Source of the DNA: Treponema sp. | GTDB lineage: Bacteria > Spirochaetota > Spirochaetia > Treponematales > Treponemataceae | Length of the DNA stretch: 64,000 bases | Direction: 5' to 3' | NCBI GenBank assembly: GCA_052169955.1 | Contig: JBQNBL010000013.1 | Location: forward strand, 71 to 64,070 | In this document: in pieces, positions 1 to 64,000 of the stretch | Layout: every line of letters begins with the position of its first letter | How positions within the stretch are numbered: position 1 is the first letter of the stretch | Program-made: the position numbers and the translations under genes | The notes under the pieces: model-generated | Databases searched by the model: none | What the model saw: the letters and a program-made list of their open reading frames with translations, nothing else | What the model was told of the DNA's origin: nothing

Positions 1-55
1 GTTAAAATAATTACGAGTCCAACTTTTCGCACTAGTCCATGTGTTTTGATGTAGA

Positions 56-616
56 ATGGGGGGCTTTATGGACAATATTATTAGAGAATTACGTGTTGAT
101 GGGCGAGATCCGTTATTTGATAAAACTGACATGTTATATAAAGAGTTTCCTTCCGATTTTAGGCAAATTCGTTATTTCACATTATTGATTGTGCAATCTG
201 CTCCTTTAGAGATAAAAGGTGTGAATTTATTAGAACAACAAATCAGTGAAGTTATTAAAAATGCTGTCAAACATGGAAATAAGTGTGATATAAATAAAAA
301 GGTAAAGGTTTGGTATAAGTTCAGTCAAACTCATGCACATTTAATTGTTGAAGATGAGGGAGAAGGTTTTAAAGATATTGAAAGATGGAATGAATTTAAC
401 AAAAAAAGACTTGAATATCTGTATAACCAAGATTTTGAACACATTGCTGATTATGTTTCTTTCCGTACTACTGAAAGTGATGATAATGATGGTGGAAATG
501 CACTTTTTGCTGCTCTTGAGTATTGGGATGGTGGATTTTTATTTAATGATGCAAAAAATGGTGTCGCTATGTTAAAAAAATATCCAAAAAAGAAGTGGGG
601 GATAGTAGCTGGATAA
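56..616 (+). CDS. HATPase_c / RsbW-like anti-sigma-factor Ser/Thr kinase-type ATP-binding protein
   Basis: N-box EVIKNAVKHGN, G1 box VEDEGEGF, degenerate G2 DGGNALF; alternative start ATG 68. Confidence 0.75.
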   Translation: MGGFMDNIIRELRVDGRDPLFDKTDMLYKEFPSDFRQIRYFTLLIVQSAPLEIKGVNLLEQQISEVIKNAVKHGNKCDINKKVKVWYKFSQTHAHLIVEDEGEGFKDIERWNEFNKKRLEYLYNQDFEHIADYVSFRTTESDDNDGGNALFAALEYWDGGFLFNDAKNGVAMLKKYPKKKWGIVAG

Positions 617-631
617 TTATGGGAGTCGGGA

Positions 632-955
632 GTGAGAAATAAGTCATTGATTTTTATCTTTTTAAGTAGTACTTCACTTCTTCTTTTTCTTGCTTTTATG
701 TTCTTTTTTTCGTTATATGTTGTAGGTAACTATAATGATTTTTTAGACTCAAACCAGATTCTTATCTTACGTATTTTAGTGGCATTAGCCATAATTCTTT
801 TTTTCTTTTCTTGTGCCTCTTTTGTTTTTGATTTATATTTAGTTATAGCATATAGGTATTTGCGATTTCTTTTCTTTATTTTATTATCACTTTTTTTCAT
901 TATTTTTAGTTTTGTCACTACTATTATTAACACCATAATAATAGTTATTGCATAG
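632..955 (+). CDS. small membrane protein (about 3 TM), unknown function
   Basis: Hydrophobic 107-aa ORF with GTG start preceded by GGGAG. Confidence 0.6.
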   Translation: MRNKSLIFIFLSSTSLLLFLAFMFFFSLYVVGNYNDFLDSNQILILRILVALAIILFFFSCASFVFDLYLVIAYRYLRFLFFILLSLFFIIFSFVTTIINTIIIVIA

Positions 956-1044
956 TTTTATGTGTTTTGTATTACTTTAGAAATTACATTTAGGCTATAG
1001 TAAAACTGTGCTGTGTTTTTTGTACTAACTTTGAAATACTCCCC

Positions 1045-1073
1045 TTGACGTAAATATACTATTTATATAGAAT
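1045..1073 (+). promoter_or_regulatory. sigma70-type promoter for the tRNA pair
   Basis: TTGACG-17 nt-TAGAAT ending 16 nt upstream of tRNA-Pro. Confidence 0.7.
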
Positions 1074-1089
1074 GCACTCCGTCAACTTT

Positions 1090-1162
1090 CGGGATGTAGC
1101 CTAGTGGCTAAGGCATCTGGTTTGGGACCAGAGGATCGGGGGTTCAAATCCCTCCATCCCGA
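1090..1162 (+). tRNA. tRNA-Pro(TGG)
   Basis: Cloverleaf CGGGATG...CATCCCG; anticodon arm TCTGG-TTTGGGA-CCAGA; T-loop GTTCAAATC; CCA not encoded. Confidence 0.96.
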
Positions 1163-1173
1163 TTTATTGCCAA

Positions 1174-1247
1174 GGGATAGTAGCTCAACTGGATAGAGCA
1201 ACTGCCTTCTAAGCAGTAGGTAGGAGGTTCGAGTCCTCTCTGTCCCA
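1174..1247 (+). tRNA. tRNA-Arg(TCT)
   Basis: GGGATAG...CTGTCCC acceptor stem; anticodon arm ACTGC-CTTCTAA-GCAGT; T-loop GTTCGAGTC. Confidence 0.96.
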
Positions 1248-1298
1248 AAAAGTATTTTGAGCTTCATACAAACTTTATAGCATGGGGCTTTTTTTAAG

Positions 1299-2990
1299 AT
1301 GGTTCTTTCTTATTCAAAATTTCTTTTTTTTTGCCTTTTATTTATCTTTATAGGTGGTAGTTTATCTTCTCAAGAATTAGTAAATGATGAGCTTCAGGGT
1401 AGCACTTCTTTAGATGTTGAAACTCAGTCAAACGATGATGAGGTAATCGAAAAACAAAGTGCTTCTTCTGGTGCTGAAAGTTCTCCAAAAAAAGAAACGA
1501 TTGCTTCTTCTGCGTTAAAAATAAAAATAGAAAAGGTTGTATATAAGATTGAAGGTTTAACAAAAAAATATCCATTGCAATTAGCTATCCCCATAGATAA
1601 GACACTTGTTTTTGAAACTGAAGAAGATTATTTACACTACCTTGATGATATTAGACTAAAACTAAACAATTTGCGTGTTTTAGAAAGTTCCTCTGTTGCT
1701 AGTGAATATATTGAAGTTCAAGATAATTTAGCATTATCGGAAATAACGATAAGTACAAAAGATACATGGAATATAATAGCTCTTCCTTTTCCAAAGTTTG
1801 ATTCTAATACAGGTTTTGTGGCAAAGTTAAAAGGTAAGGACTATAACTTTCTAGGTTCAATGCAAGTATTAAATTTAGATATCTCCTATATATTGGATAA
1901 TTCAGGAAAATCTTCAGGTGGTTTAGGCACTAGTTTTTCTTTTCCATTTAAAGCAGGTCCCTTAAATGCTATATACAAACTAGAAACTATATTAAATATA
2001 GAAAAAAAGAATGCTAGTTTTGATTTAAACAATACAATTGAATTTTCTTATCCAACTAACTTTATTGATATTTATTTTGGTTACTATCAAGGTTTTTCTT
2101 TGAATAGACCTAGAAACGAAAATCAAGGTAAAAAACAAAACATTCAAACAGGCGAAGAAGAAGATAAAGTTGATGAAAAACCTATATATGATCAATACTT
2201 TTTTACTACAAAGTTTTTTGTGTATACTCCCATTACTTTGTACAATTTTAGCTATGCTGGTAAGTTAGTATATACACCATATATTTCTTTTTATGGAAAC
2301 TGGGCTTTCAAGAGATTAAATGAGCAGAAAAAAAGGGGAGTTTCTACAACTTTTTCTCACTCTCTTTCTCTTTCCCGTATTGATTGGAAAAATAATTTTA
2401 GGGAAGGTTTTTATTTTAGTCTTGATAATTCATACTACTATAATTTTTTCTTAAAAAACATACCGGAAATTGAATTAAGTTCTACTCTAACAGGTTACTA
2501 TTCTTTTGTTGATCGTGTGGGTATTTACGCACAGCTTGATGCTTTTTACGTTTTTGCTAAAGAAATATCACAACGTGCAGGAAGAAATTTACGAGGTATA
2601 TTAAATAAGAGAATTGAAACAGATATGGCTATAACATTAAACTTTGATGTTCCTATTAAAATTACCAGCTTTGATTTTGAAAAGATTTCAGGAGTTGAAT
2701 GGACAAGGTTTTTTGGCTTTGAATGGTTTATTTCATTTTTTATAGATATGGCTTTAGTACATGATATGCAAACAAATAGATATTTTCACCCGTCAGATGG
2801 CTGGTATGCAGGAGGATTTGAGATGATCTTATATCCTCATAGAATGAGAAGTATATATTTTAGAATTAGCCTAGGTTTTGATCTTACAGAGTTAAAGAAT
2901 GTGAAAGGAATCAATAAAATTGGTGGTATAGCAAAACGAGATAATGAAGCGATATCGGAAATATTTATAGGAATTGGGCTTCACTACTAA
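1299..2990 (+). CDS. putative Omp85-like outer-membrane beta-barrel with a single POTRA-like domain
   Basis: Signal peptide, POTRA-like segment ending TKDTWN, DYNFLGS, LRGI motif, aromatic-rich strands, C-terminal FIGIGLHY. Confidence 0.55.
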   Translation: MVLSYSKFLFFCLLFIFIGGSLSSQELVNDELQGSTSLDVETQSNDDEVIEKQSASSGAESSPKKETIASSALKIKIEKVVYKIEGLTKKYPLQLAIPIDKTLVFETEEDYLHYLDDIRLKLNNLRVLESSSVASEYIEVQDNLALSEITISTKDTWNIIALPFPKFDSNTGFVAKLKGKDYNFLGSMQVLNLDISYILDNSGKSSGGLGTSFSFPFKAGPLNAIYKLETILNIEKKNASFDLNNTIEFSYPTNFIDIYFGYYQGFSLNRPRNENQGKKQNIQTGEEEDKVDEKPIYDQYFFTTKFFVYTPITLYNFSYAGKLVYTPYISFYGNWAFKRLNEQKKRGVSTTFSHSLSLSRIDWKNNFREGFYFSLDNSYYYNFFLKNIPEIELSSTLTGYYSFVDRVGIYAQLDAFYVFAKEISQRAGRNLRGILNKRIETDMAITLNFDVPIKITSFDFEKISGVEWTRFFGFEWFISFFIDMALVHDMQTNRYFHPSDGWYAGGFEMILYPHRMRSIYFRISLGFDLTELKNVKGINKIGGIAKRDNEAISEIFIGIGLHY

Positions 2991-3028
2991 TTAGATTTTA
3001 TTGAATGTTTTTCAAGGAGAATAAGAAA

Positions 3029-4309
3029 ATGCACAAGTATGTGATAGAAGGTGGATATCCTGTAAAAGGTACTATAAAAGCAAGTGGAAATAAGAATGCA
3101 GCCCTACCATGTATTGCAGCTTCATTATTGACACGCTCTCCTGTTATCTTAAAAAATGTTCCTGAAATTGAAGATGTCAACGTAATGTTTGAGATTGTGA
3201 AGTTTTTAGGTGGAACTGTAGAAAAGTTAAAAGATAATGAATATAAATTGCAGTGTGCCGAAATTAAAAACACACATATTCCTGATGAGCTTTCTGCAAA
3301 AATTAGGGCTTCAATACTTTTTGCAGGTCCTCTCTTGAGTGCTTCAGGCAATGTATCTCTTGCCTCCCCGGGAGGAGATGTTATAGGGAGAAGAAGACTT
3401 GACACTCATTTTTTAGCACTTTCAGAATTAGGGGCTAGGATTGAAATAGATGGGCTTTTACATTTTTCTACAAATAAACTTGTTGGAAAAGATATTTTTT
3501 TAGATGAAGCTTCTGTTACAGCTACAGAAAACGCAATTATGGCAGCTGTCTTAGCAGAGGGAGTTACTATACTAAACAATGTTGCTTGCGAGCCTCATGT
3601 GCAAGATCTTTGCAATATGCTGTGTTTAATGGGAGCAAAAATAGAAGGAATTGCCTCTAATTTATTAAAGATTGAAGGAGTTAAGGAATTAACAGGTTGT
3701 ACCTTTACAATAGGTGCTGACTACATGGAAATAGGTTCGTTTTTAGGTCTTGCAGCTGTTACCAAAGGGGATATTCGCATAGAGAAGGTAAAAGGGCAAG
3801 ATATGAGACCTCTTAAAGTAGCTTTTGGGAAACTAGGAGTGAGCTGGAGTATGGAAGAAGATGTACTAAGTTTTTCTTCTAATAAAAACTTGGTTGTCAA
3901 CACTGATGTAGGAGGTATGATCCCAAAAATTGATGATTCTCCTTGGCCAGGTTTTCCTGCAGACCTAACTAGTATTATGACAGTTATTGCTACTCAAGCT
4001 GAAGGTACAGTTCTAATACATGAAAAGATGTTTGAATCTCGAATGTTTTTTGTGGATAAACTTATAAGTATGGGAGCAAAGATTACGTTATGCGATCCAC
4101 ATCGTGCTGTTGTGGTAGGTCCTAATAGATTGCAAGCTGCAGACTTAATTTCTCCTGATGTGAGAGCAGGTATGGCAATGGTGCTTGCTGCTTGCTGTGC
4201 TTCAGGTGTAAGTATTATAAGAAATGTTTATCAAATAGAACGAGGTTACGAGAATATTGTGAAAAGATTACAGAGCATTGGTGTTAAAATAAGACGTGAG
4301 GAAGTTTAA
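3029..4309 (+). CDS. murA: UDP-N-acetylglucosamine 1-carboxyvinyltransferase (Asp-type)
   Basis: SGNKNAALP, RASIL, PGGDVIGRR, SVTATEN, PWPGFPAD, IERGYE; AAGGAG RBS before ATG 3029. Confidence 0.97.
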   Translation: MHKYVIEGGYPVKGTIKASGNKNAALPCIAASLLTRSPVILKNVPEIEDVNVMFEIVKFLGGTVEKLKDNEYKLQCAEIKNTHIPDELSAKIRASILFAGPLLSASGNVSLASPGGDVIGRRRLDTHFLALSELGARIEIDGLLHFSTNKLVGKDIFLDEASVTATENAIMAAVLAEGVTILNNVACEPHVQDLCNMLCLMGAKIEGIASNLLKIEGVKELTGCTFTIGADYMEIGSFLGLAAVTKGDIRIEKVKGQDMRPLKVAFGKLGVSWSMEEDVLSFSSNKNLVVNTDVGGMIPKIDDSPWPGFPADLTSIMTVIATQAEGTVLIHEKMFESRMFFVDKLISMGAKITLCDPHRAVVVGPNRLQAADLISPDVRAGMAMVLAACCASGVSIIRNVYQIERGYENIVKRLQSIGVKIRREEV

Positions 4310-4314
4310 AGACT

Positions 4315-4776
4315 ATGGAAGCATCTGATAAAGAAAAACTTAAAAAAAATGGATTTGTTTTCCTTATATTTTTGCTTTTAATTGCAGTTCTTTTTTCTTT
4401 GAATTTTTTTACCTTTTTTAAGGACAATACTTTTAAAGATATCGCAATTGATATGCTTACAACATCACCCTTATGTGAAGAATATAGAAATATACATTCT
4501 ATTGAGACTATTAAAAAACACACTAGTTTAACTTTCCCTTCTGTGCTTGAAGCACAATGGGAAGAAGGTCAAGCTTATATTTTCTTTGTTCGCTTAACTG
4601 GAAAGTATGGTGTGCAGACAGCTTTTTTCTTATATGATGAAAGAAAGCAAGAAACTAACTTTTGTGGACTTGTAGGGCAAGATTTCAAAAAATCAGCTAG
4701 TTATTATGGAATTAATGATGGAATTATACAGTATTGGTGTGGCAAAATCACTAAATACATACAAAATAATAGATAG
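4315..4776 (+). CDS. hypothetical protein with N-terminal TM anchor
   Basis: 153-aa ORF directly after murA with one hydrophobic segment. Confidence 0.7.
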   Translation: MEASDKEKLKKNGFVFLIFLLLIAVLFSLNFFTFFKDNTFKDIAIDMLTTSPLCEEYRNIHSIETIKKHTSLTFPSVLEAQWEEGQAYIFFVRLTGKYGVQTAFFLYDERKQETNFCGLVGQDFKKSASYYGINDGIIQYWCGKITKYIQNNR

Positions 4777-4790
4777 CACAAGAGCTATTT

Positions 4791-5450
4791 TTATGTAAAT
4801 AGCTCTTTTAAAAATGTTTTTATTTCGGTAAATGCGGAATGATTAAAATTCCACTGTCCAGCTTCAGCTCCTAGCCCTAGTCGATTCTTCATAGGAATTT
4901 TTGAAGCAAGGTATACTTGTGATTTAGCTTTATCAACATTAAAAGATTTATTATTTTTATAAAGATTTTGTAAGCATTCTATATAAATATTCATTTCTTT
5001 ATAACAGCACGTACTTTCAATAGATTTTAAGCACAATGTTTCTAACATACCATTATCTTTATTGTTAGGCATGATAAAAATGCCTATTTTCCTGTTATCA
5101 ATATTTTCTACTATACCAATGCTTTTAGGTGGAGCTATTTCATTTTGATTTAAGTGGTAACATATACTGTCAAAAGCAGCTTTTGCATTATCATCTGCGT
5201 CTCGAATAATTCCTAAGTTTGTTATATTGGAGCAGTCATCGCCAAGATCTTGTTTAATACTTTTAATATGATGAGGAAAATTATTTTTTCCCTCTACTTC
5301 AAGAATTTGTACTCCATCAATACTCATATATTTAAATAGAGTATTAAAAAACTCAATTTCGTCTTTCCCTTCAACTAAAAGTAAAAACTTGCTGGTTATT
5401 TTTATATTAGGTCGAAAACTCTTAGTTTCTTCTTTTTTAGTTTCTTCCAT
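4791..5450 (-). CDS. TOPRIM-like protein (DUF3226/DUF4435-like), putative defence effector
   Basis: LLVEGKDE and IIRDADD match the TOPRIM E..DxD pattern; GMLETLC; start overlaps the ATPase stop (TAATG). Confidence 0.75.
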   Translation of the reverse strand: MEETKKEETKSFRPNIKITSKFLLLVEGKDEIEFFNTLFKYMSIDGVQILEVEGKNNFPHHIKSIKQDLGDDCSNITNLGIIRDADDNAKAAFDSICYHLNQNEIAPPKSIGIVENIDNRKIGIFIMPNNKDNGMLETLCLKSIESTCCYKEMNIYIECLQNLYKNNKSFNVDKAKSQVYLASKIPMKNRLGLGAEAGQWNFNHSAFTEIKTFLKELFT

Positions 5451-6493
5451 TAACGCACCTCATAGTTTTTGCTTATGCCAAAAATTAAATCATCATTGTT
5501 GTAATGGATTATTTTTGCTTTGTCATCTTTTTTTTCTATGCGATACATTGCAATTTCAGCTTTTTTTTCATTCATATTTTCTTGCACAAATATTAATGCC
5601 TTCAATGCTTCATAGGAATGAGTTGTAGCTATAATTTGGACATCCAATTCCTCTGTAAACATGATAATTGCTTTCCACAATACTTCTATACTTGAGTAAT
5701 GAAGTCCATTTTCTATTTCATCTATTAGTAAAACACTTCCCTGCATTTCATACATTGAAGATAAAAGGTGAAGAATCCTTATAATTCCATCTCCCATTAT
5801 ACCTATAGGAAGGAGTTCTTCTTTACCTACATCAAAGTATATTGAATTATCATCTAAAATTTGTATATCAACTAAGTTAGGCTCAATTTGCCTTAAAATA
5901 TCAATAAGTCCCTTTATTTTTTTCTTTTTTATTATCGAATGCAAATTCATCTCATTGATTTTTGAATCTATCCATTTTACATTAAGACTTTCTTTATATG
6001 TTTTAGAAGATTTTATTATATTTTTTTTAAGACTAATATACACATCTTCTTTATCTTTTCCATTACTGCTAAATGAAATTTTAACTCCATCAATTTCATC
6101 AACTTGATTTTGCAATGTTATTTGTTTTGATTTTAATGAATCAAGTGAAACATCAAAAAGATCGATATTTTGCTTTTCATCTTTATAAACTGATATTTTA
6201 GCAGAGCGCTTAGTGCCACTGACATTTCCACTCAGCGTTATAGGTTCTTTTAAATTTAAATCATTAAAAATATACTTAAAATCGCTATCATTTTTTAATC
6301 TTAAACCTCTATAAAGGTTAATGCTATGTAATAAGCTAGGGTTTGACATACCAGAAAGTACAAATATAGCTTCAAGAATTGAAGTTTTTCCAGAATTATT
6401 TTTCCCTACAATCAAATTTATGTCTTTGAGTTCTTTTAATTCTGCCTTATCTATTCCTCTAAAATTCTTGATTTCAAGTTCATTAAATCTCAT
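5450..6493 (-). CDS. ABC-type ATPase (AAA_15/AAA_21-like), putative defence sensor
   Basis: IKNFRGI, Walker A GKNNSGKTS, signature MGDG, Walker B LLIDEIENGLH, H-loop TTHS; no TM partner. Confidence 0.88.
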   Translation of the reverse strand: MRFNELEIKNFRGIDKAELKELKDINLIVGKNNSGKTSILEAIFVLSGMSNPSLLHSINLYRGLRLKNDSDFKYIFNDLNLKEPITLSGNVSGTKRSAKISVYKDEKQNIDLFDVSLDSLKSKQITLQNQVDEIDGVKISFSSNGKDKEDVYISLKKNIIKSSKTYKESLNVKWIDSKINEMNLHSIIKKKKIKGLIDILRQIEPNLVDIQILDDNSIYFDVGKEELLPIGIMGDGIIRILHLLSSMYEMQGSVLLIDEIENGLHYSSIEVLWKAIIMFTEELDVQIIATTHSYEALKALIFVQENMNEKKAEIAMYRIEKKDDKAKIIHYNNDDLIFGISKNYEVR

Positions 6494-6674
6494 AGTTGCT
6501 CCATAAGTTATCTTTTTATAAAAATAAAAATTACACGCATATTATAACATTATAATATCATAAATATAAAGCATTTTACTTCACTAAAAAATCAAAAACT
6601 ATAATAAAAAAGAGTTAAAAAAGGGCTTAAAAAACCTCATAGACAATGAGGAAAGTTTTATATACTATATCGCA

Positions 6675-8477
6675 ATGTACAATCCTCAATATATTAGAAA
6701 TTTTTGCATTGTAGCTCATATAGACCACGGCAAATCTACACTCTCAGATCGTCTAATAGAAAAAGCTGGAATCATAGATGCTAGAAAAATGAGAGCACAG
6801 ATGACAGATGACATGGATATAGAGCGAGAGCGTGGCATTACAATAAAAAGTCATGCGGTTCGCCTTCCATACAAGGCTAAAGATGGAAATGAATATATCT
6901 TAAACTTTGTTGACACTCCAGGACATGTTGATTTTTCTTATGAAGTCTCTCGCTCCATAGCTTCTTGTGAGGGAGCTATCCTTGTAATTGACGCAAGTCA
7001 AGGAGTGGAGTCTCAAACACTTTCAAACATGTATCTAGCTTTGGAACATGATCTTGAAATATTGCCTGTCATAAATAAAATTGACCTGCCTGCAAGCGAC
7101 ATAGAAATGTGCAAAAATCAAATTGATAAAGACTTAGGGCTTGATTCAACCGTTGCAGTTCCTGTCTCTGCCAAAACTGGACAGAATATAGATTTACTTT
7201 TTGAAGCAATTATCAAAAACTTTAATGCTCCTCTTGGCTCTCTCACAAATCCATTGCAAGCTTTAATATTTGATTCAAACTATGACCCATATAGGGGCGT
7301 TATAGTCCAAGTGCGTGTTTTTGAAGGCGAAATAAAAGAAGGTGCTACAATTCGCTTTATGAATAGTAATTCTGAATACAAAGTGGAAGAAGTAGGTTAT
7401 CTAATGCTTGATTTTGTTAAAACTAATTCATTAAAAGCAGGAGAGGTAGGCTACATCATTGCAGGAATAAAAACTATATCTGACGTGAGAGTAGGAGATA
7501 CAATCACAGATGTATCTTTCCCTTGTAAAGAAGCTTTGGCAGGCTTTAAGATGGTAAAACCTGTAGTTTTTTCTTCTGTCTATCCTACAGATACAAACGA
7601 CTATGAAGCCTTGCGTGAAGCTTTTGAAAAATTAAAACTTAACGATGCTAGCTTAACATGGGAAAAAGATTCGTCTGTTGCTTTAGGTCATGGTTTTCGC
7701 TGTGGCTTTTTAGGCCTTTTGCATTTGGAAATTGTGCAAGAACGTTTGGAAAGAGAGTTTGATCAATCAGTGATTTTTACCGCTCCTTCAGTTATGTATT
7801 CCATCACGCTCAAAAATGGAGATGAACTTATGTGTGATAATCCTGCAAATTATCCTGAAGATGGAACAATTGCAGAAGTTAGGGAACCATACATAAAGGC
7901 TACAATCATAACACCAACAACATATCTTGGAAACATTATGAGTCTTTGCATTGAAAAACGTGGTACTCAAACTAATATGAATTATCTTGACGAAAAAAGA
8001 GTTGAAGTAACATATGAAATGCCATTGTCTGAGGTTTTATTTGAGTTTTATGATAGACTAAAAAGCATTAGTAGAGGTTTTGCTTCTTTTGACTATGATG
8101 TTATAGATTCAAGAGCAACTGATATTGTAAAGGTTGATATCTTGCTTAATGGAAAACCTGTTGACGCATTAGCTCAGTTGCTTTATCGCCCTTCTAGTTA
8201 TGACCGCTCTCGTGTCGTCTGTGAAAAACTAAAGGACGAGATACCCCGTCAACTCTTTAAGATACCTATTCAAGCTAGTATAGGTAGCCAGGTGATTGCA
8301 AGAGAGACAATCTCAGCATTACGAAAAGATGTTCTTGCAAAATGTTATGGTGGAGACATCACACGAAAAAGAAAGCTACTTGAAAAACAAAAGGAAGGCA
8401 AAAAACGAATGAAAATGGTAGGAGATGTAGAAATTCCACAATCAGCATTTTTAGCAGTCTTAAAACACAAAGAATAG
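6675..8477 (+). CDS. lepA: elongation factor 4
   Basis: AHIDHGKSTL, DTPGHVDF, NKID, GFRCGFLGLLH, C-terminal KCYGGDITRKRKLLEKQKEGKKRMK. Confidence 0.98.
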   Translation: MYNPQYIRNFCIVAHIDHGKSTLSDRLIEKAGIIDARKMRAQMTDDMDIERERGITIKSHAVRLPYKAKDGNEYILNFVDTPGHVDFSYEVSRSIASCEGAILVIDASQGVESQTLSNMYLALEHDLEILPVINKIDLPASDIEMCKNQIDKDLGLDSTVAVPVSAKTGQNIDLLFEAIIKNFNAPLGSLTNPLQALIFDSNYDPYRGVIVQVRVFEGEIKEGATIRFMNSNSEYKVEEVGYLMLDFVKTNSLKAGEVGYIIAGIKTISDVRVGDTITDVSFPCKEALAGFKMVKPVVFSSVYPTDTNDYEALREAFEKLKLNDASLTWEKDSSVALGHGFRCGFLGLLHLEIVQERLEREFDQSVIFTAPSVMYSITLKNGDELMCDNPANYPEDGTIAEVREPYIKATIITPTTYLGNIMSLCIEKRGTQTNMNYLDEKRVEVTYEMPLSEVLFEFYDRLKSISRGFASFDYDVIDSRATDIVKVDILLNGKPVDALAQLLYRPSSYDRSRVVCEKLKDEIPRQLFKIPIQASIGSQVIARETISALRKDVLAKCYGGDITRKRKLLEKQKEGKKRMKMVGDVEIPQSAFLAVLKHKE

Positions 8478-8497
8478 GTCTTAAATAGGAATCTTAT

Positions 8498-9643
8498 ATG
8501 AAAGAAAACATTGAAATATTTGATGAGCTTCATAAAGATGCCTCATCTAATGCCCGTGTTGGCATTTTGAACTTACCACATGGAAGGGTTAGAACTCCTT
8601 CATTTATGCCTGTTGGTACTTTAGCAACTGTTAAAGCTATGACTAAAGATATGTTAGAAGAACTAGGTTTTGACATCATCTTAGCTAACACTTATCATCT
8701 TAATTTAAGACCTGGCATTGAAGTAATTAAAAATGCAGGTGGGCTTCATGGATTTACAGGCTGGAGGGGTAACTTTTTAACAGACTCAGGTGGTTTTCAA
8801 GTGTTTTCACTTTCACCTCTTAGAAAAATTACAGAAGAAGGAATAAAGTTTCAAAGCCATATAGATGGCTCTTGTCATCTTTTTACGCCTGAAAGTGTAG
8901 TAAACCTTCAAACTGATTTTAATAGTGACATACAAATGCAGCTTGATGTTCTATCTCCTTATGGCTCTACCAAAAAAGAAACTCAAGAACATTTGGATAT
9001 TACTATAAATTATCTGAAACGTGCTTTTGCTGCTTGGCATGGCACTCATTCTTTCTATAATGGCTCTCTTTTTCCAATTATGCAAGGTGGTTTTTATAAA
9101 GATTTAAGAGAGAAAAGTCTTGAAGCTATATTAAAACACTCCCCCCGAGGAATTGCTATAGGAGGGCTTTCTGTTGGAGAGCCTGAAGAAGTTTATAATG
9201 AGTTTTTGTCTTTTTCTACTTCTATCATACCTAAGAAAAAACCTATATACGTCATGGGAATAGGCACTCCTCAATATATTTTAGAAGCTGTTAAAAATGG
9301 CGTTGACCTTTTTGATTGTGTTTTGCCTTCTCGAAATGCAAGGAATGGCAACTTATTCACGTTTAATGGACCTATTTCGATAAAACAAAAACGGTATGAA
9401 TTTGATAATGATCCTATAGACTTACGTTGTAATTGCATGGTGTGTAGAAGATATAGCAAGGCATATTTACGACATCTTTTTAAGTCTAAAGAAATACTTT
9501 ATTCAATACTTGCAACCTATCATAATTTAGCCTTTTTAAGCAATCTCATGTTTAAGATTAGGGACGCTATAGAAAAAGATAAGTTTATTAGGTTTTATAA
9601 CACATTCTTAAAAATTTATAATGATAACAAATTAGAAAATTAA
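8498..9643 (+). CDS. tgt: tRNA-guanine(34) transglycosylase
   Basis: TPSFMPVGT, LANTYHL, TDSGGFQVFSL, GGLSVGE, DLFDCV, Zn site CNCMVC...H. Confidence 0.97.
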   Translation: MKENIEIFDELHKDASSNARVGILNLPHGRVRTPSFMPVGTLATVKAMTKDMLEELGFDIILANTYHLNLRPGIEVIKNAGGLHGFTGWRGNFLTDSGGFQVFSLSPLRKITEEGIKFQSHIDGSCHLFTPESVVNLQTDFNSDIQMQLDVLSPYGSTKKETQEHLDITINYLKRAFAAWHGTHSFYNGSLFPIMQGGFYKDLREKSLEAILKHSPRGIAIGGLSVGEPEEVYNEFLSFSTSIIPKKKPIYVMGIGTPQYILEAVKNGVDLFDCVLPSRNARNGNLFTFNGPISIKQKRYEFDNDPIDLRCNCMVCRRYSKAYLRHLFKSKEILYSILATYHNLAFLSNLMFKIRDAIEKDKFIRFYNTFLKIYNDNKLEN

Positions 9644-9657
9644 AGAGAATAAAACTT

Positions 9658-10203
9658 ATGTTAAAAGAATGTTTTTCCTTATTCTTTGCCTTTTTTAAGG
9701 TTGGAGCTTTCACTTTTGGTGGTGGCATTGCCATGCTTCCAATGTTAAAAAAGTATCTAGTTGAGGAGCTTCATTATATAACAGAAGAAGAAATGCTTGA
9801 TTATTTTGCGATTAGCCAATGTACACCTGGAGTTATTGCAGTGAATGTGGCAACTTTTGTGGGGTATAAAAGAGCTGGAGTTTTAGGAGCTACAATTGCA
9901 ACGCTTGGTGTGGTTTTTCCTTCATTTATAATCATCATCATTTTAGCTAAATTTATTTCTCTTTCTTCTAGTGTTGTATGGTTTCAAAAAGCTGTAAAAG
10001 GAGTAAATGTCGCTGTGGCAACTCTTTTGCTACGAGCTTTTTTTTCTATAAGTAAAAAGACAATAATTGACATAGCAACATTTCTTATCTTTTTAATATC
10101 CTTTATTGCGATTGCATTTTTTAATATCTCAGGTTTTTATGTGATTATTGCAAGTGGGATAGTAGGATATGTTATTATCACAATTAAAGAAAAGAGAAAG
10201 TAG
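9658..10203 (+). CDS. short-chain chromate transporter (CHR) half-protein
   Basis: FFKVGAFTFGGG and SQCTPGVIAVNVATFVGY motifs. Confidence 0.9.
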   Translation: MLKECFSLFFAFFKVGAFTFGGGIAMLPMLKKYLVEELHYITEEEMLDYFAISQCTPGVIAVNVATFVGYKRAGVLGATIATLGVVFPSFIIIIILAKFISLSSSVVWFQKAVKGVNVAVATLLLRAFFSISKKTIIDIATFLIFLISFIAIAFFNISGFYVIIASGIVGYVIITIKEKRK

Positions 10204-10386
10204 GTAGATTTTTTTTACTTACAAAATTTATGAAACAAAATACTTAAAAACTATTTTGAACATTCTTTAGTCCCTCTATCATCATTTTATAAAAGAATTT
10301 GATAAGCACTTTATACAAATTGATACCTTTTTAGTTCCCCTTCTGTTAAGAAGATTCATTGGGAAGCACTCGTATTCACGAGTGCA

Positions 10387-10565
10387 ACATGTGTAACTTT
10401 GCATATGCGAAACTGTACAGTTTACGATAGCTAAATAATACAGTTTCGCATATGCAAACTGTACAGTTTGCAACCCCTAAATAATACAGTTTTGCCCCAG
10501 TACATTAGCTAAGGTACAAGCATAACACTAGCTAATGTACAATTATAACATTAGCTAATGTATGA
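10387..10565. repeat. 23-bp-period bipartite palindrome array, copy 1
   Basis: AAACTGTACAGTTT/AAATAATACAGTTT units at 10410, 10433, 10456, 10479, then TACATTAGCTAATGTA-like units whose central AGCT starts at 10507, 10530, 10553. Confidence 0.9.
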
Positions 10566-10927
10566 TAATGGCATTTCTTAATTAATATCTTTTTGTGTTG
10601 TTGATGGGAGTTAAGTTTTTGGGAAGTGGAGAGGTTGGAATGTTGCTTTTTCATGGGGAGCATTTTAGCATTTTTTTTGATTTTTGTCCTTGCAAGGCTG
10701 CTCTATTTTTTCTGAAAGAAAAATTTGAGGAAAATACTTTATAGAGGAGTGGTGAGAGAAGATAAAGTGCGCATTCAGGGAGTACAAAAGGCACCAGATT
10801 ATAGCTTTCAACTACATTATAAAAATACAATGATACTGGCAATTTTATCGAAAAAAAAAACTATACTTGATAGTTAGGTAAAAAAATGCTACCCTTAAAA
10901 TGTATACTATATTTTAAGGACGCTGTT

Positions 10928-11149
10928 ATGGACTATTTTGCAGTTTATAAAGAAAAGAAAAACATATTAAAGGTTCGTAAAGCAATGGTTAAATATGCTT
11001 TAGAGCATGGCATGAAGCCTGCAGCACGTGAGTTTAAGACTACAGTTAAGACAGTTAAAAAATGGGTTAAAAGGTTTAGAGAAGATGCTGAAAATGGACT
11101 TATAAATAGGAAGCAAACTTCAAAAAATGATGATAAGGGGGAAAAATAG
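10928..11149 (+). CDS. stand-alone helix-turn-helix protein resembling the N-terminal HTH of IS481/IS630-type transposases
   Basis: HGMKPAAREFKTTVKTVKKWVKRF..GL; AAGGA RBS before ATG 10928; no DDE domain follows. Confidence 0.65.
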   Translation: MDYFAVYKEKKNILKVRKAMVKYALEHGMKPAAREFKTTVKTVKKWVKRFREDAENGLINRKQTSKNDDKGEK

Positions 11150-11201
11150 ATTTCTAAAAGACATAGGTTGTCAAAATAACTGGAACTCTATTTAGTCTTA
11201 C

Positions 11202-12026
11202 ATGACGATTACAGCTAGAGGTAGATTAAGACTGTTATTTTTATTGTTTTCTATTCTTATTTCTTCTTTTGCGATTTTTTCTTATGTGTTTTCTCAGGTC
11301 ATCTCTTCTTATTCTCAACTTCCTGAAAATCTCTCAAGTATTACAAGGGGCGTTTCTTCATTTTTCTCTTATAATCCATTATCTGTTTCGACAGTTGCAT
11401 TGTTATTTTCGGTTGTCTCTTTTGTTTTTATAGTTTATATTCATTTCGCTTTTAGAAAGATACAATCTACAGAGATGTTCTTTTTTGAAGTCTTTCTTTT
11501 TTCTATTAGTTTTGAAGCATTAAGACTTTTAGTTCCTCTTTATTTATTTTCTTCCACTATATTAGTGGAGCTTTCTTCAATTTCAAGATTATTGTATTTT
11601 TTTAGATTTGTAGGTATTTTTTCTTTGCTTGTAATGAGTTTATTTTCTATTAAAGTGATTACAAGGCAAACTTTTTCTATTGCGTTTTTAATTTTTTTTA
11701 TTTCTCTAATTTTGAGTATGTCATCTCCAATGGATAGTTCATATATAAATCCTTTGTTTATGGCAGGTAGAATTTATTTGAGGCGGCATATTGTTTTGTT
11801 TTTTTCATGCTCACTATTTTTGATTTTAAGTATGATTATTTCTTATTTTTACAATAGGATAAAAGAAAGACTTTATATAATTGTGGGTATGATATGCTTA
11901 CTCATAGGTTATTTTTTCTTGTTGTATACACAAAACTATTTAAGTTTATTAGTTAGTGGTACTTTGTTTTTCTATGGTGTTTTTAACGTTGTTAAAAACC
12001 TTCATAGTATTTATTTATGGCAATGA
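11202..12026 (+). CDS. multi-pass membrane protein, unknown function
   Basis: About 8 hydrophobic segments. Confidence 0.75.
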   Translation: MTITARGRLRLLFLLFSILISSFAIFSYVFSQVISSYSQLPENLSSITRGVSSFFSYNPLSVSTVALLFSVVSFVFIVYIHFAFRKIQSTEMFFFEVFLFSISFEALRLLVPLYLFSSTILVELSSISRLLYFFRFVGIFSLLVMSLFSIKVITRQTFSIAFLIFFISLILSMSSPMDSSYINPLFMAGRIYLRRHIVLFFSCSLFLILSMIISYFYNRIKERLYIIVGMICLLIGYFFLLYTQNYLSLLVSGTLFFYGVFNVVKNLHSIYLWQ

Positions 12027-12130
12027 CAAAGAAACTTGCAACCAAAATGGTGAATCGTGGTCTATATAGTTGATGCCTTAAGTGTTTGAGATATTTACAT
12101 TGAAGGTTTCTATATGATAACGAGGATAAT

Positions 12131-12997
12131 ATGAATTGCAAAAAAGTATATATATTGGTTTTATCATTGATTTTTTCGTCAAGTGTTTTTGCATTTGACA
12201 ATGGTTTTTCATTGAGTATTATGGCATATCCTACTGCAACACTCACAATGCCACACATTAGCGATAAAGATATGGCATATCTAGGTGGAAATGGTATGAA
12301 GGGAATGCTAGGCTATGTTATAACAGGTTCTGCAGAACTTACATATCTTTTTGATTCTGTCAGATATTTTGGATATCAAGATGCCTCCATATTTTCAGGA
12401 CTTGGTCTTACAGGTTACTTTGGTGTAGGTCAAGGTTTTTCAGGCCAAATATCAGGACAACATAACGATACAGTTGGAGATATTAATGTTTATTGTCGCG
12501 TTTATATGAAAGTGACAATGAATATGGGAGCAAAGCTTAAAACTTTCCTATTTAATAATAGAATGTCAGTTAATTTTGGTTTAGGCTTAGACATGCTTTT
12601 GGACCCACATCCAACATACGAACTTACTACTAATTTATCCAATGAAGACGTTGATAAATTAAAGCGTGAGGCTAATTTAGATTTTTCTAATGAAGTGGGG
12701 ACGCTTTTAATTACTGATGAAATGATGAGAAAGATGAATCCTGTAGGTTATGTATTTGCTTTTGGACTTGAATATTATCAACCTATAGCTTCTCATATGA
12801 AATTAACATTAGGTGGCTTTTTATCTTATACAGTGTATAAACCAAAATATGTTAGCTTGCCACAAAAGCTTGTTGAAGCTGCAAAAAAAGGTGCTGAAGC
12901 AGAAGGTAGGCAACTTGATCTTACAAAACCTATAAATAGTTTTTACATGAATGCCTTAAATTTTGGGCTTTCTGTAGGGTTGGTTTTTGATGTTTAA
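12131..12997 (+). CDS. putative outer-membrane beta-barrel protein
   Basis: SPase I signal (SSSVFA/FDN), Gly/aromatic amphipathic strands, terminal strand FGLSVGLVFDV; GAGGA RBS. Confidence 0.7.
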   Translation: MNCKKVYILVLSLIFSSSVFAFDNGFSLSIMAYPTATLTMPHISDKDMAYLGGNGMKGMLGYVITGSAELTYLFDSVRYFGYQDASIFSGLGLTGYFGVGQGFSGQISGQHNDTVGDINVYCRVYMKVTMNMGAKLKTFLFNNRMSVNFGLGLDMLLDPHPTYELTTNLSNEDVDKLKREANLDFSNEVGTLLITDEMMRKMNPVGYVFAFGLEYYQPIASHMKLTLGGFLSYTVYKPKYVSLPQKLVEAAKKGAEAEGRQLDLTKPINSFYMNALNFGLSVGLVFDV

Positions 12998-13046
12998 CTT
13001 TTATAAATCTTCTAAGACGAATTCTTTACTCTTAAGGAGGTATGAT

Positions 13047-15893
13047 ATGCGTTTTATTAAATTTTTAATTATTACATATTTATTAACAATTATTTCGTGT
13101 TCTCCATCACTTGGAGCTTCTTGGTATGCAAAAACAGGTGGAAAAAATAGTGGAATTTCTATGTATGTTACAAGCATAAAAGTCTTAAATCATGATGTTA
13201 CTGTAAATGATCCTGATTACAGAGCTATAGAAGGTGATAAAGTGAGGAGCTTTGCAAAAGCTAAAAGGTTTTCAATTACCGTGCCACATACTGTTAGTTC
13301 AATAGATGCTGACTCTATTAAAATCGAAGCCTACGAAGACTATAAAAAGCAAAAGCCACTAAAAATTAGTTTGGAGATTGAAGGGGATTTGGTTCCTTTA
13401 GTTCAAGGAGAAGCTGTTTCTGTTATATTAAGAGTTAAAGATAATGCTGGTAAGTATGATGTAGAACAAAAATTTATTTCTGTTACAAGGGAAGTATCAG
13501 ATAATTCTGAAGTTCCATCTGAGCCTGAACCAGAAGACCCAAATGAAGTTGACCCTCCTTCTTTAGAAAATCCTATTGATGAAAATGGTAATAAGAAATT
13601 TAAAGTTAAAATTAATACAAAAGAAGAAAAAGTTGATCCATTTGATTATTATGGAAAAGATTTTATTTTTCCTGCAAGTCGCTTTGATGGTTGGATATTA
13701 AACATGACTAGTATGACATCTGAAAATGTTGCCTCATATGCTTTTAAGGAAGGTAAGTGGCAAGGTAGCCCTCTTTCTTGTATAGGTGAAGATGTAGGCC
13801 AAGGACAGATGAACCATACGTGGAACTTGAAGTATTATAAATATAAAAACCAAGAAGAAAGATGGAAGGAGCATGGAGGTTATGTTCCTTTTATAGATGA
13901 AAAAGAAAAAAAGAGACGAGAACGTTTTATCTTTTTTAGATTTACTGGTAGTGCTTCTATGGGGATACAGCTCGATAATTCAATGTTTTGTGTGGATACG
14001 CATACGAAATTTTTGTTTTATTACAGTGATCCTGCTAATATAAGTGGTGTGGGTGTTCCATCTAATTGGAAAGACTATGAAGAAGCTAGTAAAGATTATC
14101 ATAAGTATTTTGAAAAACCTTTTTATTTAACAGATCCAGTAGGTTATGTTAAAGAGAATGGAGAGTGTGTAATTTATAGTTGGTGTAAGGAACACATAAA
14201 GGCTAACAATTATACTGCAACTTTAAATCCTTCTTATGTTAGGCAAGCTTCAAGAAAACTTGGTGGAAAGGGATATTCTCCATATCGAGATGAAAAAATA
14301 AAGAAAACTAAAGAAAGAATTGTTGAAGAAAATCCTGAATACACTGTAGAAAAACCTGTTATAACAGGACAATCAGGTTCTTTGTATTTGTCTATTGATA
14401 GCCCTGAGCAAGCTATAATGAGTGTTACAGTGAAAAAAGCTCCTGAAAATGAAGAGTTGTCATTTCAATGGTATAAAAACGCTACAAACTCAAAAGAAGG
14501 TGGTGAACTAATTAATGGAGCTATAACAGCAGAGTACACAATGCCAAAAGAAGTTATTGATGTGTATTGCTATTGTGTTGTAACAAACAAAAATACAAAA
14601 AATGGGAAAGAAGCTAGAAGTATCTCTCAACCTATTAAGGTGAGAATTGCACAAAGCAATGCAGATTTAAAAATTGATGCAGAGATTCCTATCATCATAA
14701 AGCATCCTAAGTCTTCAAAACATTCTTTTGTTGAAGGAAGAAATGTAAGTATATCTTTGAATGTTGAAGTGAGTAAGCCAAAAGATAAAGGTGTTTTGAC
14801 ATATCAATGGTTTGAAAGTGAAAATGAAACAACAGAAAATGGAACAAAGATAGAGAATGCTAAAGATAAGGTCTACAATGCTGAGCTTTCTGGTTCAGGT
14901 GTTAAATACTATTATTGCTGTGTAACAAACACAAATGATAAGGCAACAGGTGAAAAAGCTACCTCAGTTTTTAGTGCCGTAGCAAAGATTGAGATAGAGC
15001 AATTGTATGAGCTTACTTTTGGTTGTGTTGGAGAAGGTTCTCTTACTGTGTTTGGAGGTGAAGACGGAACAAAAACTGTGAGAAATAGTTCTGAAGAAAA
15101 GATTAAAGTTAAGCTCGGAACTGACTTAGTTTTTATTGCAAAGCCCAATAAGGGATGGGAAATTGAAAAATGGGAAGGCAAAGCTACGATTTCTGAAGGG
15201 GACATAAATACTGCACAGATGAAAATTGAAAAAGCTGAAGATGTAGAGGGGAATGTTGTTGTAAACTTTAAAAAGATACCGAAGAAAGGTGTTATTGGAA
15301 TTAGTGAGGTGATGATTCAAAATTTATCCTTAGGAGGTTTGTGTACAACTTGGACGGTACAAGGGTCAAAAGTTGATTATGCATATTTTGATTTTGATGT
15401 TTCAACTTATTTTAAAGATGATAATAACGAAGAATTTAAACAACTTTTTTCTTCTAAAGGAAATGGTAAAGATTTATATACGTATGAAAAAGATAGAATT
15501 AAATCAATGGTATATTCCGATTCTAAAGACGCAAAAGATGAAAAAATATCATTTTTTAATAGAAAACCTTCGTTAAAATTGAGCTTAAAACTTGTAAAAA
15601 CAGATAGGGGAGCTTTTTGGAAAGTAACTAATGAGCAAATTATTTCTCAAAAAGGAGATAATGAAAATATCAATGGAGATATCGAATTTGAATATGATGA
15701 ATTAAAAGATTGCTGGCACCTTAAGAGCAAAAAAGCAGATTATAATATTGATAAGGTCTCAATTGTTTTTGATGAAGGTTTTACTCTAAAGCGTGGACAA
15801 GAAAAGCCTTTTGCCGTAACTTATGAGGTTAATAATCCTGCAAATCATGCTAAAGGTAATGTGAAAGTAGTCTACACATTGCTTTGGGAATAA
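13047..15893 (+). CDS. large lipoprotein: unnamed shared domain + two Ig-like repeats + B-repeat-like domain
   Basis: AAGGAGG RBS before ATG 13047; lipobox LLTIISC; two repeats L(S/T)(F/Y)QW(Y/F)...YxYCxVTN; FIAKPNKGWEIEKW module. Confidence 0.8.
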   Translation: MRFIKFLIITYLLTIISCSPSLGASWYAKTGGKNSGISMYVTSIKVLNHDVTVNDPDYRAIEGDKVRSFAKAKRFSITVPHTVSSIDADSIKIEAYEDYKKQKPLKISLEIEGDLVPLVQGEAVSVILRVKDNAGKYDVEQKFISVTREVSDNSEVPSEPEPEDPNEVDPPSLENPIDENGNKKFKVKINTKEEKVDPFDYYGKDFIFPASRFDGWILNMTSMTSENVASYAFKEGKWQGSPLSCIGEDVGQGQMNHTWNLKYYKYKNQEERWKEHGGYVPFIDEKEKKRRERFIFFRFTGSASMGIQLDNSMFCVDTHTKFLFYYSDPANISGVGVPSNWKDYEEASKDYHKYFEKPFYLTDPVGYVKENGECVIYSWCKEHIKANNYTATLNPSYVRQASRKLGGKGYSPYRDEKIKKTKERIVEENPEYTVEKPVITGQSGSLYLSIDSPEQAIMSVTVKKAPENEELSFQWYKNATNSKEGGELINGAITAEYTMPKEVIDVYCYCVVTNKNTKNGKEARSISQPIKVRIAQSNADLKIDAEIPIIIKHPKSSKHSFVEGRNVSISLNVEVSKPKDKGVLTYQWFESENETTENGTKIENAKDKVYNAELSGSGVKYYYCCVTNTNDKATGEKATSVFSAVAKIEIEQLYELTFGCVGEGSLTVFGGEDGTKTVRNSSEEKIKVKLGTDLVFIAKPNKGWEIEKWEGKATISEGDINTAQMKIEKAEDVEGNVVVNFKKIPKKGVIGISEVMIQNLSLGGLCTTWTVQGSKVDYAYFDFDVSTYFKDDNNEEFKQLFSSKGNGKDLYTYEKDRIKSMVYSDSKDAKDEKISFFNRKPSLKLSLKLVKTDRGAFWKVTNEQIISQKGDNENINGDIEFEYDELKDCWHLKSKKADYNIDKVSIVFDEGFTLKRGQEKPFAVTYEVNNPANHAKGNVKVVYTLLWE

Positions 15894-15906
15894 ATGACAA
15901 AAAACT

Positions 15907-15934
15907 TTAAGGATGTTCTTGTGAGCATCCTTAA
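15907..15934 (+). other. intercistronic stem-loop without U-tract
   Basis: TTAAGGATGTTC-TTGT-GAGCATCCTTAA. Confidence 0.55.
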
Positions 15935-15948
15935 GGCTATTTAGATAT

Positions 15949-16803
15949 ATGAAAAAAATATTTTCTCTAATTTTCTTTGTGTTATTTGCTTTAGGTTCTA
16001 ATATTTTGTCGTATGCTGTTGATAGTTCTAATTTGCAGGCGACAATCCACATGTTAAAAATCTTGCCAACAAAAACGGGTTCTGCACCTGTGCTTGAAAT
16101 CCGTTTTGATTCAAAATATTCTTGGGCTTCTTGCCCTGTCCAAACAATTAAATTAAAAGACGGCAGTGAATTAAAATGGGGACGAGAAGGAAAAACATAT
16201 AAATATACAGAGGACATGGTTAAAGGTAGCCATGTAGCTTTTGGTAATTATAATCACATTTATGACGTAACGTATTATAAATGTGAAAAAGTTCATCCTT
16301 GTGAAGTGCCTTTGTATGATGATGAAAGAGAAGCAAAAAAGATAGAAAGATTTGTTTTTTTTCGCTTTACTGCAACTGCTGCTAAAGGTTCTAGTTTTTT
16401 TCAAAAAGAATTAGATAACTTTATGGTAGCTTTAGACCTTGAAACCAATCTTCTTTTCACTTATGGAGCTCCTAGTGATTATGAAGCAATAATAGGGGGC
16501 AACTTTATTCCACTTAAATGGCTTCCTTATGAAATACATCCTAATACTATTTCAGCTCAATTAAAGTTTTATCAATATGACCCAATAGGTTATGTAAAAA
16601 ATAGCTGGGATGTTGAAAATGGAGATGTCAAGACAAATGTGGTTTTATATGAGTGGTGGAATGAATCTGTTAGAGCAGGTTCTTCGTATAAAACTGTTAA
16701 AGAAAAACGCTTTATGCCACAGCTTTCAAGAAATGCTAGCTCTAATTGTCGTTTACGAGATGCTTTAGTTCCTATTGCCTCACCTTATAGGAATGGAATA
16801 TAA
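15949..16803 (+). CDS. secreted protein, paralogous to the internal domain of the upstream lipoprotein
   Basis: Signal peptide without lipobox Cys; shared motifs ERFVFFRFT, LDNFM, FYQYDPIGYVK, SPYR. Confidence 0.8.
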   Translation: MKKIFSLIFFVLFALGSNILSYAVDSSNLQATIHMLKILPTKTGSAPVLEIRFDSKYSWASCPVQTIKLKDGSELKWGREGKTYKYTEDMVKGSHVAFGNYNHIYDVTYYKCEKVHPCEVPLYDDEREAKKIERFVFFRFTATAAKGSSFFQKELDNFMVALDLETNLLFTYGAPSDYEAIIGGNFIPLKWLPYEIHPNTISAQLKFYQYDPIGYVKNSWDVENGDVKTNVVLYEWWNESVRAGSSYKTVKEKRFMPQLSRNASSNCRLRDALVPIASPYRNGI

Positions 16804-16815
16804 TCCAACGTGTTT

Positions 16816-17847
16816 ATGGATTTGCACGATTTTTATTTTGATTTACCTTCATCTTTAATTGCTCAAACACCTTCTAAAGTGAGAGGGGAAGATAGGTTGC
16901 TACTACTTGATAAAAATACAGGAGCTTTTGAGGATGAGATGTTTTCATCTTTACCCAACCTTTTACCTAAAAATGCAGTTTTAGTGTTTAATAATTCTAA
17001 AGTACGTCATTCAAGGCTTTTTGGGAAAGAAGTAGGTGTAGCTTGTTCTCCAATTGAATTTTTGTTGATTAAAACTTTAGATGGTGGGACAACATGGGAA
17101 GTGTTAAGTCCTAAGATGAAAAAATTGAAAGTGGGAAGTGTTTTTAGCTTTTCTGAAGACATTGAGGCAAGACTCATTAAAGGAGATAAAAATGATAAGC
17201 TCCTTCAATTTGAAAAATCTCTTGATGATGACCTTCTTGAAAAAATAGGGCATGTTCCACTTCCTCCTTATATAAAAAGAGAAGACACAGACGAAGATGC
17301 TTCTCGCTATCAAACAATTTATGCAAGTGTAATGGGTTCTATTGCGTGTCCTACAGCAGGTTTGCATTTTACAGAAGACGTAATAAATAAAATAAAAATG
17401 CTGGGAATAGATATAGTTTATGTTACCTTGCATGTAGGTCTTGGAACTTTCTTACCCGTCAGAGAGAATAGGATTGAAGAGCATAAAATGCATAGAGAGG
17501 AATTCTTTATTGCTGAAAATGTAGCTTCTTTTATTAACAAAGCAAAAAAAGATGGGCGACCAATAATAGCATGTGGCACTACTAGTGCAAGGACTTTGGA
17601 AGCAGCGTGGAATTTGAAGGAGAACAGACTTGAAAGTGGAAATAAATCAACAGATATTTTTATCTATCCTCCATATAAATTCTCTGTGGTGGATGGTTTG
17701 ATAACTAACTTTCATACTCCAGAATCAACTCTTTTAATGTTAGTTTCTGCTTTTTGTAGTAGAGAAAAGATTTTGCGTGCCTACGAGCATGCAATTGAAA
17801 AATCTTATAGATTTTTTTCTTATGGTGATGCAATGTTAATCATATAA
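16816..17847 (+). CDS. queA: S-adenosylmethionine:tRNA ribosyltransferase-isomerase
   Basis: DFYFDLP..LIAQ, PLPPYIKR, YQTIYA, PTAGLHFT, TLHVGLGTF, TNFHTPESTL, YRFFSYGDAM. Confidence 0.97.
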   Translation: MDLHDFYFDLPSSLIAQTPSKVRGEDRLLLLDKNTGAFEDEMFSSLPNLLPKNAVLVFNNSKVRHSRLFGKEVGVACSPIEFLLIKTLDGGTTWEVLSPKMKKLKVGSVFSFSEDIEARLIKGDKNDKLLQFEKSLDDDLLEKIGHVPLPPYIKREDTDEDASRYQTIYASVMGSIACPTAGLHFTEDVINKIKMLGIDIVYVTLHVGLGTFLPVRENRIEEHKMHREEFFIAENVASFINKAKKDGRPIIACGTTSARTLEAAWNLKENRLESGNKSTDIFIYPPYKFSVVDGLITNFHTPESTLLMLVSAFCSREKILRAYEHAIEKSYRFFSYGDAMLII

Positions 17848-17912
17848 TAATTATTACCTTGACAGATGGGATAACTTGCATAACAATATACTTACTTTAA
17901 GGGGAGAAAATT

Positions 17913-20759
17913 ATGAAAAATATGATTAAGTTTATGTTTTTGTTGTCTATTTTTTTACTTTTTTCTTGTAAAGATCAAAATAGAAATGAAAGTATTGGTA
18001 ATGCTGACTTAAAGCTATTGAGAGTGTATTATGCTGGTGAGATTATATTAAATAGAAATAATCCAAATGAAACAGAGACTGTTACTACTAAGGATATTAT
18101 TTCTAATGAGCATATGTTAAGGATTTCTGTTGAAGCAAAATCAGAAACGGCAAAGGTTTATTTTGATAGTGATAGTATTTCTTCAGTAAAAAAGGTATAC
18201 CAATCTATACCACTGAATGATAAGGTTAGTATTAAAGTTGAAGATGGTGCAGGTTCTTCAAAAGTAACAAAAATATATGTAATTAATGTAGTTGAAGGTG
18301 GAAATGACAAAATAAGTGGAGAGTTAAAACTACTGAAGGCGTCTTGTGGAGATGATGTTATTGTACACAAAACTAGTGTTAATGATGTGGAAGAAGTTAG
18401 CACAAAAGGAGCTATATCTCCTCAATATAAATTAAAGATAGAAGTAGCCCCAAGATCTAAAACAGCAAAGATTTATTTTGATGATGAGACAGTTCCAAGA
18501 CTTAATAAGATATATGATAGAACACCTAATCATAATAAAGTTAAAATTAAAGTTGAAGATGGTGAAGGTGCTTCAAAGATAGAAAAAGAATACACACTAG
18601 ATATTAAAGAAGGCGCTAACACCCTAAATGCACAGTTAAAAATGCTTAAAATCTTTTTTGATGGTACATTGGTGTTAAATAAAGAAAATGTAGATGATGT
18701 TGAAAGCTTAACTATTTATGAAAACATCACTAATGATAACAAACTAAAAGTGCAAGTTAAGCTAAAGTCTCTTACAGCAAAGGTTTTCTTTGATGGAGAT
18801 TCTTCTCATGCACTTGATAAAACTTATGTAGCTAGTCCGAATGCTAATAAAATTATAATCAAAGTGGAAGATGAAGGGAACAGCCCCGGTAGTATACCTA
18901 AGCAAACAAAGATATATACTGTTAATGTGATAGAAGATGTTTCCAGCGGAATAGTACCAAATGATTCGATTAAATGTAATGTGTCAAGCTTTGTTGGTGG
19001 CACTAATATTTCAGGTTCGACTGTTGATGTATTTAAAGCTGGTAAAGATGTAAAGATTACTTCTGGTACAACAGATGTTGACGGCAACGTCTCTTTTAAG
19101 TTGGCTAGAGGTAGATATTATGACTTTGTAGTGAATAAAGCAGGTTTTGCTTCTTCTCGTGTTGAAAATGTGTATGTGAAAAATGGCACTGGAGTTCAAC
19201 TTTTACCTATAGTCCAAAGAAAAGGAATTGTTGGAAAAAAATCTATAGCACCTCGTATAGTTAAAATAGAACATTTTGTGCGTGCGACTGAAAATAGCAC
19301 TAAAATGTTGGAGCTTGAGGATGTGGTAAATAATTATGAGCTTAATAGCAGTAAGGAAAATAGAAGCTTTGGTGGCTTTTTAGTTACTGTTGCTTCTGAT
19401 TCAGGGGAGATTATTCCTGAAAGGATTGGTACGGAATTAAATTATGGAATTGGTATGAATATTGGTGGAAAGTTTAGTACGCAACAATACGAGTCTCATT
19501 ATTTTCCAATTCGAATATCTGAGAATGGGAATACTATCAATAGGGATCCCTCTACAGGCTCTGTTACGCAAAAGATGGCTTTTGATCTAACAAAAGTGAA
19601 TTTTCCTAGTGATGATGATGGAATTATTTATATTATAGCTTATGACATGGCGGGGAACAGGTGTGAAAGGCATCTTAATGTAAAATTAACTCGTGATGAT
19701 GAAATAGAAGATGATGATAGTGTTTTAATAAGTGCTTTTAAGGTGGTGGTTGAACGCTTTACAGGAGAGTTGGGAACTTTCGGGGTAAATAAACATGATG
19801 GTTTTGCTACTTCGTATAAGACGCAAATTGCTTTTGCTTTTAATAAAGATAATGTTAAACTTTCTAGTGTGGATATTTATAGACGTGAATATACAGGTCA
19901 AACTAACATAAACGCTGATTGGCAAAGAGTGGATAGAAGAGTTTTTATATTACCTAGATTAATTAATAAAAAAGGCACATTTTTTAATGAAGCGGATAAT
20001 AGTCTTACTTTAGAGGAAGGAAAGATTTATCAATATAAGATTTTCGCTTATTTGGATGATGGAGGAAAATTAAAGAAGGTGGTATCTTCTGTTGCTACTA
20101 CTAAGGTTTTACCTGCTTTCAATGTTAAGCTCATTTTTCCTTCTCCTAATGAAGAGGTTGAGTTAAACACTATATTACAAAATGGAATGAAGTTTAAAAT
20201 AAGTAATGGGGAGTGTTGGAAAAAAGAAAATGCTGACTATTTTGTTTTTGGTGTATTGCTACTTGATGTTGAGCATTCAGGTGCTGAAGGAGATGTAAGC
20301 AAGGACAATATACAAAAAAAAGGAGCTCGATTTGCTTCTCGTTTAAGATATAACTTTAATAAAACAGGTAATGAAGTTTTGGAAGTGGGGGATGTTTCTA
20401 ATAATTGGCATACAATAACAGGTGATTCCTCTGATCTTTTTGAATATAATGCTGGGGAGATAACACTTAAAAAAGCATTTTTTGAAAATGGTGCTAATAA
20501 TTTGATAGAAGGAAAGAAATTAAGTGAAGTTTTAAAAGTTGGCGAGGTGTATTATTGGGATGTGCAAGATTGGGGTAAGAATGCATTGCTTGTAAAAGAT
20601 GATTCTCCTGCGTATTTTATGAAAGAGTGGAAGTTAAAAGATTCACAAACAGGAGATGAACTTCAAGGTCAAGGTAAGATTTCATTTGCAGTTTCTGCCG
20701 GTAATTTGTTAAAAGGAGCCAATGCATTAAATGGGCGTGCTTTATTTACAATAAAATGA
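17913..20759 (+). CDS. PrcA-like (dentilisin-complex subunit-like) lipoprotein with three N-terminal ~105-aa repeats
   Basis: Lipobox LLFSC; C-terminal ~600 aa with YDF..K.G.ASS, AYDMAGNRCE, DNSLTLEEGKIYQYK and ADYFVFGVLLLD, recalling treponemal PrcA. Confidence 0.65.
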   Translation: MKNMIKFMFLLSIFLLFSCKDQNRNESIGNADLKLLRVYYAGEIILNRNNPNETETVTTKDIISNEHMLRISVEAKSETAKVYFDSDSISSVKKVYQSIPLNDKVSIKVEDGAGSSKVTKIYVINVVEGGNDKISGELKLLKASCGDDVIVHKTSVNDVEEVSTKGAISPQYKLKIEVAPRSKTAKIYFDDETVPRLNKIYDRTPNHNKVKIKVEDGEGASKIEKEYTLDIKEGANTLNAQLKMLKIFFDGTLVLNKENVDDVESLTIYENITNDNKLKVQVKLKSLTAKVFFDGDSSHALDKTYVASPNANKIIIKVEDEGNSPGSIPKQTKIYTVNVIEDVSSGIVPNDSIKCNVSSFVGGTNISGSTVDVFKAGKDVKITSGTTDVDGNVSFKLARGRYYDFVVNKAGFASSRVENVYVKNGTGVQLLPIVQRKGIVGKKSIAPRIVKIEHFVRATENSTKMLELEDVVNNYELNSSKENRSFGGFLVTVASDSGEIIPERIGTELNYGIGMNIGGKFSTQQYESHYFPIRISENGNTINRDPSTGSVTQKMAFDLTKVNFPSDDDGIIYIIAYDMAGNRCERHLNVKLTRDDEIEDDDSVLISAFKVVVERFTGELGTFGVNKHDGFATSYKTQIAFAFNKDNVKLSSVDIYRREYTGQTNINADWQRVDRRVFILPRLINKKGTFFNEADNSLTLEEGKIYQYKIFAYLDDGGKLKKVVSSVATTKVLPAFNVKLIFPSPNEEVELNTILQNGMKFKISNGECWKKENADYFVFGVLLLDVEHSGAEGDVSKDNIQKKGARFASRLRYNFNKTGNEVLEVGDVSNNWHTITGDSSDLFEYNAGEITLKKAFFENGANNLIEGKKLSEVLKVGEVYYWDVQDWGKNALLVKDDSPAYFMKEWKLKDSQTGDELQGQGKISFAVSAGNLLKGANALNGRALFTIK
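18009..18938 (+). repeat. three tandem ~105-aa beta-sandwich-like protein repeats
   Basis: LKLL/LKML starts at 18009, 18324, 18636; each has KS.TAK(V/I)(Y/F)FD...K(V/I).IKVED...K.Y. Confidence 0.85.
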
Positions 20760-20844
20760 TAAATCTTATAAGATATCATGGTAATTTTTGAGAAAACGTT
20801 AATACTTGACGATAGGTAGAATATCCCATAAACTATAAGCGTTT

Positions 20845-21228
20845 ATGCAATATTTTCTCATTTTGGCTTTTTATGTTTTAGCACTTATATTAGATAGTAT
20901 GAGAGCGTTTTATTTTTCTTTTTTAATGTTTAACTCTAACATACTATCTTTTTACTCTTATGCTGTGTCGTCTTTTTTTTCTCTTTCACCAATACTTTGG
21001 TTTACTTTGATAACAGGCGAAAAAAGGTATGTTAGGAATCTGAAATCTATATCAGTAGTCAAGTTCTTGTCAATATTATCTAGTTTTTTGTTTCTTGTGG
21101 ATATATTAAGAAAAAGTGATATATCTCCTCTTAGTCAAAGTATGGGAGTATATGTGTTTTTTTTCTTGTGTGTAGATTTTATAATGTTGATTTTTTCCGT
21201 GTTTAGGGAGGTTAGCCTGTGCAAATAA
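20845..21228 (+). CDS. membrane protein, unknown function
   Basis: 127-aa hydrophobic ORF overlapping the next gene. Confidence 0.65.
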   Translation: MQYFLILAFYVLALILDSMRAFYFSFLMFNSNILSFYSYAVSSFFSLSPILWFTLITGEKRYVRNLKSISVVKFLSILSSFLFLVDILRKSDISPLSQSMGVYVFFFLCVDFIMLIFSVFREVSLCK

Positions 21229-22364
21229 TACCTGTTGCAGGAGGTAAGGGGGGCGTTGGAAAGAGCTTAATGGCGGCCAATCTAGCTATTGCTTTAGCCC
21301 AAGCTGGTAAAAAGACCTACCTAATTGATATGGATTTGGGAGCTTCTAATCTTCATCTGATTTTAGGTGAGTATGGAGCAAAAAAAGGTATAGGTACATT
21401 TTTATCTAAATCTTCTGCATTTGAAGAGATTATAATAAAAACACAGTATGATAACTTGTTTTTTATTCCAGGTGACTCTGAAATACCCGGATATGCTGCA
21501 TTACGGGCAAAGCATAGGAATGCTTTGGCTAAAGAGTTTATTAAGCTAAATGCAGATTTTATTATCATAGATTTGGGAGCTGGAACTCATGTTGGGGTAT
21601 TAGACTTTTTTTTGCTTTCTGCACGTGGAATAGTGGTTACAACTCCTTCAGTTACAGCAACTCTTGATGCTTATATTTTCTTAAAAAATGTTATTTTTCG
21701 AATGATGACCGTAGCTTTTCCAACTGGCTCTAAGGGAGCTGTCTTTTTGGAAAATTTAAGAAAAGATGCTACTTCAATGCAGATGATGTATATCCCTAAA
21801 ATTACTGAGCAACTAAAAGATATAGATAAAGAAAATGCAAGTATTTTTGTAAGACGTTTGGAAAGGTTTAAGCCTCGTCTCATAATGAACATGATTGATG
21901 ACCCAAAAGACACAGACAAGGCACTTAAAATTAGAAGATCATGTAGGCAGTATTTAGATATAGATTTAGAGCATTTGGGGGTAGTTTATAGAGATTCTAT
22001 TCAAGATGTAGCTCTCTCTTCAAAACTTCCAGTTTTGATTTATAAACCTCAGTCCATGGTATCACAAGCTATATATCGTATTGCAGAGAAAGTTATTGCA
22101 TCAGTACTTCCATCTGATTTTGATTCTGATGATTTTGCCTCTTTTGCAGATGAAACATTTGAAAATGCGGAGGCAGAAGCTCAGTTTGACTATAAGAATA
22201 GGATGGATTACATAACAGAATTGGTTGGTGGAGAATCATTGACCGCAGGAGATTTAGCGGAAATGGTGAAAACTCAACAGTTTGAAATTTCAATATTAAA
22301 GAAAGAAAATATGCTATTAAAACACAAAATCAAAAAAGCTATTGAACAAGGTTTTAAGGTATAA
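21219..22364 (+). CDS. MinD/FlhG/ParA-family P-loop ATPase
   Basis: Deviant Walker A GGKGGVGKS, DMDLGASNL, DLGAG; C-terminal coiled coil. Confidence 0.9.
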   Translation: MQIIPVAGGKGGVGKSLMAANLAIALAQAGKKTYLIDMDLGASNLHLILGEYGAKKGIGTFLSKSSAFEEIIIKTQYDNLFFIPGDSEIPGYAALRAKHRNALAKEFIKLNADFIIIDLGAGTHVGVLDFFLLSARGIVVTTPSVTATLDAYIFLKNVIFRMMTVAFPTGSKGAVFLENLRKDATSMQMMYIPKITEQLKDIDKENASIFVRRLERFKPRLIMNMIDDPKDTDKALKIRRSCRQYLDIDLEHLGVVYRDSIQDVALSSKLPVLIYKPQSMVSQAIYRIAEKVIASVLPSDFDSDDFASFADETFENAEAEAQFDYKNRMDYITELVGGESLTAGDLAEMVKTQQFEISILKKENMLLKHKIKKAIEQGFKV

Positions 22365-22385
22365 AAATAAGGAGAAGTATCCAAA

Positions 22386-24560
22386 ATGGCTAACAATTGG
22401 TCTATAGAACATAATGATGATATTAATAAGTGGTATCTAACTTTCTTTTCTAGTATAGAAGAGGCAAAGCCAGATGTTGAGGATATTTATCTAGAGATTA
22501 AAAGAAAAGGTATAGATATTAGAACTATTATTTCAAAGCAAAAGATTCAAGACTATATTAGCCAAGAAGCAAAAATGCCCACAGTGCCTGCTCCTTTATT
22601 GTTGCAACTTGATCCTTCTTTTGATGTGAGAGTAATAGTTTCAAATGATAAACTTTCTGCAAAACTTTATGTTAGAAAAGCATATGATATTTCTCAAAGC
22701 CTACCAATGAATATTATTTTGCGTTCCCTACAAAATTCAAAGATTAAAGATTTGAATATGTCGGATATAAACTCAGTTTTAGCTCAATTTGATTCTTCTA
22801 GCAATATGGAACTAGAAGTTTCTATTAAAACTGGTGTAGCTCCTAAAAGAGGTAAGGATAGGACTTTAATTCCACATTTTACCCCATTACAAGAACATGA
22901 AATTGCTCGTATTACAGAGCGCCTTAGAGACCCCAAATATCGAAAAGAAGGAGAAATATCTCCAGATGATGATTTAGAGTTTCCGCTTTCTCAAGCTGAG
23001 CAATTCGCTTATGTTGAAGTTGATACTGTTGTCTATGATATTTCACAATCAGAGGCTGGAGAAGCTGGAGTTGATGTTTATGGAAATAAGGTTGAAGGCT
23101 TACCGGGCAACATGCCATTTGTTGTGGATTCTAGAAATATAGTTCAACTAGGAGATGAGTTTAGAGCAAACACTACAGGTATTTTAATTACAAAGCAGGA
23201 AAATACAAACTTAAAAATGCGCATAATTCCTTATAAAAATGCAAAAGTTAAGGCTGTTGTTAGTAAGGATAAAATGTCTGCTGTTCTTATTCTTGAAAAT
23301 GGAGCTGGAGCAGGGGAAGAATTGTCGATTAACTTAATTAAAACAGCCTTAAATGAAGCAGGACTTCTTGAGGTAACTCCTAATAATAAGATTGAAGAAG
23401 CGATAAAGGATGCAAAACGTTATGAAGAGACTGAATTTCCTTTGTTAAAAGGTGTTGAACCCATAGGTCCTGGTTCTTATCTTTTGGATTGGAAGATTAC
23501 TTTTAGTGAAGATGCTACAGTAGCTACTGTGCAAGAAGGAGATTTAGTTCTTGAAGGCACAAAGCTTAGCAAGGGGCAGGAAGGAAAAGATGTTTTTGGT
23601 AAAGTAATTAAGCAAAAGGCTATTCACGAATTTCCAATTCCTGAGGCAGATGATACTTTAAGATTGGATGAAAGTGGTGGCACGACTAAGTTTTATGCAC
23701 TTATTTCTGGTGAATTAAGCTATGTTGATAATAAATTGAGTATAGCTTCCACAAAGACTATAGAAGGAGATGTTGATACTCCTAATCAGAAGATTACATT
23801 TCCGGGTGATATTGTGGTTACAGGTGATGTTGGGGATGAGGTTACTATTAAGGCAAAAGGTAATTTGACTTGCAAGGGAGATGTTGCAATTTGTTTGTTG
23901 TATTCTGAAATTGTTTTACGTCTTGAAGGTGGCATGAAAGGCAGGGGACGTGGTACTTTGTGGTCAAAAGGAAATATGTTTGTTGGCTTTTGCGAAGGAG
24001 CTAAGGTTTTTGCTGGTGGAAATGTAAATATTTCTGAGTATTGTTTTATGTGTGTTGTAAAAACTAATGGACTTCTTTCAGTGCAAGGACATCATGGAGC
24101 TTTAATAGGTGGTAGTATTCATGCAGCTCGAGGATGTGTTGTTAGAAATTTAGGAGCTGAAAAGAGCATTCGTACCGTTATTTCTTTTGGTCAAGATTAT
24201 CTTATTAAAGATGAAATTGAAGTACATGAAAAAGAAATTGAAGAAAATACTCGTTCTATTAAAAACTTTGATGAAAAATTACAAAATGGAAACATGAAAG
24301 AAATGGAAATTGATGAGATAAGAAAAAATAAAGTTAAGCTTATAAAGCGTAATTCTGCATTGCAATTACGAATATTCAATTTAAAAGAAAACTTTGAATT
24401 TCATATTCCTTCATCAATCAAAGTTTTAGGAACTATTTATCCAGGTGTTGTACTTGAAAGCCATGGACGTTATTTTGAAATTTTTGAAAAACAATCGAAT
24501 GTTGAGTTTAAATTTGATGAAGTTAATGGAAATATTGTTTGTAATCCTATAGAAGAATGA
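22386..24560 (+). CDS. FapA (DUF342) family protein with a duplicated N-terminal module
   Basis: VSNDKLSA/VSKDKMSA and GVDVYG/GKDVFG repeats, followed by beta-helix-like GDV repeats and YPGV. Confidence 0.8.
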   Translation: MANNWSIEHNDDINKWYLTFFSSIEEAKPDVEDIYLEIKRKGIDIRTIISKQKIQDYISQEAKMPTVPAPLLLQLDPSFDVRVIVSNDKLSAKLYVRKAYDISQSLPMNIILRSLQNSKIKDLNMSDINSVLAQFDSSSNMELEVSIKTGVAPKRGKDRTLIPHFTPLQEHEIARITERLRDPKYRKEGEISPDDDLEFPLSQAEQFAYVEVDTVVYDISQSEAGEAGVDVYGNKVEGLPGNMPFVVDSRNIVQLGDEFRANTTGILITKQENTNLKMRIIPYKNAKVKAVVSKDKMSAVLILENGAGAGEELSINLIKTALNEAGLLEVTPNNKIEEAIKDAKRYEETEFPLLKGVEPIGPGSYLLDWKITFSEDATVATVQEGDLVLEGTKLSKGQEGKDVFGKVIKQKAIHEFPIPEADDTLRLDESGGTTKFYALISGELSYVDNKLSIASTKTIEGDVDTPNQKITFPGDIVVTGDVGDEVTIKAKGNLTCKGDVAICLLYSEIVLRLEGGMKGRGRGTLWSKGNMFVGFCEGAKVFAGGNVNISEYCFMCVVKTNGLLSVQGHHGALIGGSIHAARGCVVRNLGAEKSIRTVISFGQDYLIKDEIEVHEKEIEENTRSIKNFDEKLQNGNMKEMEIDEIRKNKVKLIKRNSALQLRIFNLKENFEFHIPSSIKVLGTIYPGVVLESHGRYFEIFEKQSNVEFKFDEVNGNIVCNPIEE

Positions 24561-24572
24561 TGGTGGATTTTT

Positions 24573-25565
24573 ATGCTTTTATATATTGATTATCCTTCGT
24601 GGCTACGTCCCGAAATTATTCCGGGGTTTAAGTATTTGAGATGGTATGGTTTGATGTATCTAGTAGCTTTTTTTATTGCCTACCTTTTTTTTAAATATCA
24701 AGTGAAAAAAGGTGAGGTTGTAAGTTTATGTAAGCAAAAAAAAGATATGACGCTAGATGATATTTCAAACGTTTTTATGTATGGCATTATAGGACTTTTA
24801 CTTGGTGCTAGGATTTTTGGCACTATTGTGTACAATGCACCGTACTATCTTACACGACCTCATTTAATTTTTTGGCCATTTGCTAGTGCTGGGGGAAAGC
24901 TTGAATTTACCGGTTTTCAAGGAATGTCATATCATGGTGGTTTTATAGGCGGATTTTTTGGAGTGTTGCTTTGGTGTAAGCTAAACAAGTTTGATTTCCT
25001 TGCAATTGCCGACATAATGACGCTTTCGATTCCATTTGGCTATACTTTTGGAAGACTTGGTAATTTTGCTAATGGGGAGCTTTATGGCCGTATAACTACA
25101 AGTGGAATCGGAATGGTTTTTCCACAAGTACCAATGCAGGAACGTTTTGATGCTAGCTTAGACTGGGTTAGAGATTTTGCCTTGAAGCTTGGAATTACAA
25201 TACAGGAGGGGGCTAAAGTTGTTAATTTACCACGTCATCCTAGTCAGTTATATGAAGCTTTGTTTGAAGGTGTTGTATTAGGCTTAATTCTTTTTGTTTT
25301 GAGAAAGAAAAAACCTTTTAATGGTTTTATCACTTGTCTTTATGCTTTTGGTTATGGCTTTTTTAGGTTTATGATTGAGTATTTTAGACAACCAGATGCT
25401 GACTTAGGATATATCATTAATGGAACAGGAAGTTCTAATATCTATGTTTATGAATCGTGGAAAAATCTTTCTATGGGACATGTGTTGTGCCTTACTATGA
25501 TGATTCTTTCATTGGTTTCATTAGCTTTTCTTTTTTATAAAAAGCGTTTGTCAGAAAATAAGTGA
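24573..25565 (+). CDS. lgt: prolipoprotein diacylglyceryl transferase
   Basis: RWYGLMY, GMSYHGG, GRLGNFANGELYGR, RHPSQLYEA, RFMIEYFR. Confidence 0.97.
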   Translation: MLLYIDYPSWLRPEIIPGFKYLRWYGLMYLVAFFIAYLFFKYQVKKGEVVSLCKQKKDMTLDDISNVFMYGIIGLLLGARIFGTIVYNAPYYLTRPHLIFWPFASAGGKLEFTGFQGMSYHGGFIGGFFGVLLWCKLNKFDFLAIADIMTLSIPFGYTFGRLGNFANGELYGRITTSGIGMVFPQVPMQERFDASLDWVRDFALKLGITIQEGAKVVNLPRHPSQLYEALFEGVVLGLILFVLRKKKPFNGFITCLYAFGYGFFRFMIEYFRQPDADLGYIINGTGSSNIYVYESWKNLSMGHVLCLTMMILSLVSLAFLFYKKRLSENK

Positions 25566-27466
25566 ACAAAAAAATAATTTATGAAACTCATAAAGAAGGT
25601 ATAGATGAGTTTTCTTTTATCCGACTTGCTAGTTTTTCTGTTGATGTTTCTATAGGGGACGTTTGGGGAAATGCAGAAAAGATTGTAAAATGTGCTGAAA
25701 AAGCTTCACTTCTTAATTGTAACATAGTTTCTTTTCAAGCTCTAGTTTTGACTGGTTCTGCTTGTGGTTCTCTTTTTCTTGATAACTTTTTTCTTGAAAA
25801 TGCAAAAAAAGCTCTTTTCTATGTTGCAGAAAAAACAAAACAATTTTCTTCTATTTTTTTTGTAGGACTTCCAATAAAACAAGATGGACTTCTTTATAAT
25901 GCTGTATCTTGTATATATAAGGGAACTATTCTTTTTATAAATGTCTTGACTCCAGTTAATTTACAGTTTTTTAATGAATATAAAGGAGATAGAAAAAGGC
26001 TAGAAAAAGATATTTTATTCGCAAGTAATATAGTTTTAAGGCTTAAAACTATCTCAGGGCTTGCTGTTAGTTTGCAATGTATTAGTGGAGAGTGTTTATT
26101 TGATAGTGATGGGATAGCTGGAATTGAAATTGTCTTTTCAAATATTTCTAGTAAAGCAGGTTATGATGAACTTGGTCTTTATTCCAATATTTCAAACATA
26201 AGAAAAAATGCTATTCTTATTTCTTCTCCATCAATAACAGAAACCAATGAACAAAGTGTATATTCTTCTTTTACTGCCATCCTTGAAAAAGGAGAGGTGC
26301 TAGATCATCATTCAATATTTAATGAAGGCTTTTCTTATGCAGATGTTGATGTAGAGTTATTGTCTTCAAATGTAGAGGGAAAAGAAGATGTATTGCTTGA
26401 GATAAAAGATTTTGCAAGCATAGAAGAACTTAAAAGGCCAATATCCCCCCTTCCATTTATTTCTTTTTTGCCTCCTTTAAGAGAAAAGATTACTAGTTAT
26501 ATTTTTTCTCTTTTTACATTGCAGGTTAAAGCTATAAATGTACGTCTAAAAAGTATTGGAATAGAAAAGATTGTTTTAGGCGTTTCTGGTGGGCTTGATT
26601 CTACTATGGCACTTTTATTCTGCATTGCTTCTTTTAGAAACTGTCTTTTGCCAATTGATAATATACATTGCTTTACATTGCCATGTTTTGGTACTACAGA
26701 ACATACAAAATCAAATGCTATTTCTCTTTGTGAAGTTTTGCATTGTAGTATAGAAGAAATTTCTATTAAAGATTCTGTCTTGCAACATTTCAAAGACATA
26801 GGTCAAGATGATGCTTGTTTTGATGTAACTTTTGAAAATGCACAAGCTAGGGAAAGAACGCAAGTTCTTATGGATAAAGCAAACCAGTTAGGTGCTATTG
26901 TGCTAGGTTCTTCTGACCTTTCTGAAATTGCTTTAGGATTTTCCACTTATAATGGAGATCATATGGCTATGTATAATATAAATGCTGCAATTCCTAAAAC
27001 AATTTTAAGACTTTGCTTAGAATATGCTATTGAGCACCCTGATCTTTTTTTAGTAGAAGATGAAAATAAAAAGGCTTTTCAAAACATACTTTCTTCTATA
27101 CTTAATACTCCCATATCTCCTGAATTATTGCCAGCAAGAGATGGAAAAATAACACAAAAAACAGAAGAGATTTTAGGCTCTTATGAGCTACAAGATTTTT
27201 TTATATATCATATTTGTTTTAATCACTATCCTCCAAAAAAAGTCCTAGTTCTTAGTAAGAAAGTTTTTCCTAAACTTTCTTATAGTGAAATATCTACTTC
27301 ACTATCTTCATTTTATAGGCGTTTTTTTAAAAGCCAATTTAAAAGAAATTGTTCTCCCGAAGGAATAAATGCAACAGGTTTTTCACTTTCTAGTTGGAAG
27401 ATGCCTTCTAATGTTTCTGGGCTCTCCTTTTTTTATGAAAATACTAAAAACTATTTAGATAATTAG
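25562..27466 (+). CDS. nadE: NAD+ synthetase, two-domain type with a degenerate glutaminase domain
   Basis: GVSGGLDST, ENAQARERT, DLSEIALGFSTYNGDH, PISPELLP, SQFKR. Confidence 0.92.
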   Translation: MNKKIIYETHKEGIDEFSFIRLASFSVDVSIGDVWGNAEKIVKCAEKASLLNCNIVSFQALVLTGSACGSLFLDNFFLENAKKALFYVAEKTKQFSSIFFVGLPIKQDGLLYNAVSCIYKGTILFINVLTPVNLQFFNEYKGDRKRLEKDILFASNIVLRLKTISGLAVSLQCISGECLFDSDGIAGIEIVFSNISSKAGYDELGLYSNISNIRKNAILISSPSITETNEQSVYSSFTAILEKGEVLDHHSIFNEGFSYADVDVELLSSNVEGKEDVLLEIKDFASIEELKRPISPLPFISFLPPLREKITSYIFSLFTLQVKAINVRLKSIGIEKIVLGVSGGLDSTMALLFCIASFRNCLLPIDNIHCFTLPCFGTTEHTKSNAISLCEVLHCSIEEISIKDSVLQHFKDIGQDDACFDVTFENAQARERTQVLMDKANQLGAIVLGSSDLSEIALGFSTYNGDHMAMYNINAAIPKTILRLCLEYAIEHPDLFLVEDENKKAFQNILSSILNTPISPELLPARDGKITQKTEEILGSYELQDFFIYHICFNHYPPKKVLVLSKKVFPKLSYSEISTSLSSFYRRFFKSQFKRNCSPEGINATGFSLSSWKMPSNVSGLSFFYENTKNYLDN

Positions 27467-27653
27467 GCTCTATTATTGATTTTTTATGTAAGGATTAAAA
27501 ACTTAAGTTTATAAATGTTGCCCTGGTCGAATTATATACTTGAAAAATACCTTTGCTTTATATAATATTGACTTCAACTTATTCCTTTAATAATGAAAAA
27601 ACATTAATGGATTAAGAATAAAGCTAATAGGCTTAAAAATTAGGAGAGATGGT

Positions 27654-28811
27654 ATGATTATTGGTGTTCCAAAGGAAATTATGCATGGCGAGGATCGTGT
27701 TTCCTCCACTCCAGAAACTTGTGCTAGCTTGATTAAAGATGGGCATAAGGTGTTGGTTGAAAAAGGGGCTGGAGCTGGCTCTTATTTCACTGATGAAGAG
27801 TATAAGGCTGTTGGGGCAGAACTTGTAGATGATGTGAAAAAAATCTACGATGAAGCTGAGCTTATCTTAAAGGTTAAAGAGCCACTCTACAACGAAGAGA
27901 AAAAATGTCACGAAATTGACATGATGCATAAAGGACAATACCTCATCACATTTATTCATCCAGCTGCTCCTGTAAATCATCAAATGGTAAAAGATATGGC
28001 AAAAAAAGGTGTTATCTCTTTAACACTTGATGGTGTGCCTCGTATTTCTAGAGCTCAAAACATGGACGCTCTAACTTCTATGAGTACTTGTGCAGGGTAT
28101 AAAGGAATCTTAATTGCTGCAAACCTTTTACCAAAGTTTATTCCACAGATTTTCTGTGCTGTTGGAATGATTAAGCCTATGAATGTTTTGGTTGTTGGAA
28201 CCGGTGTTGGTGGCTTACAAGCATTGGCAACTGCAAAAAGATTAGGAGCTGTAGTCCATGCTGCTGATATTCGCCCTGCCGCTAGAGAGCAAGCTCAGTC
28301 TTTGGGAGCTAAGATTGTAGACTTAGGAGTTCCTGAAAACGAAGCTATTGGAGAAGGTGGTTATGCTCTTCACTTAAAGCCTGAGACATTGGCAAAAGAA
28401 AGAGAGCTTTTGGCTCCTCATGTTAAAGATATGGACATCATTTTCCTTTCTGCTTTAGTTCCCGGTAAATTAGCTCCTGTCATTATAACAGAAGAAATGG
28501 TTAAGAGTATGAAGCCAGGCTCTGTAATAGTGGATATTTCTATTGACCAAGGTGGAAACTGTGCATTAACACCTCCAGGTGAAGTGGTTAAAAAACATGG
28601 TGTGCATATTGTTGGCATTAAAAACATTCCAGGTCTTCTTCCTTCAAGCTCTACATGGATGTTTAGCCAAAATATAACGAATCTTGCAAAATATCTAATC
28701 AAAAATGGCAAGATTGAGTTAGACATGAATGATGACATTGTGAAAGGAATTCTCACAACTTACAATGGTGAGATTGTTCACAAAGGTGCAAAAGAGGCAA
28801 TGGGTCTATGA
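27654..28811 (+). CDS. pntA: NAD(P) transhydrogenase alpha subunit part 1 (dI)
   Basis: IGVPKE..GEDRV..TPET, MDALTSMS, GTGVGGL, DISIDQGGNC. Confidence 0.93.
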   Translation: MIIGVPKEIMHGEDRVSSTPETCASLIKDGHKVLVEKGAGAGSYFTDEEYKAVGAELVDDVKKIYDEAELILKVKEPLYNEEKKCHEIDMMHKGQYLITFIHPAAPVNHQMVKDMAKKGVISLTLDGVPRISRAQNMDALTSMSTCAGYKGILIAANLLPKFIPQIFCAVGMIKPMNVLVVGTGVGGLQALATAKRLGAVVHAADIRPAAREQAQSLGAKIVDLGVPENEAIGEGGYALHLKPETLAKERELLAPHVKDMDIIFLSALVPGKLAPVIITEEMVKSMKPGSVIVDISIDQGGNCALTPPGEVVKKHGVHIVGIKNIPGLLPSSSTWMFSQNITNLAKYLIKNGKIELDMNDDIVKGILTTYNGEIVHKGAKEAMGL

Positions 28812-29164
28812 GTTTTGAACTAACTCTCGTAATTGTTTTTTTGGTTACAACAGTGCTGGGATATTTTTTAATTAAGAATGTTCCTAGTCTTTTGCATACA
28901 CCTTTAATGTCAGGTATGAATGCTCTTTCAGGTATTACTGTACTTGCTACTATGACTAGTACTGCTATTGCAGTTCAGGTTGCTATGGGGGCTTATAATG
29001 CTGGGATTAAGGCATTTGAATTGAATGCTTTTGCAACTGTGAGCCAAATAGCAGGCGTAATTGGCATTGTTTGTGCAACATGCAATGTGGTTGCGGGTTT
29101 TGGGCTTACAGACAGAATGTTGAAAATGTTTAAGTCTGACAAAAAAGACAAAAAGGAGGAGTAG
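28808..29164 (+). CDS. pntA: NAD(P) transhydrogenase alpha subunit part 2 (membrane)
   Basis: VPSLLHTPLMSGMNALSG, NVVAGFGLTDRMLKMF. Confidence 0.93.
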   Translation: MSFELTLVIVFLVTTVLGYFLIKNVPSLLHTPLMSGMNALSGITVLATMTSTAIAVQVAMGAYNAGIKAFELNAFATVSQIAGVIGIVCATCNVVAGFGLTDRMLKMFKSDKKDKKEE

Positions 29165-29165
29165 T

Positions 29166-31139
29166 ATGATAGATTATTATTCAATTGCATACTACGTTAT
29201 TTCTGCAGTCTTGAGTCTTGGAGTTCTTATAGGTATTAGCATGATGAGTAAGGTGAAGACTGCTCGTCTTGGTAATGCTTTAAGTGCTTTGTGTATGCTT
29301 ATAGCTATTGCTGTAGTATTTGTCTTTTATGGAATCCTTTCAGTTTATCAAGTTTGGATAGGTCTTGGCATTGGTCTTGTTGTAGGACTTATGCTTACCA
29401 TCAAAGTTGATATGATCTCTATGCCTCAGACTGTAGCTCTCTTGAATGGGCTTGGAGGTGCTGCCTCTGCAGTTGTAGGTTTTTTAACACTAATAAATCC
29501 AATGGGCGTTGGAATGGGCAGGTTTGTATTAACAACCTCTGCTATTGCTATTGTAGTGGGTTCTGTTACATTTTCAGGGAGCTTGATTGCAGCAGGAAAG
29601 TTACACAGAGTGTTAAAACAACAACCTGTGGTTTTGCCAATGCACCAGATGTGGACAAGTTTGTGTTTAATTATCTCTTTGGCATTTATTGCATTCTTTG
29701 CTTTTGCACCTGTTAAGCACATACTTAGCTATTTAGTTTTAGTCTCTATTGTTGGTACTCTTATAAGTCTAGTTTTTGGTGTGATCTTTGCTATACGTGT
29801 TGGTGGGGCAGACATGCCTATTACTATTTCACTCCTTAATTCCACATCAGGGGTTGCAGCGGCTATTGCAGGTATGGCAACAAGGGATATTTTGACTGTA
29901 TCTGTTGGTGGCATTGTTGGAGCTTCTGGTTTACTTCTCACACAAATTATGTGCCGTGCAATGAATAGAAGTCTTTCAAATATTCTTTTTAGTAAGGGAG
30001 CAAAGGTTGCTTCTCCAGCTTTTGCAAAAGCTGAGACTGTTGCAGTACCCACTAAAACTGAAGTAAAGGTTGAAAGTAATGAGGATAATCTTACATCTTG
30101 GCTCAAAGAAGCAAAGAATATAATCATTGTACCGGGCTATGGAATGGCAGTCTCTCAAGCACAGTCAAGAGTGAAAATGCTGGCAGATAAGCTTGAAGGC
30201 ATGGGGAAAAATGTACGCTTTGCAATTCATCCTGTAGCAGGAAGAATGCCGGGACACATGAATGTATTGCTTTGTGAAGTAGATATCCCTTACGAGAAGT
30301 TATACGAAATGGAAGCCATCAATGGAGAGTTTGAAAAAACAGACCTTGTTATCATTATAGGTGCAAGTGATGTTGTGAACCCTGCAGCAAACACAGCAGA
30401 AGGCACTCCAATATATGGAATGCCAATACTAGAAGCTGGTAAGGGTAAGCACATTATAATCTGCAACTTTGACTTAAAACCTGGATACGCAGGCGTTCCA
30501 AACCCATTGTACGAAATGAAAGACAAAGTTCACCTACTTTTAGGAGATGCTAAAGATAGCATTGATACCTTGCTTTCTAAATTACAAGCTACTTCTTCGG
30601 TAGCTAAAGCTGAAGTAGTAGGTGGAGGTAATGAAGACAATGTTAGCTCTTGGGTGAAAGAAGCTAAGAATATAATCATTGTACCTGGCTATGGAATGGC
30701 AGTCTCTCAAGCACAGTCAAGAGTGAAAATGCTAGCTGATAAACTTGAAGGCATGGGAAAAGAAGTACGCTTTGCAATTCATCCTGTAGCAGGAAGAATG
30801 CCAGGACACATGAATGTATTGCTTTGCGAAGTTGATATTCCTTACGAAAAGTTATATGAGATGGAAGCTATCAACGGAGACTTTGAAAAAACAGACCTTG
30901 TTATCATTATAGGAGCAAGTGATGTTGTGAACCCTGCAGCAAACACAGCAGAAGGTACTCCAATATATGGCATGCCAATACTAGAAGCTGGTAAGGGTAA
31001 GCACATTATAATCTGCAACTTTGACTTAAAACCTGGATACGCAGGCGTTCCAAACCCATTGTACGAAATGAAAGACAAAGTTCACCTACTTTTAGGAGAT
31101 GCTAAAGATAGCATTGATGGCATTTTGTCTAAACTATAG
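29166..31139 (+). CDS. pntB: NAD(P) transhydrogenase beta subunit with two dIII domains
   Basis: MPQTVALLNGLGG, GGADMPITISLLNS; VPGYGMAVSQAQ and HPVAGRMPGHMNVLL each occur twice. Confidence 0.95.
   Translation: MIDYYSIAYYVISAVLSLGVLIGISMMSKVKTARLGNALSALCMLIAIAVVFVFYGILSVYQVWIGLGIGLVVGLMLTIKVDMISMPQTVALLNGLGGAASAVVGFLTLINPMGVGMGRFVLTTSAIAIVVGSVTFSGSLIAAGKLHRVLKQQPVVLPMHQMWTSLCLIISLAFIAFFAFAPVKHILSYLVLVSIVGTLISLVFGVIFAIRVGGADMPITISLLNSTSGVAAAIAGMATRDILTVSVGGIVGASGLLLTQIMCRAMNRSLSNILFSKGAKVASPAFAKAETVAVPTKTEVKVESNEDNLTSWLKEAKNIIIVPGYGMAVSQAQSRVKMLADKLEGMGKNVRFAIHPVAGRMPGHMNVLLCEVDIPYEKLYEMEAINGEFEKTDLVIIIGASDVVNPAANTAEGTPIYGMPILEAGKGKHIIICNFDLKPGYAGVPNPLYEMKDKVHLLLGDAKDSIDTLLSKLQATSSVAKAEVVGGGNEDNVSSWVKEAKNIIIVPGYGMAVSQAQSRVKMLADKLEGMGKEVRFAIHPVAGRMPGHMNVLLCEVDIPYEKLYEMEAINGDFEKTDLVIIIGASDVVNPAANTAEGTPIYGMPILEAGKGKHIIICNFDLKPGYAGVPNPLYEMKDKVHLLLGDAKDSIDGILSKL
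30114..31118 (+). repeat. near-identical intragenic direct repeat with 552-bp period (dIII x2)
   Basis: 30114-30566 matches 30666-31118 with mostly synonymous differences. Confidence 0.95.
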
Positions 31140-31159
31140 GTTTTTGACTAAAATAATTC

Positions 31160-31201
31160 AAAAGCCCCTAAGTATGAAGCTTCATACTTAGGGGCTTTTT
31201 T
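31160..31201. terminator. intrinsic terminator after pntB, probably bidirectional
   Basis: Perfect 40-bp palindrome AAAAGCCCCTAAGTATGAAG/CTTCATACTTAGGGGCTTTT plus T-run. Confidence 0.88.
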
Positions 31202-31280
31202 AATATAGCAATATAAAGCTACATCAGTCATAAGAACCTAAAATATTTAAGGTATTAGAGTTTCAAGTAGTCAAGTATGT

Positions 31281-31401
31281 GGAATTGCTAGCAATCATTT
31301 TGGAAACGGTGATTAAAGCTAGGGTACTGCCAGCGACAGCTGCTAGCGTAGCCTCCCTAGCATTTAATCAGCGTTAGTCTAGTAGCTAAGCTGGCATTTC
31401 C
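31281..31401. ncRNA. candidate structured RNA or dispersed hairpin element
   Basis: Nested stems GGAATTGCTAGC/GCTGGCATTTCC, TGATTAAAGCTAGGG/CCCTAGCATTTAATCA, CAGC-GACA-GCTG; richer in GC than its flanks. Confidence 0.35.
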
Positions 31402-31479
31402 CTCACTTTCTCAAGTTGCCATAAGTTACGGTTGTATGTCAACTTATTTGATGAGGTTAAGGATTTATTGGAGACATGC

Positions 31480-31503
31480 GATTAATTCGCTTTCGAATTA
31501 ATC
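31480..31503 (-). terminator. hairpin just downstream of the ABC gene
   Basis: GATTAATTCG-CTTT-CGAATTAATC 11 nt after the stop; no good U-tract. Confidence 0.4.
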
Positions 31504-31514
31504 AGTTCCTCATT

Positions 31515-33245
31515 TTATACTATATTCCACATTTTTGCTTCTTCCATACTACGATACATTTTTGCATAAACTGCACCTTTTTTGATTAGCTCATCGTGTG
31601 AGCCTTTTTCAACAATTTTTCCTTCATCAAAAACAATAATTTGGTCTGCATGACGAATTGTGTTTAATCTATGAGCTATAACCAAAACTGTTTTATCTTT
31701 TGTCAATTCTTTTATAGATTGTTGAATAAGATATTCATTATCAACATCAATAGAGGCAGTAGCTTCGTCGAGTAAAACAATAGGAGCATCTTTTAAAAAG
31801 GCTCTTGCAATTGAAATGCGTTGTTTCTCTCCTCCAGAAAGGCTATCTCCACTTTCGTGAATCATTGTTTCATAGCCTAAAGGTAGCTTTTGGATAAAAT
31901 CATCTGCATATGCTTTTTTTGCAGCTTCTATAACTTGTTCATGTGTGGCATTCTGATTTCCGATCTTAATGTTTTCATAAATTGTGTCTTGAATTAAATA
32001 AACATCTTGAAAAACCATTGTTATGTTTTCTAGTAGGCTATCAGGATTAAGCTCTTTTATATCAAGCCCACCAATTTTAATGCTACCACTTGCCACATCA
32101 TAAAACCTTGCAATAAGGTTTAGTATTGTAGTTTTTCCCGAACCAGAAGCTCCAACCAATGCTGTCATACTGCCCATTTTTGCTTCAAAGTTGATATCTT
32201 TTAGCACTTGTTTATCTTCTAAATATGAAAAATTAACATTTTCAAATTTGATTGTATAGTCTTCAAAATTATGTGTTCTGAGTTTATAAGGAATTCCTTT
32301 TGTTTCTAGCACACTAAGCAATTTATCAATTGAGACAGTAAAATAGCGACTTAGTATAAGTAGAACTCCAATATTCAAGGCTATGTTTGTATATGCAAGA
32401 GAAACTACCATAAAAATGACTAATTGATTTGCATTAATACCGCCATTAAAATATTTTTGTGTTGCAAATATGAGGAGAATAGGAAAAGACAAAAACACTA
32501 ATAATTGCATTGGAATAAGATATGGAATGCCTGCAAGTTCAATTTTTATTGAATATTTTTTAACTCCATTAAGTGCTTCACTAAACTTTTTAAAACGTGT
32601 TCCTAACATATTGTAAGATTTAAATACTTCTATTCCTTTCACATACTCTATAATTTTTGAAAGCATGGTAGCTCTTACAACTTTTGCTTCTTTTGCTGTC
32701 TTTTTTATCTTGCTAGAACCTAGAAAGAATATTGGAAGAGAAAAAATAAAGATTACTACTTGAATGCTACCTAATATAATATCTGAATAGATTAAGCAAA
32801 TGCTTAAATAAACTACCAATATACTAAGTTTTACTAAATCAGCTGTCGTATGAGTGATAAATATTTCAAAATCGTTTAAGTCATTTGTGAGTATATTAGA
32901 AAGAGTTCCTATATTGTTTTTATTAAAATAGCCTAATCCTAGCTTTTTAATATAGTCTCCCATTTTTATTCTAAGATGTGCAATAATTTTAGCACCATCA
33001 GCTTGCATTCCGTAATACCCTTTAAATAGTAGAAAAAACCTTATAATTAAGGCTACTAACATGATCCCTAAATAAATGAAATTTTTCTTCATTGTTATGC
33101 TATTATTCACTAAATCTATTAAAGTGAAAAAAAGCATACTGTAAATAATTCCGTGAAAAACACCATCAAAAGCTAATATCTTTATAGGATTAATGAATAA
33201 TTTATAATCTTCATCTCCAATTAATTTTCTTATTTTCTTAAACAT
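31515..33245 (-). CDS. ABC transporter fused permease/ATPase (exporter fold; IrtB/YbtQ-like half)
   Basis: 6-TM N-terminus, GASGSGKT, LSGGEKQR, LLDEATA, IAHRL; AAGGAG RBS. Confidence 0.92.
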   Translation of the reverse strand: MFKKIRKLIGDEDYKLFINPIKILAFDGVFHGIIYSMLFFTLIDLVNNSITMKKNFIYLGIMLVALIIRFFLLFKGYYGMQADGAKIIAHLRIKMGDYIKKLGLGYFNKNNIGTLSNILTNDLNDFEIFITHTTADLVKLSILVVYLSICLIYSDIILGSIQVVIFIFSLPIFFLGSSKIKKTAKEAKVVRATMLSKIIEYVKGIEVFKSYNMLGTRFKKFSEALNGVKKYSIKIELAGIPYLIPMQLLVFLSFPILLIFATQKYFNGGINANQLVIFMVVSLAYTNIALNIGVLLILSRYFTVSIDKLLSVLETKGIPYKLRTHNFEDYTIKFENVNFSYLEDKQVLKDINFEAKMGSMTALVGASGSGKTTILNLIARFYDVASGSIKIGGLDIKELNPDSLLENITMVFQDVYLIQDTIYENIKIGNQNATHEQVIEAAKKAYADDFIQKLPLGYETMIHESGDSLSGGEKQRISIARAFLKDAPIVLLDEATASIDVDNEYLIQQSIKELTKDKTVLVIAHRLNTIRHADQIIVFDEGKIVEKGSHDELIKKGAVYAKMYRSMEEAKMWNIV

Positions 33246-33279
33246 TTTTTTCTTCTCCTTAAAAAATTACGTGTAAGGA

Positions 33280-33471
33280 TTTCAAGTTTTTAACTTGAAA
33301 ATAATACATTTTCTATAAAACTATTGACATGCCAATGTCTTGGCGTGAAATCTTTTCGTTAATCTTATTACAATTATTAGGGGGTATTTTTTCTTTTTTC
33401 GATAAAAGAAAAAATACAACCCCTATAACCCCCAAAAAAGAAAATAGCGACTTAGGGGCAAGCCTCTAAGT
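33280..33471. repeat. cluster of hairpins between the two ABC half-transporter genes
   Basis: Stems at 33280-33300, ~33329-33347, 33378-33425 (TAGGGGGTATTTTTTCTTTT/AAAAGAAAAAATACAACCCCTA) and 33450-33471. Confidence 0.6.
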
Positions 33472-33494
33472 ACCCCAAATTTCTAACATGAAGA

Positions 33495-35272
33495 TTATGA
33501 TATTTCACGCTCCCACATTCTTTTATACATTCCATCTTTTGCTAATAACTCGTTGTGAGTTCCTTTTTCTGCAATCTTTCCTTCCTTCAAAACGACAATG
33601 CTATCTGCATTTTTAATTGTGTATAGTCTATGTGCAATAATAATGGCTGTTTTATCTTTTAATAGAGTTTGCAATGCTTTTTGAATTTCTTTTTCGTTTT
33701 CTATGTCTGAATAAGATGTAACTTCATCCAAAACAACTATTGGAGCGTCTTTTAAAAAGGCTCTTGCAATAGAAAGGCGTTGCATCTCACCACCCGATAG
33801 CTTAATCCCTGAGCCCTCCCCAATCACTGTTTCATAGCCTGCTTCCAAAGTTTCTATAAAGGAGTGTATTTGAGCTTTTTTGCATGCTTGAATCACTTCT
33901 TCTTTTGTTTTGCCTAAACCTAAATTAACATTATTAAAAACAGTGTCATTCAAAATAAACACATCTTGAAAAACAAAACTAGTTTGTAAAAGAAGGCTTT
34001 CCAGTGTGTAATCATTTATGTTTTTCTCTCCTATAAAGATGCCACCTTCTTCTACATCATAAAAGCGACCAAGTAAAAGTCCCAGTGTTGTTTTTCCTGA
34101 GCCAGATGGACCTACAAGAGCCGTAACACTTCCTTTTTTTAATTTAAGCTCTAAGTCTTTTACTACATATTGCTCTTCATACTTAAAATTGACATTTCTA
34201 AACTCAATATCCTTTTGTGCATCTTCTTTTGAAAGCTCAAAACCATCAGACTTTTGCTCTTTGGTTTCTAATATTTTTCTAACATTTTCAGCACCTTTTA
34301 ATAGCATAGAAAGACTTTCACCAAGCATTGCTAGTTTTACAAAACCTGTTAAAAACACAGAGCCTAATAATAAAAACATTAAAAAATCTGCTCCTATCAA
34401 ATGGTTTTGCAAAAAAAGAAAACCACCTAATGGAATTATAATCAAAAATGTTGCACTATCTATAATACAAATTCCTATGCTGTATGCCTTAATACTTGAA
34501 TTACACATTCCAACCCAAAGACTAAGATATTCATTAACTACATTCACATAGTTTTTGAAAGTTTTTGCTGTGAGGTTAAACGCCTTAAAAATCTTAATTC
34601 CATGCACATATTCAACAATTGTTGTGTGTAGTTTGTTTTTAAGTTCGTTATACGTATTTACATTTTTTTCATAATCTTTGAACATCCAAGTTTGAGCTAA
34701 AACTACCAAAATGAATGGAACGAGTAGGCATAATGCAAGATACCATTTGAGTGTTAAAAGGTAGATGAAAATTACTAGAGGGGTAATGATGCTTTCTGCT
34801 AAATCAGGAATTTGATGTGCTATAAAAAGCTCTAGTTTTTCTATGTCTTCATCTAATGCTTTTTTAATTTGACCTGAACTATGATGACGAAAAAAGCCAA
34901 GATTTAAGCGTCCTAAATGCTCTATTGTTTTAATTCGTAGTTCATACAGCACTGAAAAGGCTGCTATGTGCGAAGCTCCCAACGCCAGCATTGTAAATAT
35001 TATATTTAGAACAATCAAAACACATGTCCAAATAACAAGCTCAAAAATCAAATTATTATTTGGGCTTTTTTCTATAAGTGAAGATAAAATACTTTGCATT
35101 AAAATATAGGGAGAGAGCTTACAAAGAGAAGCTAAAACAGAAAAAACGCAAGCAAAAACAATTTTAGCTTTATGTTTTTTTGTTTTACCTAAAATAAATG
35201 CAATGTTAGAAGTTTTTTTTCTTTTTTATTAAATTTATCTTTATCAGATCTACCTTTCTCAACTTTATCCAT
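33495..35272 (-). pseudogene. ABC transporter fused permease/ATPase (IrtA/YbtP-like half), frameshifted in an A8 run near the 5' end
   Basis: AAGGAGG RBS + ATG 35272 is out of frame with the 33495-35099 ORF; one extra A in 35213-35220 restores the frame and TM1; GPSGSGKT, LSGGEMQR, AHQIPD. Confidence 0.75.
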
Positions 35273-35296
35273 AAAAGGCTATTCCTCCTTAAAAGC

Positions 35297-35318
35297 AATG
35301 TTAAATATCCTTAACATT
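35297..35318 (-). promoter_or_regulatory. palindromic operator just downstream of a putative sigma70 promoter
   Basis: AATGTTAA-N6-TTAACATT between TTGAAT-N18-TATCAT (minus strand) and the RBS. Confidence 0.55.
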
Positions 35319-35513
35319 AGGTTTATGATATACTTTCTTATGTTTATTATTCAAGATTATAAATTAACCAAAAGCTTAAAATCAAAATAATTTTATTTTG
35401 ACTTATTAATGGCTTTTACATGAGTGTTCAAGAATTTAAGGCTTATATTTAAGTCTTTTAAATATTAAACAATATTATTCCGATAAGAAGTGAGAAATAG
35501 GGGGAATGGAGAA

Positions 35514-35948
35514 ATGCTTTATAACATTGCATTTCAAGATAATATCTACGTTTTACTAAGGCAAATTACTACTCTTTCTGATGGTCTAAAGCTAGACATA
35601 GATGAAAGGTTGTTTAGTGCAAAAGTTTCAAGTGATTTAATTTTTTTTGATAAGGCTATAAATAGACTGTTTGAGCAGATATATCCGCAGTCATCTATTC
35701 AAAATTTTATTGATCTGTTTCAAGGTTTGCATTTTTGCATATCAAGATATATTGATTTAATTAATTATATTACTTCAAGTCAACAACGTGTTAGAATTTC
35801 TATTGAAATAAAAGAAAGTAGTGAGATAATCGCTAGACATAAAGAAATGTTAAAAAAGATTGAAGAGTTTATTGAAGAAAGCGATCCTACAGAGTTAGAA
35901 AACGAACTTGTCTCTCAAAATGAGTTGGCATGCTTACTCAATGCTTAA
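35514..35948 (+). CDS. hypothetical protein
   Basis: ORF with GGAG RBS, coupled to rsmD. Confidence 0.7.
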   Translation: MLYNIAFQDNIYVLLRQITTLSDGLKLDIDERLFSAKVSSDLIFFDKAINRLFEQIYPQSSIQNFIDLFQGLHFCISRYIDLINYITSSQQRVRISIEIKESSEIIARHKEMLKKIEEFIEESDPTELENELVSQNELACLLNA

Positions 35949-35951
35949 ACT

Positions 35952-36476
35952 ATGCGTATTACAGGTGGTGCATTAAAAAATAGAATTGTACACTGTCCAA
36001 AGGGTGTTATACGACCTGCAATGGATAGGATGCGTCTGTCTCTTTTTTCAATATTAGGTAATATAGAAGGATTCTCATTTTTAGATCTTTTTAGTGGTTC
36101 AGGTATTTGTGCATTAGAGGCGGCATCTCGTGGTGCAAACCCCGTAGTTTCAATAGAAAAAGATGTAATAAAATTTGGCACACTTTTACAAAATGTTTCT
36201 ATAGCAGAAAATAGGATAGAGTGTAAAAGGATGTCAACTGAACTTTTTATCAAGCGTAATAGCATGGCTTTTGATATCATTTATATTGATCCTCCCTTTC
36301 CATACAAGTTTCACAAGGAATTATTAACAATGCTTAGTAATTCTCAGTCGACCAAAGAGGGAAGTCTCATATTAATGCATCGTCCAAAAGAAAAACCAAA
36401 TGACGAAATAGAAGGTTTGACTAAAATTGATGAGCGTCATTATGGTAGGTCAATAGTAGATTTTTATAAAAAATAA
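35952..36476 (+). CDS. rsmD: 16S rRNA m2G966 methyltransferase
   Basis: MRITGG, IRPAMDR, LDLFSGSG..LEAASRGA, DPPF. Confidence 0.92.
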   Translation: MRITGGALKNRIVHCPKGVIRPAMDRMRLSLFSILGNIEGFSFLDLFSGSGICALEAASRGANPVVSIEKDVIKFGTLLQNVSIAENRIECKRMSTELFIKRNSMAFDIIYIDPPFPYKFHKELLTMLSNSQSTKEGSLILMHRPKEKPNDEIEGLTKIDERHYGRSIVDFYKK

Positions 36477-36561
36477 TGAGATATCTTTAAAAACTATTGT
36501 AAATCATAAGTATAATTAGTGGTAGCTTCATAAAGATTTTCTTTCTCATTATATAAAATTG

Positions 36562-38316
36562 TCATATTTCTATCTTATCTATTTCTTCTTTTATGCACTT
36601 TAATATTAAGTTAGGTGAAGATATAGACATAACTTTTTGGTATATTTTTTGAGCTGAACTTAGCGAAACAGATGCGATAAACTTTTTCATTTCATAGATA
36701 TTCCAGCTAGGCATACTAAAAGATCTTAATCCCATTCCAAGTAGCAAAAATACAGCCTCTTTATTTGAGGCCATCTCTCCACACATCGAAACAAAATAAT
36801 CAGCATTTATACTTTTATCTTTAGAATCAATAGTATTTTTAATTAAACGTAATACACTAGGTTCAAAGTAATTAGCTAAGTTAGAAACTTTACCATTTTC
36901 TCTATCTGCTGCCATAGTGTACTGAACCAAATCATTTGTTCCAATTGACATAAAATCAACAAGAGGAGAGGCTAGGTCTGCAATAACTGCAATACTTGGC
37001 ACTTCTACCATAATACCCAAAGGTACATCATCTCTATGTTGCACATTTTGGGAACGTAACTCACTTTTTACTTCGTTTAATATTTCTTTTAATTGAGTAA
37101 TTTCTTCAAGGCTGGAAACCATAGGGATAAGAATATGGACATTACCAAAGACAGCACTTCTTAAAATTGCTTTTAACTGTGTCTTAAATATATCAGGACG
37201 TGCAAAACAATACCTAATTGCTCGCCAACCTAGAAGTGGATTTTTTTCATGCAAAGATTCTTGTTCTTTAAGCATTTTATCAGAGCCTGCATCAAATGTC
37301 CTAATAAGAACTTTTTTGTTTGGAAAAGCTTTAATTACACTTGAATATACTTCATACTGCATGTCTTCATCAGGAATTTTATCATCTTGTAAAAATAGGA
37401 ATTCTGTTCTAAAAAGTCCAATTCCATCTGCTATTTTCATAGATGGAACTTCTATTTCGTCTTTAAAAGCAATGTTTGCACTCACTGAAATAGGAACACC
37501 ATCAAGTGTTTTAACCAATTCATTAGTAAAAGAGGCTTCTATATTTTTTAAATTATTTACCTTTTCTGCAATTTTCTTTGTATATTCTTCTATACTTTTT
37601 TGTGAGGGATTAAAAATTACAAAGCCTTTTTCCGCGTCCAGTATAGCATCTAATCCAGAAGAACTATAGCTCATACAATGGGGTGTACATATGAGCATAG
37701 GAATACCCCAAGAGCGTGCAATTATTGAAATATGCCCTGTTATCCCCCCTTCTTCCATAACAATGCCTTTAACTTGTGAGTCTTTTAGAGCTAACGCTTC
37801 TGATGGCATTATGTTTGTTGCTATTATTATGCTATCTTTTGGAACATTTTTAAATCTTGAAGTTTTTTCTCTTGAACTTAATAATTTATCAAAAACACCT
37901 TCAAAGGCATCTTTTATGTCTAAAGCTCTTTCTCTTATATAAGCATTTGGAGATGTAGCTAAAATATTTGCATATTCTTCGAGTCTTTTACTTAAAAATG
38001 TTTCAACATTTAATTTTTCTTTCTCTACATCGTTTAACACTTTTTGAATAAAATCTTCATCAGATAACATTGCAAGATGAGTGTTAAGAATATTTAACTC
38101 ATCACTTTCTTGATTTGAAGTTTTTTTTTCGTATTCTTTTAGAATTGTTTGCATTTCACTTTGAGTTTCTGATATAGCTTTTTGCAATCTCAGTTTTTCT
38201 ATTGAAACGTCTTGAATTGAATATAATGGAATATCTCTTTCTTCTCTATCTGAAAGTTTATACACCTTTCCCAAAGCCAAACCAGATGAGGCTACCAAAC
38301 CTGTGATTTTTCGCAT
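36562..38316 (-). CDS. ptsI: PTS enzyme I
   Basis: GGITGH phospho-His, GIGLFRTEFLF, NPLLGWRAIR, SIGTNDLVQY, MCGEMA. Confidence 0.95.
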   Translation of the reverse strand: MRKITGLVASSGLALGKVYKLSDREERDIPLYSIQDVSIEKLRLQKAISETQSEMQTILKEYEKKTSNQESDELNILNTHLAMLSDEDFIQKVLNDVEKEKLNVETFLSKRLEEYANILATSPNAYIRERALDIKDAFEGVFDKLLSSREKTSRFKNVPKDSIIIATNIMPSEALALKDSQVKGIVMEEGGITGHISIIARSWGIPMLICTPHCMSYSSSGLDAILDAEKGFVIFNPSQKSIEEYTKKIAEKVNNLKNIEASFTNELVKTLDGVPISVSANIAFKDEIEVPSMKIADGIGLFRTEFLFLQDDKIPDEDMQYEVYSSVIKAFPNKKVLIRTFDAGSDKMLKEQESLHEKNPLLGWRAIRYCFARPDIFKTQLKAILRSAVFGNVHILIPMVSSLEEITQLKEILNEVKSELRSQNVQHRDDVPLGIMVEVPSIAVIADLASPLVDFMSIGTNDLVQYTMAADRENGKVSNLANYFEPSVLRLIKNTIDSKDKSINADYFVSMCGEMASNKEAVFLLLGMGLRSFSMPSWNIYEMKKFIASVSLSSAQKIYQKVMSISSPNLILKCIKEEIDKIEI

Positions 38317-38382
38317 GTTTTCATTGTATACAAAACTGATTATAAAGACTAGATGTAAGTCAAAAAGGAGGGAATTAAAAAA

Positions 38383-38454
38383 AGCGGATGATGGGAGTCG
38401 AACCCACGTCTCCAGCTTGGAAGGCTGGGGTAATAGCCGTTATACAACATCCGC
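38383..38454 (-). tRNA. tRNA-Gly(TCC)
   Basis: Minus strand GCGGATG...CATCCGC; anticodon arm CCAGC-CTTCCAA-GCTGG; GTTCGACTC. Confidence 0.96.
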
Positions 38455-38703
38455 AAAAACTATTCAATTTGAATAGGTAAGGAAGTCTATTATAAATTAA
38501 AGAATGAGTCAAGATAAATATCAATTTTTTTTAAGAAAATGATGATTAATTTGTAAAAAAATGCTATCATAAGATTCTAAATGGAAGATTAATGTCAATC
38601 TTAATGTTTAACTCTTTTTTGTTTTCTAAAAAGAATGTTATTAAAGAACATAGTTGGAAAGCGTCTATAAAAGTATCTATAACACTATACTAGAACATAA
38701 ATG

Positions 38704-38884
38704 ATTGTACATTAGAGAATGTTATAGTAATACATTAGCTAGTGTTACGATTGTACATTAGCTAGTGTTATTATTGTACCTTAGCTAATGTACTCAGGCG
38801 AAACTGTACAGTTTAGCATAGCGAAACTGCACTATTTAGACATCGCAAACTGTACAGTTTAGACATCGCAAATCGTGCAGTTTC
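38704..38884. repeat. 23-bp-period bipartite palindrome array, copy 2 (inverted relative to copy 1)
   Basis: Central tetramers start at 38714, 38737, 38760, 38783 (TACATTAGCTA type) and 38806, 38829, 38852, 38875 (AAACTGTACAGTTT type). Confidence 0.9.
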
Positions 38885-39066
38885 ACATCACAAGAATATT
38901 AAGTTTTATATGTTGATTTTATTCATGCAATATCTTAATTAATTTAATCATTTAAGTTCTATTCATTTTTCTTTATTTCTGATAATTCATATTAGTTGTA
39001 ATACAATGGAAGAAAAGTTAAAATATCACTCATGAACTTAATTCTTATTAAGGAGATGAATAATTT

Positions 39067-42000
39067 ATGAAAAAGCTTATATTTATTCTTACGATATCTT
39101 TTATAGTGTTTATTTCTTGCAAAGAAAACGGTTTTCTAGAGACGCAAGAAAATTATGGAACAGTTATTTTTGATTTAACAGGTAGTTCTAATTTAAGGTC
39201 TATTGACTCATCGACTGGACTTCCTAAGTTAGAAGATTCTGAAATGAATATACTTGTGGAAAGCAATGGAAATAGAACTGAAGAAAAACAAATTGGAAAG
39301 TTAGATAAAAAGCAATATAAGAAAACTTTTCTTGTTGGAAGTAAAATAAAAATTACTGCTGTTGTTATGACAGATGGGAGTAAATGGAAGGGAACTGTTG
39401 AGCATATTGTCACATCTGGCAATAATTATTTAAATATTAAACTAAAAAAAGCTGCTTTTTCACTAGAACCTTTGAAGTTTAAACTTTCTAAGCTTGGAAA
39501 TAAAGGTAAGTTTGAACTTGGTTTTTTTAAAAATGGAAAATCTATTAACTATTTTTTTAATGAAGAAGTTTCAGGAACATACACAAGCATGAATGAGATA
39601 CCTTTGTTTTGTAGAGATCAGGTTGGACGCACTTATGTGGTTTACAATGATAGCTCATCATCTAGTGCTTTACACTTTGAACGGTATACAAGTGAAGGAA
39701 ATAAGGATGCTTCATTTGTAAGCCCCAGTTCTAGCTTTGGTTCACAAGGTAGTGTTGAAAATATTTGTTCAGACCATAAAACTGGGAATATTTTTTATTC
39801 GTATAAAAAAGGCGGTGTTTATGACTATTTTGTTGCTTTACTAAAAGAAGGCGAATCTGCCATAAAAGATATAACACCAAGTTCTTTTGTTTATAACATT
39901 CAATCGATGGCAGTTTATAGTAACATCATTTCTATTATAGAGAAAAGTAATGATGATAAATTACATTTGTATAAATTTAATGGCGAAAATAAAGAAATTT
40001 CAATAATTGATACGAAAGATTTAACTGAATTATTGAAGGTGAAGATAAAAGATGATCCGTCAGCTATCTTATCAAAAGCCAAAATCGTAGATTGCTATAT
40101 GAATGATAAGAATATCTATCTTCTTTATGGTTGCAACAGTTCCTATTCTGACTATATTTCTGTTGGTGGAATCTTGAAAGTTAGCTATATTGAAGAAAGG
40201 GGAACACTAAAACTTGGAGAGCCTATAAAACTTGTAGGTATGAAAGAATATACCTTTGATGATCTTCATATTATTAATGTGAAAGATGAGAGAAAAGAGC
40301 TTTATGGACCTCGACGTTTTGTAGGTGTGGATGAAGATGTTTTATACATTGCAGACGATGGCGTTGTATATGGATATGAGGCGGGAACTCCAAAGGTAAG
40401 AGAAAACAAAAATAGACTAGTTAAGTTTAACTTAAAGAGTGAAAAAATCTCTATTGTGGAAAAAGAAGACAAAATAGAAACATGGATGCCTGAAACAAAG
40501 TCATTTAGCAAAACTAATTTTACTTTGTTCTTCAGTCGTAAGGAAGAGCATGGTAATAAAGTTGCTAAAATAAAGATTTATGATGGGAAGAAGTTTGCAA
40601 AGTTTGGAACTCAAGATGTTTTAACTGTGGAAAAACCTGATAGTATGCTACTTTATACATTTGATTCTTCAGGTAATTTTTATGTAAGAGATAAGAATAC
40701 TACCAATGTAGATATATTAATAAAATATTATCCATCTGAAGAGCAAGATGATATTGTATATGAGAAAGATAGTAATTTTAATAATATTGCCTTAAAAGAT
40801 GTAGATGCTTCCAATCCTATTGCTTCATTATATTATGATGAGGTGAAAGGAAATCTATATTATACATCGAATGGAAATTTGTATAAATTAGAGGGCGCGG
40901 AATGGAAGAAAATAACTAAAGGTATTTATGACTTTTCATCACATATGGCTATTTATGATGAGGCAATCTGGGTATATGATAAAGATAGTAAGAGTGTAAA
41001 AAAACTGCTCATAAAAGGTTTGAATTTAGAGGATGGAGGAACGAGTTTTACCGTTCCTTTCAACACGGTTGTAAGTTTTTCAATATACAAAGGTGTTTTA
41101 TACTTTTTGTATATTGATAGAGCTAAAAAACTCTATGCTTCAGCTTCAAAAATTAGTGATGTTAGTTTCAAAAAAACTGAAGCTCTTTTCACGCTAAGCC
41201 CTAGCCTTAGCTTACTAAATGAAATAAGACCTATAGGTTTTGATAAGGAAACAGATGAGTTGAAGTTCTTTTTCGACGAAGTGAAAGAAGACTATGATGG
41301 TAGAATTGAATCCAGTGTGGATAAATATATTTCACTTAAATATAGTGATTCACAGCTTTCGGCAAAACTAGAAAATCTTCCTTCTGAAGCTAATGCTACT
41401 TGGTATGAAAATGAAGTAGCTTGGCAAGGTGCTAGTGATGCTATAATGTTATGGAAAAAAACTAACCCAAATGGAGTAACAAAATATTATGCTGTAGACA
41501 ATGTAAAAGACTCACTTAACTCAATTCCGTCTCTTATGAGTAGTACTACAGGTTCTACTCTATATACTGTATATGACAAATTTTGTTATGATCAGTTTGG
41601 TAATTTATACGTACTAATTGAAAAAAGTCCTGATTATTATGTTGTTCGTTTTGAATTGACGGAAGATAAGAATTATAACCTCAATCATTTAGGTAGTAAG
41701 ATTAGCGATGATACATTGGGTGCAAAGTTTAAAGTGAGTGAGCAGGTAGCAGGTAATATTTTTGAGCCTGAAAACTTTATTATGGCAGTGTATGCAGATA
41801 GTGCTACATCAGGCACACTATATTATAGATTTTTTGATGGCACTAACAAAATAAGGATAAATACGAAGAGTATTTCTGGTGGTAAATTTGATAGTGAAGC
41901 TAAGCGTAATTGGTTAGGATATGGTGCCGGCGAAATAGAGGCGGAATATACAGATTCAGGGGCAAAAATTGAGCGTCAATTTGTGGCAATGGCTGCAAAT

Positions 42001-42720
42001 AAAGATGGTCTTTTTATTGCACAAAAAGAGTTGGAATATGTGATGCCAGCTAATCAAAGGTATTACAAAAACTACAACATAGAAATTAGAAAATATCTAC
42101 TTCATAATACTAATTATACAGAACCTAATGGGAAAATAGATATAGTGGGGTCTTCCAACAACAGGATTCCTACAGAAATGTTTAATGACTATGATATTAC
42201 CAGCGGTTTAAAAAATGCAAATGCTGGTTGGGATATTTATGTAAGAGAAACTATTTCTGATATGTATGCTTATAATGGTGTTTTGTATGCACTTTCTTAT
42301 AAGCAAGTTGGAGGAGAAGCTTTTAATACAGAAACTTCAGGTGGCACTAAAACTTTGAGTAAAATGTCTGTTTCTGGTAATTTATTGAAAGTAGGAAAGA
42401 CTACTCTTGATTTTACTGGTGGATTTACTCCTCTTCATAGCTCAAGTGCAGAACTTAAAGAAAGTGGAAAATTTGCACCGCGTCATATTATTGGCATTCT
42501 TCCCAATCAACTGGTTGTGGCCTCTGATGGTTATTATGGCTTTACAAATGAGCAAAATAAAAGAAAAGTAACCAATTATAATAACATTTATTTTTTCAAT
42601 TTAAATGGTAAAGACCAGCTTGGTGTTAAAAATGAAGAAAATAAAAATGCCTATTTTAATCTTGAATATAAAGAAGAGGAGGAAGCTGATCTTAGTAAAA
42701 ACTGGGAATTAGTGAATTAA
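39067..42720 (+). CDS. large treponemal-type lipoprotein with about three repeated beta-rich modules
   Basis: Lipobox VFISC; repeats FCRDQVGRTY/YTFDSSGNFY/FCYDQFGNLY and YGPRRFVG..LYIADDG/FAPRHIIG..LVVASDG. Confidence 0.8.
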   Translation: MKKLIFILTISFIVFISCKENGFLETQENYGTVIFDLTGSSNLRSIDSSTGLPKLEDSEMNILVESNGNRTEEKQIGKLDKKQYKKTFLVGSKIKITAVVMTDGSKWKGTVEHIVTSGNNYLNIKLKKAAFSLEPLKFKLSKLGNKGKFELGFFKNGKSINYFFNEEVSGTYTSMNEIPLFCRDQVGRTYVVYNDSSSSSALHFERYTSEGNKDASFVSPSSSFGSQGSVENICSDHKTGNIFYSYKKGGVYDYFVALLKEGESAIKDITPSSFVYNIQSMAVYSNIISIIEKSNDDKLHLYKFNGENKEISIIDTKDLTELLKVKIKDDPSAILSKAKIVDCYMNDKNIYLLYGCNSSYSDYISVGGILKVSYIEERGTLKLGEPIKLVGMKEYTFDDLHIINVKDERKELYGPRRFVGVDEDVLYIADDGVVYGYEAGTPKVRENKNRLVKFNLKSEKISIVEKEDKIETWMPETKSFSKTNFTLFFSRKEEHGNKVAKIKIYDGKKFAKFGTQDVLTVEKPDSMLLYTFDSSGNFYVRDKNTTNVDILIKYYPSEEQDDIVYEKDSNFNNIALKDVDASNPIASLYYDEVKGNLYYTSNGNLYKLEGAEWKKITKGIYDFSSHMAIYDEAIWVYDKDSKSVKKLLIKGLNLEDGGTSFTVPFNTVVSFSIYKGVLYFLYIDRAKKLYASASKISDVSFKKTEALFTLSPSLSLLNEIRPIGFDKETDELKFFFDEVKEDYDGRIESSVDKYISLKYSDSQLSAKLENLPSEANATWYENEVAWQGASDAIMLWKKTNPNGVTKYYAVDNVKDSLNSIPSLMSSTTGSTLYTVYDKFCYDQFGNLYVLIEKSPDYYVVRFELTEDKNYNLNHLGSKISDDTLGAKFKVSEQVAGNIFEPENFIMAVYADSATSGTLYYRFFDGTNKIRINTKSISGGKFDSEAKRNWLGYGAGEIEAEYTDSGAKIERQFVAMAANKDGLFIAQKELEYVMPANQRYYKNYNIEIRKYLLHNTNYTEPNGKIDIVGSSNNRIPTEMFNDYDITSGLKNANAGWDIYVRETISDMYAYNGVLYALSYKQVGGEAFNTETSGGTKTLSKMSVSGNLLKVGKTTLDFTGGFTPLHSSSAELKESGKFAPRHIIGILPNQLVVASDGYYGFTNEQNKRKVTNYNNIYFFNLNGKDQLGVKNEENKNAYFNLEYKEEEEADLSKNWELVN

Positions 42721-42731
42721 AATTAGCATTG

Positions 42732-42766
42732 AACCTTTTGCATGTATTCATGCAAAAGGTTTTTTT
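42732..42766 (+). terminator. intrinsic terminator
   Basis: AACCTTTTGCATG-TATT-CATGCAAAAGGTT followed by a T-run. Confidence 0.88.
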
Positions 42767-42818
42767 GATTTCTAAGCTCATAGGTAAAAACTGTTAGTAA
42801 TTACAAAAAGGTAGATGT

Positions 42819-43394
42819 ATGAAAAATCTTGTTATTCTTATATCAGGTAATGGTAGTAATTTACAGTGTGTGATAGACGCTATCAAAGATGGTTTTATTG
42901 ACTATCACATTTCGCTTGTAATTTCTAATTGCAAAAATGCTTATGGTTTAGAAAGAGCAAAAAAAGCTGATATTCCAACTATGTATCTTCCATTTAAAAG
43001 AAAGGAAGAAAAAAGAGAAGTTTATGATGAAAAACTAGCTATTGAGATAGAAAAATGCAAGCCTTCATATGTTTTTTGTCTTGGCTTTTTGCATATTCTT
43101 AGTGAAAGTTTTGTTAAACAATTTGAAAATAAGTTAATTAATCTCCATCCTGCTTTACCTTGTACATTTGTTGGTCTTGATTGCATAGAAAAACAATATA
43201 ATGCAATGATAAAAGGAGAAATAATTGACTGCGGCGTGATGTGTCATTATGTTGATGGAGGAGTTGACACAGGGAAAGTGATTGCTATTAAAAAAATTAA
43301 CTTTGATAAAAGACAAACATTGGAAGTTTTTGAAAGTGAAATTCACAAAGCAGAGCATAAGCTTGTTGTTGAGGTGCTTAAAAAACTAGAATGA
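42819..43394 (+). CDS. purN: phosphoribosylglycinamide formyltransferase
   Basis: LISGNGSNLQ, YGLERA, INLHPAL, HYVDGGVDTG, IHKAEH. Confidence 0.92.
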   Translation: MKNLVILISGNGSNLQCVIDAIKDGFIDYHISLVISNCKNAYGLERAKKADIPTMYLPFKRKEEKREVYDEKLAIEIEKCKPSYVFCLGFLHILSESFVKQFENKLINLHPALPCTFVGLDCIEKQYNAMIKGEIIDCGVMCHYVDGGVDTGKVIAIKKINFDKRQTLEVFESEIHKAEHKLVVEVLKKLE

Positions 43395-43541
43395 TTGTGG
43401 ATTTTGTATTATAAAATTCATAAAACTACAGGATTTATGGATATTTTGATATTTCTAATTCTAAATTTGAAATAGATAGGGCAGTGCTAGAAACTGACAT
43501 ATACCCATTTGTTTATGAATGGGGAGGAGGTTTTTCCTATG

Positions 43542-44430
43542 TTATAATTTTTTTATTTCATCATGGCTTAAGCCTGTAAGTTTGATAATTTCTAAGATAT
43601 CATATTTGTTTTGTTTCATCATCTTAGCCATTGTAGTTTTTGCCTTTCTTTCCTTCTTTCTTTCCTTCTTTCTTTCCTCTTGCAATTCCTTGAGCCATAG
43701 CTTTTTCTTCTGTTTCCTTTAGCATTGAAATCCTATCACTTTCATAATGCCATGCAGCTTGGTAGGCAGCTCTTTCTTTCTCATTTGAATAAAAAGTGTT
43801 CATTACAGTATTTGCTTTTGCTATCATAGGGTTTTCCTCCGCTAGCTTTTCTCTTAATTTTTTATCGTCTGTTCTTATAAATAATAGCCATTTTTCTAGT
43901 TCTGACATGTTTTTATCGTACAATTTTGTTAAATCAAAAAAATGTATTTCAAGCACCTCATCTAGTTGTGTATGTGTTTCAATTTCTAATATTTGATATA
44001 TTGAATGCAATTTATTTGTAAGTGGAAAAGGGCTATTTAAAATATTTATCGCAATACACTTATTGAGATTGGAATATGCATCTCCTTTTTTAAAGTCTTC
44101 TATAAACAATTCACACCAGTAGAGAATACTTCGTTTTGGATAATAGCTGAAGTAAATATTTTGCATTTCAATATTTATCTTTTTTTTATCTTTTAACACA
44201 ATTTTTATGTCTAGTTTGCCAGTCTTATCCTGATAGAATTGAGGAGATAATTCATTATTCTCAATTCTGACATCTTCAAAATTGCTTTTATTTATTTCTA
44301 TTGCTAGAGAAAGAAAGTCTATCAGAATATCTTTATTTTCTTCTGTCCCAAATAATTTCTTGAAGGCATAATCATTTCTTGCAGTAAATTTTTCTGTTTC
44401 GGCTAGTGGGGCAGTTATGTCTTTTCCCAT
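43542..44430 (-). CDS. Rpn-family PD-(D/E)XK nuclease with its C-terminal domain frameshifted off
   Basis: NDYAFKKLFG, LDI..INIEMQ, KRSILYW, LEIHFFDL; main ORF stops at 43624; the typical tail AKMMK..IIKLTGLS..EIKKL lies in another frame to 43542. Confidence 0.85.
43644..43678. repeat. 12-bp tandem repeat, about 3 copies (GKKE)
   Basis: CTTTCTTTCCTT x2.9. Confidence 0.85.
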
Positions 44431-44714
44431 GATAATGTCTCTCTTGGCTTATTATATCATCAATTTATTGTTTCATAAAGGCAGTGTCTTAAAGGAAATT
44501 TTTATCTAGCTTAAGTTTTTAGGTAATTATAACTAGGTGTGTTTTTTCCTTACTTCTTCCTATGGAATGAGGAAGGTTTAAAGTCGTTACTATCTTTTCT
44601 ATGATTTATAACTATTTCATTATTTTAGACATTCTTATTTTATAATGTTGAAGTTATGCTAGAATAATATAAGGATGCTCAAGGCGAAAAATAATATGCC
44701 GATACCTTCGTATT

Positions 44715-45860
44715 ATGGTGTCTGATACATTATTTTTTCAAGATTATCAAGGGAAAAAAACTAAACATTCATTTCATTTTTTTGGAACTAAGAAAAAGGT
44801 TTTGCAACCTTTTTCAATACCTTACTATCAAAGCCCTTTTAGTACTTCGTGGTTTGATGATAGTCTTCCTTATCTTAGAAAAAATATTAGAAAAAGGCAC
44901 ACATTCAAGCTTGATGTTTTGACTTTTCTTAATCTGCGTTTATTAGTTCTTTTTTTAACTATAGGGTTAGTTTTTTCATCTTTTATTTTTTGTTATTATG
45001 CTATTCAAAACTATTCATTGGGCGTTGCTTCTATAAATTTTCAAAAAGAAGAGATTGTTGATAAGTTTTTGACTTCTTTTGTTGATGTGCATGCTGAAGT
45101 AAAAGAAGAAATGATACTTCCTTCAATAATTAAAGAAGTGAAATATACTGATTATATAGTTAAGAGAGGGGATACTATAAGTGGTATAGCTTATAAAATG
45201 GGATTAAAGAATATTGGAACAATTTTTTCTGCAAATAATGTTACAAATGCTAAGCGTATTATGACAGGAACTCATTTAACCATTCCCTCTATGGATGGTG
45301 TTTTGTATACAGTTAAAAAAACGGATAGTCTAGATAGTATCGCAAAAGATTTTAATGTTCCTCTTGAAGCTTTGCTTGACGCTAATGATTTAAATGACAC
45401 AGAAATAACTTTTAATACTCGCCTATTTATTCCTGGTGCTTCTCTTTCTATTACAGAGTTACGAAAAGCAATGGGAGAGCTTTTTATATATCCAATACAT
45501 GGAAGGCTTACCTCACCTTTTGGTTATAGAAGAGATCCGTTTACAGGTAGAAAGAGTTTTCATTCTGGCATAGATTTAGCAGCTCCTACTGGAACTCCAA
45601 TAAAGGTAATTCTTGATGGTACTGTTAGCCTAACAAGTTATTCTCGAGTTTTTGGAAATTATATAATTATAACTCACCCAAATGGATATCAAAGTCTTTA
45701 TGGACATGTTAGTGCTTTTAATGCAAAAAAGGGACAACGAGTGAGTCAAGGAGATATTGTTGCACTTGTTGGAAATACAGGAATGTCTACAGGCCCACAT
45801 GTTCATCTTTCAATATATAAAAATGGTAAGTTAATTGATCCTCTTAGCGTATTAAAATAA
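44715..45860 (+). CDS. LysM x2 + M23 metallopeptidase
   Basis: YIVKRGDTISGIA, YTVKKTDSLDSIA, HSGID and STGPHVH Zn motifs. Confidence 0.93.
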   Translation: MVSDTLFFQDYQGKKTKHSFHFFGTKKKVLQPFSIPYYQSPFSTSWFDDSLPYLRKNIRKRHTFKLDVLTFLNLRLLVLFLTIGLVFSSFIFCYYAIQNYSLGVASINFQKEEIVDKFLTSFVDVHAEVKEEMILPSIIKEVKYTDYIVKRGDTISGIAYKMGLKNIGTIFSANNVTNAKRIMTGTHLTIPSMDGVLYTVKKTDSLDSIAKDFNVPLEALLDANDLNDTEITFNTRLFIPGASLSITELRKAMGELFIYPIHGRLTSPFGYRRDPFTGRKSFHSGIDLAAPTGTPIKVILDGTVSLTSYSRVFGNYIIITHPNGYQSLYGHVSAFNAKKGQRVSQGDIVALVGNTGMSTGPHVHLSIYKNGKLIDPLSVLK

Positions 45861-45882
45861 ACGTGTACGGGACTTTCTTTTT

Positions 45883-46818
45883 ATGGCTGAATACACAATA
45901 GAAGAAAATGATAGCGAAAGAAGGGTAGACCGCCTTCTTCGTCGTTTTCTATCTGATGCTCCTCTTCCATTAATTTATTCGTCTATTAGAAAAGGTTTAG
46001 TTAAAATAAATGGAAAGAAAACTAGGGCAGAAAAAAAGACATCTTTGGGAGATGTTTTGTATATTGACGAAAGTCTTGAAGCATTGAAAAAAAAAGACGA
46101 GAGTTTTAATCTTGATAAAAATAATCTTGATGTCATATTAAAAACAGACGCTCTTTTATTTATAAATAAAAAAAAAGGTTTTGTAACACATGGAAAAGGT
46201 AGTATTGATGAAGAAGTTAAAAAATCTTTTAGTAAAGGGCCTAGTCTTTCATTTTCTATTGGTGCATTGCATAGGTTGGATAAAAATACAACAGGAGTTT
46301 TAACTTTTTCCCAAAGTTTGAAAGGAGCATCTCTTTTTTCAAAAGCTATTTTGGAAGGTGATGTTGAACGCTATTATATTGGTGTGAATGAAGGAAAAAT
46401 TAAAGAAGGAATTTGGAAATTACCTTCAAAAAAACATGAGGAAAAAGAAAAACTAGAGATTACTCACTCAAAATTATTAGAATATTCAAAGAAAGAAAAC
46501 TTATCTCTTTCATTTTATAAGTTAATTACAGGTAGAAAACACCAAATTAGGCGTGGAGCAGGGCTTTTTTTAACTCCTTTATTTTGTGATGAAGTTTATG
46601 GAAGTAAGAAAAAAAACTATTCTACATATTTTTTACATTCTATCTGTTTACACTTTAAAAAAATAATTTTTGATGATATTCCTCCTTTCATTATGGCTAC
46701 AATTCCAAGAGACTTTTTAGATCTTATTAGAGTGTATTTTCCAAATATTTATGGGGATTTGAATGAAAAAGGGATTGAAGAAGCTACAAAAATTTGGATA
46801 AAAAACTTTTTTGATTAA
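45883..46818 (+). CDS. RluA/RluC-family pseudouridine synthase with S4 domain
   Basis: RVDRLL S4 domain, HRLDKNTTG, TGRKHQIR. Confidence 0.9.
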   Translation: MAEYTIEENDSERRVDRLLRRFLSDAPLPLIYSSIRKGLVKINGKKTRAEKKTSLGDVLYIDESLEALKKKDESFNLDKNNLDVILKTDALLFINKKKGFVTHGKGSIDEEVKKSFSKGPSLSFSIGALHRLDKNTTGVLTFSQSLKGASLFSKAILEGDVERYYIGVNEGKIKEGIWKLPSKKHEEKEKLEITHSKLLEYSKKENLSLSFYKLITGRKHQIRRGAGLFLTPLFCDEVYGSKKKNYSTYFLHSICLHFKKIIFDDIPPFIMATIPRDFLDLIRVYFPNIYGDLNEKGIEEATKIWIKNFFD

Positions 46819-46959
46819 TCTTATATTTTTATTACTAATATTAATAAGATTTAATAATTAAGTTTTTTATTCCGATAAAAAAGCTGAATTATCTTTATTT
46901 TTTTATTATTATGTGCTATCTTGTGCAGTGTAATTGAATAAAGTTGTAAGGAGTATGGT

Positions 46960-48093
46960 GTGTCACAAATTGGTATAAAGCTTGCAAATCATGATTTTTT
47001 TCCGATCATTGATGAAGATGGAAAGCTCCCCATTGAAAAAGAGCTTGAACTAACTACTGTTCGTGATAATCAAGAAAGTGTTCAAATTAATTTATTTAAG
47101 TCTGATGGTGAGGCTGAGCCTGTTTATATAGGCTCGCTGATAGTGGAAGACTTGAATAAACTAACTTCTGGAGATGCTACCATTCTTCTTAGACTTACTC
47201 TTGATGAAAATAAAAATTTAAGTGCAGAAGCAATCGATAAGGATTCCGGAAATAAGCAATCTCTTAGTATTCCAATAAATGATCAAGGGCAGTTTTTAGG
47301 CTCAGATTTTAATTTTGATGGTTTTGGTGACTCAGGTGATGTTGATGTTTCAGGTGATGTTGATAGTCTTGATGTCACAAATTTTGCTAATTCTCTTGAT
47401 GATGATTTTTTATTTGATGAAAATAGTGATAGTTCTAACTTTGATAGTGAAGAATTTCAAGCTTTTTCTTTTGACGGAGATGATATAGAAGGGCAAAATG
47501 ATGGGGAAATAACTACTTTTGATGATTTTTCTTCTGAGAGAGAAAGTATAGAAGATGAGGAAGTAGAAGAAGATGAGTTTTACGAAGAAAAGAAATCTAG
47601 TTTTCCTACTTGGCTAAAAATCTTTTTAATTATTTTAATATTTGGGCTTTTGGCATTGGTTGTGGCATTATTCTTAAAAAACAAAATTAAAATGCCAAAA
47701 AATGAAGTTGAAAACATAGAATCTGTTCAACAGGATATGTCGCCACTTCAGAGTGAAAAAGCTAATGTAGAAGAGCATAACATTGATGATCTTACCACTG
47801 AAGCTCCAAAAAAAGAAGCTGAGCCATTTCCTAATAAAGAGGCAACTACTGCCAAAGAAGTTACAACAATCACTAATGAAGAAGTAAAAAAAAAAGAAGA
47901 AGTGAAGATTGTTAAAGATGGGGCTATAAAGAAAGCTGTACGCTATAGAGTGAGATGGGGAGATACTTTGTGGGATATTTCAGGTAATTTTTATAAAAAT
48001 CCATGGGCTTATAAAAGGATTGCTAGATATAACAAAATTAAAAATCCACATAAAATAATTGCTGGCACTTACATAACTATTCCTGCTAAATGA
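46960..48093 (+). CDS. membrane protein: Hsp70 substrate-binding-like N-domain, acidic linker, TM, C-terminal LysM
   Basis: TTVRDNQESVQINLF...LDENKNLSAEAIDKDSG; YRVRWGDTLWDIS..FYKNPW. Confidence 0.8.
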   Translation: MSQIGIKLANHDFFPIIDEDGKLPIEKELELTTVRDNQESVQINLFKSDGEAEPVYIGSLIVEDLNKLTSGDATILLRLTLDENKNLSAEAIDKDSGNKQSLSIPINDQGQFLGSDFNFDGFGDSGDVDVSGDVDSLDVTNFANSLDDDFLFDENSDSSNFDSEEFQAFSFDGDDIEGQNDGEITTFDDFSSERESIEDEEVEEDEFYEEKKSSFPTWLKIFLIILIFGLLALVVALFLKNKIKMPKNEVENIESVQQDMSPLQSEKANVEEHNIDDLTTEAPKKEAEPFPNKEATTAKEVTTITNEEVKKKEEVKIVKDGAIKKAVRYRVRWGDTLWDISGNFYKNPWAYKRIARYNKIKNPHKIIAGTYITIPAK

Positions 48094-50150
48094 GTTTCAT
48101 GCAAAAATATCTTAGATTGTTCGTATCAATATACTGTTTTTTTACTACAGTATTTCTTTCTTGTCAAAGTAAATATTCTTCTTCAGAGTTTGCAACTATC
48201 ATTCGTGATGTAAAGTTGCATAATTTTTCTTCATTGTTGCCTCTCACTGATAAAAAAATGAAGCGTATATTAAAAACTGATGAGGCAGCTTTGCTTTGTA
48301 TTTCTTTATATTTGAAAGAAGATGATAAGCTAGATGAGGCAAAGAAGATGTTGAAGTTTGCAAGCATTAATTGTAAAGAGCCTTTTAATACTATTTCAAG
48401 AGAAAAACTTTACGATTTTTCAGATGATGAGCAACGTATTTTGCTTCTTCAAGAAAAAATAAAAGAATTAGAAGAAAATGATGAAGAAAAGTTGAGAATA
48501 GAAGAAAATATAAAGGAACTTCTTTTTTTTACAGGTCAGTTTGAAAAGTTAGATGAAAGTGTTTCAAACCTTTTTTTTAATAGGGTCATAAATGGTAAAG
48601 CTTCATTGGTATATGATTTATTGGAAGAAGGTGTTGGAGATGAAGATTTTCATAAGGTTATGAAAATTAGACTTTCTGTGTATGAGAAAAAATATAATAC
48701 GACATATGATGAGGCAAAAGAGCTTTTGCTTAAAAAACCCCTTTTAGTTTCTTCTTCAAGATATGTATTTTATGATTTTTTAAGAGTGTTTTTATTTGGA
48801 TCAAAAGAGTATGTAGAAAGTGCAAAGCAATTAGAATTTTTTTTACAAAATGAAAATGTAAAGAAAATTGAAAATTATAAAATTATTAATTATATGAGTA
48901 GTCTTTATATTGCTCGCCTTTATGAAAAGGCAGGAAAGGGAAAAGAGGCGTTAAAACATTATGATATTGCAATAAAAAAAGCCTTAACTCCATATGATAA
49001 AGATGATAGTAATTGGTATAAGTTAAACTATGAATTAAAAAATGATTTTGCGTCATTTATGAGAGGTATAAAAGCAACTTTTCCACAATGGGATAATCAT
49101 TATTGGTATGAAGATTTAGTGAGTCGTGCAATAGTGAAAATTATGACTGAAAAAAAATACAATCTTCTAGTTCAATTATATGAAGTTGTAAGTAAAACAC
49201 ATCTAGTAGAGCAAAAGGCAAAATTACAGTATTTGATGTCTCGATCTGGTGTTATAGCACATCGATATCTTGAAGCTAATTATAAGGCCGCTTATGAGGA
49301 TGAGCATAATTTGATCTATTATACAATACTTTCAGCTTATCAATTGAATGCACCGTTAAAGGATGTGCTTTATAAAAAAAGAGTGAAAAGAGAGGCAAAT
49401 CCACTTTATAGCCCAGAAGATGCTATGAAAATATTAAAAGCATATCTTGATTATGGTCTATATTCTCACATTTATAAGGAAGTGCTTAGAATATATCCTA
49501 CAATTACAGTGGATGAAGCTTTTAGTATTTCTAAAGAGCTACGTCTTCAGTCTTTATTTCCTGATTCAATTAATTTAATGCAATTTGTGGCTAATTCTGA
49601 AGGAAGTGTTTTAAATGAAGAGCATTTACGAGCCATATATCCTAGACCTTTTTATAATGAAGTTTCTAAATGGGCAAAAGAATATAATGTGCCTGAATAT
49701 ATTTTTTATGCTTTGGTTAGAAGTGAAAGTTTTTTTAGACCTCTTGTAGTTTCTCATGCAGGAGCTATTGGCTTATCTCAACTTATGCCTTCAACTGCAA
49801 AAGATATTGCGAGAGCTCTTAAAGTTTCTCATTATGATGTTACTAATCCTGATACAAATATTAGGTTTGGCACATATTATCTTTCAAGAATGTTAAATCG
49901 CTTTGATGGACGGTTTATGCCTAGCATGTGTTCTTATAATGCAGGGCCTGTAGCTGTGAGTAGGTGGCTAAAAAAATCTACCATAAAGGAAGAAGATCTA
50001 TTTGTAGAGACAATACCATATGATGAAACTAGAAATTATGGAAAAAAACTTCTTTCTACGGCATGTATATATGGCATGTTATATTATAATAAGAATCCTA
50101 AAGATGTGATTAAAGAAATATATCAAGATATAAAGACGATTAATGAGTAG
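48090..50150 (+). CDS. soluble lytic transglycosylase (Slt-type) lipoprotein
   Basis: Lipobox FLSC; TPR-like helices; RSESFF, GAIGLSQLMPSTA, SYNAGP, ETRNY. Confidence 0.9.
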   Translation: MSFMQKYLRLFVSIYCFFTTVFLSCQSKYSSSEFATIIRDVKLHNFSSLLPLTDKKMKRILKTDEAALLCISLYLKEDDKLDEAKKMLKFASINCKEPFNTISREKLYDFSDDEQRILLLQEKIKELEENDEEKLRIEENIKELLFFTGQFEKLDESVSNLFFNRVINGKASLVYDLLEEGVGDEDFHKVMKIRLSVYEKKYNTTYDEAKELLLKKPLLVSSSRYVFYDFLRVFLFGSKEYVESAKQLEFFLQNENVKKIENYKIINYMSSLYIARLYEKAGKGKEALKHYDIAIKKALTPYDKDDSNWYKLNYELKNDFASFMRGIKATFPQWDNHYWYEDLVSRAIVKIMTEKKYNLLVQLYEVVSKTHLVEQKAKLQYLMSRSGVIAHRYLEANYKAAYEDEHNLIYYTILSAYQLNAPLKDVLYKKRVKREANPLYSPEDAMKILKAYLDYGLYSHIYKEVLRIYPTITVDEAFSISKELRLQSLFPDSINLMQFVANSEGSVLNEEHLRAIYPRPFYNEVSKWAKEYNVPEYIFYALVRSESFFRPLVVSHAGAIGLSQLMPSTAKDIARALKVSHYDVTNPDTNIRFGTYYLSRMLNRFDGRFMPSMCSYNAGPVAVSRWLKKSTIKEEDLFVETIPYDETRNYGKKLLSTACIYGMLYYNKNPKDVIKEIYQDIKTINE

Positions 50151-50315
50151 CTTTGGGAAAAACTTTTTGAAGTTATATTGATTTCTTTTTACTATGTGGC
50201 TGATTTTAATTGAAATAAATTTCATTGCAACAGGGAATTTAAAACAAATTAAAAGTGCTATCCTTTTAAGAGGTAAAATAGACTAATTTTTGATTTTGTG
50301 ATATCCTCAGAGTAT

Positions 50316-50876
50316 ATGGCTAAATTTTCTATAAATGAAGTTGTGGTTTATTCCGGACAGGGTGTTGGTGTAGTTCAAGAGATTGTTCAAAAAACAATAG
50401 CAAACGAGACTCTTGATTATTATGTGATATATCTATCTGATTCTGATATGACTGTTTTAGTTCCAATTAGTAGGAGCAAAGAACTGGGAGTTCGTTCTAT
50501 TATAACTAAAAAGGAAGCAAAAGAGGCTATAGAATTTTTAAAAGAAGTTAATGAGCCTATTATTATGGATTGGAAAGCAAGATATCAAAAGAACATGCAG
50601 TTATTCAAAAGTGGTGATATTAAAAACACAGCAATTGTTGTTAAATCTCTTTATAGAAGAAGCAAGGTAAAAGAGCTTCCTATACAAGAAAGAAAATTAT
50701 ATGAATCTGCTTATAACGTGTTTTTAGATGAAATAGTTGCTGTTCTAAAGTTAGAAAAAAAAGAAATTGAAGAGATGATTCACAGTGCAATAGAGCCTAT
50801 AGATGGTGAAGAAATTATTGAAACTATAAGAAAATATGAAGATTATGAAGAAGATGAAATAATTGATGAAGATTAG
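50316..50876 (+). CDS. carD: CarD-family transcription factor
   Basis: VVYSGQGVGVV, YYVI..MTVLVP..GVR, WKARY, ERKLYESA. Confidence 0.85.
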   Translation: MAKFSINEVVVYSGQGVGVVQEIVQKTIANETLDYYVIYLSDSDMTVLVPISRSKELGVRSIITKKEAKEAIEFLKEVNEPIIMDWKARYQKNMQLFKSGDIKNTAIVVKSLYRRSKVKELPIQERKLYESAYNVFLDEIVAVLKLEKKEIEEMIHSAIEPIDGEEIIETIRKYEDYEEDEIIDED

Positions 50877-51014
50877 CCATTTTTAGATTATAAGCTATTT
50901 ATTGGCTATTTAGAAATTATTAACAAATGCCGATACAGTCAGTGTCCTCGTGGTTGGGACTTTTTAAGGAGGCTTGGAAAGGATTCGTAAGGTTTGATTT
51001 TCAAGTAAAGATCA

Positions 51015-53210
51015 GTGAAAGCATTCGTTAAAGTTATAACTAGTTTAGTTGTTTTTATTTTTGTTTTTATTTTTCTCTTTTTGTTTTCAACGCGACATTT
51101 TTCTTTGATAGACTCTCAGTATTATCAGCCTTCTGTTGTGTCTTCTATAAATTCAAATCTTGAGAAGGTCGTTTCTGATTTTGAAGAGTGGCAGGAAGTT
51201 TTAAGACAAAGTTTTGAGTCTTTTTCTGAAGAAAGTGTTCTAAAACGTTGTATGAGTCAAAATCAAACGGATGGGGATATTGCTTTAAGAGAAAAGGTAT
51301 CTGCAGAACTCATGCTTTCTATTCCTTCTATGCAAGGTATTCGCGTCGTAGAAAAAGAGACACAAAGAATTCATTTTAGTACGTTTTCAACAGATGTTAT
51401 TTCCAAGTCCAACTCAAGCATTTCTTATGCAAAGTATGGGAAGAATATAGCTGATATTTCGTATAACACAATTGAAGCATCTTCTAGTAATAATAAACCT
51501 TGTGTTGATATTTTAAACAATGCTTTTATTTTTGTTCAACCTTTCTATGATGATTACAATGTTGAAAGAGGGAAAGTGTTTTTCTATGTTTCTGCAAAAT
51601 CTTTTGGTAGAAAACTCATTAATGAAAAACGCCTTTCTTTGAGTGAGGAAATAACTCTACTAACAGATGATAACTTAAATTTTATTGGGATTTTATTGGG
51701 ACTTCCGTATGAAAACTCTGTTTCTCTTAAAGAAGAAGTTTTAAAAGAATGGAAAGTAGGTGAAAGTGATTTAGCACAAATATCTAGTAAAGAATCTTTA
51801 TCTAGTCCTTTTTGGATATTGGTAACAGTTAAAAAACTACCTTATTATGTTGGTAGAATATGCGATAAAAATATGTTTATAATGCCTACATATGCTAGGT
51901 ATTTTTTGATAACTGTAGTATCTTTGGCATTCTTTTTAATAAGTTTTTTGATTTTAAACATGAGGCAAGATAGGTTTGTTATTGCAAGGAAAAAAATTCA
52001 AAAACTTCACGCTAGTATTATAGTGGATATTTTAAAAAATGCTGAAAATTTAAATGATGAAGCATTGCAAGAAAAAATTGAGTATAAAAGGCATGATGCT
52101 AATGCAGAAATACGAAAAGCTTTAGGTAAAAAGATTTCACAAAAGTATGAGAACGAGATAAATGCGATATTGGATCAAAGTTGGGCAAATATTATTCAAG
52201 TTATAAAGGGAAATATTAGTGATGAAAAGTTAGGTCATAAAAATAATGATGATGAAATATTAAAATTACTTAAAGAAATTTTGCAACAAGGTAAAGGTAT
52301 AACAAGATCAAAAGCTAATTTCCAAAAAGATGTGCCATTAGTTAAACTAGAGGCAGAAGGAATTGAAGAATTAGACGATGCTGTAGAGCCTACTGAAGAA
52401 TTAGAAGAAGTTGATAGTGAGGATGTTAAAGAAGTAGAGGCTGAAGATTTTGAAGGCTTGGATGAGATAGAAGATTTAGAAGAGGTAGATGAGCTTGAAG
52501 AAGTTCCACTGGATGAAAGTGTTGAAGAGAATGAGCCTACAGACGAGATAGAAGATTTAGAAGAGGTGGAAGAGCTTGAAGAAGTTGTGCCTGATGAAAG
52601 TGTTGAAGAGAATGAGCCTACAGACGAGGTAGAAGATTTAGAAGAGGTGGAAGAGCTTGAAGAAATTCCACTGGATGAAAGTGTTAAAGAAAGTGAAGCT
52701 TCAGAGGAGATAGAAGAGTTAGAAGAAGTTGAAGAGCTTGAAACTTTGGAAGAGGTGCAAGATTTTGAAGAGGTTGGAGTTGATGATTTTATATCAATGG
52801 AAGAAGAAGCACCACCTCCTAGACCTAGATTTGAAGAAGTTGATGACTATATAGAACCTGATAATGAATTATTCCATTCGCAAAGTGAAGAGGCTGAAAA
52901 TAGGTTTAGACATATTAATATTGGAGGGCTTGATTTTTCTTATCTTGATGATAAAAAAGACGAGGAAACTCCTTCAAATGTGTTGGAAGTGAGAAATGCC
53001 TGGGTTGAAGATCCTGTTCCTGATGGTTCTCCTATAATGGGGGAACTTGAGGTTATAGGTGATTGTGAGCCTAGTGATGTGGAAAGTTTAGAAGAAGAAG
53101 AGGAAATCATCAATAAGGATGGAATCTATACTATTTCTGAGTTTGAAAAACCGGAACCTAGCGATATGGAATTTAAAATTCTTGTTGATTCTGTAATCAA
53201 TGAGAATTGA
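51015..53210 (+). CDS. membrane protein with periplasmic domain and highly acidic repeat-rich cytoplasmic tail
   Basis: Two TM segments; EELEE-rich C-terminal half. Confidence 0.8.
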   Translation: MKAFVKVITSLVVFIFVFIFLFLFSTRHFSLIDSQYYQPSVVSSINSNLEKVVSDFEEWQEVLRQSFESFSEESVLKRCMSQNQTDGDIALREKVSAELMLSIPSMQGIRVVEKETQRIHFSTFSTDVISKSNSSISYAKYGKNIADISYNTIEASSSNNKPCVDILNNAFIFVQPFYDDYNVERGKVFFYVSAKSFGRKLINEKRLSLSEEITLLTDDNLNFIGILLGLPYENSVSLKEEVLKEWKVGESDLAQISSKESLSSPFWILVTVKKLPYYVGRICDKNMFIMPTYARYFLITVVSLAFFLISFLILNMRQDRFVIARKKIQKLHASIIVDILKNAENLNDEALQEKIEYKRHDANAEIRKALGKKISQKYENEINAILDQSWANIIQVIKGNISDEKLGHKNNDDEILKLLKEILQQGKGITRSKANFQKDVPLVKLEAEGIEELDDAVEPTEELEEVDSEDVKEVEAEDFEGLDEIEDLEEVDELEEVPLDESVEENEPTDEIEDLEEVEELEEVVPDESVEENEPTDEVEDLEEVEELEEIPLDESVKESEASEEIEELEEVEELETLEEVQDFEEVGVDDFISMEEEAPPPRPRFEEVDDYIEPDNELFHSQSEEAENRFRHINIGGLDFSYLDDKKDEETPSNVLEVRNAWVEDPVPDGSPIMGELEVIGDCEPSDVESLEEEEEIINKDGIYTISEFEKPEPSDMEFKILVDSVINEN
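52461..52742 (+). repeat. 81-bp tandem repeat, about 3.5 copies
   Basis: DEIEDLEEV(D/E)ELEEVPLDESVEENEPT units starting 52461, 52542, 52623, 52704. Confidence 0.9.
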
Positions 53211-53239
53211 AGTTTGCTTTAATGTTTGAGGATTTTTAA

Positions 53240-54196
53240 GTGAGGCATTTTTATATTGTTTTATTTTTTTTATGTTCTCTTTTCTTATTTTCTCAAGAGC
53301 AAGTTGGAATTGATGGAGTTTGGGAGAATGGTGGGCGTTTTCTGGAATTTAGATATTCTGACAATTGCATGAGAGTGGTGTTAAAACCATATTATGAGAC
53401 TGTTTATGATGAGCCTGTGAATTTTTCTAATCCTTTTGATGATATAGATGGTGATGGAACTTATGGACTTTCTATAAAATATCAGTATAGCCGAAAAAGT
53501 GTCTCTATGCCCATTTTTGTGTATGCTTCATATCTTTTTACCTCTTTTTATAAGAAAGTTGATTTTGAGCTTCTTGAGGGAAAACTTGATGGTGTGGAGG
53601 ATATCGAAAAACATCCATTATTTGGTTTTTGGGTTGAACAAGGGAGTAAGGAAGGAATACGACTATATCCTAATGAACCTGTAAAGAATTTTGATGCGTA
53701 TTTTTTTGAAGGGGATAAGTATATTAAGTTTAGATATTGGTATGATGAAAATTTAGGCTTTTCTGATGGAAAAGCTGTTTTTAAGGGAAGTTCTGGACTT
53801 TATTATAAGGTTCCAAAGATGATTAAAAGAGGAGACATGGTTTATTCTTGTATCACAACAAATGGTTCTTCTTTGAGAAACTATGAGGTAGGTTCTTATT
53901 CAATAGAGACAGATAAATTTGCACAAGACAAGGGTGTTTTTTTGGTCTTATCCAAAGAAGGGGTTGCTCCCGGTAAAACATCAGTTTCTGATAATTACTC
54001 TGATTATAAGTATGCTAATAAAGAAAATATTCCGCTATATATAGCAACTAATGGAACTGTGTTTGCGATTGGAGGTCCTTTTTTATTTAGATCTAGTGTG
54101 CAGGATTTGGATGCTGAAATTAAAAAACGTAATTCATCTAAATCATTAAAGAAATATCAAAATGTTCGTGATGAGGACATCTTTATTAATCAATGA
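53240..54196 (+). CDS. exported hypothetical protein
   Basis: Signal peptide; aromatic-rich; internal G.W.(E/N).G repeat. Confidence 0.7.
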   Translation: MRHFYIVLFFLCSLFLFSQEQVGIDGVWENGGRFLEFRYSDNCMRVVLKPYYETVYDEPVNFSNPFDDIDGDGTYGLSIKYQYSRKSVSMPIFVYASYLFTSFYKKVDFELLEGKLDGVEDIEKHPLFGFWVEQGSKEGIRLYPNEPVKNFDAYFFEGDKYIKFRYWYDENLGFSDGKAVFKGSSGLYYKVPKMIKRGDMVYSCITTNGSSLRNYEVGSYSIETDKFAQDKGVFLVLSKEGVAPGKTSVSDNYSDYKYANKENIPLYIATNGTVFAIGGPFLFRSSVQDLDAEIKKRNSSKSLKKYQNVRDEDIFINQ

Positions 54197-55809
54197 GACG
54201 TATATTAATTCTTGGGGCTTCTTTAATGCAAAAGCCTGCGATTGTTGAGGCCAAAAAATTAGGGTGTTATGTTGTAGCAGTAGATGCCAATCCTAAGGCT
54301 TTTTGCGTGGATATGGTGGATCGCTTTGAAAAAATTGATTTGGAAGATGTTCCTTCACTTATAAGTTTTGCAAAAGAACTTTATGATAATGGGGGGCTTT
54401 CTGGAGTCTTTACTGCTGCAACTGACTTTTCAGCTTCTGTTGCAAGCGTAACATCTTCTTTAAATCTTAAAGGTCATTCTTTGGAAGCAGCCCTTAATGC
54501 AAGTGATAAGTCTCGTATGAGGGCAAAATTTTTACAAAACAATCTTCCATCTCCTAAATTTATTGAAGTTGATGATTGTAATTTCTCATCTAAAGATATT
54601 TCAACATTATCTTTTCCTTTAGTTATAAAGCCTGTTGATAATATGGGGGCTAGGGGCTGTGTTTTAGTAAGGAATGCAACAGAGCTACGTTCTTCTATAG
54701 AAAAAGCTACTAGGTTTTCTAGAACTAAGCGTGTAATTGTAGAGGAATTTATTGAAGGTCCAGAATTTTCCATAGAAGGATTGGTTTTTAATGGTAATAT
54801 TTACATAACAGCTTTAGCAGATCGTCATATTTTCTTTTCTCCATATTTTGTTGAGATGGGGCATACTATACCATCCAATTTTCCTAGTGATATAACAGAG
54901 CAAATTGTTAGTGTTTTTGTGAGAGGTGTTAAGGCTTTGGGATTAACGCATGGAGCTTGTAAGGGGGATATTTTTTTTGATGTTAATAAGAAGCAAGCAG
55001 TTATAGGGGAGATTGCTGCAAGATTATCAGGTGGTTATATGTCTGGTTGGACAGTTCCATATTCTTCAAACATAAATATAACTAAACTTGCACTTAAGTT
55101 GGCTTTAGGAGAGGAAATAACTGAAGACATTCCTTTTCCTACAAAAGAGAATACTAATAACTTTGCTTCAGAACGTGCGTGGATTTCTATCCCTGGGGTT
55201 GTAAGTAAAATAATAGGCTTAGAAGATGCTAAGACATCAAATAATGTAAAAGATGTTTTTTCAAGAGCTAAAGAAGAAAGTAGAGTTGTGTTTCCAGAAA
55301 ACAACGTTGAAAAGTGTGGAAATGTGATTTCTGTTTCTTCTACTTATGAAAATGCTATTGCTTGTTCAAAACAAGCAATAAAGAATATATTTTTAAGGCT
55401 TAAACCAAAAGATAAAAGTACTGATGATTTTTTATATTCGTTTAATGATACACCTACAGATAAGCAAGCCTATCCACCTAATTACTTTGTTTTTCCTGAT
55501 ATCAATGGAACATCTTTAACTGAGTTATTAAATAATTCTTCTTTTGTCTTTGAAGATGGAATTGTGTATCCTCTCCTTTTTAAGGATTATTTAGATTTTG
55601 TGAGTGAGCCTTTTGGGATTTCTATTAGAGAGGCTATGGAGAAAGCTTTTTTGATTGAGCCAAAATTAAAAATTGAGCTTTTAGAGCTTACGAAGGAAAG
55701 AAAAAAAGAGAAACTTATTAGATATTGGTTAGCTTTTATCAGAGGTGGCGTGCAAGGCTTAATTTATTGGTATGATTCTTATAAAAATAATGGTGCAACT
55801 TATGAATAA
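54193..55809 (+). CDS. ATP-grasp domain ligase
   Basis: ILILGA, DKSRMR, PLVIKPVDNMGARG, VEEFIEGPEFSIE, EIAARLSGG. Confidence 0.88.
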   Translation: MRRILILGASLMQKPAIVEAKKLGCYVVAVDANPKAFCVDMVDRFEKIDLEDVPSLISFAKELYDNGGLSGVFTAATDFSASVASVTSSLNLKGHSLEAALNASDKSRMRAKFLQNNLPSPKFIEVDDCNFSSKDISTLSFPLVIKPVDNMGARGCVLVRNATELRSSIEKATRFSRTKRVIVEEFIEGPEFSIEGLVFNGNIYITALADRHIFFSPYFVEMGHTIPSNFPSDITEQIVSVFVRGVKALGLTHGACKGDIFFDVNKKQAVIGEIAARLSGGYMSGWTVPYSSNINITKLALKLALGEEITEDIPFPTKENTNNFASERAWISIPGVVSKIIGLEDAKTSNNVKDVFSRAKEESRVVFPENNVEKCGNVISVSSTYENAIACSKQAIKNIFLRLKPKDKSTDDFLYSFNDTPTDKQAYPPNYFVFPDINGTSLTELLNNSSFVFEDGIVYPLLFKDYLDFVSEPFGISIREAMEKAFLIEPKLKIELLELTKERKKEKLIRYWLAFIRGGVQGLIYWYDSYKNNGATYE

Positions 55810-57175
55810 AAATATTTTAGTTTTTTTCTTTTTTTCTTTGTGGTTTGGGTTTATTTATGCACAGGATGTAATTAATAATGAGGCAGATAATGAAAAAAAA
55901 GAAACCATTATGGAAGAATTTGAGGAAAAAAAAGCTTTGATTCTTTATGGTCTTGAGGGAGACTTAATTAATCTAATTAAAGAATTAAAAGAAAAAGAAG
56001 ATGATAGATTTAATGATGAGTTAGTTGATGTGTTATCTAATACAAGGTCTTCAACCTTAAAAACTTCAATAGTCGATTTTTTTGCAAGTAGGCATTTAAA
56101 CCCTATTAATAGTTTTGTGCTTGAAATATTAGAAAATATGGATAGTTATAAGAATATTGAAGTGAATACATCTTTATATTATGTGGGTGAAAATCAGGTA
56201 AAAGAGGCTGTTCCTTATATACTTTATATTTTAGAAAACGAAAGATTTGAGTTTGCGGAAAGTGCTATAAATGCTCTTGGAAAGATTGGTGGAGAAAAAG
56301 AAGCTTTAAGATTGATTGAATTTTATCAAAACATAGCAATGGATGATGCAAAAAAAGAAATAATTCTCAAAGAGGCAGTAATGAGAGCTTTGGAAAATCT
56401 TAGTTTTGCCGAGTGTTTTGATTTTTTGCTAGAAATAATAGAAGATGAAAATGAAAATGTTGTTGTGAGGTCTTTGGCAGTTTCTGCTTTGTCTAAAATA
56501 CAAAGTGCTGATGTTTTCAGTAAATTAGTAGTCCTGTATTCTTCTTCAGAACCATTGATTAGGGCTTCGGTAATTAAATCTATTTCAAAATTTGATAGTG
56601 GGGAAGCAAGAAGTCTTATAGTTCAAGCATGTAAAGATTCTCAATACAAGGTGAGGCTTGAAGCTATAAATGCTATAAATTTTACATCTGATAATGTTTG
56701 TGACGTAGTTTTATATCGTGCAAAAACAGATCCTGAAGTAAGTATTAAAACTCTTAGTATTGAAAAATTGGTTTTTCTTAATTGTAGTGTAGCAAATGAT
56801 TGGTTAATAAAGACTTTTAACGATGATAATGCAAGTCTTTCTATCCGTGTAAAGATTGCAAAAGAACTTTTAGAAAAAAATAGCGAATTGATAATTAAAG
56901 ACGTTGAAAGAGTTGCAATAGAAGCAGTTTCTTCTGATAAGTATAAAAAATTAGCTTATGAACTAGGACGCGTTTTAGCAAAGATTAAAACTGATGCAAC
57001 TTCGAAGATTGCTGAAAGTTACATAAAAAGTAAAGATGTTTTAACTCGAACACTTGGTCTTGATATGTTTGCTTTGAATAGATATTCTTCCGTTCTTCCT
57101 TTAGTGGAAGAGTTGAAAAATGATTCAAAAGCAGGAGCATTGCAAAAAAGAGCTATGTCTTTAATTAATGAATGA
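55802..57175 (+). CDS. HEAT-repeat protein, exported
   Basis: Signal peptide; repeated VR..A..AL helices. Confidence 0.8.
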   Translation: MNKNILVFFFFSLWFGFIYAQDVINNEADNEKKETIMEEFEEKKALILYGLEGDLINLIKELKEKEDDRFNDELVDVLSNTRSSTLKTSIVDFFASRHLNPINSFVLEILENMDSYKNIEVNTSLYYVGENQVKEAVPYILYILENERFEFAESAINALGKIGGEKEALRLIEFYQNIAMDDAKKEIILKEAVMRALENLSFAECFDFLLEIIEDENENVVVRSLAVSALSKIQSADVFSKLVVLYSSSEPLIRASVIKSISKFDSGEARSLIVQACKDSQYKVRLEAINAINFTSDNVCDVVLYRAKTDPEVSIKTLSIEKLVFLNCSVANDWLIKTFNDDNASLSIRVKIAKELLEKNSELIIKDVERVAIEAVSSDKYKKLAYELGRVLAKIKTDATSKIAESYIKSKDVLTRTLGLDMFALNRYSSVLPLVEELKNDSKAGALQKRAMSLINE

Positions 57176-57393
57176 ATATCATAAAGATGATAAAATATAA
57201 AAAATAGATGGTATATGTGTAGTAAAAAATTAAAATATTAGTTTTTCTGATTAATATAATGGGAGAATAAAAGATTTAGCTATTAAAACTTTAAATAATG
57301 TAATAAATTTCATTTTTTTTTGATTTTCTCTTTGATTATAATTGAGATTTTTTCTGCTTTGTGTTAATCTTATCTGGGTAAGCGGGGGAGAAT

Positions 57394-58710
57394 ATGGAAG
57401 TTTATGTTGAAGAGGCAGTCACTGAGGATGAATGTCTGAAGAAAATCTATCGAAAATATGGAAAAGATGTTAATATTATTCGCAAGCATGTTAAAGTAGT
57501 GCCTCGTTTGTTTGGTATTCTTGAAAAGGAACTTTGTGAGGTTTCTTTTAGTTTGCCTGCACCTAATCGGATTATAACGTCTGATATTCAAAATAAAAAT
57601 TATGAGAAGAATGTAGCATTGATAGAGGCTCATGCAAAACGTATTAGAGATACTGAAGAGAAAAAGCTAGAAGAGCCTACTCTTAATAGACTTAGTGGGA
57701 ATCAGAATGTTTTTGCAAGTGTTGAAAATGATTTTTCTGAAAAATTAAAAGAAATAGTTGAAGAAATTGCTGTAAAAATTAATCCTAATACTTTGAAACC
57801 AAAAGACCATGAAAATTTGGAAAAAATTAAAGCTATACTTAAAGATAATGATTTTTCAGATGAATATATTGATACTTTGGTTGAAACAATAAAAAAAGAA
57901 GTTACTGTTGAAACGTTGGAAGCTTACTCTATTCTTTCTAAGAAGATTTTGGATTATATTGCGGCATCTATTAATACTAAAGATTTTGAACCTGTACCAA
58001 AAAAGAAAGTCATTGTCTTTGTAGGTCCTACAGGTGTCGGAAAAACCACATCTCTTTTTAAGCTTGCTGCTTTGCATTTTGTTCACGTTCAAAATGAAAG
58101 ACAGGCACAACCTAAAATTCATGTGATAACTACTGATGGATATAAGATAGGAGCCGTACCTCATATAGAGAAATATTGTGCATGTATGTCATTATCTTTT
58201 AGTGTTGTTGACACTCCTAATGAATTAAGAAATGTTATTAATCTAAATAAAGATTCGATGGATTTATTGTTTGTTGACTCTTCAGGACGAAATCCTAACG
58301 ATAAAATGCAACTTGCAGAGGTTCAAAAGTTCCTATCTGCGATAGATAAAGATTTATTAGAAGTTCATCTAGTTGTTAATGCTGGCTCAAAGATGAAAGA
58401 TATTGAGTTGATTATGGATAAGTATCAATGTTGTAATTATGATTATGTGATAGTGAGTAAACTAGATGAGACTACTGATGCAGGAAATGTTGTGAGCGTG
58501 CTTTCAAAGAGAGGAGTACCTATTTCTTATATTACTACCGGTCAAAAGGTACCTACCCATATTAGTTTTGCTTCTAGGCGAAATATACTTAAAAAACTAA
58601 AAGGCTTTGAGAAAGAAACTGAATATATTGATGAGAATTACGGTGATGATAATTCATTATTTGGAGATAATATATGGTTGACCAAGCGGAAGATTTACGA
58701 AAACTCATGA
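57394..58710 (+). CDS. flhF: flagellar biosynthesis SRP-family GTPase
   Basis: GPTGVGKTT, DGYKIGA, DSSGR, SKLDET, TTGQKVP. Confidence 0.9.
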   Translation: MEVYVEEAVTEDECLKKIYRKYGKDVNIIRKHVKVVPRLFGILEKELCEVSFSLPAPNRIITSDIQNKNYEKNVALIEAHAKRIRDTEEKKLEEPTLNRLSGNQNVFASVENDFSEKLKEIVEEIAVKINPNTLKPKDHENLEKIKAILKDNDFSDEYIDTLVETIKKEVTVETLEAYSILSKKILDYIAASINTKDFEPVPKKKVIVFVGPTGVGKTTSLFKLAALHFVHVQNERQAQPKIHVITTDGYKIGAVPHIEKYCACMSLSFSVVDTPNELRNVINLNKDSMDLLFVDSSGRNPNDKMQLAEVQKFLSAIDKDLLEVHLVVNAGSKMKDIELIMDKYQCCNYDYVIVSKLDETTDAGNVVSVLSKRGVPISYITTGQKVPTHISFASRRNILKKLKGFEKETEYIDENYGDDNSLFGDNIWLTKRKIYENS

Positions 58711-59558
58711 AAGAGAAAAAGGAAGAGCTGGAAGAAATAAAAAACACTAACAAGAAGAAAACTCGTATAATCTCTGTAACAAGTGGAAAAGGTGGTGTGG
58801 GTAAAACTAATATTGCTATAAATCTAGGTCTAGCTTATGCAAAGATAGGTAAGAGCGTTGTTATAATAGATGCTGATTTAGGCTTGGCTAATGCAAACAT
58901 TATTTTAGGAACTACACCAGAGTATAATTTGTATCATGTGATTCGCAAAAAGAAACATATGAAAGATATCATAATTGATACAAGTTATGGAGTAAAGTTG
59001 GTTGCTGGGGCATCGGGTTTTTCTGAAATTGCAAATATGACAGAAGAAGATAGGACTCATTTTATTAATGAGTTGTATGAACTTGCGAACGCAGATATTA
59101 TTATCATAGATACGAGCGCAGGAATATCACGAAATGTTTTGTCATTTCTTGAAGCGAGTGATGAAGTTTTGGTGGTTACTACTACAGAACCTACATCTAT
59201 TGCAGATGCTTATGGCATAATAAAAACAGTGGCTAAAGAGATTGATAATTGCGACATAAATTTAAAGCTTATTGTCAATAGGGTTGCTTCTGCTCAAGAT
59301 TCAAAAGAAATTGCTGAAAGAATAATTCATATAGCGAGTCAATTCTTGAATGTGAAGGTTGAATATCTAGGTTTTATATATAATGATGATGCAGTTTTTA
59401 ATGCTGTTTCGGTTCAAAAACCTTTTTTTATTCATGCTCCTTCTTCAAAAGCTTCTAGCTGTTTAAAGCATATAGTTGCAAAACTTGAAAAAGTGGAATA
59501 TAATGAAGTAAGTGGTGGTTTTTCTAAATTCTTAAAAAAGCTGTTTACACGCAAGTAA
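58674..59558 (+). CDS. flhG: flagellar number regulator, MinD-like ATPase
   Basis: N-terminal DQAEDLR, SGKGGVGKT, DADLGLAN, EPTSIADAY, C-terminal amphipathic FSKFLKKLF. Confidence 0.92.
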   Translation: MVDQAEDLRKLMKEKKEELEEIKNTNKKKTRIISVTSGKGGVGKTNIAINLGLAYAKIGKSVVIIDADLGLANANIILGTTPEYNLYHVIRKKKHMKDIIIDTSYGVKLVAGASGFSEIANMTEEDRTHFINELYELANADIIIIDTSAGISRNVLSFLEASDEVLVVTTTEPTSIADAYGIIKTVAKEIDNCDINLKLIVNRVASAQDSKEIAERIIHIASQFLNVKVEYLGFIYNDDAVFNAVSVQKPFFIHAPSSKASSCLKHIVAKLEKVEYNEVSGGFSKFLKKLFTRK

Positions 59559-59601
59559 TGTTGTTCTTTAGCTATTTTTAATAGGGGTTTCTTATTTTTG
59601 T

Positions 59602-60342
59602 ATGTCACGACTGAGGATGCTTTTAATTTCTTCTTTTACAGTTTTTGTTATATGTGTGTTGTTGGCTTTTTTTAATGGTTCTTCAATATTGTGGAGTCTT
59701 TTTAAGGCTTTTGTTTCAACTTGTTTGGCTGTGGTGTTCATGCTTGTTGCAAACTTTTTTTTAGCCAAGTATATTCCTGATTTTTTTGAAGGTGGAGCTA
59801 AGGTGGATGAAGTTGATACTACTACGATTGGCTCTAATCTAAACATAAGAATTAATGATGAAAATCTTTCTCCCATTGAACAACCAGATGAAACACCTCC
59901 AAATGAAGAGTCTTTTTCAAAATCTAATCTTGAACTAAGTGATGGTATTAATGAAAATGAGAGTGTTGTTGATGAGCCTTTATCTTCTCCTCTTCAGCCA
60001 CTAAGTCTTTCTAGTGAAGATGATGGAGAGGAGGCTAATTTACATACTGATAACGAGCAGAAAGCTGATTTGGAGGTGAGTGTTCCATCTCATGTTGATG
60101 AAACCAATCTATCTGAATCTGAAATGTCTGAAGCAATTGAAAAAGATGTGGATAGGTTAGAAGAACTTCCTGATTTACAAGAGTTTGTAGATACTTCTAA
60201 TTTGCAGACTGAACAAACTAGAGGGGAAGAGCTTATGAATACAGGAACTCAATCATTTTTTGCTACAGATTTGTCGGAAGATGTTTCGGATACGAATTTA
60301 ATGGCAAAGGCTGTTAGGACTGTGCTTAAAAGAGAAGTTTGA
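59602..60342 (+). CDS. membrane-anchored acidic hypothetical protein in the flagellar operon
   Basis: Two TMs, acidic tail, terminal MAKAVRTVL. Confidence 0.75.
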   Translation: MSRLRMLLISSFTVFVICVLLAFFNGSSILWSLFKAFVSTCLAVVFMLVANFFLAKYIPDFFEGGAKVDEVDTTTIGSNLNIRINDENLSPIEQPDETPPNEESFSKSNLELSDGINENESVVDEPLSSPLQPLSLSSEDDGEEANLHTDNEQKADLEVSVPSHVDETNLSESEMSEAIEKDVDRLEELPDLQEFVDTSNLQTEQTRGEELMNTGTQSFFATDLSEDVSDTNLMAKAVRTVLKREV

Positions 60343-60381
60343 AAATGTTGAAAGATTTTTGGGAAAGAGGAAATTAATTGG

Positions 60382-61170
60382 ATGGAAAGCAAAGACTTTG
60401 ATAGCATGACGGAAGATGCGTTGTGGGATGAATATAAAAAAACTAGAGATCCTAAACTTAGAGAATACTTTATATTAAAGTATGCTTCTATGGTTAAATT
60501 TGTTGCAGGGAAAATTGCTGTAGGAATGCCTAGTAGTGTTGAGTTTGATGATTTAGTAGGGTATGGTGTTTTTGGACTTTTAGATGCTATTGAAAAATAT
60601 GATTCAAGTAAAAAGGTGAAATTTTCTACATATGCAGTGGCTAGAATTAGAGGTGCTATTTTTGATGAGTTGCGTTCAATTGATTGGGTTCCTCGTTCTG
60701 TAAGGCAAAAAGCTAGAGAAATTGAAGAGACAATAGCAAATCTTGAAGGTAAGTTGGGGCGAGCTGCTACTAATGAAGAAATTGCTACAGGTATGAATAT
60801 GAATTTAGAGGATTATAATCAGTTGTTACTGAAGGTTTCTTCTACTACGCTTCTATCTTTAGCCGATACTAGATATAAGAGTGATGACTCTGATAAGTTA
60901 TCATTGGGAGATAGTATTGAAGCTCCTTCTTCTATGAATCCTGATGTTGTAGTTGAAAGAGAAGTGGTGAAAAAAATAATTATAGATGCTATATGTCAGC
61001 TTCCTGAGCGTGAAAAACAAGTTCTTATCATGTACTACTATGAGAGTATGACATTACGCGAAATTGGTGAAGTGTTGAATGTTACGGAGTCGAGAGTTTC
61101 TCAAATACATACAAGTGCTAGTTTGAAATTAAAGAGTAAACTTAGTGGTGTTATAAAGACATCTTTATAA
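60382..61170 (+). CDS. fliA: RNA polymerase sigma-28 (FliA/WhiG)
   Basis: DDLVGYGVFGLLDAIEKYD, FSTYAVARIRGAIFDELRSIDWVPRSVR, TLREIGEVLNVTESRVSQIH. Confidence 0.95.
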   Translation: MESKDFDSMTEDALWDEYKKTRDPKLREYFILKYASMVKFVAGKIAVGMPSSVEFDDLVGYGVFGLLDAIEKYDSSKKVKFSTYAVARIRGAIFDELRSIDWVPRSVRQKAREIEETIANLEGKLGRAATNEEIATGMNMNLEDYNQLLLKVSSTTLLSLADTRYKSDDSDKLSLGDSIEAPSSMNPDVVVEREVVKKIIIDAICQLPEREKQVLIMYYYESMTLREIGEVLNVTESRVSQIHTSASLKLKSKLSGVIKTSL

Positions 61171-61195
61171 GGTTTAAGTAGGGTTAATAGGCATT

Positions 61196-63169
61196 ATGAT
61201 TGAAATTGAACAGATTAAACAAAAAATGAGTGAATTGCATGAAGAGGATTCTGGTAGGTTTTTTGTGGAAGTTGAGGGGAGTTCTCTTGATGAAGCTTTA
61301 TCTAATGCTGCAACTCAGTTAGGAGTTTCTAAATCTCGTATTGATTACGAAGTAGTTCAAAAGGGAGTGCAAGGTGTTTTTGCTCTTTTTCCTAAAAAAT
61401 GGCGATTGATAGCCTATGAGCTTGCTAGAAATGTTAGTAAGATAGATACGAAAATTGGCGAAGACGGAGATGAATCGGGAGTTGAGCAGACACAGGTTAT
61501 TGAAACGAAAGATGGAGATGCTTTTGTGTTTAGAGCTCCCGATGGCGTTTATTTAAAAGTTATTCCACCTAAAGGTGAAGGAAAACCTGCTGGTTTAAAT
61601 ACTGTTATAGAAAAATTTAATGCAAAGGCATTACCTATTCCAAATGAAGAGGTTATCGCACCAGTTTTAACTGCTGCTTCGGCTGAGTATGTTAAGGTTG
61701 CTCCTTATGACAGGGTTTTAGGTCATGATGCTACTATGGCAGTTGAAATTAGTGAAGATGAAATGAAAGCATATTTATATGTTTTGCCTCCAACGCAGGG
61801 AGGAATTGATTTATCTAGTGACACTATAGTTGCGTTTTTGAAAAATAATAGAGTTATAGTTGGAATAAATGAAGAATATGTATCTGCGTTCCAAGATTCT
61901 CCAGTTTATAAGGAAAATTATTTGGTTGCGGAAGGAATTTTACCAAAACATGGTGCTGATGCTAAGATTAAATATAATTTTGAAGTTGATAACACTCATG
62001 TTAGACTAAAAGAGACTAAATCTGGGCAGATCAATTTTAAGGAACTTAATTTGATTGAAAATGTTGTTGTGGGACAGCCACTTGCTCAGAAAATTCCAGC
62101 TGAGAGAGGACAAGGGGGGAAGACTGTAACGGGTAAATATCTTGAAGCTAATAATGGAAAAGATATTCCTTTGCCTCTTGGAAAAAATACAGAATTGGCA
62201 GATGATGGGCTTACAATTCTTGCAACAGTTAGTGGACAAGTCCTTTTAGTGAAGAATAAGATTAATGTTGAGGAAGTACACGTAGTTGAGGGAGATGTTT
62301 CTATAAAAACTGGTGACTTTACTTTCTTGGGAACTGTTATCGTTAATGGAAATGTTGATGATGGTTATTCCGTTAAGGCTAGTGGAAATATAGAGGTAAA
62401 AGGTACTGTCGGAGCTGCTGACCTTGATGCTGAAGGAGATATAGTTGTAGGACAAGGTATTGTTGGAAAAGATTCTGGCAATATTAGAGCTGGAAAATCT
62501 ATATGGAGTAAATTTATCCAGAATACTAAAAAGGTTGAAGCAGGAGATATGGTTATTGTTACTGATGGTATAATGAACTCCAATGTTATGGCAAATAGGA
62601 AGATAATTTGTAGAGGAAAGAAAGGCAATATCATTGGGGGAGAATTAAGTGCATCTGAATCTGTTTCAGCTAAAACTATAGGAAGTAAGTCAGCCGGAAA
62701 TGATACAGTTATTAGCGTTGGATTTGATCCTAAAAGTAAAGAAAGACTTAACTTTCTTCTTGCAAAACAAGATTTTGATGGGAAGAATTTAAGTGATGTT
62801 AAACTTAATTTGAGAAGTCTTGAAGAAACTAAGAAAAGGCGAGGCGGGTTACCTACGGGTAAAGAGGAAGCATATCAAAAGTTATTGCAAGATAAGCATA
62901 CACTTGAAACTGAAGTGCAGAGAACAGAAAAGGAGATTGAGCAAATTAAGTCTTACATGGATGGTTTAAAGAATGATGGTAGAGTTTCTGCTAGCGGAGA
63001 TGTCTATGCTGGGGTAAGAATAGTGATTCGTGACTCTATTGAAGATGTGCGTTCTGATTGTAAAGCTGTGACTTTCTATTTAGATAATGGCTTTGTTAGA
63101 TATGGTAAATATCAAGATGATGATCAAGAAGACGCAAAGAAGGTGCCTAGTGGGTATTCAGCCGATTGA
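61196..63169 (+). CDS. FapA (DUF342) family protein with N-terminal Jag_N-like domain
   Basis: EGSSLDEALSNA..LGV..DYEVVQKG; ISEDEMKAY; GKTVTG; GDV beta-helix repeats. Confidence 0.85.
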   Translation: MIEIEQIKQKMSELHEEDSGRFFVEVEGSSLDEALSNAATQLGVSKSRIDYEVVQKGVQGVFALFPKKWRLIAYELARNVSKIDTKIGEDGDESGVEQTQVIETKDGDAFVFRAPDGVYLKVIPPKGEGKPAGLNTVIEKFNAKALPIPNEEVIAPVLTAASAEYVKVAPYDRVLGHDATMAVEISEDEMKAYLYVLPPTQGGIDLSSDTIVAFLKNNRVIVGINEEYVSAFQDSPVYKENYLVAEGILPKHGADAKIKYNFEVDNTHVRLKETKSGQINFKELNLIENVVVGQPLAQKIPAERGQGGKTVTGKYLEANNGKDIPLPLGKNTELADDGLTILATVSGQVLLVKNKINVEEVHVVEGDVSIKTGDFTFLGTVIVNGNVDDGYSVKASGNIEVKGTVGAADLDAEGDIVVGQGIVGKDSGNIRAGKSIWSKFIQNTKKVEAGDMVIVTDGIMNSNVMANRKIICRGKKGNIIGGELSASESVSAKTIGSKSAGNDTVISVGFDPKSKERLNFLLAKQDFDGKNLSDVKLNLRSLEETKKRRGGLPTGKEEAYQKLLQDKHTLETEVQRTEKEIEQIKSYMDGLKNDGRVSASGDVYAGVRIVIRDSIEDVRSDCKAVTFYLDNGFVRYGKYQDDDQEDAKKVPSGYSAD

Positions 63170-63476
63170 TTTACAAACACTTTATTCTCAAATGGAAAAG
63201 GTGGGTAAGCAACAAGGAGCTGAACAAAGTGGAATTGTTGCCAACAGAGAAAGACAGCAGGAAGCTAATAGAGTTGATAGTGAGAGAAGACTTAATACTG
63301 TGAAGTCATCTGAGTCTATAAATCATGAGAAAATTAGTATTGATGATAATACAAGTTCTAAAGGTTCTATGTATAATCAAAGACATAAAAAAGAGAAGTC
63401 TGAAAATGAAGATGAGAATGAGGAAAATTATATTAAAGACCCTAAATTAGGTGCTAGGGTGGATATCTCTGGGTAA
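63150..63476 (+). CDS. hypothetical protein
   Basis: GTG start giving MGIQPIDLQTLY...DPKLGARVDISG. Confidence 0.7.
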   Translation: MGIQPIDLQTLYSQMEKVGKQQGAEQSGIVANRERQQEANRVDSERRLNTVKSSESINHEKISIDDNTSSKGSMYNQRHKKEKSENEDENEENYIKDPKLGARVDISG

Positions 63477-63482
63477 TGGGTG

Positions 63483-64000
63483 ATGTTTGTAACTTCGATT
63501 GTTTTATTGATTATTAATATTCTATTAATGTTCTTTTTCTTTTTCAAAATGAAAAAGCAGTTTTCAGTTGAGGCATATGAAGCTTTAATGAGAGAACGAG
63601 TGCGTCCCATTTTAATGGATTTTAATTTACAAATAGATCAAGCTATAACGATACTAGAAGATAAGATGAATGAATTAAAAGGTTTAATTTCTGATGCGGA
63701 TGGTCGTTTTAATGCTTTATCTCGAAAAATTGAAGCTATGGATAAAGTTCAAATCCTTGAAAAGAATGCTTTTTCAGCAAAAACTAATGAGCAGATTGTC
63801 CAGCCAATTGTTAATAATGTTGTTAAAGAAGATGAAGTTGTAATTTATTCAGGACGTGAAGATTTTGCAAAAAAAGATGAACTTAATAGAAGACGAATTG
63901 TTGAGATGTCAAAAAGTGGATGGTCAAATGAGTATATTGCACAAGAATTATCCCTTCCTTTGGCAGAAGTTGAACTTATCCTATTTATGGAAAATAGAGG
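63483..64000 (+). CDS. hypothetical protein (TM + coiled coil + C-terminal HTH-like), runs off the window end
   Basis: Open frame MFVTSIVLLII...GWSNEYIAQELSLPLAEVELIL; no stop before 64000. Confidence 0.75.
   Translation, partial: MFVTSIVLLIINILLMFFFFFKMKKQFSVEAYEALMRERVRPILMDFNLQIDQAITILEDKMNELKGLISDADGRFNALSRKIEAMDKVQILEKNAFSAKTNEQIVQPIVNNVVKEDEVVIYSGREDFAKKDELNRRRIVEMSKSGWSNEYIAQELSLPLAEVELILFMENR

Follow-up and report, generated by a model that had tools for sequence, protein, structure and literature searches.

The window analysed here, a 64,000-nucleotide stretch of DNA, carries two copies of a dispersed non-coding composite repeat in which palindromes of two types, A and B, are arrayed in a single 23-bp register. 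The repeat occurs at 81 loci of the source assembly (G000; 2,212,272 bp in 49 contigs, 32.8% G+C), of which the window is contig C13. Its palindromes and their exact phase are kept, its linkers drift, and the core of the A palindrome switches symmetrically between species, as protein-binding arrays would show. With about even confidence, the element is regarded as a DNA-level platform for dimers of two sequence-specific proteins. All of the genomes compared are draft metagenome bins, and G000 is 94.6% complete.

Copy 1 spans positions 10366–10585 of the window and consists of a hairpin, followed by five A units and then by three to four B units. Copy 2 is a second, inverted copy at 38708–38883. 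Their components are as follows.

10366–10385, forward strand: left hairpin of copy 1, GCACTCGT-ATTC-ACGAGTGC, a perfect stem, read from the sequence
10387–10492, forward strand: A array of copy 1; its five 14-bp units, separated by linkers of 9 bp, begin at 10387 (degenerate), 10410, 10433, 10456 and 10479, as read from the sequence, Tandem Repeats Finder and the pattern count
10501–10585, forward strand: B array of copy 1, three 16-bp units and a degenerate fourth, with 7-bp linkers
38708–38792, reverse strand: B array of copy 2; its four units begin at 38708, 38731, 38754 and 38777
38801–38883, reverse strand: A array of copy 2; its four units begin at 38801, 38824 (AAACTGCACTATTT), 38847 and 38870 (AAATCGTGCAGTTT)

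In copy 1, a degenerate A unit (AACATGTGTAACTT; 10387–10400) is followed by two perfect units (AAACTGTACAGTTT; 10410–10423 and 10456–10469) and two variant units (AAATAATACAGTTT; 10433–10446 and 10479–10492). The initial annotation had counted four A units, which is correct for the perfect and variant ones but omits the degenerate fifth at 10387, the very position at which that annotation began. The three B units that it reported are present at 10501–10516, 10524–10539 and 10547–10562 (1, 2 and 1 mismatches to TACATTAGCTAATGTA, respectively), and a degenerate fourth lies in phase at 10570–10585. The dyad centres (10416.5, 10439.5, 10462.5, 10485.5, 10508.5, 10531.5 and 10554.5) advance by exactly 23 bp, also across the switch from A to B. 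This step had been described correctly, but the true centres lie about 1.5 nt further to the right than had been listed. The perfect hairpin with its ATTC loop had been recognised as well. The array had also been rightly distinguished from a CRISPR, as its linkers measure 7–9 bp and CRISPR spacers about 26 bp or more.

Tandem Repeats Finder called periods of 23 and 46 bp in the window. The A pattern with at most 2 mismatches has 5 matches there compared with 0.74 expected, and the B pattern with at most 3 mismatches has 8 compared with 0.96; none of 100 shuffles reached 5 or 8, respectively. Copies 1 and 2 are paired by an inverted repeat, I1 (10477–10599 versus 38694–38816; 123 nt, 78% complementary). 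The idea that they form the ends of a composite transposon was ruled out because the 28 kb between them consist of housekeeping genes, including queA, lgt, NAD synthase, pntAB, ABC transporters and ptsI.

Across G000, 236 A-type and 264 B-type pattern matches fall into 82 clusters, one of which, a chance pair of 3-mismatch matches at C30:1848, was removed to give the 81 loci. Their orientation is forward at 45, reverse at 32 and undetermined at 4. Neighbouring unit centres lie at exact multiples of 23 bp in 469 of 473 cases, with the register holding for 161/162 BB, 77/78 AB and 231/233 AA pairs. The phase that the initial annotation had proposed from copy 1 is thus retained by the other copies. 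Throughout the family, the anatomy is an optional hairpin module, four to five A palindromes and three to four B palindromes.

Conservation is concentrated in the palindromes. An alignment of 69 copies, namely those of the 77 oriented loci whose 150-bp flanks lie inside the contig, matches the consensus at 94.0% in the 104 palindrome columns compared with 67.5% in the 56 linker columns. Only 42 of its 11,040 cells are gaps, which indicates that the linkers gain substitutions rather than length changes. The 10-mer ACTGTACAGT occurs 179 times in G000, once outside the arrays, and ATTAGCTAAT occurs 90 times, twice outside them. Position-specific unit variants, such as ..AAGGTA in B1 and AACAC.. 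in B2, recur in most copies. They show that the copies descend from a common ancestor, and some of the conservation may thus stem from inheritance instead of selection. A cluster of restriction sites was considered and rejected, TGTACA being observed at 0.91 of its expected frequency and ranking 37th of the 64 palindromic hexamers.

The copies preferably occupy promoter-side intergenic regions and are rarely found between convergent genes. With open reading frames of at least 120 aa taken as a proxy for genes, 63 loci have a neighbour on each side, and the arrangement is divergent at 31, tandem at 28 and convergent at 4. The B-side gene is directed away from the element in 53 of 74 cases, its start typically 200–330 bp from the array, and the A-side gene in 48 of 66. 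No gene family recurs regularly beside the copies, the largest comprising 10 open reading frames at 8 loci. No IS or transposase family was found adjoining the copies. Of the five PD-(D/E)XK (Rpn-type) paralogues, four have an element within 2.1 kb.

A DNA search matched 5 of 41 related genomes, all of the same genus, and none of the complete 2.7–3.1-Mb genomes among the 41. The exact B-pair pattern, with at most 1 mismatch, was found 73 times in G001, 58 times in G003, 10 times in G020 and five times in G019; the reversed pattern, used as a control, gave 0 matches. The five matches of G019 lie on one contig that is nearly identical to contig C2 of G000 and probably mis-binned. In addition, one or more elements belong to G019 itself. 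What the species have in common is the B palindrome, the A/B junction, the 23/46-bp register and some linkers (CGCATATGC).

Four to five related species thus have kept the B palindrome and the 23-bp step, whereas their A cores are species-specific and change symmetrically. The A units read AAACTGTACAGTTT in G000, AAAYCGNNCGRYTT in G001, AACGTACGTT in G003 and ATTCTGTACAGAAT in G020. G000 and G020 have the core CTGTACAG with different outer bases, G001 and G019 have YCGNNCGR, and G003 has ACGTACGT. One locus is collinear and occupied in G000, G001 and G019, each with its own A core at the same place and in the same orientation, and one G001 unit of this locus is a hybrid that keeps a G000-type half. 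Both observations suggest a change of the A core in place, or replacement of the module, rather than only independent insertions.

Evidence on gain, loss and REARRANGEMENT comes from two G001 elements that face collinear empty sites in G000, where the intergenic regions measure 684–704 bp with the element and 36–37 bp without. These two G001 copies have about 325 bp in common, including a tail of about 190 bp beyond the B array that is absent from the G000 copies. Neither a target duplication nor clean element ends were seen in these two comparisons, in which the ends are undefined. Of the G001 and G003 elements with both flanks mapped, 30/33 are non-collinear with G000. An association with synteny breakpoints or recombination hotspots was nevertheless rejected as not specific to the element, because element-free intergenic gaps are similarly non-collinear (18/22, from 29 control sites of which 7 did not map on both sides; Fisher p = 0.42); for grid positions the figure is 15/75. 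Of the element flanks, 25/89 lie within 1 kb of a G000 element, compared with 6/46 control-gap flanks (p = 0.054) and 5/171 grid flanks, so that positional conservation above the control gaps is borderline.

The copies are spaced more evenly along the chromosome than random placement would give. The 47 within-contig intervals of G000 have a mean of 24.7 kb (sd 9.1 kb, CV 0.368, minimum 11.2 kb, maximum 51.1 kb). Neither 5000 random placements nor 5000 draws from the genome's 511 intergenic gaps of 150 bp or more, 73 of which hold an element, produced a set as even by CV or by minimum. The 51-kb interval is in fact a single element split by an insert, and removal of the insert leaves 46 intervals with a mean of 24.1 kb, a CV of 0.344 and a maximum of 43.1 kb. 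Some copies are missing from the assembly, since an element is found within 400 bp of 11 of its 98 contig ends; no contig shorter than 11 kb with an element at each end was found in G000. Among the loci listed for G001 and G003, pairs on the same contig are 11.7–22.2 kb apart. One metagenome contig has two elements at a distance of 5.9 kb, but their A cores differ, and this contig may therefore be a chimera.

Two observations connect the element with phages. The insert just mentioned, 51 kb long and carrying a tyrosine integrase gene and phage structural genes, interrupts the G000 array C1:169177 inside B1. The parts of this site are listed below.

C1:169177–169283: left half site, the A array and TACATTAGCTAA
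C1:218548–220080: tyrosine integrase gene (510 aa), adjoining the right half site
C1:220236–220298: right half site, TCTTAGCTAAGGTA with B2 and B3

The half sites have the core TTAGCTAA in common. In this one case, the element thus has the features of a tyrosine-integrase attachment site, with two half sites, an integrase and a common core. The second observation concerns a 425-bp repeat that contains an A-only array of 4–5 units and whose two copies, 95% identical, lie at C3:21664–22087 and C3:42952–43376 inside one prophage-like region of G000. The genes of this region include Sak4-like, DnaD-like, tape measure, head morphogenesis, methyltransferase, terminase large subunit and Dit genes, and about 340 bp separate the end of the second repeat from the terminase large subunit gene downstream of it. 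A related G019 prophage, whose terminase is 84% identical, has the same two-copy layout at a distance of 23.5 kb with the G019-type core AAACCGCTCGGTTT. A-only arrays therefore occur in prophage-like regions of two species, with the second copy 21–23 kb off. When the chromosomal elements C3:2345 and C3:58961 are included, the steps along C3 are 19.4, 21.3 and 15.9 kb.

Some features point to constraints at the level of hairpins, namely covarying left stems and exactly complementary adjacent A units. Perfect left stems of 8–11 bp occur in ten copies with four different stem sequences and a loop of the ATTC/ATAC type; a perfect left stem of at least 7 bp is present in 24 of 71 copies compared with 7.5% of shuffles. 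The left hairpin is one unit of a module that elsewhere forms a 69–70-bp double hairpin in up to four or five tandem units, with conserved flanks (GCGATGAG.GGAAA..ATTGGAA.GC ... GCAACATGT) and stems in a few alternative versions that are fully compensated. The double-hairpin module forms 16 clusters, 9 of which adjoin the A end of an element, and 4 of the other 7 are at contig ends. Adjacent A units are sometimes exact reverse complements, the matched central base included (AAATAATGCAGTTT with AAACTGCATTATTT, and AAACTTAACAGTTT with AAACTGTTAAGTTT), and in many copies unit -1 forms an extended palindrome (CCCCT..AGGGG, CCCAT..ATGGG).

These hairpins give substance to the alternative that the repeat is a REP/BIME-like element, forming stem-loops in single-stranded DNA or RNA, mobilised by a structure-specific enzyme and affecting transcript stability, termination or processing instead of binding proteins as double-stranded DNA. 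The covarying stems, the tandem double hairpins at the A end, the complementary A units with the extended unit -1, and the strong predicted fold of the whole copy 1 (-81.5 kcal/mol) all favour it. We nevertheless consider it unlikely. The Y1 transposase (RAYT, PF01797) gave 0 matches in the 94.6%-complete G000, in a search that matched 6 of 14 reference genomes as a control; convergent gene ends are avoided (4/63); copy 1 holds no terminator-like site and one promoter-like site where 4.2 are expected; and the conserved unit -2 (AAATA[AG]T[AG]CAGTTT) is without self-complementarity. In Rfam, the window gave nothing at the gathering threshold except three tRNAs, and the best score of a permissive search, to generic hairpin models, was 31.7 bits against a threshold of 100. 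Folding is slightly better on one strand for the A part (43 versus 26 copies) and on the other for the B part (60 versus 8). This asymmetry was discarded as evidence, because the two parts conflict and shared descent can explain it. Independent hairpins would, moreover, have no need of an exact 23-bp phase over two unrelated palindromes. The same phase speaks against an ordinary selfish repeat of the MITE type without host function, whose spacing would arise only from target immunity or from recombinational loss of close pairs: all 81 of 81 loci keep palindromes and phase while the linkers diverge, which is not expected of dead copies. Such a repeat would account for the position-specific variants common to the copies, for the two G001 elements at sites where G000 has empty regions of 36–37 bp, and for the confinement of the family to a few species of one genus. 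It also has a parallel in BrickBuilt, which in the excerpted description (PMC4596501) is likewise intergenic with a 23-nt internal repeat. However, in comparisons that are not exhaustive, the family consensus showed no terminal inverted repeats, its ends being non-complementary, and the two empty sites revealed no target duplication; no transposase partner was found. The observed CV of 0.34–0.37 is also lower than the value of about 0.55 that an 11-kb exclusion with random placement would give by arithmetic estimate. This explanation is judged quite unlikely.

The prophage arrays raise a further alternative, in which the repeat is a phage-derived cassette of cis-acting sites, A being a terminase or packaging site and B an attachment site. 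On the chromosome, its copies would allow resident phages to package or recombine host DNA, as a platform for transduction or satellite-like mobilisation, or would act as decoys against these phages. In both prophage-like regions, an A-only array lies directly upstream of the terminase large subunit gene, in the place where distant terminase homologues in G007, G014 and G018 have a coding gene, small-terminase-like, that the two regions lack. The phage A core equals the host chromosomal A core in G000 and in G019, B1 is the crossover site of the integrase-bearing insert, and the maximum interval of about 43 kb corresponds to the size of a phage genome. MITEs common to hosts and their viruses are also documented, according to the excerpt of PMC11602168. 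Nonetheless, this alternative appears very unlikely. Binding of the A arrays by terminase is putative; each phage has two arrays, one of them far from the terminase gene; no viral contig with the exact B pair was found; and the intervals, at 11–43 kb, vary too much for packaging from site to site. At the thresholds used, and in bins that are 65–87% complete, the searches recovered neither the terminase from G001 and G020 nor the integrase from G001, G003 and G020. Co-occurrence of the two genes with the carrier genomes was accordingly not seen among these incomplete bins.

In the preferred reading, with two dimeric proteins on the platform, one dimer would occupy each 23-bp unit. The B units would bind a conserved host protein, and the A units a fast-evolving protein whose specificity would be the same in the host and in the phage residing there. 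Separated by about 2.2 helical turns, adjacent dimers would touch each other and together cover about 200 bp. The family would have spread by copy-and-paste or by gene conversion; exclusion of nearby copies, or selection against them, would lead to the even spacing. The output could be that of a global operator or insulator, or a mark of chromosome domains. A chromosome-scale role is favoured because of the spacing. A more specific version, which we hold to be distinctly improbable, makes the arrays chromosome-scale spacing marks: anchor or boundary sites for a two-protein complex that the cell would require at about every 24 kb of kept DNA, with the A specificity co-evolving with some 300–400 sites and with prophages carrying marks at 19–21-kb steps to fit. 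The initial annotation had offered an array of binding sites or a mobile, REP/BIME-like element as alternatives. The evidence fits both halves of this proposal at once, as the element is an 81-locus repeat and also shows conserved palindromes and phase, drifting linkers and symmetric A switching.

Assignment to the REP/BIME family itself fails on the missing RAYT gene and on the gene context. REPs are typically located at gene 3' ends or between convergent genes and are GC-rich imperfect palindromes, whereas the Treponema element lies on the promoter side of genes, consists of AT-rich 14–16-bp perfect palindromes and is evenly spaced genome-wide. The likeness is otherwise considerable. According to the abstract in PMC2817692, the REP/BIME of enterobacteria and pseudomonads are high-copy extragenic palindromes that form mosaics with regular internal spacing and have been proposed as protein-binding sites. 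The Treponema element, too, is a high-copy extragenic palindrome repeat in mosaic clusters with fixed internal spacing.

The closest published relative found is the BrickBuilt MITE of Porphyromonas gingivalis (Klein et al. 2015, PMC4596501), in which a 23-nt tandem repeat lies within IS5-type ends; it occupies 19 intergenic loci and shows promoter activity in both directions. Both elements are dispersed and always intergenic, have a tandem 23-nt unit with a leader and a tail, lie near flanking genes and have a narrow host range. BrickBuilt consists of one kind of repeat, which lacks spacers and numbers 1 to 22.8 copies at a locus; it is bounded by IS5-type terminal inverted repeats and occurs at 19 loci of a genome (PMC4596501). 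In contrast, two palindrome types make up the Treponema element, whose linkers measure 7–9 bp and whose unit numbers are nearly fixed. No inverted ends were seen in it, and its 81 loci are over-evenly spaced. Motif searches revealed no sequence similarity between the two.

Temperate phage operator arrays of the lambda OR/OL type have 14–17-bp dyad sites with a centre spacing of about 23–24 bp and phage-specific cores in the same geometry. The Treponema arrays resemble them in the similar step of their dyad sites, in cores that differ while the geometry stays the same, and in their presence in a prophage. They differ in having 7–9 sites in a row, two types of site, about 80 chromosomal arrays and no repressor gene beside them. 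The KorB operators on RK2, the Noc and SlmA sites and matS are scattered 13–16-bp palindromes, some of them in promoters, that are bound by one dimeric protein with a chromosome-scale role. Those sites are single, whereas the Treponema sites form phased arrays of two kinds, and the carriers have no extra ParB_N paralogue.

An exact-motif literature search found the two palindromes in no relevant paper, and the excerpted literature on Treponema repeats and on evenly spaced intergenic repeats describes no matching family. The initial annotation would have been refuted by a match to a described family, and none was found among REP, MITE and RNA families. Dispersed intergenic repeats are common in bacteria. 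For the combination of two palindrome types in one exact helical register, symmetric core switching between species, a module shared with resident prophages and near-regular spacing, no description was found. Were the spacing functional, the element would define by its sequence a unit in the organisation of bacterial chromosomes; were it due to insertion exclusion, it would provide a natural record of target immunity at work across a genome. Either way, about 240 B and 300–400 A sites per genome provide a ready-made system in which a DNA-binding specificity and hundreds of sites change together.

Several proteins were considered as partners of the arrays. RAYT and rve receive no support, the rve matches in G000 all being below threshold. 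A ParB-family partner is not supported either, as each carrier has 2 ParB_N matches, like most of the 26 genomes of the genus, and nor is YbaB, which is nearly identical in species with different A cores. A lead comes from a gene next to copy 1.

10886–11149, forward strand: gene for an 87-aa stand-alone HTH_28 protein (Pfam HTH_28, E 2.6e-9), about 320 bp from the B end of copy 1

G000 has a single copy of this gene. Orthologues occur in G001, where the gene does not adjoin an element, and in G003 and G019, and two non-carriers have weaker ones. Since G000 and G019 differ in their A cores and yet have the same helix-turn-helix stretch in this protein, it cannot set the A specificity. It is a candidate for the conserved B units. 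A second small HTH_28 match is a 55-aa open reading frame of G000 (C3:21316–21483) that lies a short way upstream of the first phage array; this match (E 6.3e-5) does not reach Pfam's cut-off.

A prophage-like insert of 51 kb lies inside B1, the first B palindrome of the composite array, on a contig of the source genome (G000). The genes that it carries include those for a tyrosine integrase, a head maturation protease and a virion structural protein, and the core common to both sides of the insert is TTAGCTAA. Arrays consisting of A units without B units were also found in prophage-like regions of two species, G000 and the related Treponema genome G019, where the module is present as two direct copies, 21-23 kb apart. 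In both genomes, one of the two copies lies a short distance upstream of the gene for the large subunit of the terminase, and no small-terminase-like gene was found before the terminase in these regions.

G000 C1:169283-220236, prophage-like insert inside the B1 palindrome
G000 C3:21664-22087 and 42952-43376, A-only array module copies
G019 C1:12893 and 36367, A-only array module copies

At the A end, some elements bear tandem units of 69-70 bp with two hairpins per unit. The stems of these units occur in a few alternative versions, which are fully compensated and lie between conserved linkers. Nine of the 16 clusters of double-hairpin units adjoin an element. A separate repeat family, whose units of ~125-130 bp have inverted ends resembling CTTTTCAAAATAGAGGGCATG ... 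CATGCCCTCTATTTTGAAAAG, adjoins the B end of several elements, in some cases in tandem.

G000 C14:25156-25363, C31:9841-9980, C21:39879-40017 and C37:6994-7062, tandem double-hairpin units
Window 10340-10400, single double-hairpin unit
G000 C17 ~23.0-23.4 kb, C18 ~22.2-22.5 kb and C29 ~1.4-1.75 kb, ~125-130-bp repeat
G000 C20 ~9.8-10.0 kb and the end of C39, further sites of this repeat

Paralogues of the PD-(D/E)XK type (PDDEXK_2, Rpn-type) are located within 2.1 kb of an element in four of five cases (window 43624-44430; G000 C10:31647, C4:87077, C6:64163 and C2:17259); for the window copy, the nearest element is 5.7 kb away.

Synteny blocks between G000 and the congeneric genomes G001 and G003 are only a few kb long, and most of the larger intergenic gaps represent breaks in gene order. 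Among the control gaps, which lack an element (stretches L127-L146), 18 of 22 are non-collinear with G000.

Contig C4 of G019 bears G000-type elements and is near-identical to G000 C2:36-57 kb; G019 has its own version of this locus on its C14, and C4 is probably a mis-binned contig. One metagenome contig carries a G000-type and a G001-type element 5.9 kb apart, at 26329 and 32242 (L210, L211); it is either a chimeric assembly or derived from a genome with two A types spaced closer.

Within the window, a 300-nt direct repeat (30052-30351 and 30604-30903, 89% identity) is contained in a PntB-like ORF of 657 aa (29166-31139) and looks like an internal duplication. An 81-bp tandem repeat rich in GAA/GAG codons (52464-52742; 3.4 copies, 87% matches) lies within the ORF at 51015-53210.

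Follow-up and report, generated by a model that had tools for sequence, protein, structure and literature searches.

The outer-membrane barrel gene and the neighbouring lipoprotein gene described here are tightly linked, and they form a real and conserved pair that is undescribed as a system in the literature searched (subscription journals lay outside its scope), where no paper on the pair or on the domain of its lipoprotein was found. Most likely, the pair is a dedicated system that holds variable proteins on the cell surface, through a contact that we infer between the two proteins. More specifically, the eight-stranded barrel may dock and display its cognate surface lipoprotein in a way that resembles the working of the unrelated PorP/SprF barrels, a reading to which we give nearly even chances. 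The evidence from the present analysis consists of model folds, gene linkage and domain architecture, and that for the expression of orthologues was taken from published papers.

The 64,000-nucleotide stretch of DNA analysed (the window) belongs to a 2.2-Mb, 94.6% complete treponeme genome, and the names of the relatives' proteins place T. denticola in the same genus. Three genes, all in the same orientation, are summarized with their features in Table 1; the ORF positions agree with the preliminary description, which had placed three co-oriented genes between a membrane-protein gene and queA. Their GC and GC3 are the same as those of the flanking housekeeping genes, and each gene is single-copy in its own genome, the shared domain aside. 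The ATG of the lipoprotein gene is preceded by AAGGAGG at 13034-13040, and the ORF finder had instead chosen a TTG start at 12987. A promoter scan of the window gave 31 sites against 33 expected by chance.

Table 1. Features of the three-gene block and its surroundings (positions in the window)
Feature	Position	Strand	Remarks
Membrane-protein ORF			274 aa; borders the three-gene block on one side, queA on the other
Barrel gene	12131..12997	+	288 aa; signal peptide about 12131-12193
Lipoprotein gene	13047..15893	+	948 aa from ATG; ORF and lipobox; orthologue T. denticola TDE2566
Lipoprotein signal peptide	13047..13100	+	ends at Cys18; Cys in 37/37 aligned partners
Aromatic motif directly after the lipid Cys	13098..13136	+	about 12 residues; clade-specific variants in relatives
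Optional ~110-aa insert	13161..13487	+	alignment, tblastn; 0 to 3 copies in relatives
Acidic Pro-rich linker	13491..13590	+	sequence
Shared TP0629-like domain, lipoprotein copy	13653..14312	+	residues 203-422; HMM boundaries, alignment
Two tandem Ig-like repeats	14346..14999	+	
InlB B-repeat-like unit, one	15003..15284	+	PF18998 E 0.0011, below cut-off; above it in relatives
C-terminal ~200-aa domain	15288..15890	+	variable in the family; weak similarity to relatives' C-termini
14-bp RNA hairpin in the lipoprotein/stand-alone gap	15905..15936	+	-19.9 kcal/mol, z -4.58
Stand-alone domain protein	15949..16803	+	284 aa; cleavable signal peptide about 15949-16017; without lipobox

The product of the first gene is predicted to fold as an eight-stranded outer-membrane barrel of the OmpW/NspA type. 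The AlphaFold2 model, built with 41 homologues (pLDDT 92.5), has eight long strands, most of them with alternating hydrophobic and polar residues, short turns on one side (2-4 residues, periplasmic) and, on the opposite side, long loops that contain five short helices, and its mature chain of 267 residues contains no periplasmic, TPR or POTRA domain. The nearest solved structures were OmpW (Z 13.5, rmsd 3.1, 172 aligned residues), a Legionella Dot/Icm porin (Z 13.5), NspA (13.2) and the OprF barrel (12.6), with OprG and AlkL also among the best neighbours. The model and these structural matches thus bear out the earlier suggestion of a beta-barrel. By sequence, the barrel belongs to no Pfam or NCBIfam family, the Pfam families OmpW, OMP_b-brl and DUF2715 included, and the 41 aligned members matched none in Pfam either. 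PDB sequence searches with the barrel and domain profiles gave no match at E<=10, the barrel profile did not match the T. pallidum DUF2715 loci (best E 0.06), and no barrel was found in viral contigs. OmpW, OprG, NspA, Ail and T. pallidum TP0126/0479/0698/0733 have the same eight-stranded outer-membrane fold, whereas the window barrel differs from OmpW-type proteins in its identity of about 10%, which also holds for its nearest solved structures, in about 100 extra residues in structured loops and in its fixed lipoprotein partner. In an alignment of relatives, the long outer loops hold many invariant residues, and in 16 Brachyspira-type pairs the mean identity was 81% for the barrel, 73% for the aromatic motif and 44% for the domain; the higher conservation of the barrel relative to the domain, together with the invariant residues of the outer loops, is what one would predict for a platform that serves one constant partner.

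The second and third genes encode proteins that share a domain of about 220 aa. The preliminary description had noted a common domain of about 200 aa, and the two proteins are indeed 35% identical over 177 aa (E 1e-22), with a local score of 223 between the two copies, where 1000 shuffles reached 61 at most. The motifs listed in that description are colinear in both proteins, except that RFD..W is complete only in the lipoprotein, the stand-alone protein retaining just the Trp. The model of the mature stand-alone protein (AlphaFold2 with 115 sequences; pLDDT 94.5, pTM 0.92) is mainly beta. The domain had been left outside any named family, and it stays there: no match was obtained in Pfam or NCBIfam, by Foldseek against the PDB or viral structures (none at E<=0.001 in either), among 48,161 chains (none at Z>=5, best Z 3.6) or, in usable form, in the ESM Atlas. 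These searches with the model suggest that the domain may have a new fold, a missing PDB match being no proof of this. The family is small and sharply bounded: a search of 1.84 billion representatives gave 171 matches at E<=0.001, and 163 of these also pass 1e-10. The 69 named genome loci with the domain among the best 80 of 128 stretches are all from spirochaetes. Most invariant positions are occupied by Trp, Phe, Pro or Gly, with one Arg and two Asp in addition, and no recognisable catalytic motif was seen among those inspected.

Among 401 spirochaete genomes, the barrel was matched in 57 and the domain in 57. Two weak barrel matches outside the two families named below (G161 and G393, E about 1e-4) were dropped as chance, and all 55 genomes with a clear barrel also had the domain. 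The matches fall within Treponemataceae and a second family, identified by its protein names as Brachyspiraceae, in which 37 of the 38 genomes searched had the domain/barrel; the occurrence of the domain in Brachyspira, suggested in the preliminary description, was found in this way by the profile search. None of 312 genomes outside these families had the domain. In a sample of 251 Treponemataceae genomes that are at least 90% complete, which overlaps the sample of 401, we found the barrel in 46, the domain in 50, both in 46 and neither in 201. Of the four genomes with the domain only, G102 and G075 have the stand-alone form and the other two are fragmented assemblies. We give no p-value for the linkage because kin genomes are not independent samples.

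The genes are also adjacent. In 36 of 40 regions taken around 64 listed barrel matches, the next gene after the barrel encodes a domain-bearing lipoprotein, typically 10-50 nt downstream, and the other four regions hold second barrel copies (three partnerless, one near a contig end). Among 61 metagenome loci, 47 have the pair, four have a lipoprotein cut before the domain, eight end at the barrel and two are partnerless. The neighbourhood of domain and barrel, which the preliminary description had proposed to follow by HMM through spirochaete genomes, is upheld by these counts. The linkage could instead reflect co-regulation, and inheritance as one cassette, of two co-expressed surface proteins that make no contact. 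We consider this improbable: orphan barrels and barrel-distant lipoproteins do exist (in G414 the two genes lie about 425 kb apart), and all matches fall in two families, which implies few independent events, but the pair has been kept at about 35% barrel identity over Treponemataceae and Brachyspiraceae while its flanking genes differ by lineage, none of the well-assembled genomes without the barrel among the 251 Treponemataceae showed a long form of the lipoprotein, and both genes were duplicated jointly in L105 and L156, where each lipoprotein has its own barrel.

Some genomes and loci have other arrangements. The partner lipoprotein is truncated in G449, and the barrel is split over two frames in G421 and G462. 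Frame-split barrels with the domain still downstream were observed in three single-contig treponeme genomes (L145:2870-3753, L146:2583-3462 and L148:3669-4286), and such barrels may possibly result from sequencing error, decay or phase variation. An apparent barrel-domain fusion in L132 was rejected, being two genes joined across an N gap. Partnerless second barrels on the opposite strand (L051:4599-5462 and L052:4282-5145) lie amid phage-like ORFs, with a GH19 enzyme in L052, and resemble phage morons. In nine Brachyspira-type regions, a conserved lipoprotein of about 125 aa without the domain sits within or after the array of lipoproteins behind the barrel (L045:7529-7900, L047:7143-7517, L056:10311-10682 and six more), and it is possibly a further component of the system. 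Short Brachyspira lipoproteins that have the domain and lack the aromatic motif, with no barrel near (L135:5014-5787, L140:5151-5900 and L129:5981-6761), offer natural controls for the role of this motif.

The lipoprotein consists, in order, of the lipid Cys, the aromatic motif, a low-complexity linker, 0-3 inserts, the shared domain and a C-terminal part. The aromatic motif, the insert of about 110 aa, which is beta-sandwich-like as judged from its sequence pattern, the C-terminal domain of about 200 aa and the 14-bp hairpin behind the gene had escaped the preliminary description. The two Ig-like repeats that it had placed after the shared domain scored 90 against each other, compared with a shuffle maximum of 72, and Ig_3 matches below the cut-off occur in orthologues, in agreement with this assignment. 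The B-repeat-like stalk was recovered in part: a B-repeat-like unit is present, as a single unit and not a row of units. For the T. denticola lipoprotein, the ESM Atlas gave nothing beyond generic Ig/B-repeat leads. Across the family the C-terminal parts range from 0 to over 800 residues and fall into two BLAST groups of 38 and 22, and in Brachyspira-type genomes up to six lipoproteins with variable C-termini stand in an array behind one barrel. A conserved N-terminal module, exchangeable C-termini and such arrays are adhesin-like, and the C-terminal domain of the window lipoprotein is a candidate ligand-binding tip.

In the aromatic motif, Tyr at +9 is present in all 37 aligned partners, and among 185 ORFs of this genome with a lipobox-like start, one shows the pattern of the motif. 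The motif is a candidate signal for barrel binding or sorting. In 71 non-redundant pairs, co-variation with the barrel gave a rho of 0.57 for the motif and 0.73 for the domain, with a mean of 0.46 and a maximum of 0.73 for 13-column windows of the domain. The idea that the motif tracks the barrel better than the domain does was rejected, as the partial rho was 0.33 for the motif vs 0.62 for the domain.

The motif also bears on a different role, in which the barrel would be the lipoprotein's own route through the outer membrane, either Slam-like or as an RcsF-OmpA-like tether threading during BAM assembly, with the motif or domain as the export signal. Such a role is consistent with the strict gene pairing, with an invariant aromatic motif that lies close to the lipid (within about 12 residues) and ahead of a flexible linker, and with one barrel cluster in which nine of nine partners, spread over three domain clusters, have the same motif. 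Moreover, spirochaetes lack Slam and perhaps use unknown machinery, and RcsF forms complexes with OmpA-type barrels (PMC7857515). We nevertheless find it distinctly unlikely, since eight-stranded barrels have narrow channels (PMC8407342), the model contains no TPR or POTRA module, Borrelia flips its surface lipoproteins by an LptD homologue (according to a preprint), and domain-only proteins exist without a barrel, which indicates that the domain is more than an export tag. Profile searches of the own genome for LptD_2 (a single LptD profile), SlipAM and PorP_SprF were blank, two of them, PorP_SprF included, being without a positive control.

Similar points weaken the secretion pore of the preliminary description, which had been drawn by analogy with Slam/type XI or two-partner systems. 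As in Slam/T11SS, the barrel gene has both lipidated and non-lipidated partners next to it, with one domain in common. Slam is a 14-stranded barrel with TPRs (PMC7857515), whereas the window barrel has eight strands and no N-terminal helical/TPR domain; a secretion pore for folded cargo is therefore unlikely, and the stand-alone protein has been kept in genomes in which the profile search gave no barrel. Neither the barrel nor its 41 aligned members matched DUF560/SlipAM. Slam cargo ends in an eight-stranded soluble barrel (preprint 10.1101/2024.09.26.615229), whereas the shared domain here is N-terminal and, judged from its model, of another fold. No TbpB-like chain was listed among the structural matches of the shared-domain model. 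The preliminary description also named a second option, a receptor that has adhesin partners; in that form, or as an anchor, the barrel suits the data better than as a secretion pore.

TpsB is a 16-stranded Omp85 barrel with POTRA domains, and the window barrel differs from it in its eight strands, its short mature chain (267 residues) and its lack of a periplasmic domain. In PorP/SprF systems with type B CTD cargo, the genes are adjacent, there is one barrel per cargo, and the barrel has 14 strands. PorP/SprF barrels of the Bacteroidota T9SS bind and anchor their cognate surface proteins (PMC9143113). The likeness would thus be a dedicated outer-membrane barrel for a cognate surface protein, the binding being proposed here by analogy; the differences are the eight strands of the window barrel and the nature of the cargo, here a lipoprotein whose conserved module is N-terminal, whereas theirs has a C-terminal signal, and neither the barrel nor its 41 members matched PF11751 (PorP/SprF). 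SusC and BtuB are 22-stranded TonB-dependent barrels with a plug, and SusCD and BtuBG have lipoprotein lids. Both these and RcsF-OmpA resemble our pair in that a barrel and a lipoprotein form one unit; the window barrel differs from SusCD/BtuBG in its eight strands, and RcsF is a stress sensor on general porins with no dedicated neighbour.

As a miniature of SusCD, the pair could also serve in ligand capture and uptake, the domain passing a small, perhaps hydrophobic, host nutrient to an OmpW/OprG-type channel and the stand-alone form acting as a soluble binder. OmpW, OprG and AlkL are among the best structural neighbours of the barrel, and a preprint modelled BP951000_RS01590 of B. pilosicoli as an OprG-like channel and proposed hydrophobic uptake (10.1101/2025.01.03.631275). 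This protein is probably the orthologous barrel: it likewise has eight strands and loops with short strands and helices, and of the three variable residues cited for it two match the window barrel and the third is a conservative change. The section of the preprint on this protein treats it as a lone channel and makes no mention of the adjacent lipoproteins or the domain. Minimal pairs without a passenger (L154 and L142, and also G401) would suit uptake, as would T. pallidum TP0629, which retains 15 of the 16 conserved domain positions without a barrel. We think uptake rather unlikely, because most members have long variable C-termini (a crude pattern classed 94 of 150 family representatives as long lipoproteins), the regions examined show no transporter or catabolic gene that accompanies the pair, and a common eight-stranded fold at about 10% identity to OmpW/OprG shows no function.

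Published data indicate that orthologues of the lipoprotein are expressed. The G284 lipoprotein is identical to a deposited T. denticola protein, and three published TDE2566 peptides map to it at their reported positions. TDE2566 was recovered in the outer-membrane detergent fraction of a MOSP pull-down, the list of which is also rich in periplasmic binding lipoproteins; the pull-down files have no entry for the barrel orthologue or the neighbouring locus tags (PMC5643300). The T. medium barrel locus tag is absent from PMC7171239. The B. pilosicoli orthologue of the lipoprotein, BP951000_0328, was detected in published proteomics: in the pellet-wash fractions the barrel had 2 spectra and two lipoproteins had 248 and 9, and in the trypsin-shaving fraction all three had 0 spectra (PMC4955376). 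Cytoplasmic proteins were abundant in the samples, which were frozen pellets, and the authors regarded wash-exclusive proteins as possibly artefactual (PMC4955376). The lack of spectra in the shaving fraction counts against surface display of the lipoprotein and gives no support for exposure. Together with the periplasmic lipoproteins of the T. denticola list, it would agree with a periplasmic scaffold. Such a scaffold seems very unlikely to us, as the periplasmic turns of the barrel have only 2-4 residues and its conserved elaborations sit in the long loops, and as highly variable, arrayed C-termini better suit an exposed protein.

We therefore return to a pair for anchoring and display, the reading that best accommodates a conserved platform on the outside, exchangeable tips and the presence of a single barrel for each lipoprotein or array. 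We counted in its favour the co-occurrence, the adjacency with changing flanks, the joint duplication and the presence of TDE2566 in the outer-membrane fraction, and against it the shaving result, the missing entry for the barrel orthologue in the T. denticola pull-down files, the separation in G414, the three partnerless barrels and the result on motif tracking. The passenger-less minimal pairs indicate that display of a tip is not universal. A complex prediction with the barrel and lipoprotein residues 18-425 scored 0.00 in two runs without folded controls, and it weighs neither way. As proposed, the barrel would be inserted in the outer membrane with its conserved loops outward as a docking platform for the cognate lipoprotein, and the lipoprotein would reach the surface via a general route. 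Its lipid would help to hold it there, as would the barrel by way of the new domain, of the aromatic N-terminal motif or of both. The variable C-terminal part, with its Ig and B-repeat stalk and its tip, would project as an adhesin or ligand binder.

The stand-alone protein is an accessory and no required cargo. It is an orthologue of T. denticola AAS13082 and a homologue of T. pallidum TP0629, which consists of the shared domain (profile E 3e-34); the retention of the conserved positions in TP0629 without a barrel indicates that the domain has a function of its own. In the tree, stand-alone proteins form their own well-supported clade, and non-lipidated forms of the domain arose at least twice. 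The gene follows the lipoprotein gene in nine of nine same-genus regions, is located apart from the barrel in T. vincentii and T. lecithinolyticum, and is retained in G102 (as TP0629) and G075, in neither of which a barrel was found by profile. No shuffle (0/200) reached the stability of the 14-bp hairpin that separates the two genes; hairpins were present in the same gap in all seven relatives folded (without a shuffle control), four of them with U runs after, and the hairpin may be terminator-like or stabilising. The separation by a hairpin, the position away from the barrel in several treponemes and the retention without a barrel speak against the released cargo of the barrel that the preliminary description had seen in this protein, which would rather be an old, separate paralogue of the domain, independent of the barrel and probably either located in the periplasm or loosely secreted. 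A single table row of PMC3012094 mentions TP0629; according to that paper, a deletion truncates it in one pertenue strain. In two different treponemes, the stand-alone gene was observed near ORFs that we take to be sbcC/sbcD-like (L073:2599-9384 and L091:7851-13807).

Other observations were made in the window. The ORF at 17913-20759 (+) encodes a lipoprotein of the PrcA (dentilisin complex) family (NF033597, 224 bits, cut-off 200), an expanded family with about ten paralogous loci on other contigs. A gene pair at 4791-6493 (-) encodes an AAA_15/AAA_21 ATPase and a DUF3226 protein with a weak OLD-like TOPRIM match, possibly a defence or toxin-antitoxin module. The region 9658-11149 contains a lone short chromate-transporter gene, with no second-half ORF of at least 80 aa after it, followed by a minus-strand HTH_28 ORF of 87 aa that is probably what remains of an insertion sequence. 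The 1217-aa ORF at 39067-42720 (+) has no Pfam or NCBIfam match.

For the question of how lipoproteins are placed on the surface of treponemes and Brachyspira, the pair is a concrete test case in T. denticola (TDE2566 and two neighbours), where gene deletion is feasible. It is conceivable, if fairly unlikely, that the pair represents a previously unrecognised spirochaete pathway of lipoprotein display, in which an eight-stranded barrel reads the aromatic signal, carries or threads the tether and presents the new-fold domain and the tips. If so, the barrel would be the smallest known for such a task, and the pathway would go some way towards explaining the surface exposure of lipoproteins in Treponema and Brachyspira, which lack Slam. 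The present results bring together, in one family with a probable new fold, dozens of proteins that are called 'hypothetical' in oral and gut pathogens, and give T. pallidum TP0629 its first family. The conserved barrel with variable, arrayed partners in nearly all Brachyspiraceae genomes searched (37/38) is relevant to adhesion studies and to the choice of vaccine antigens.
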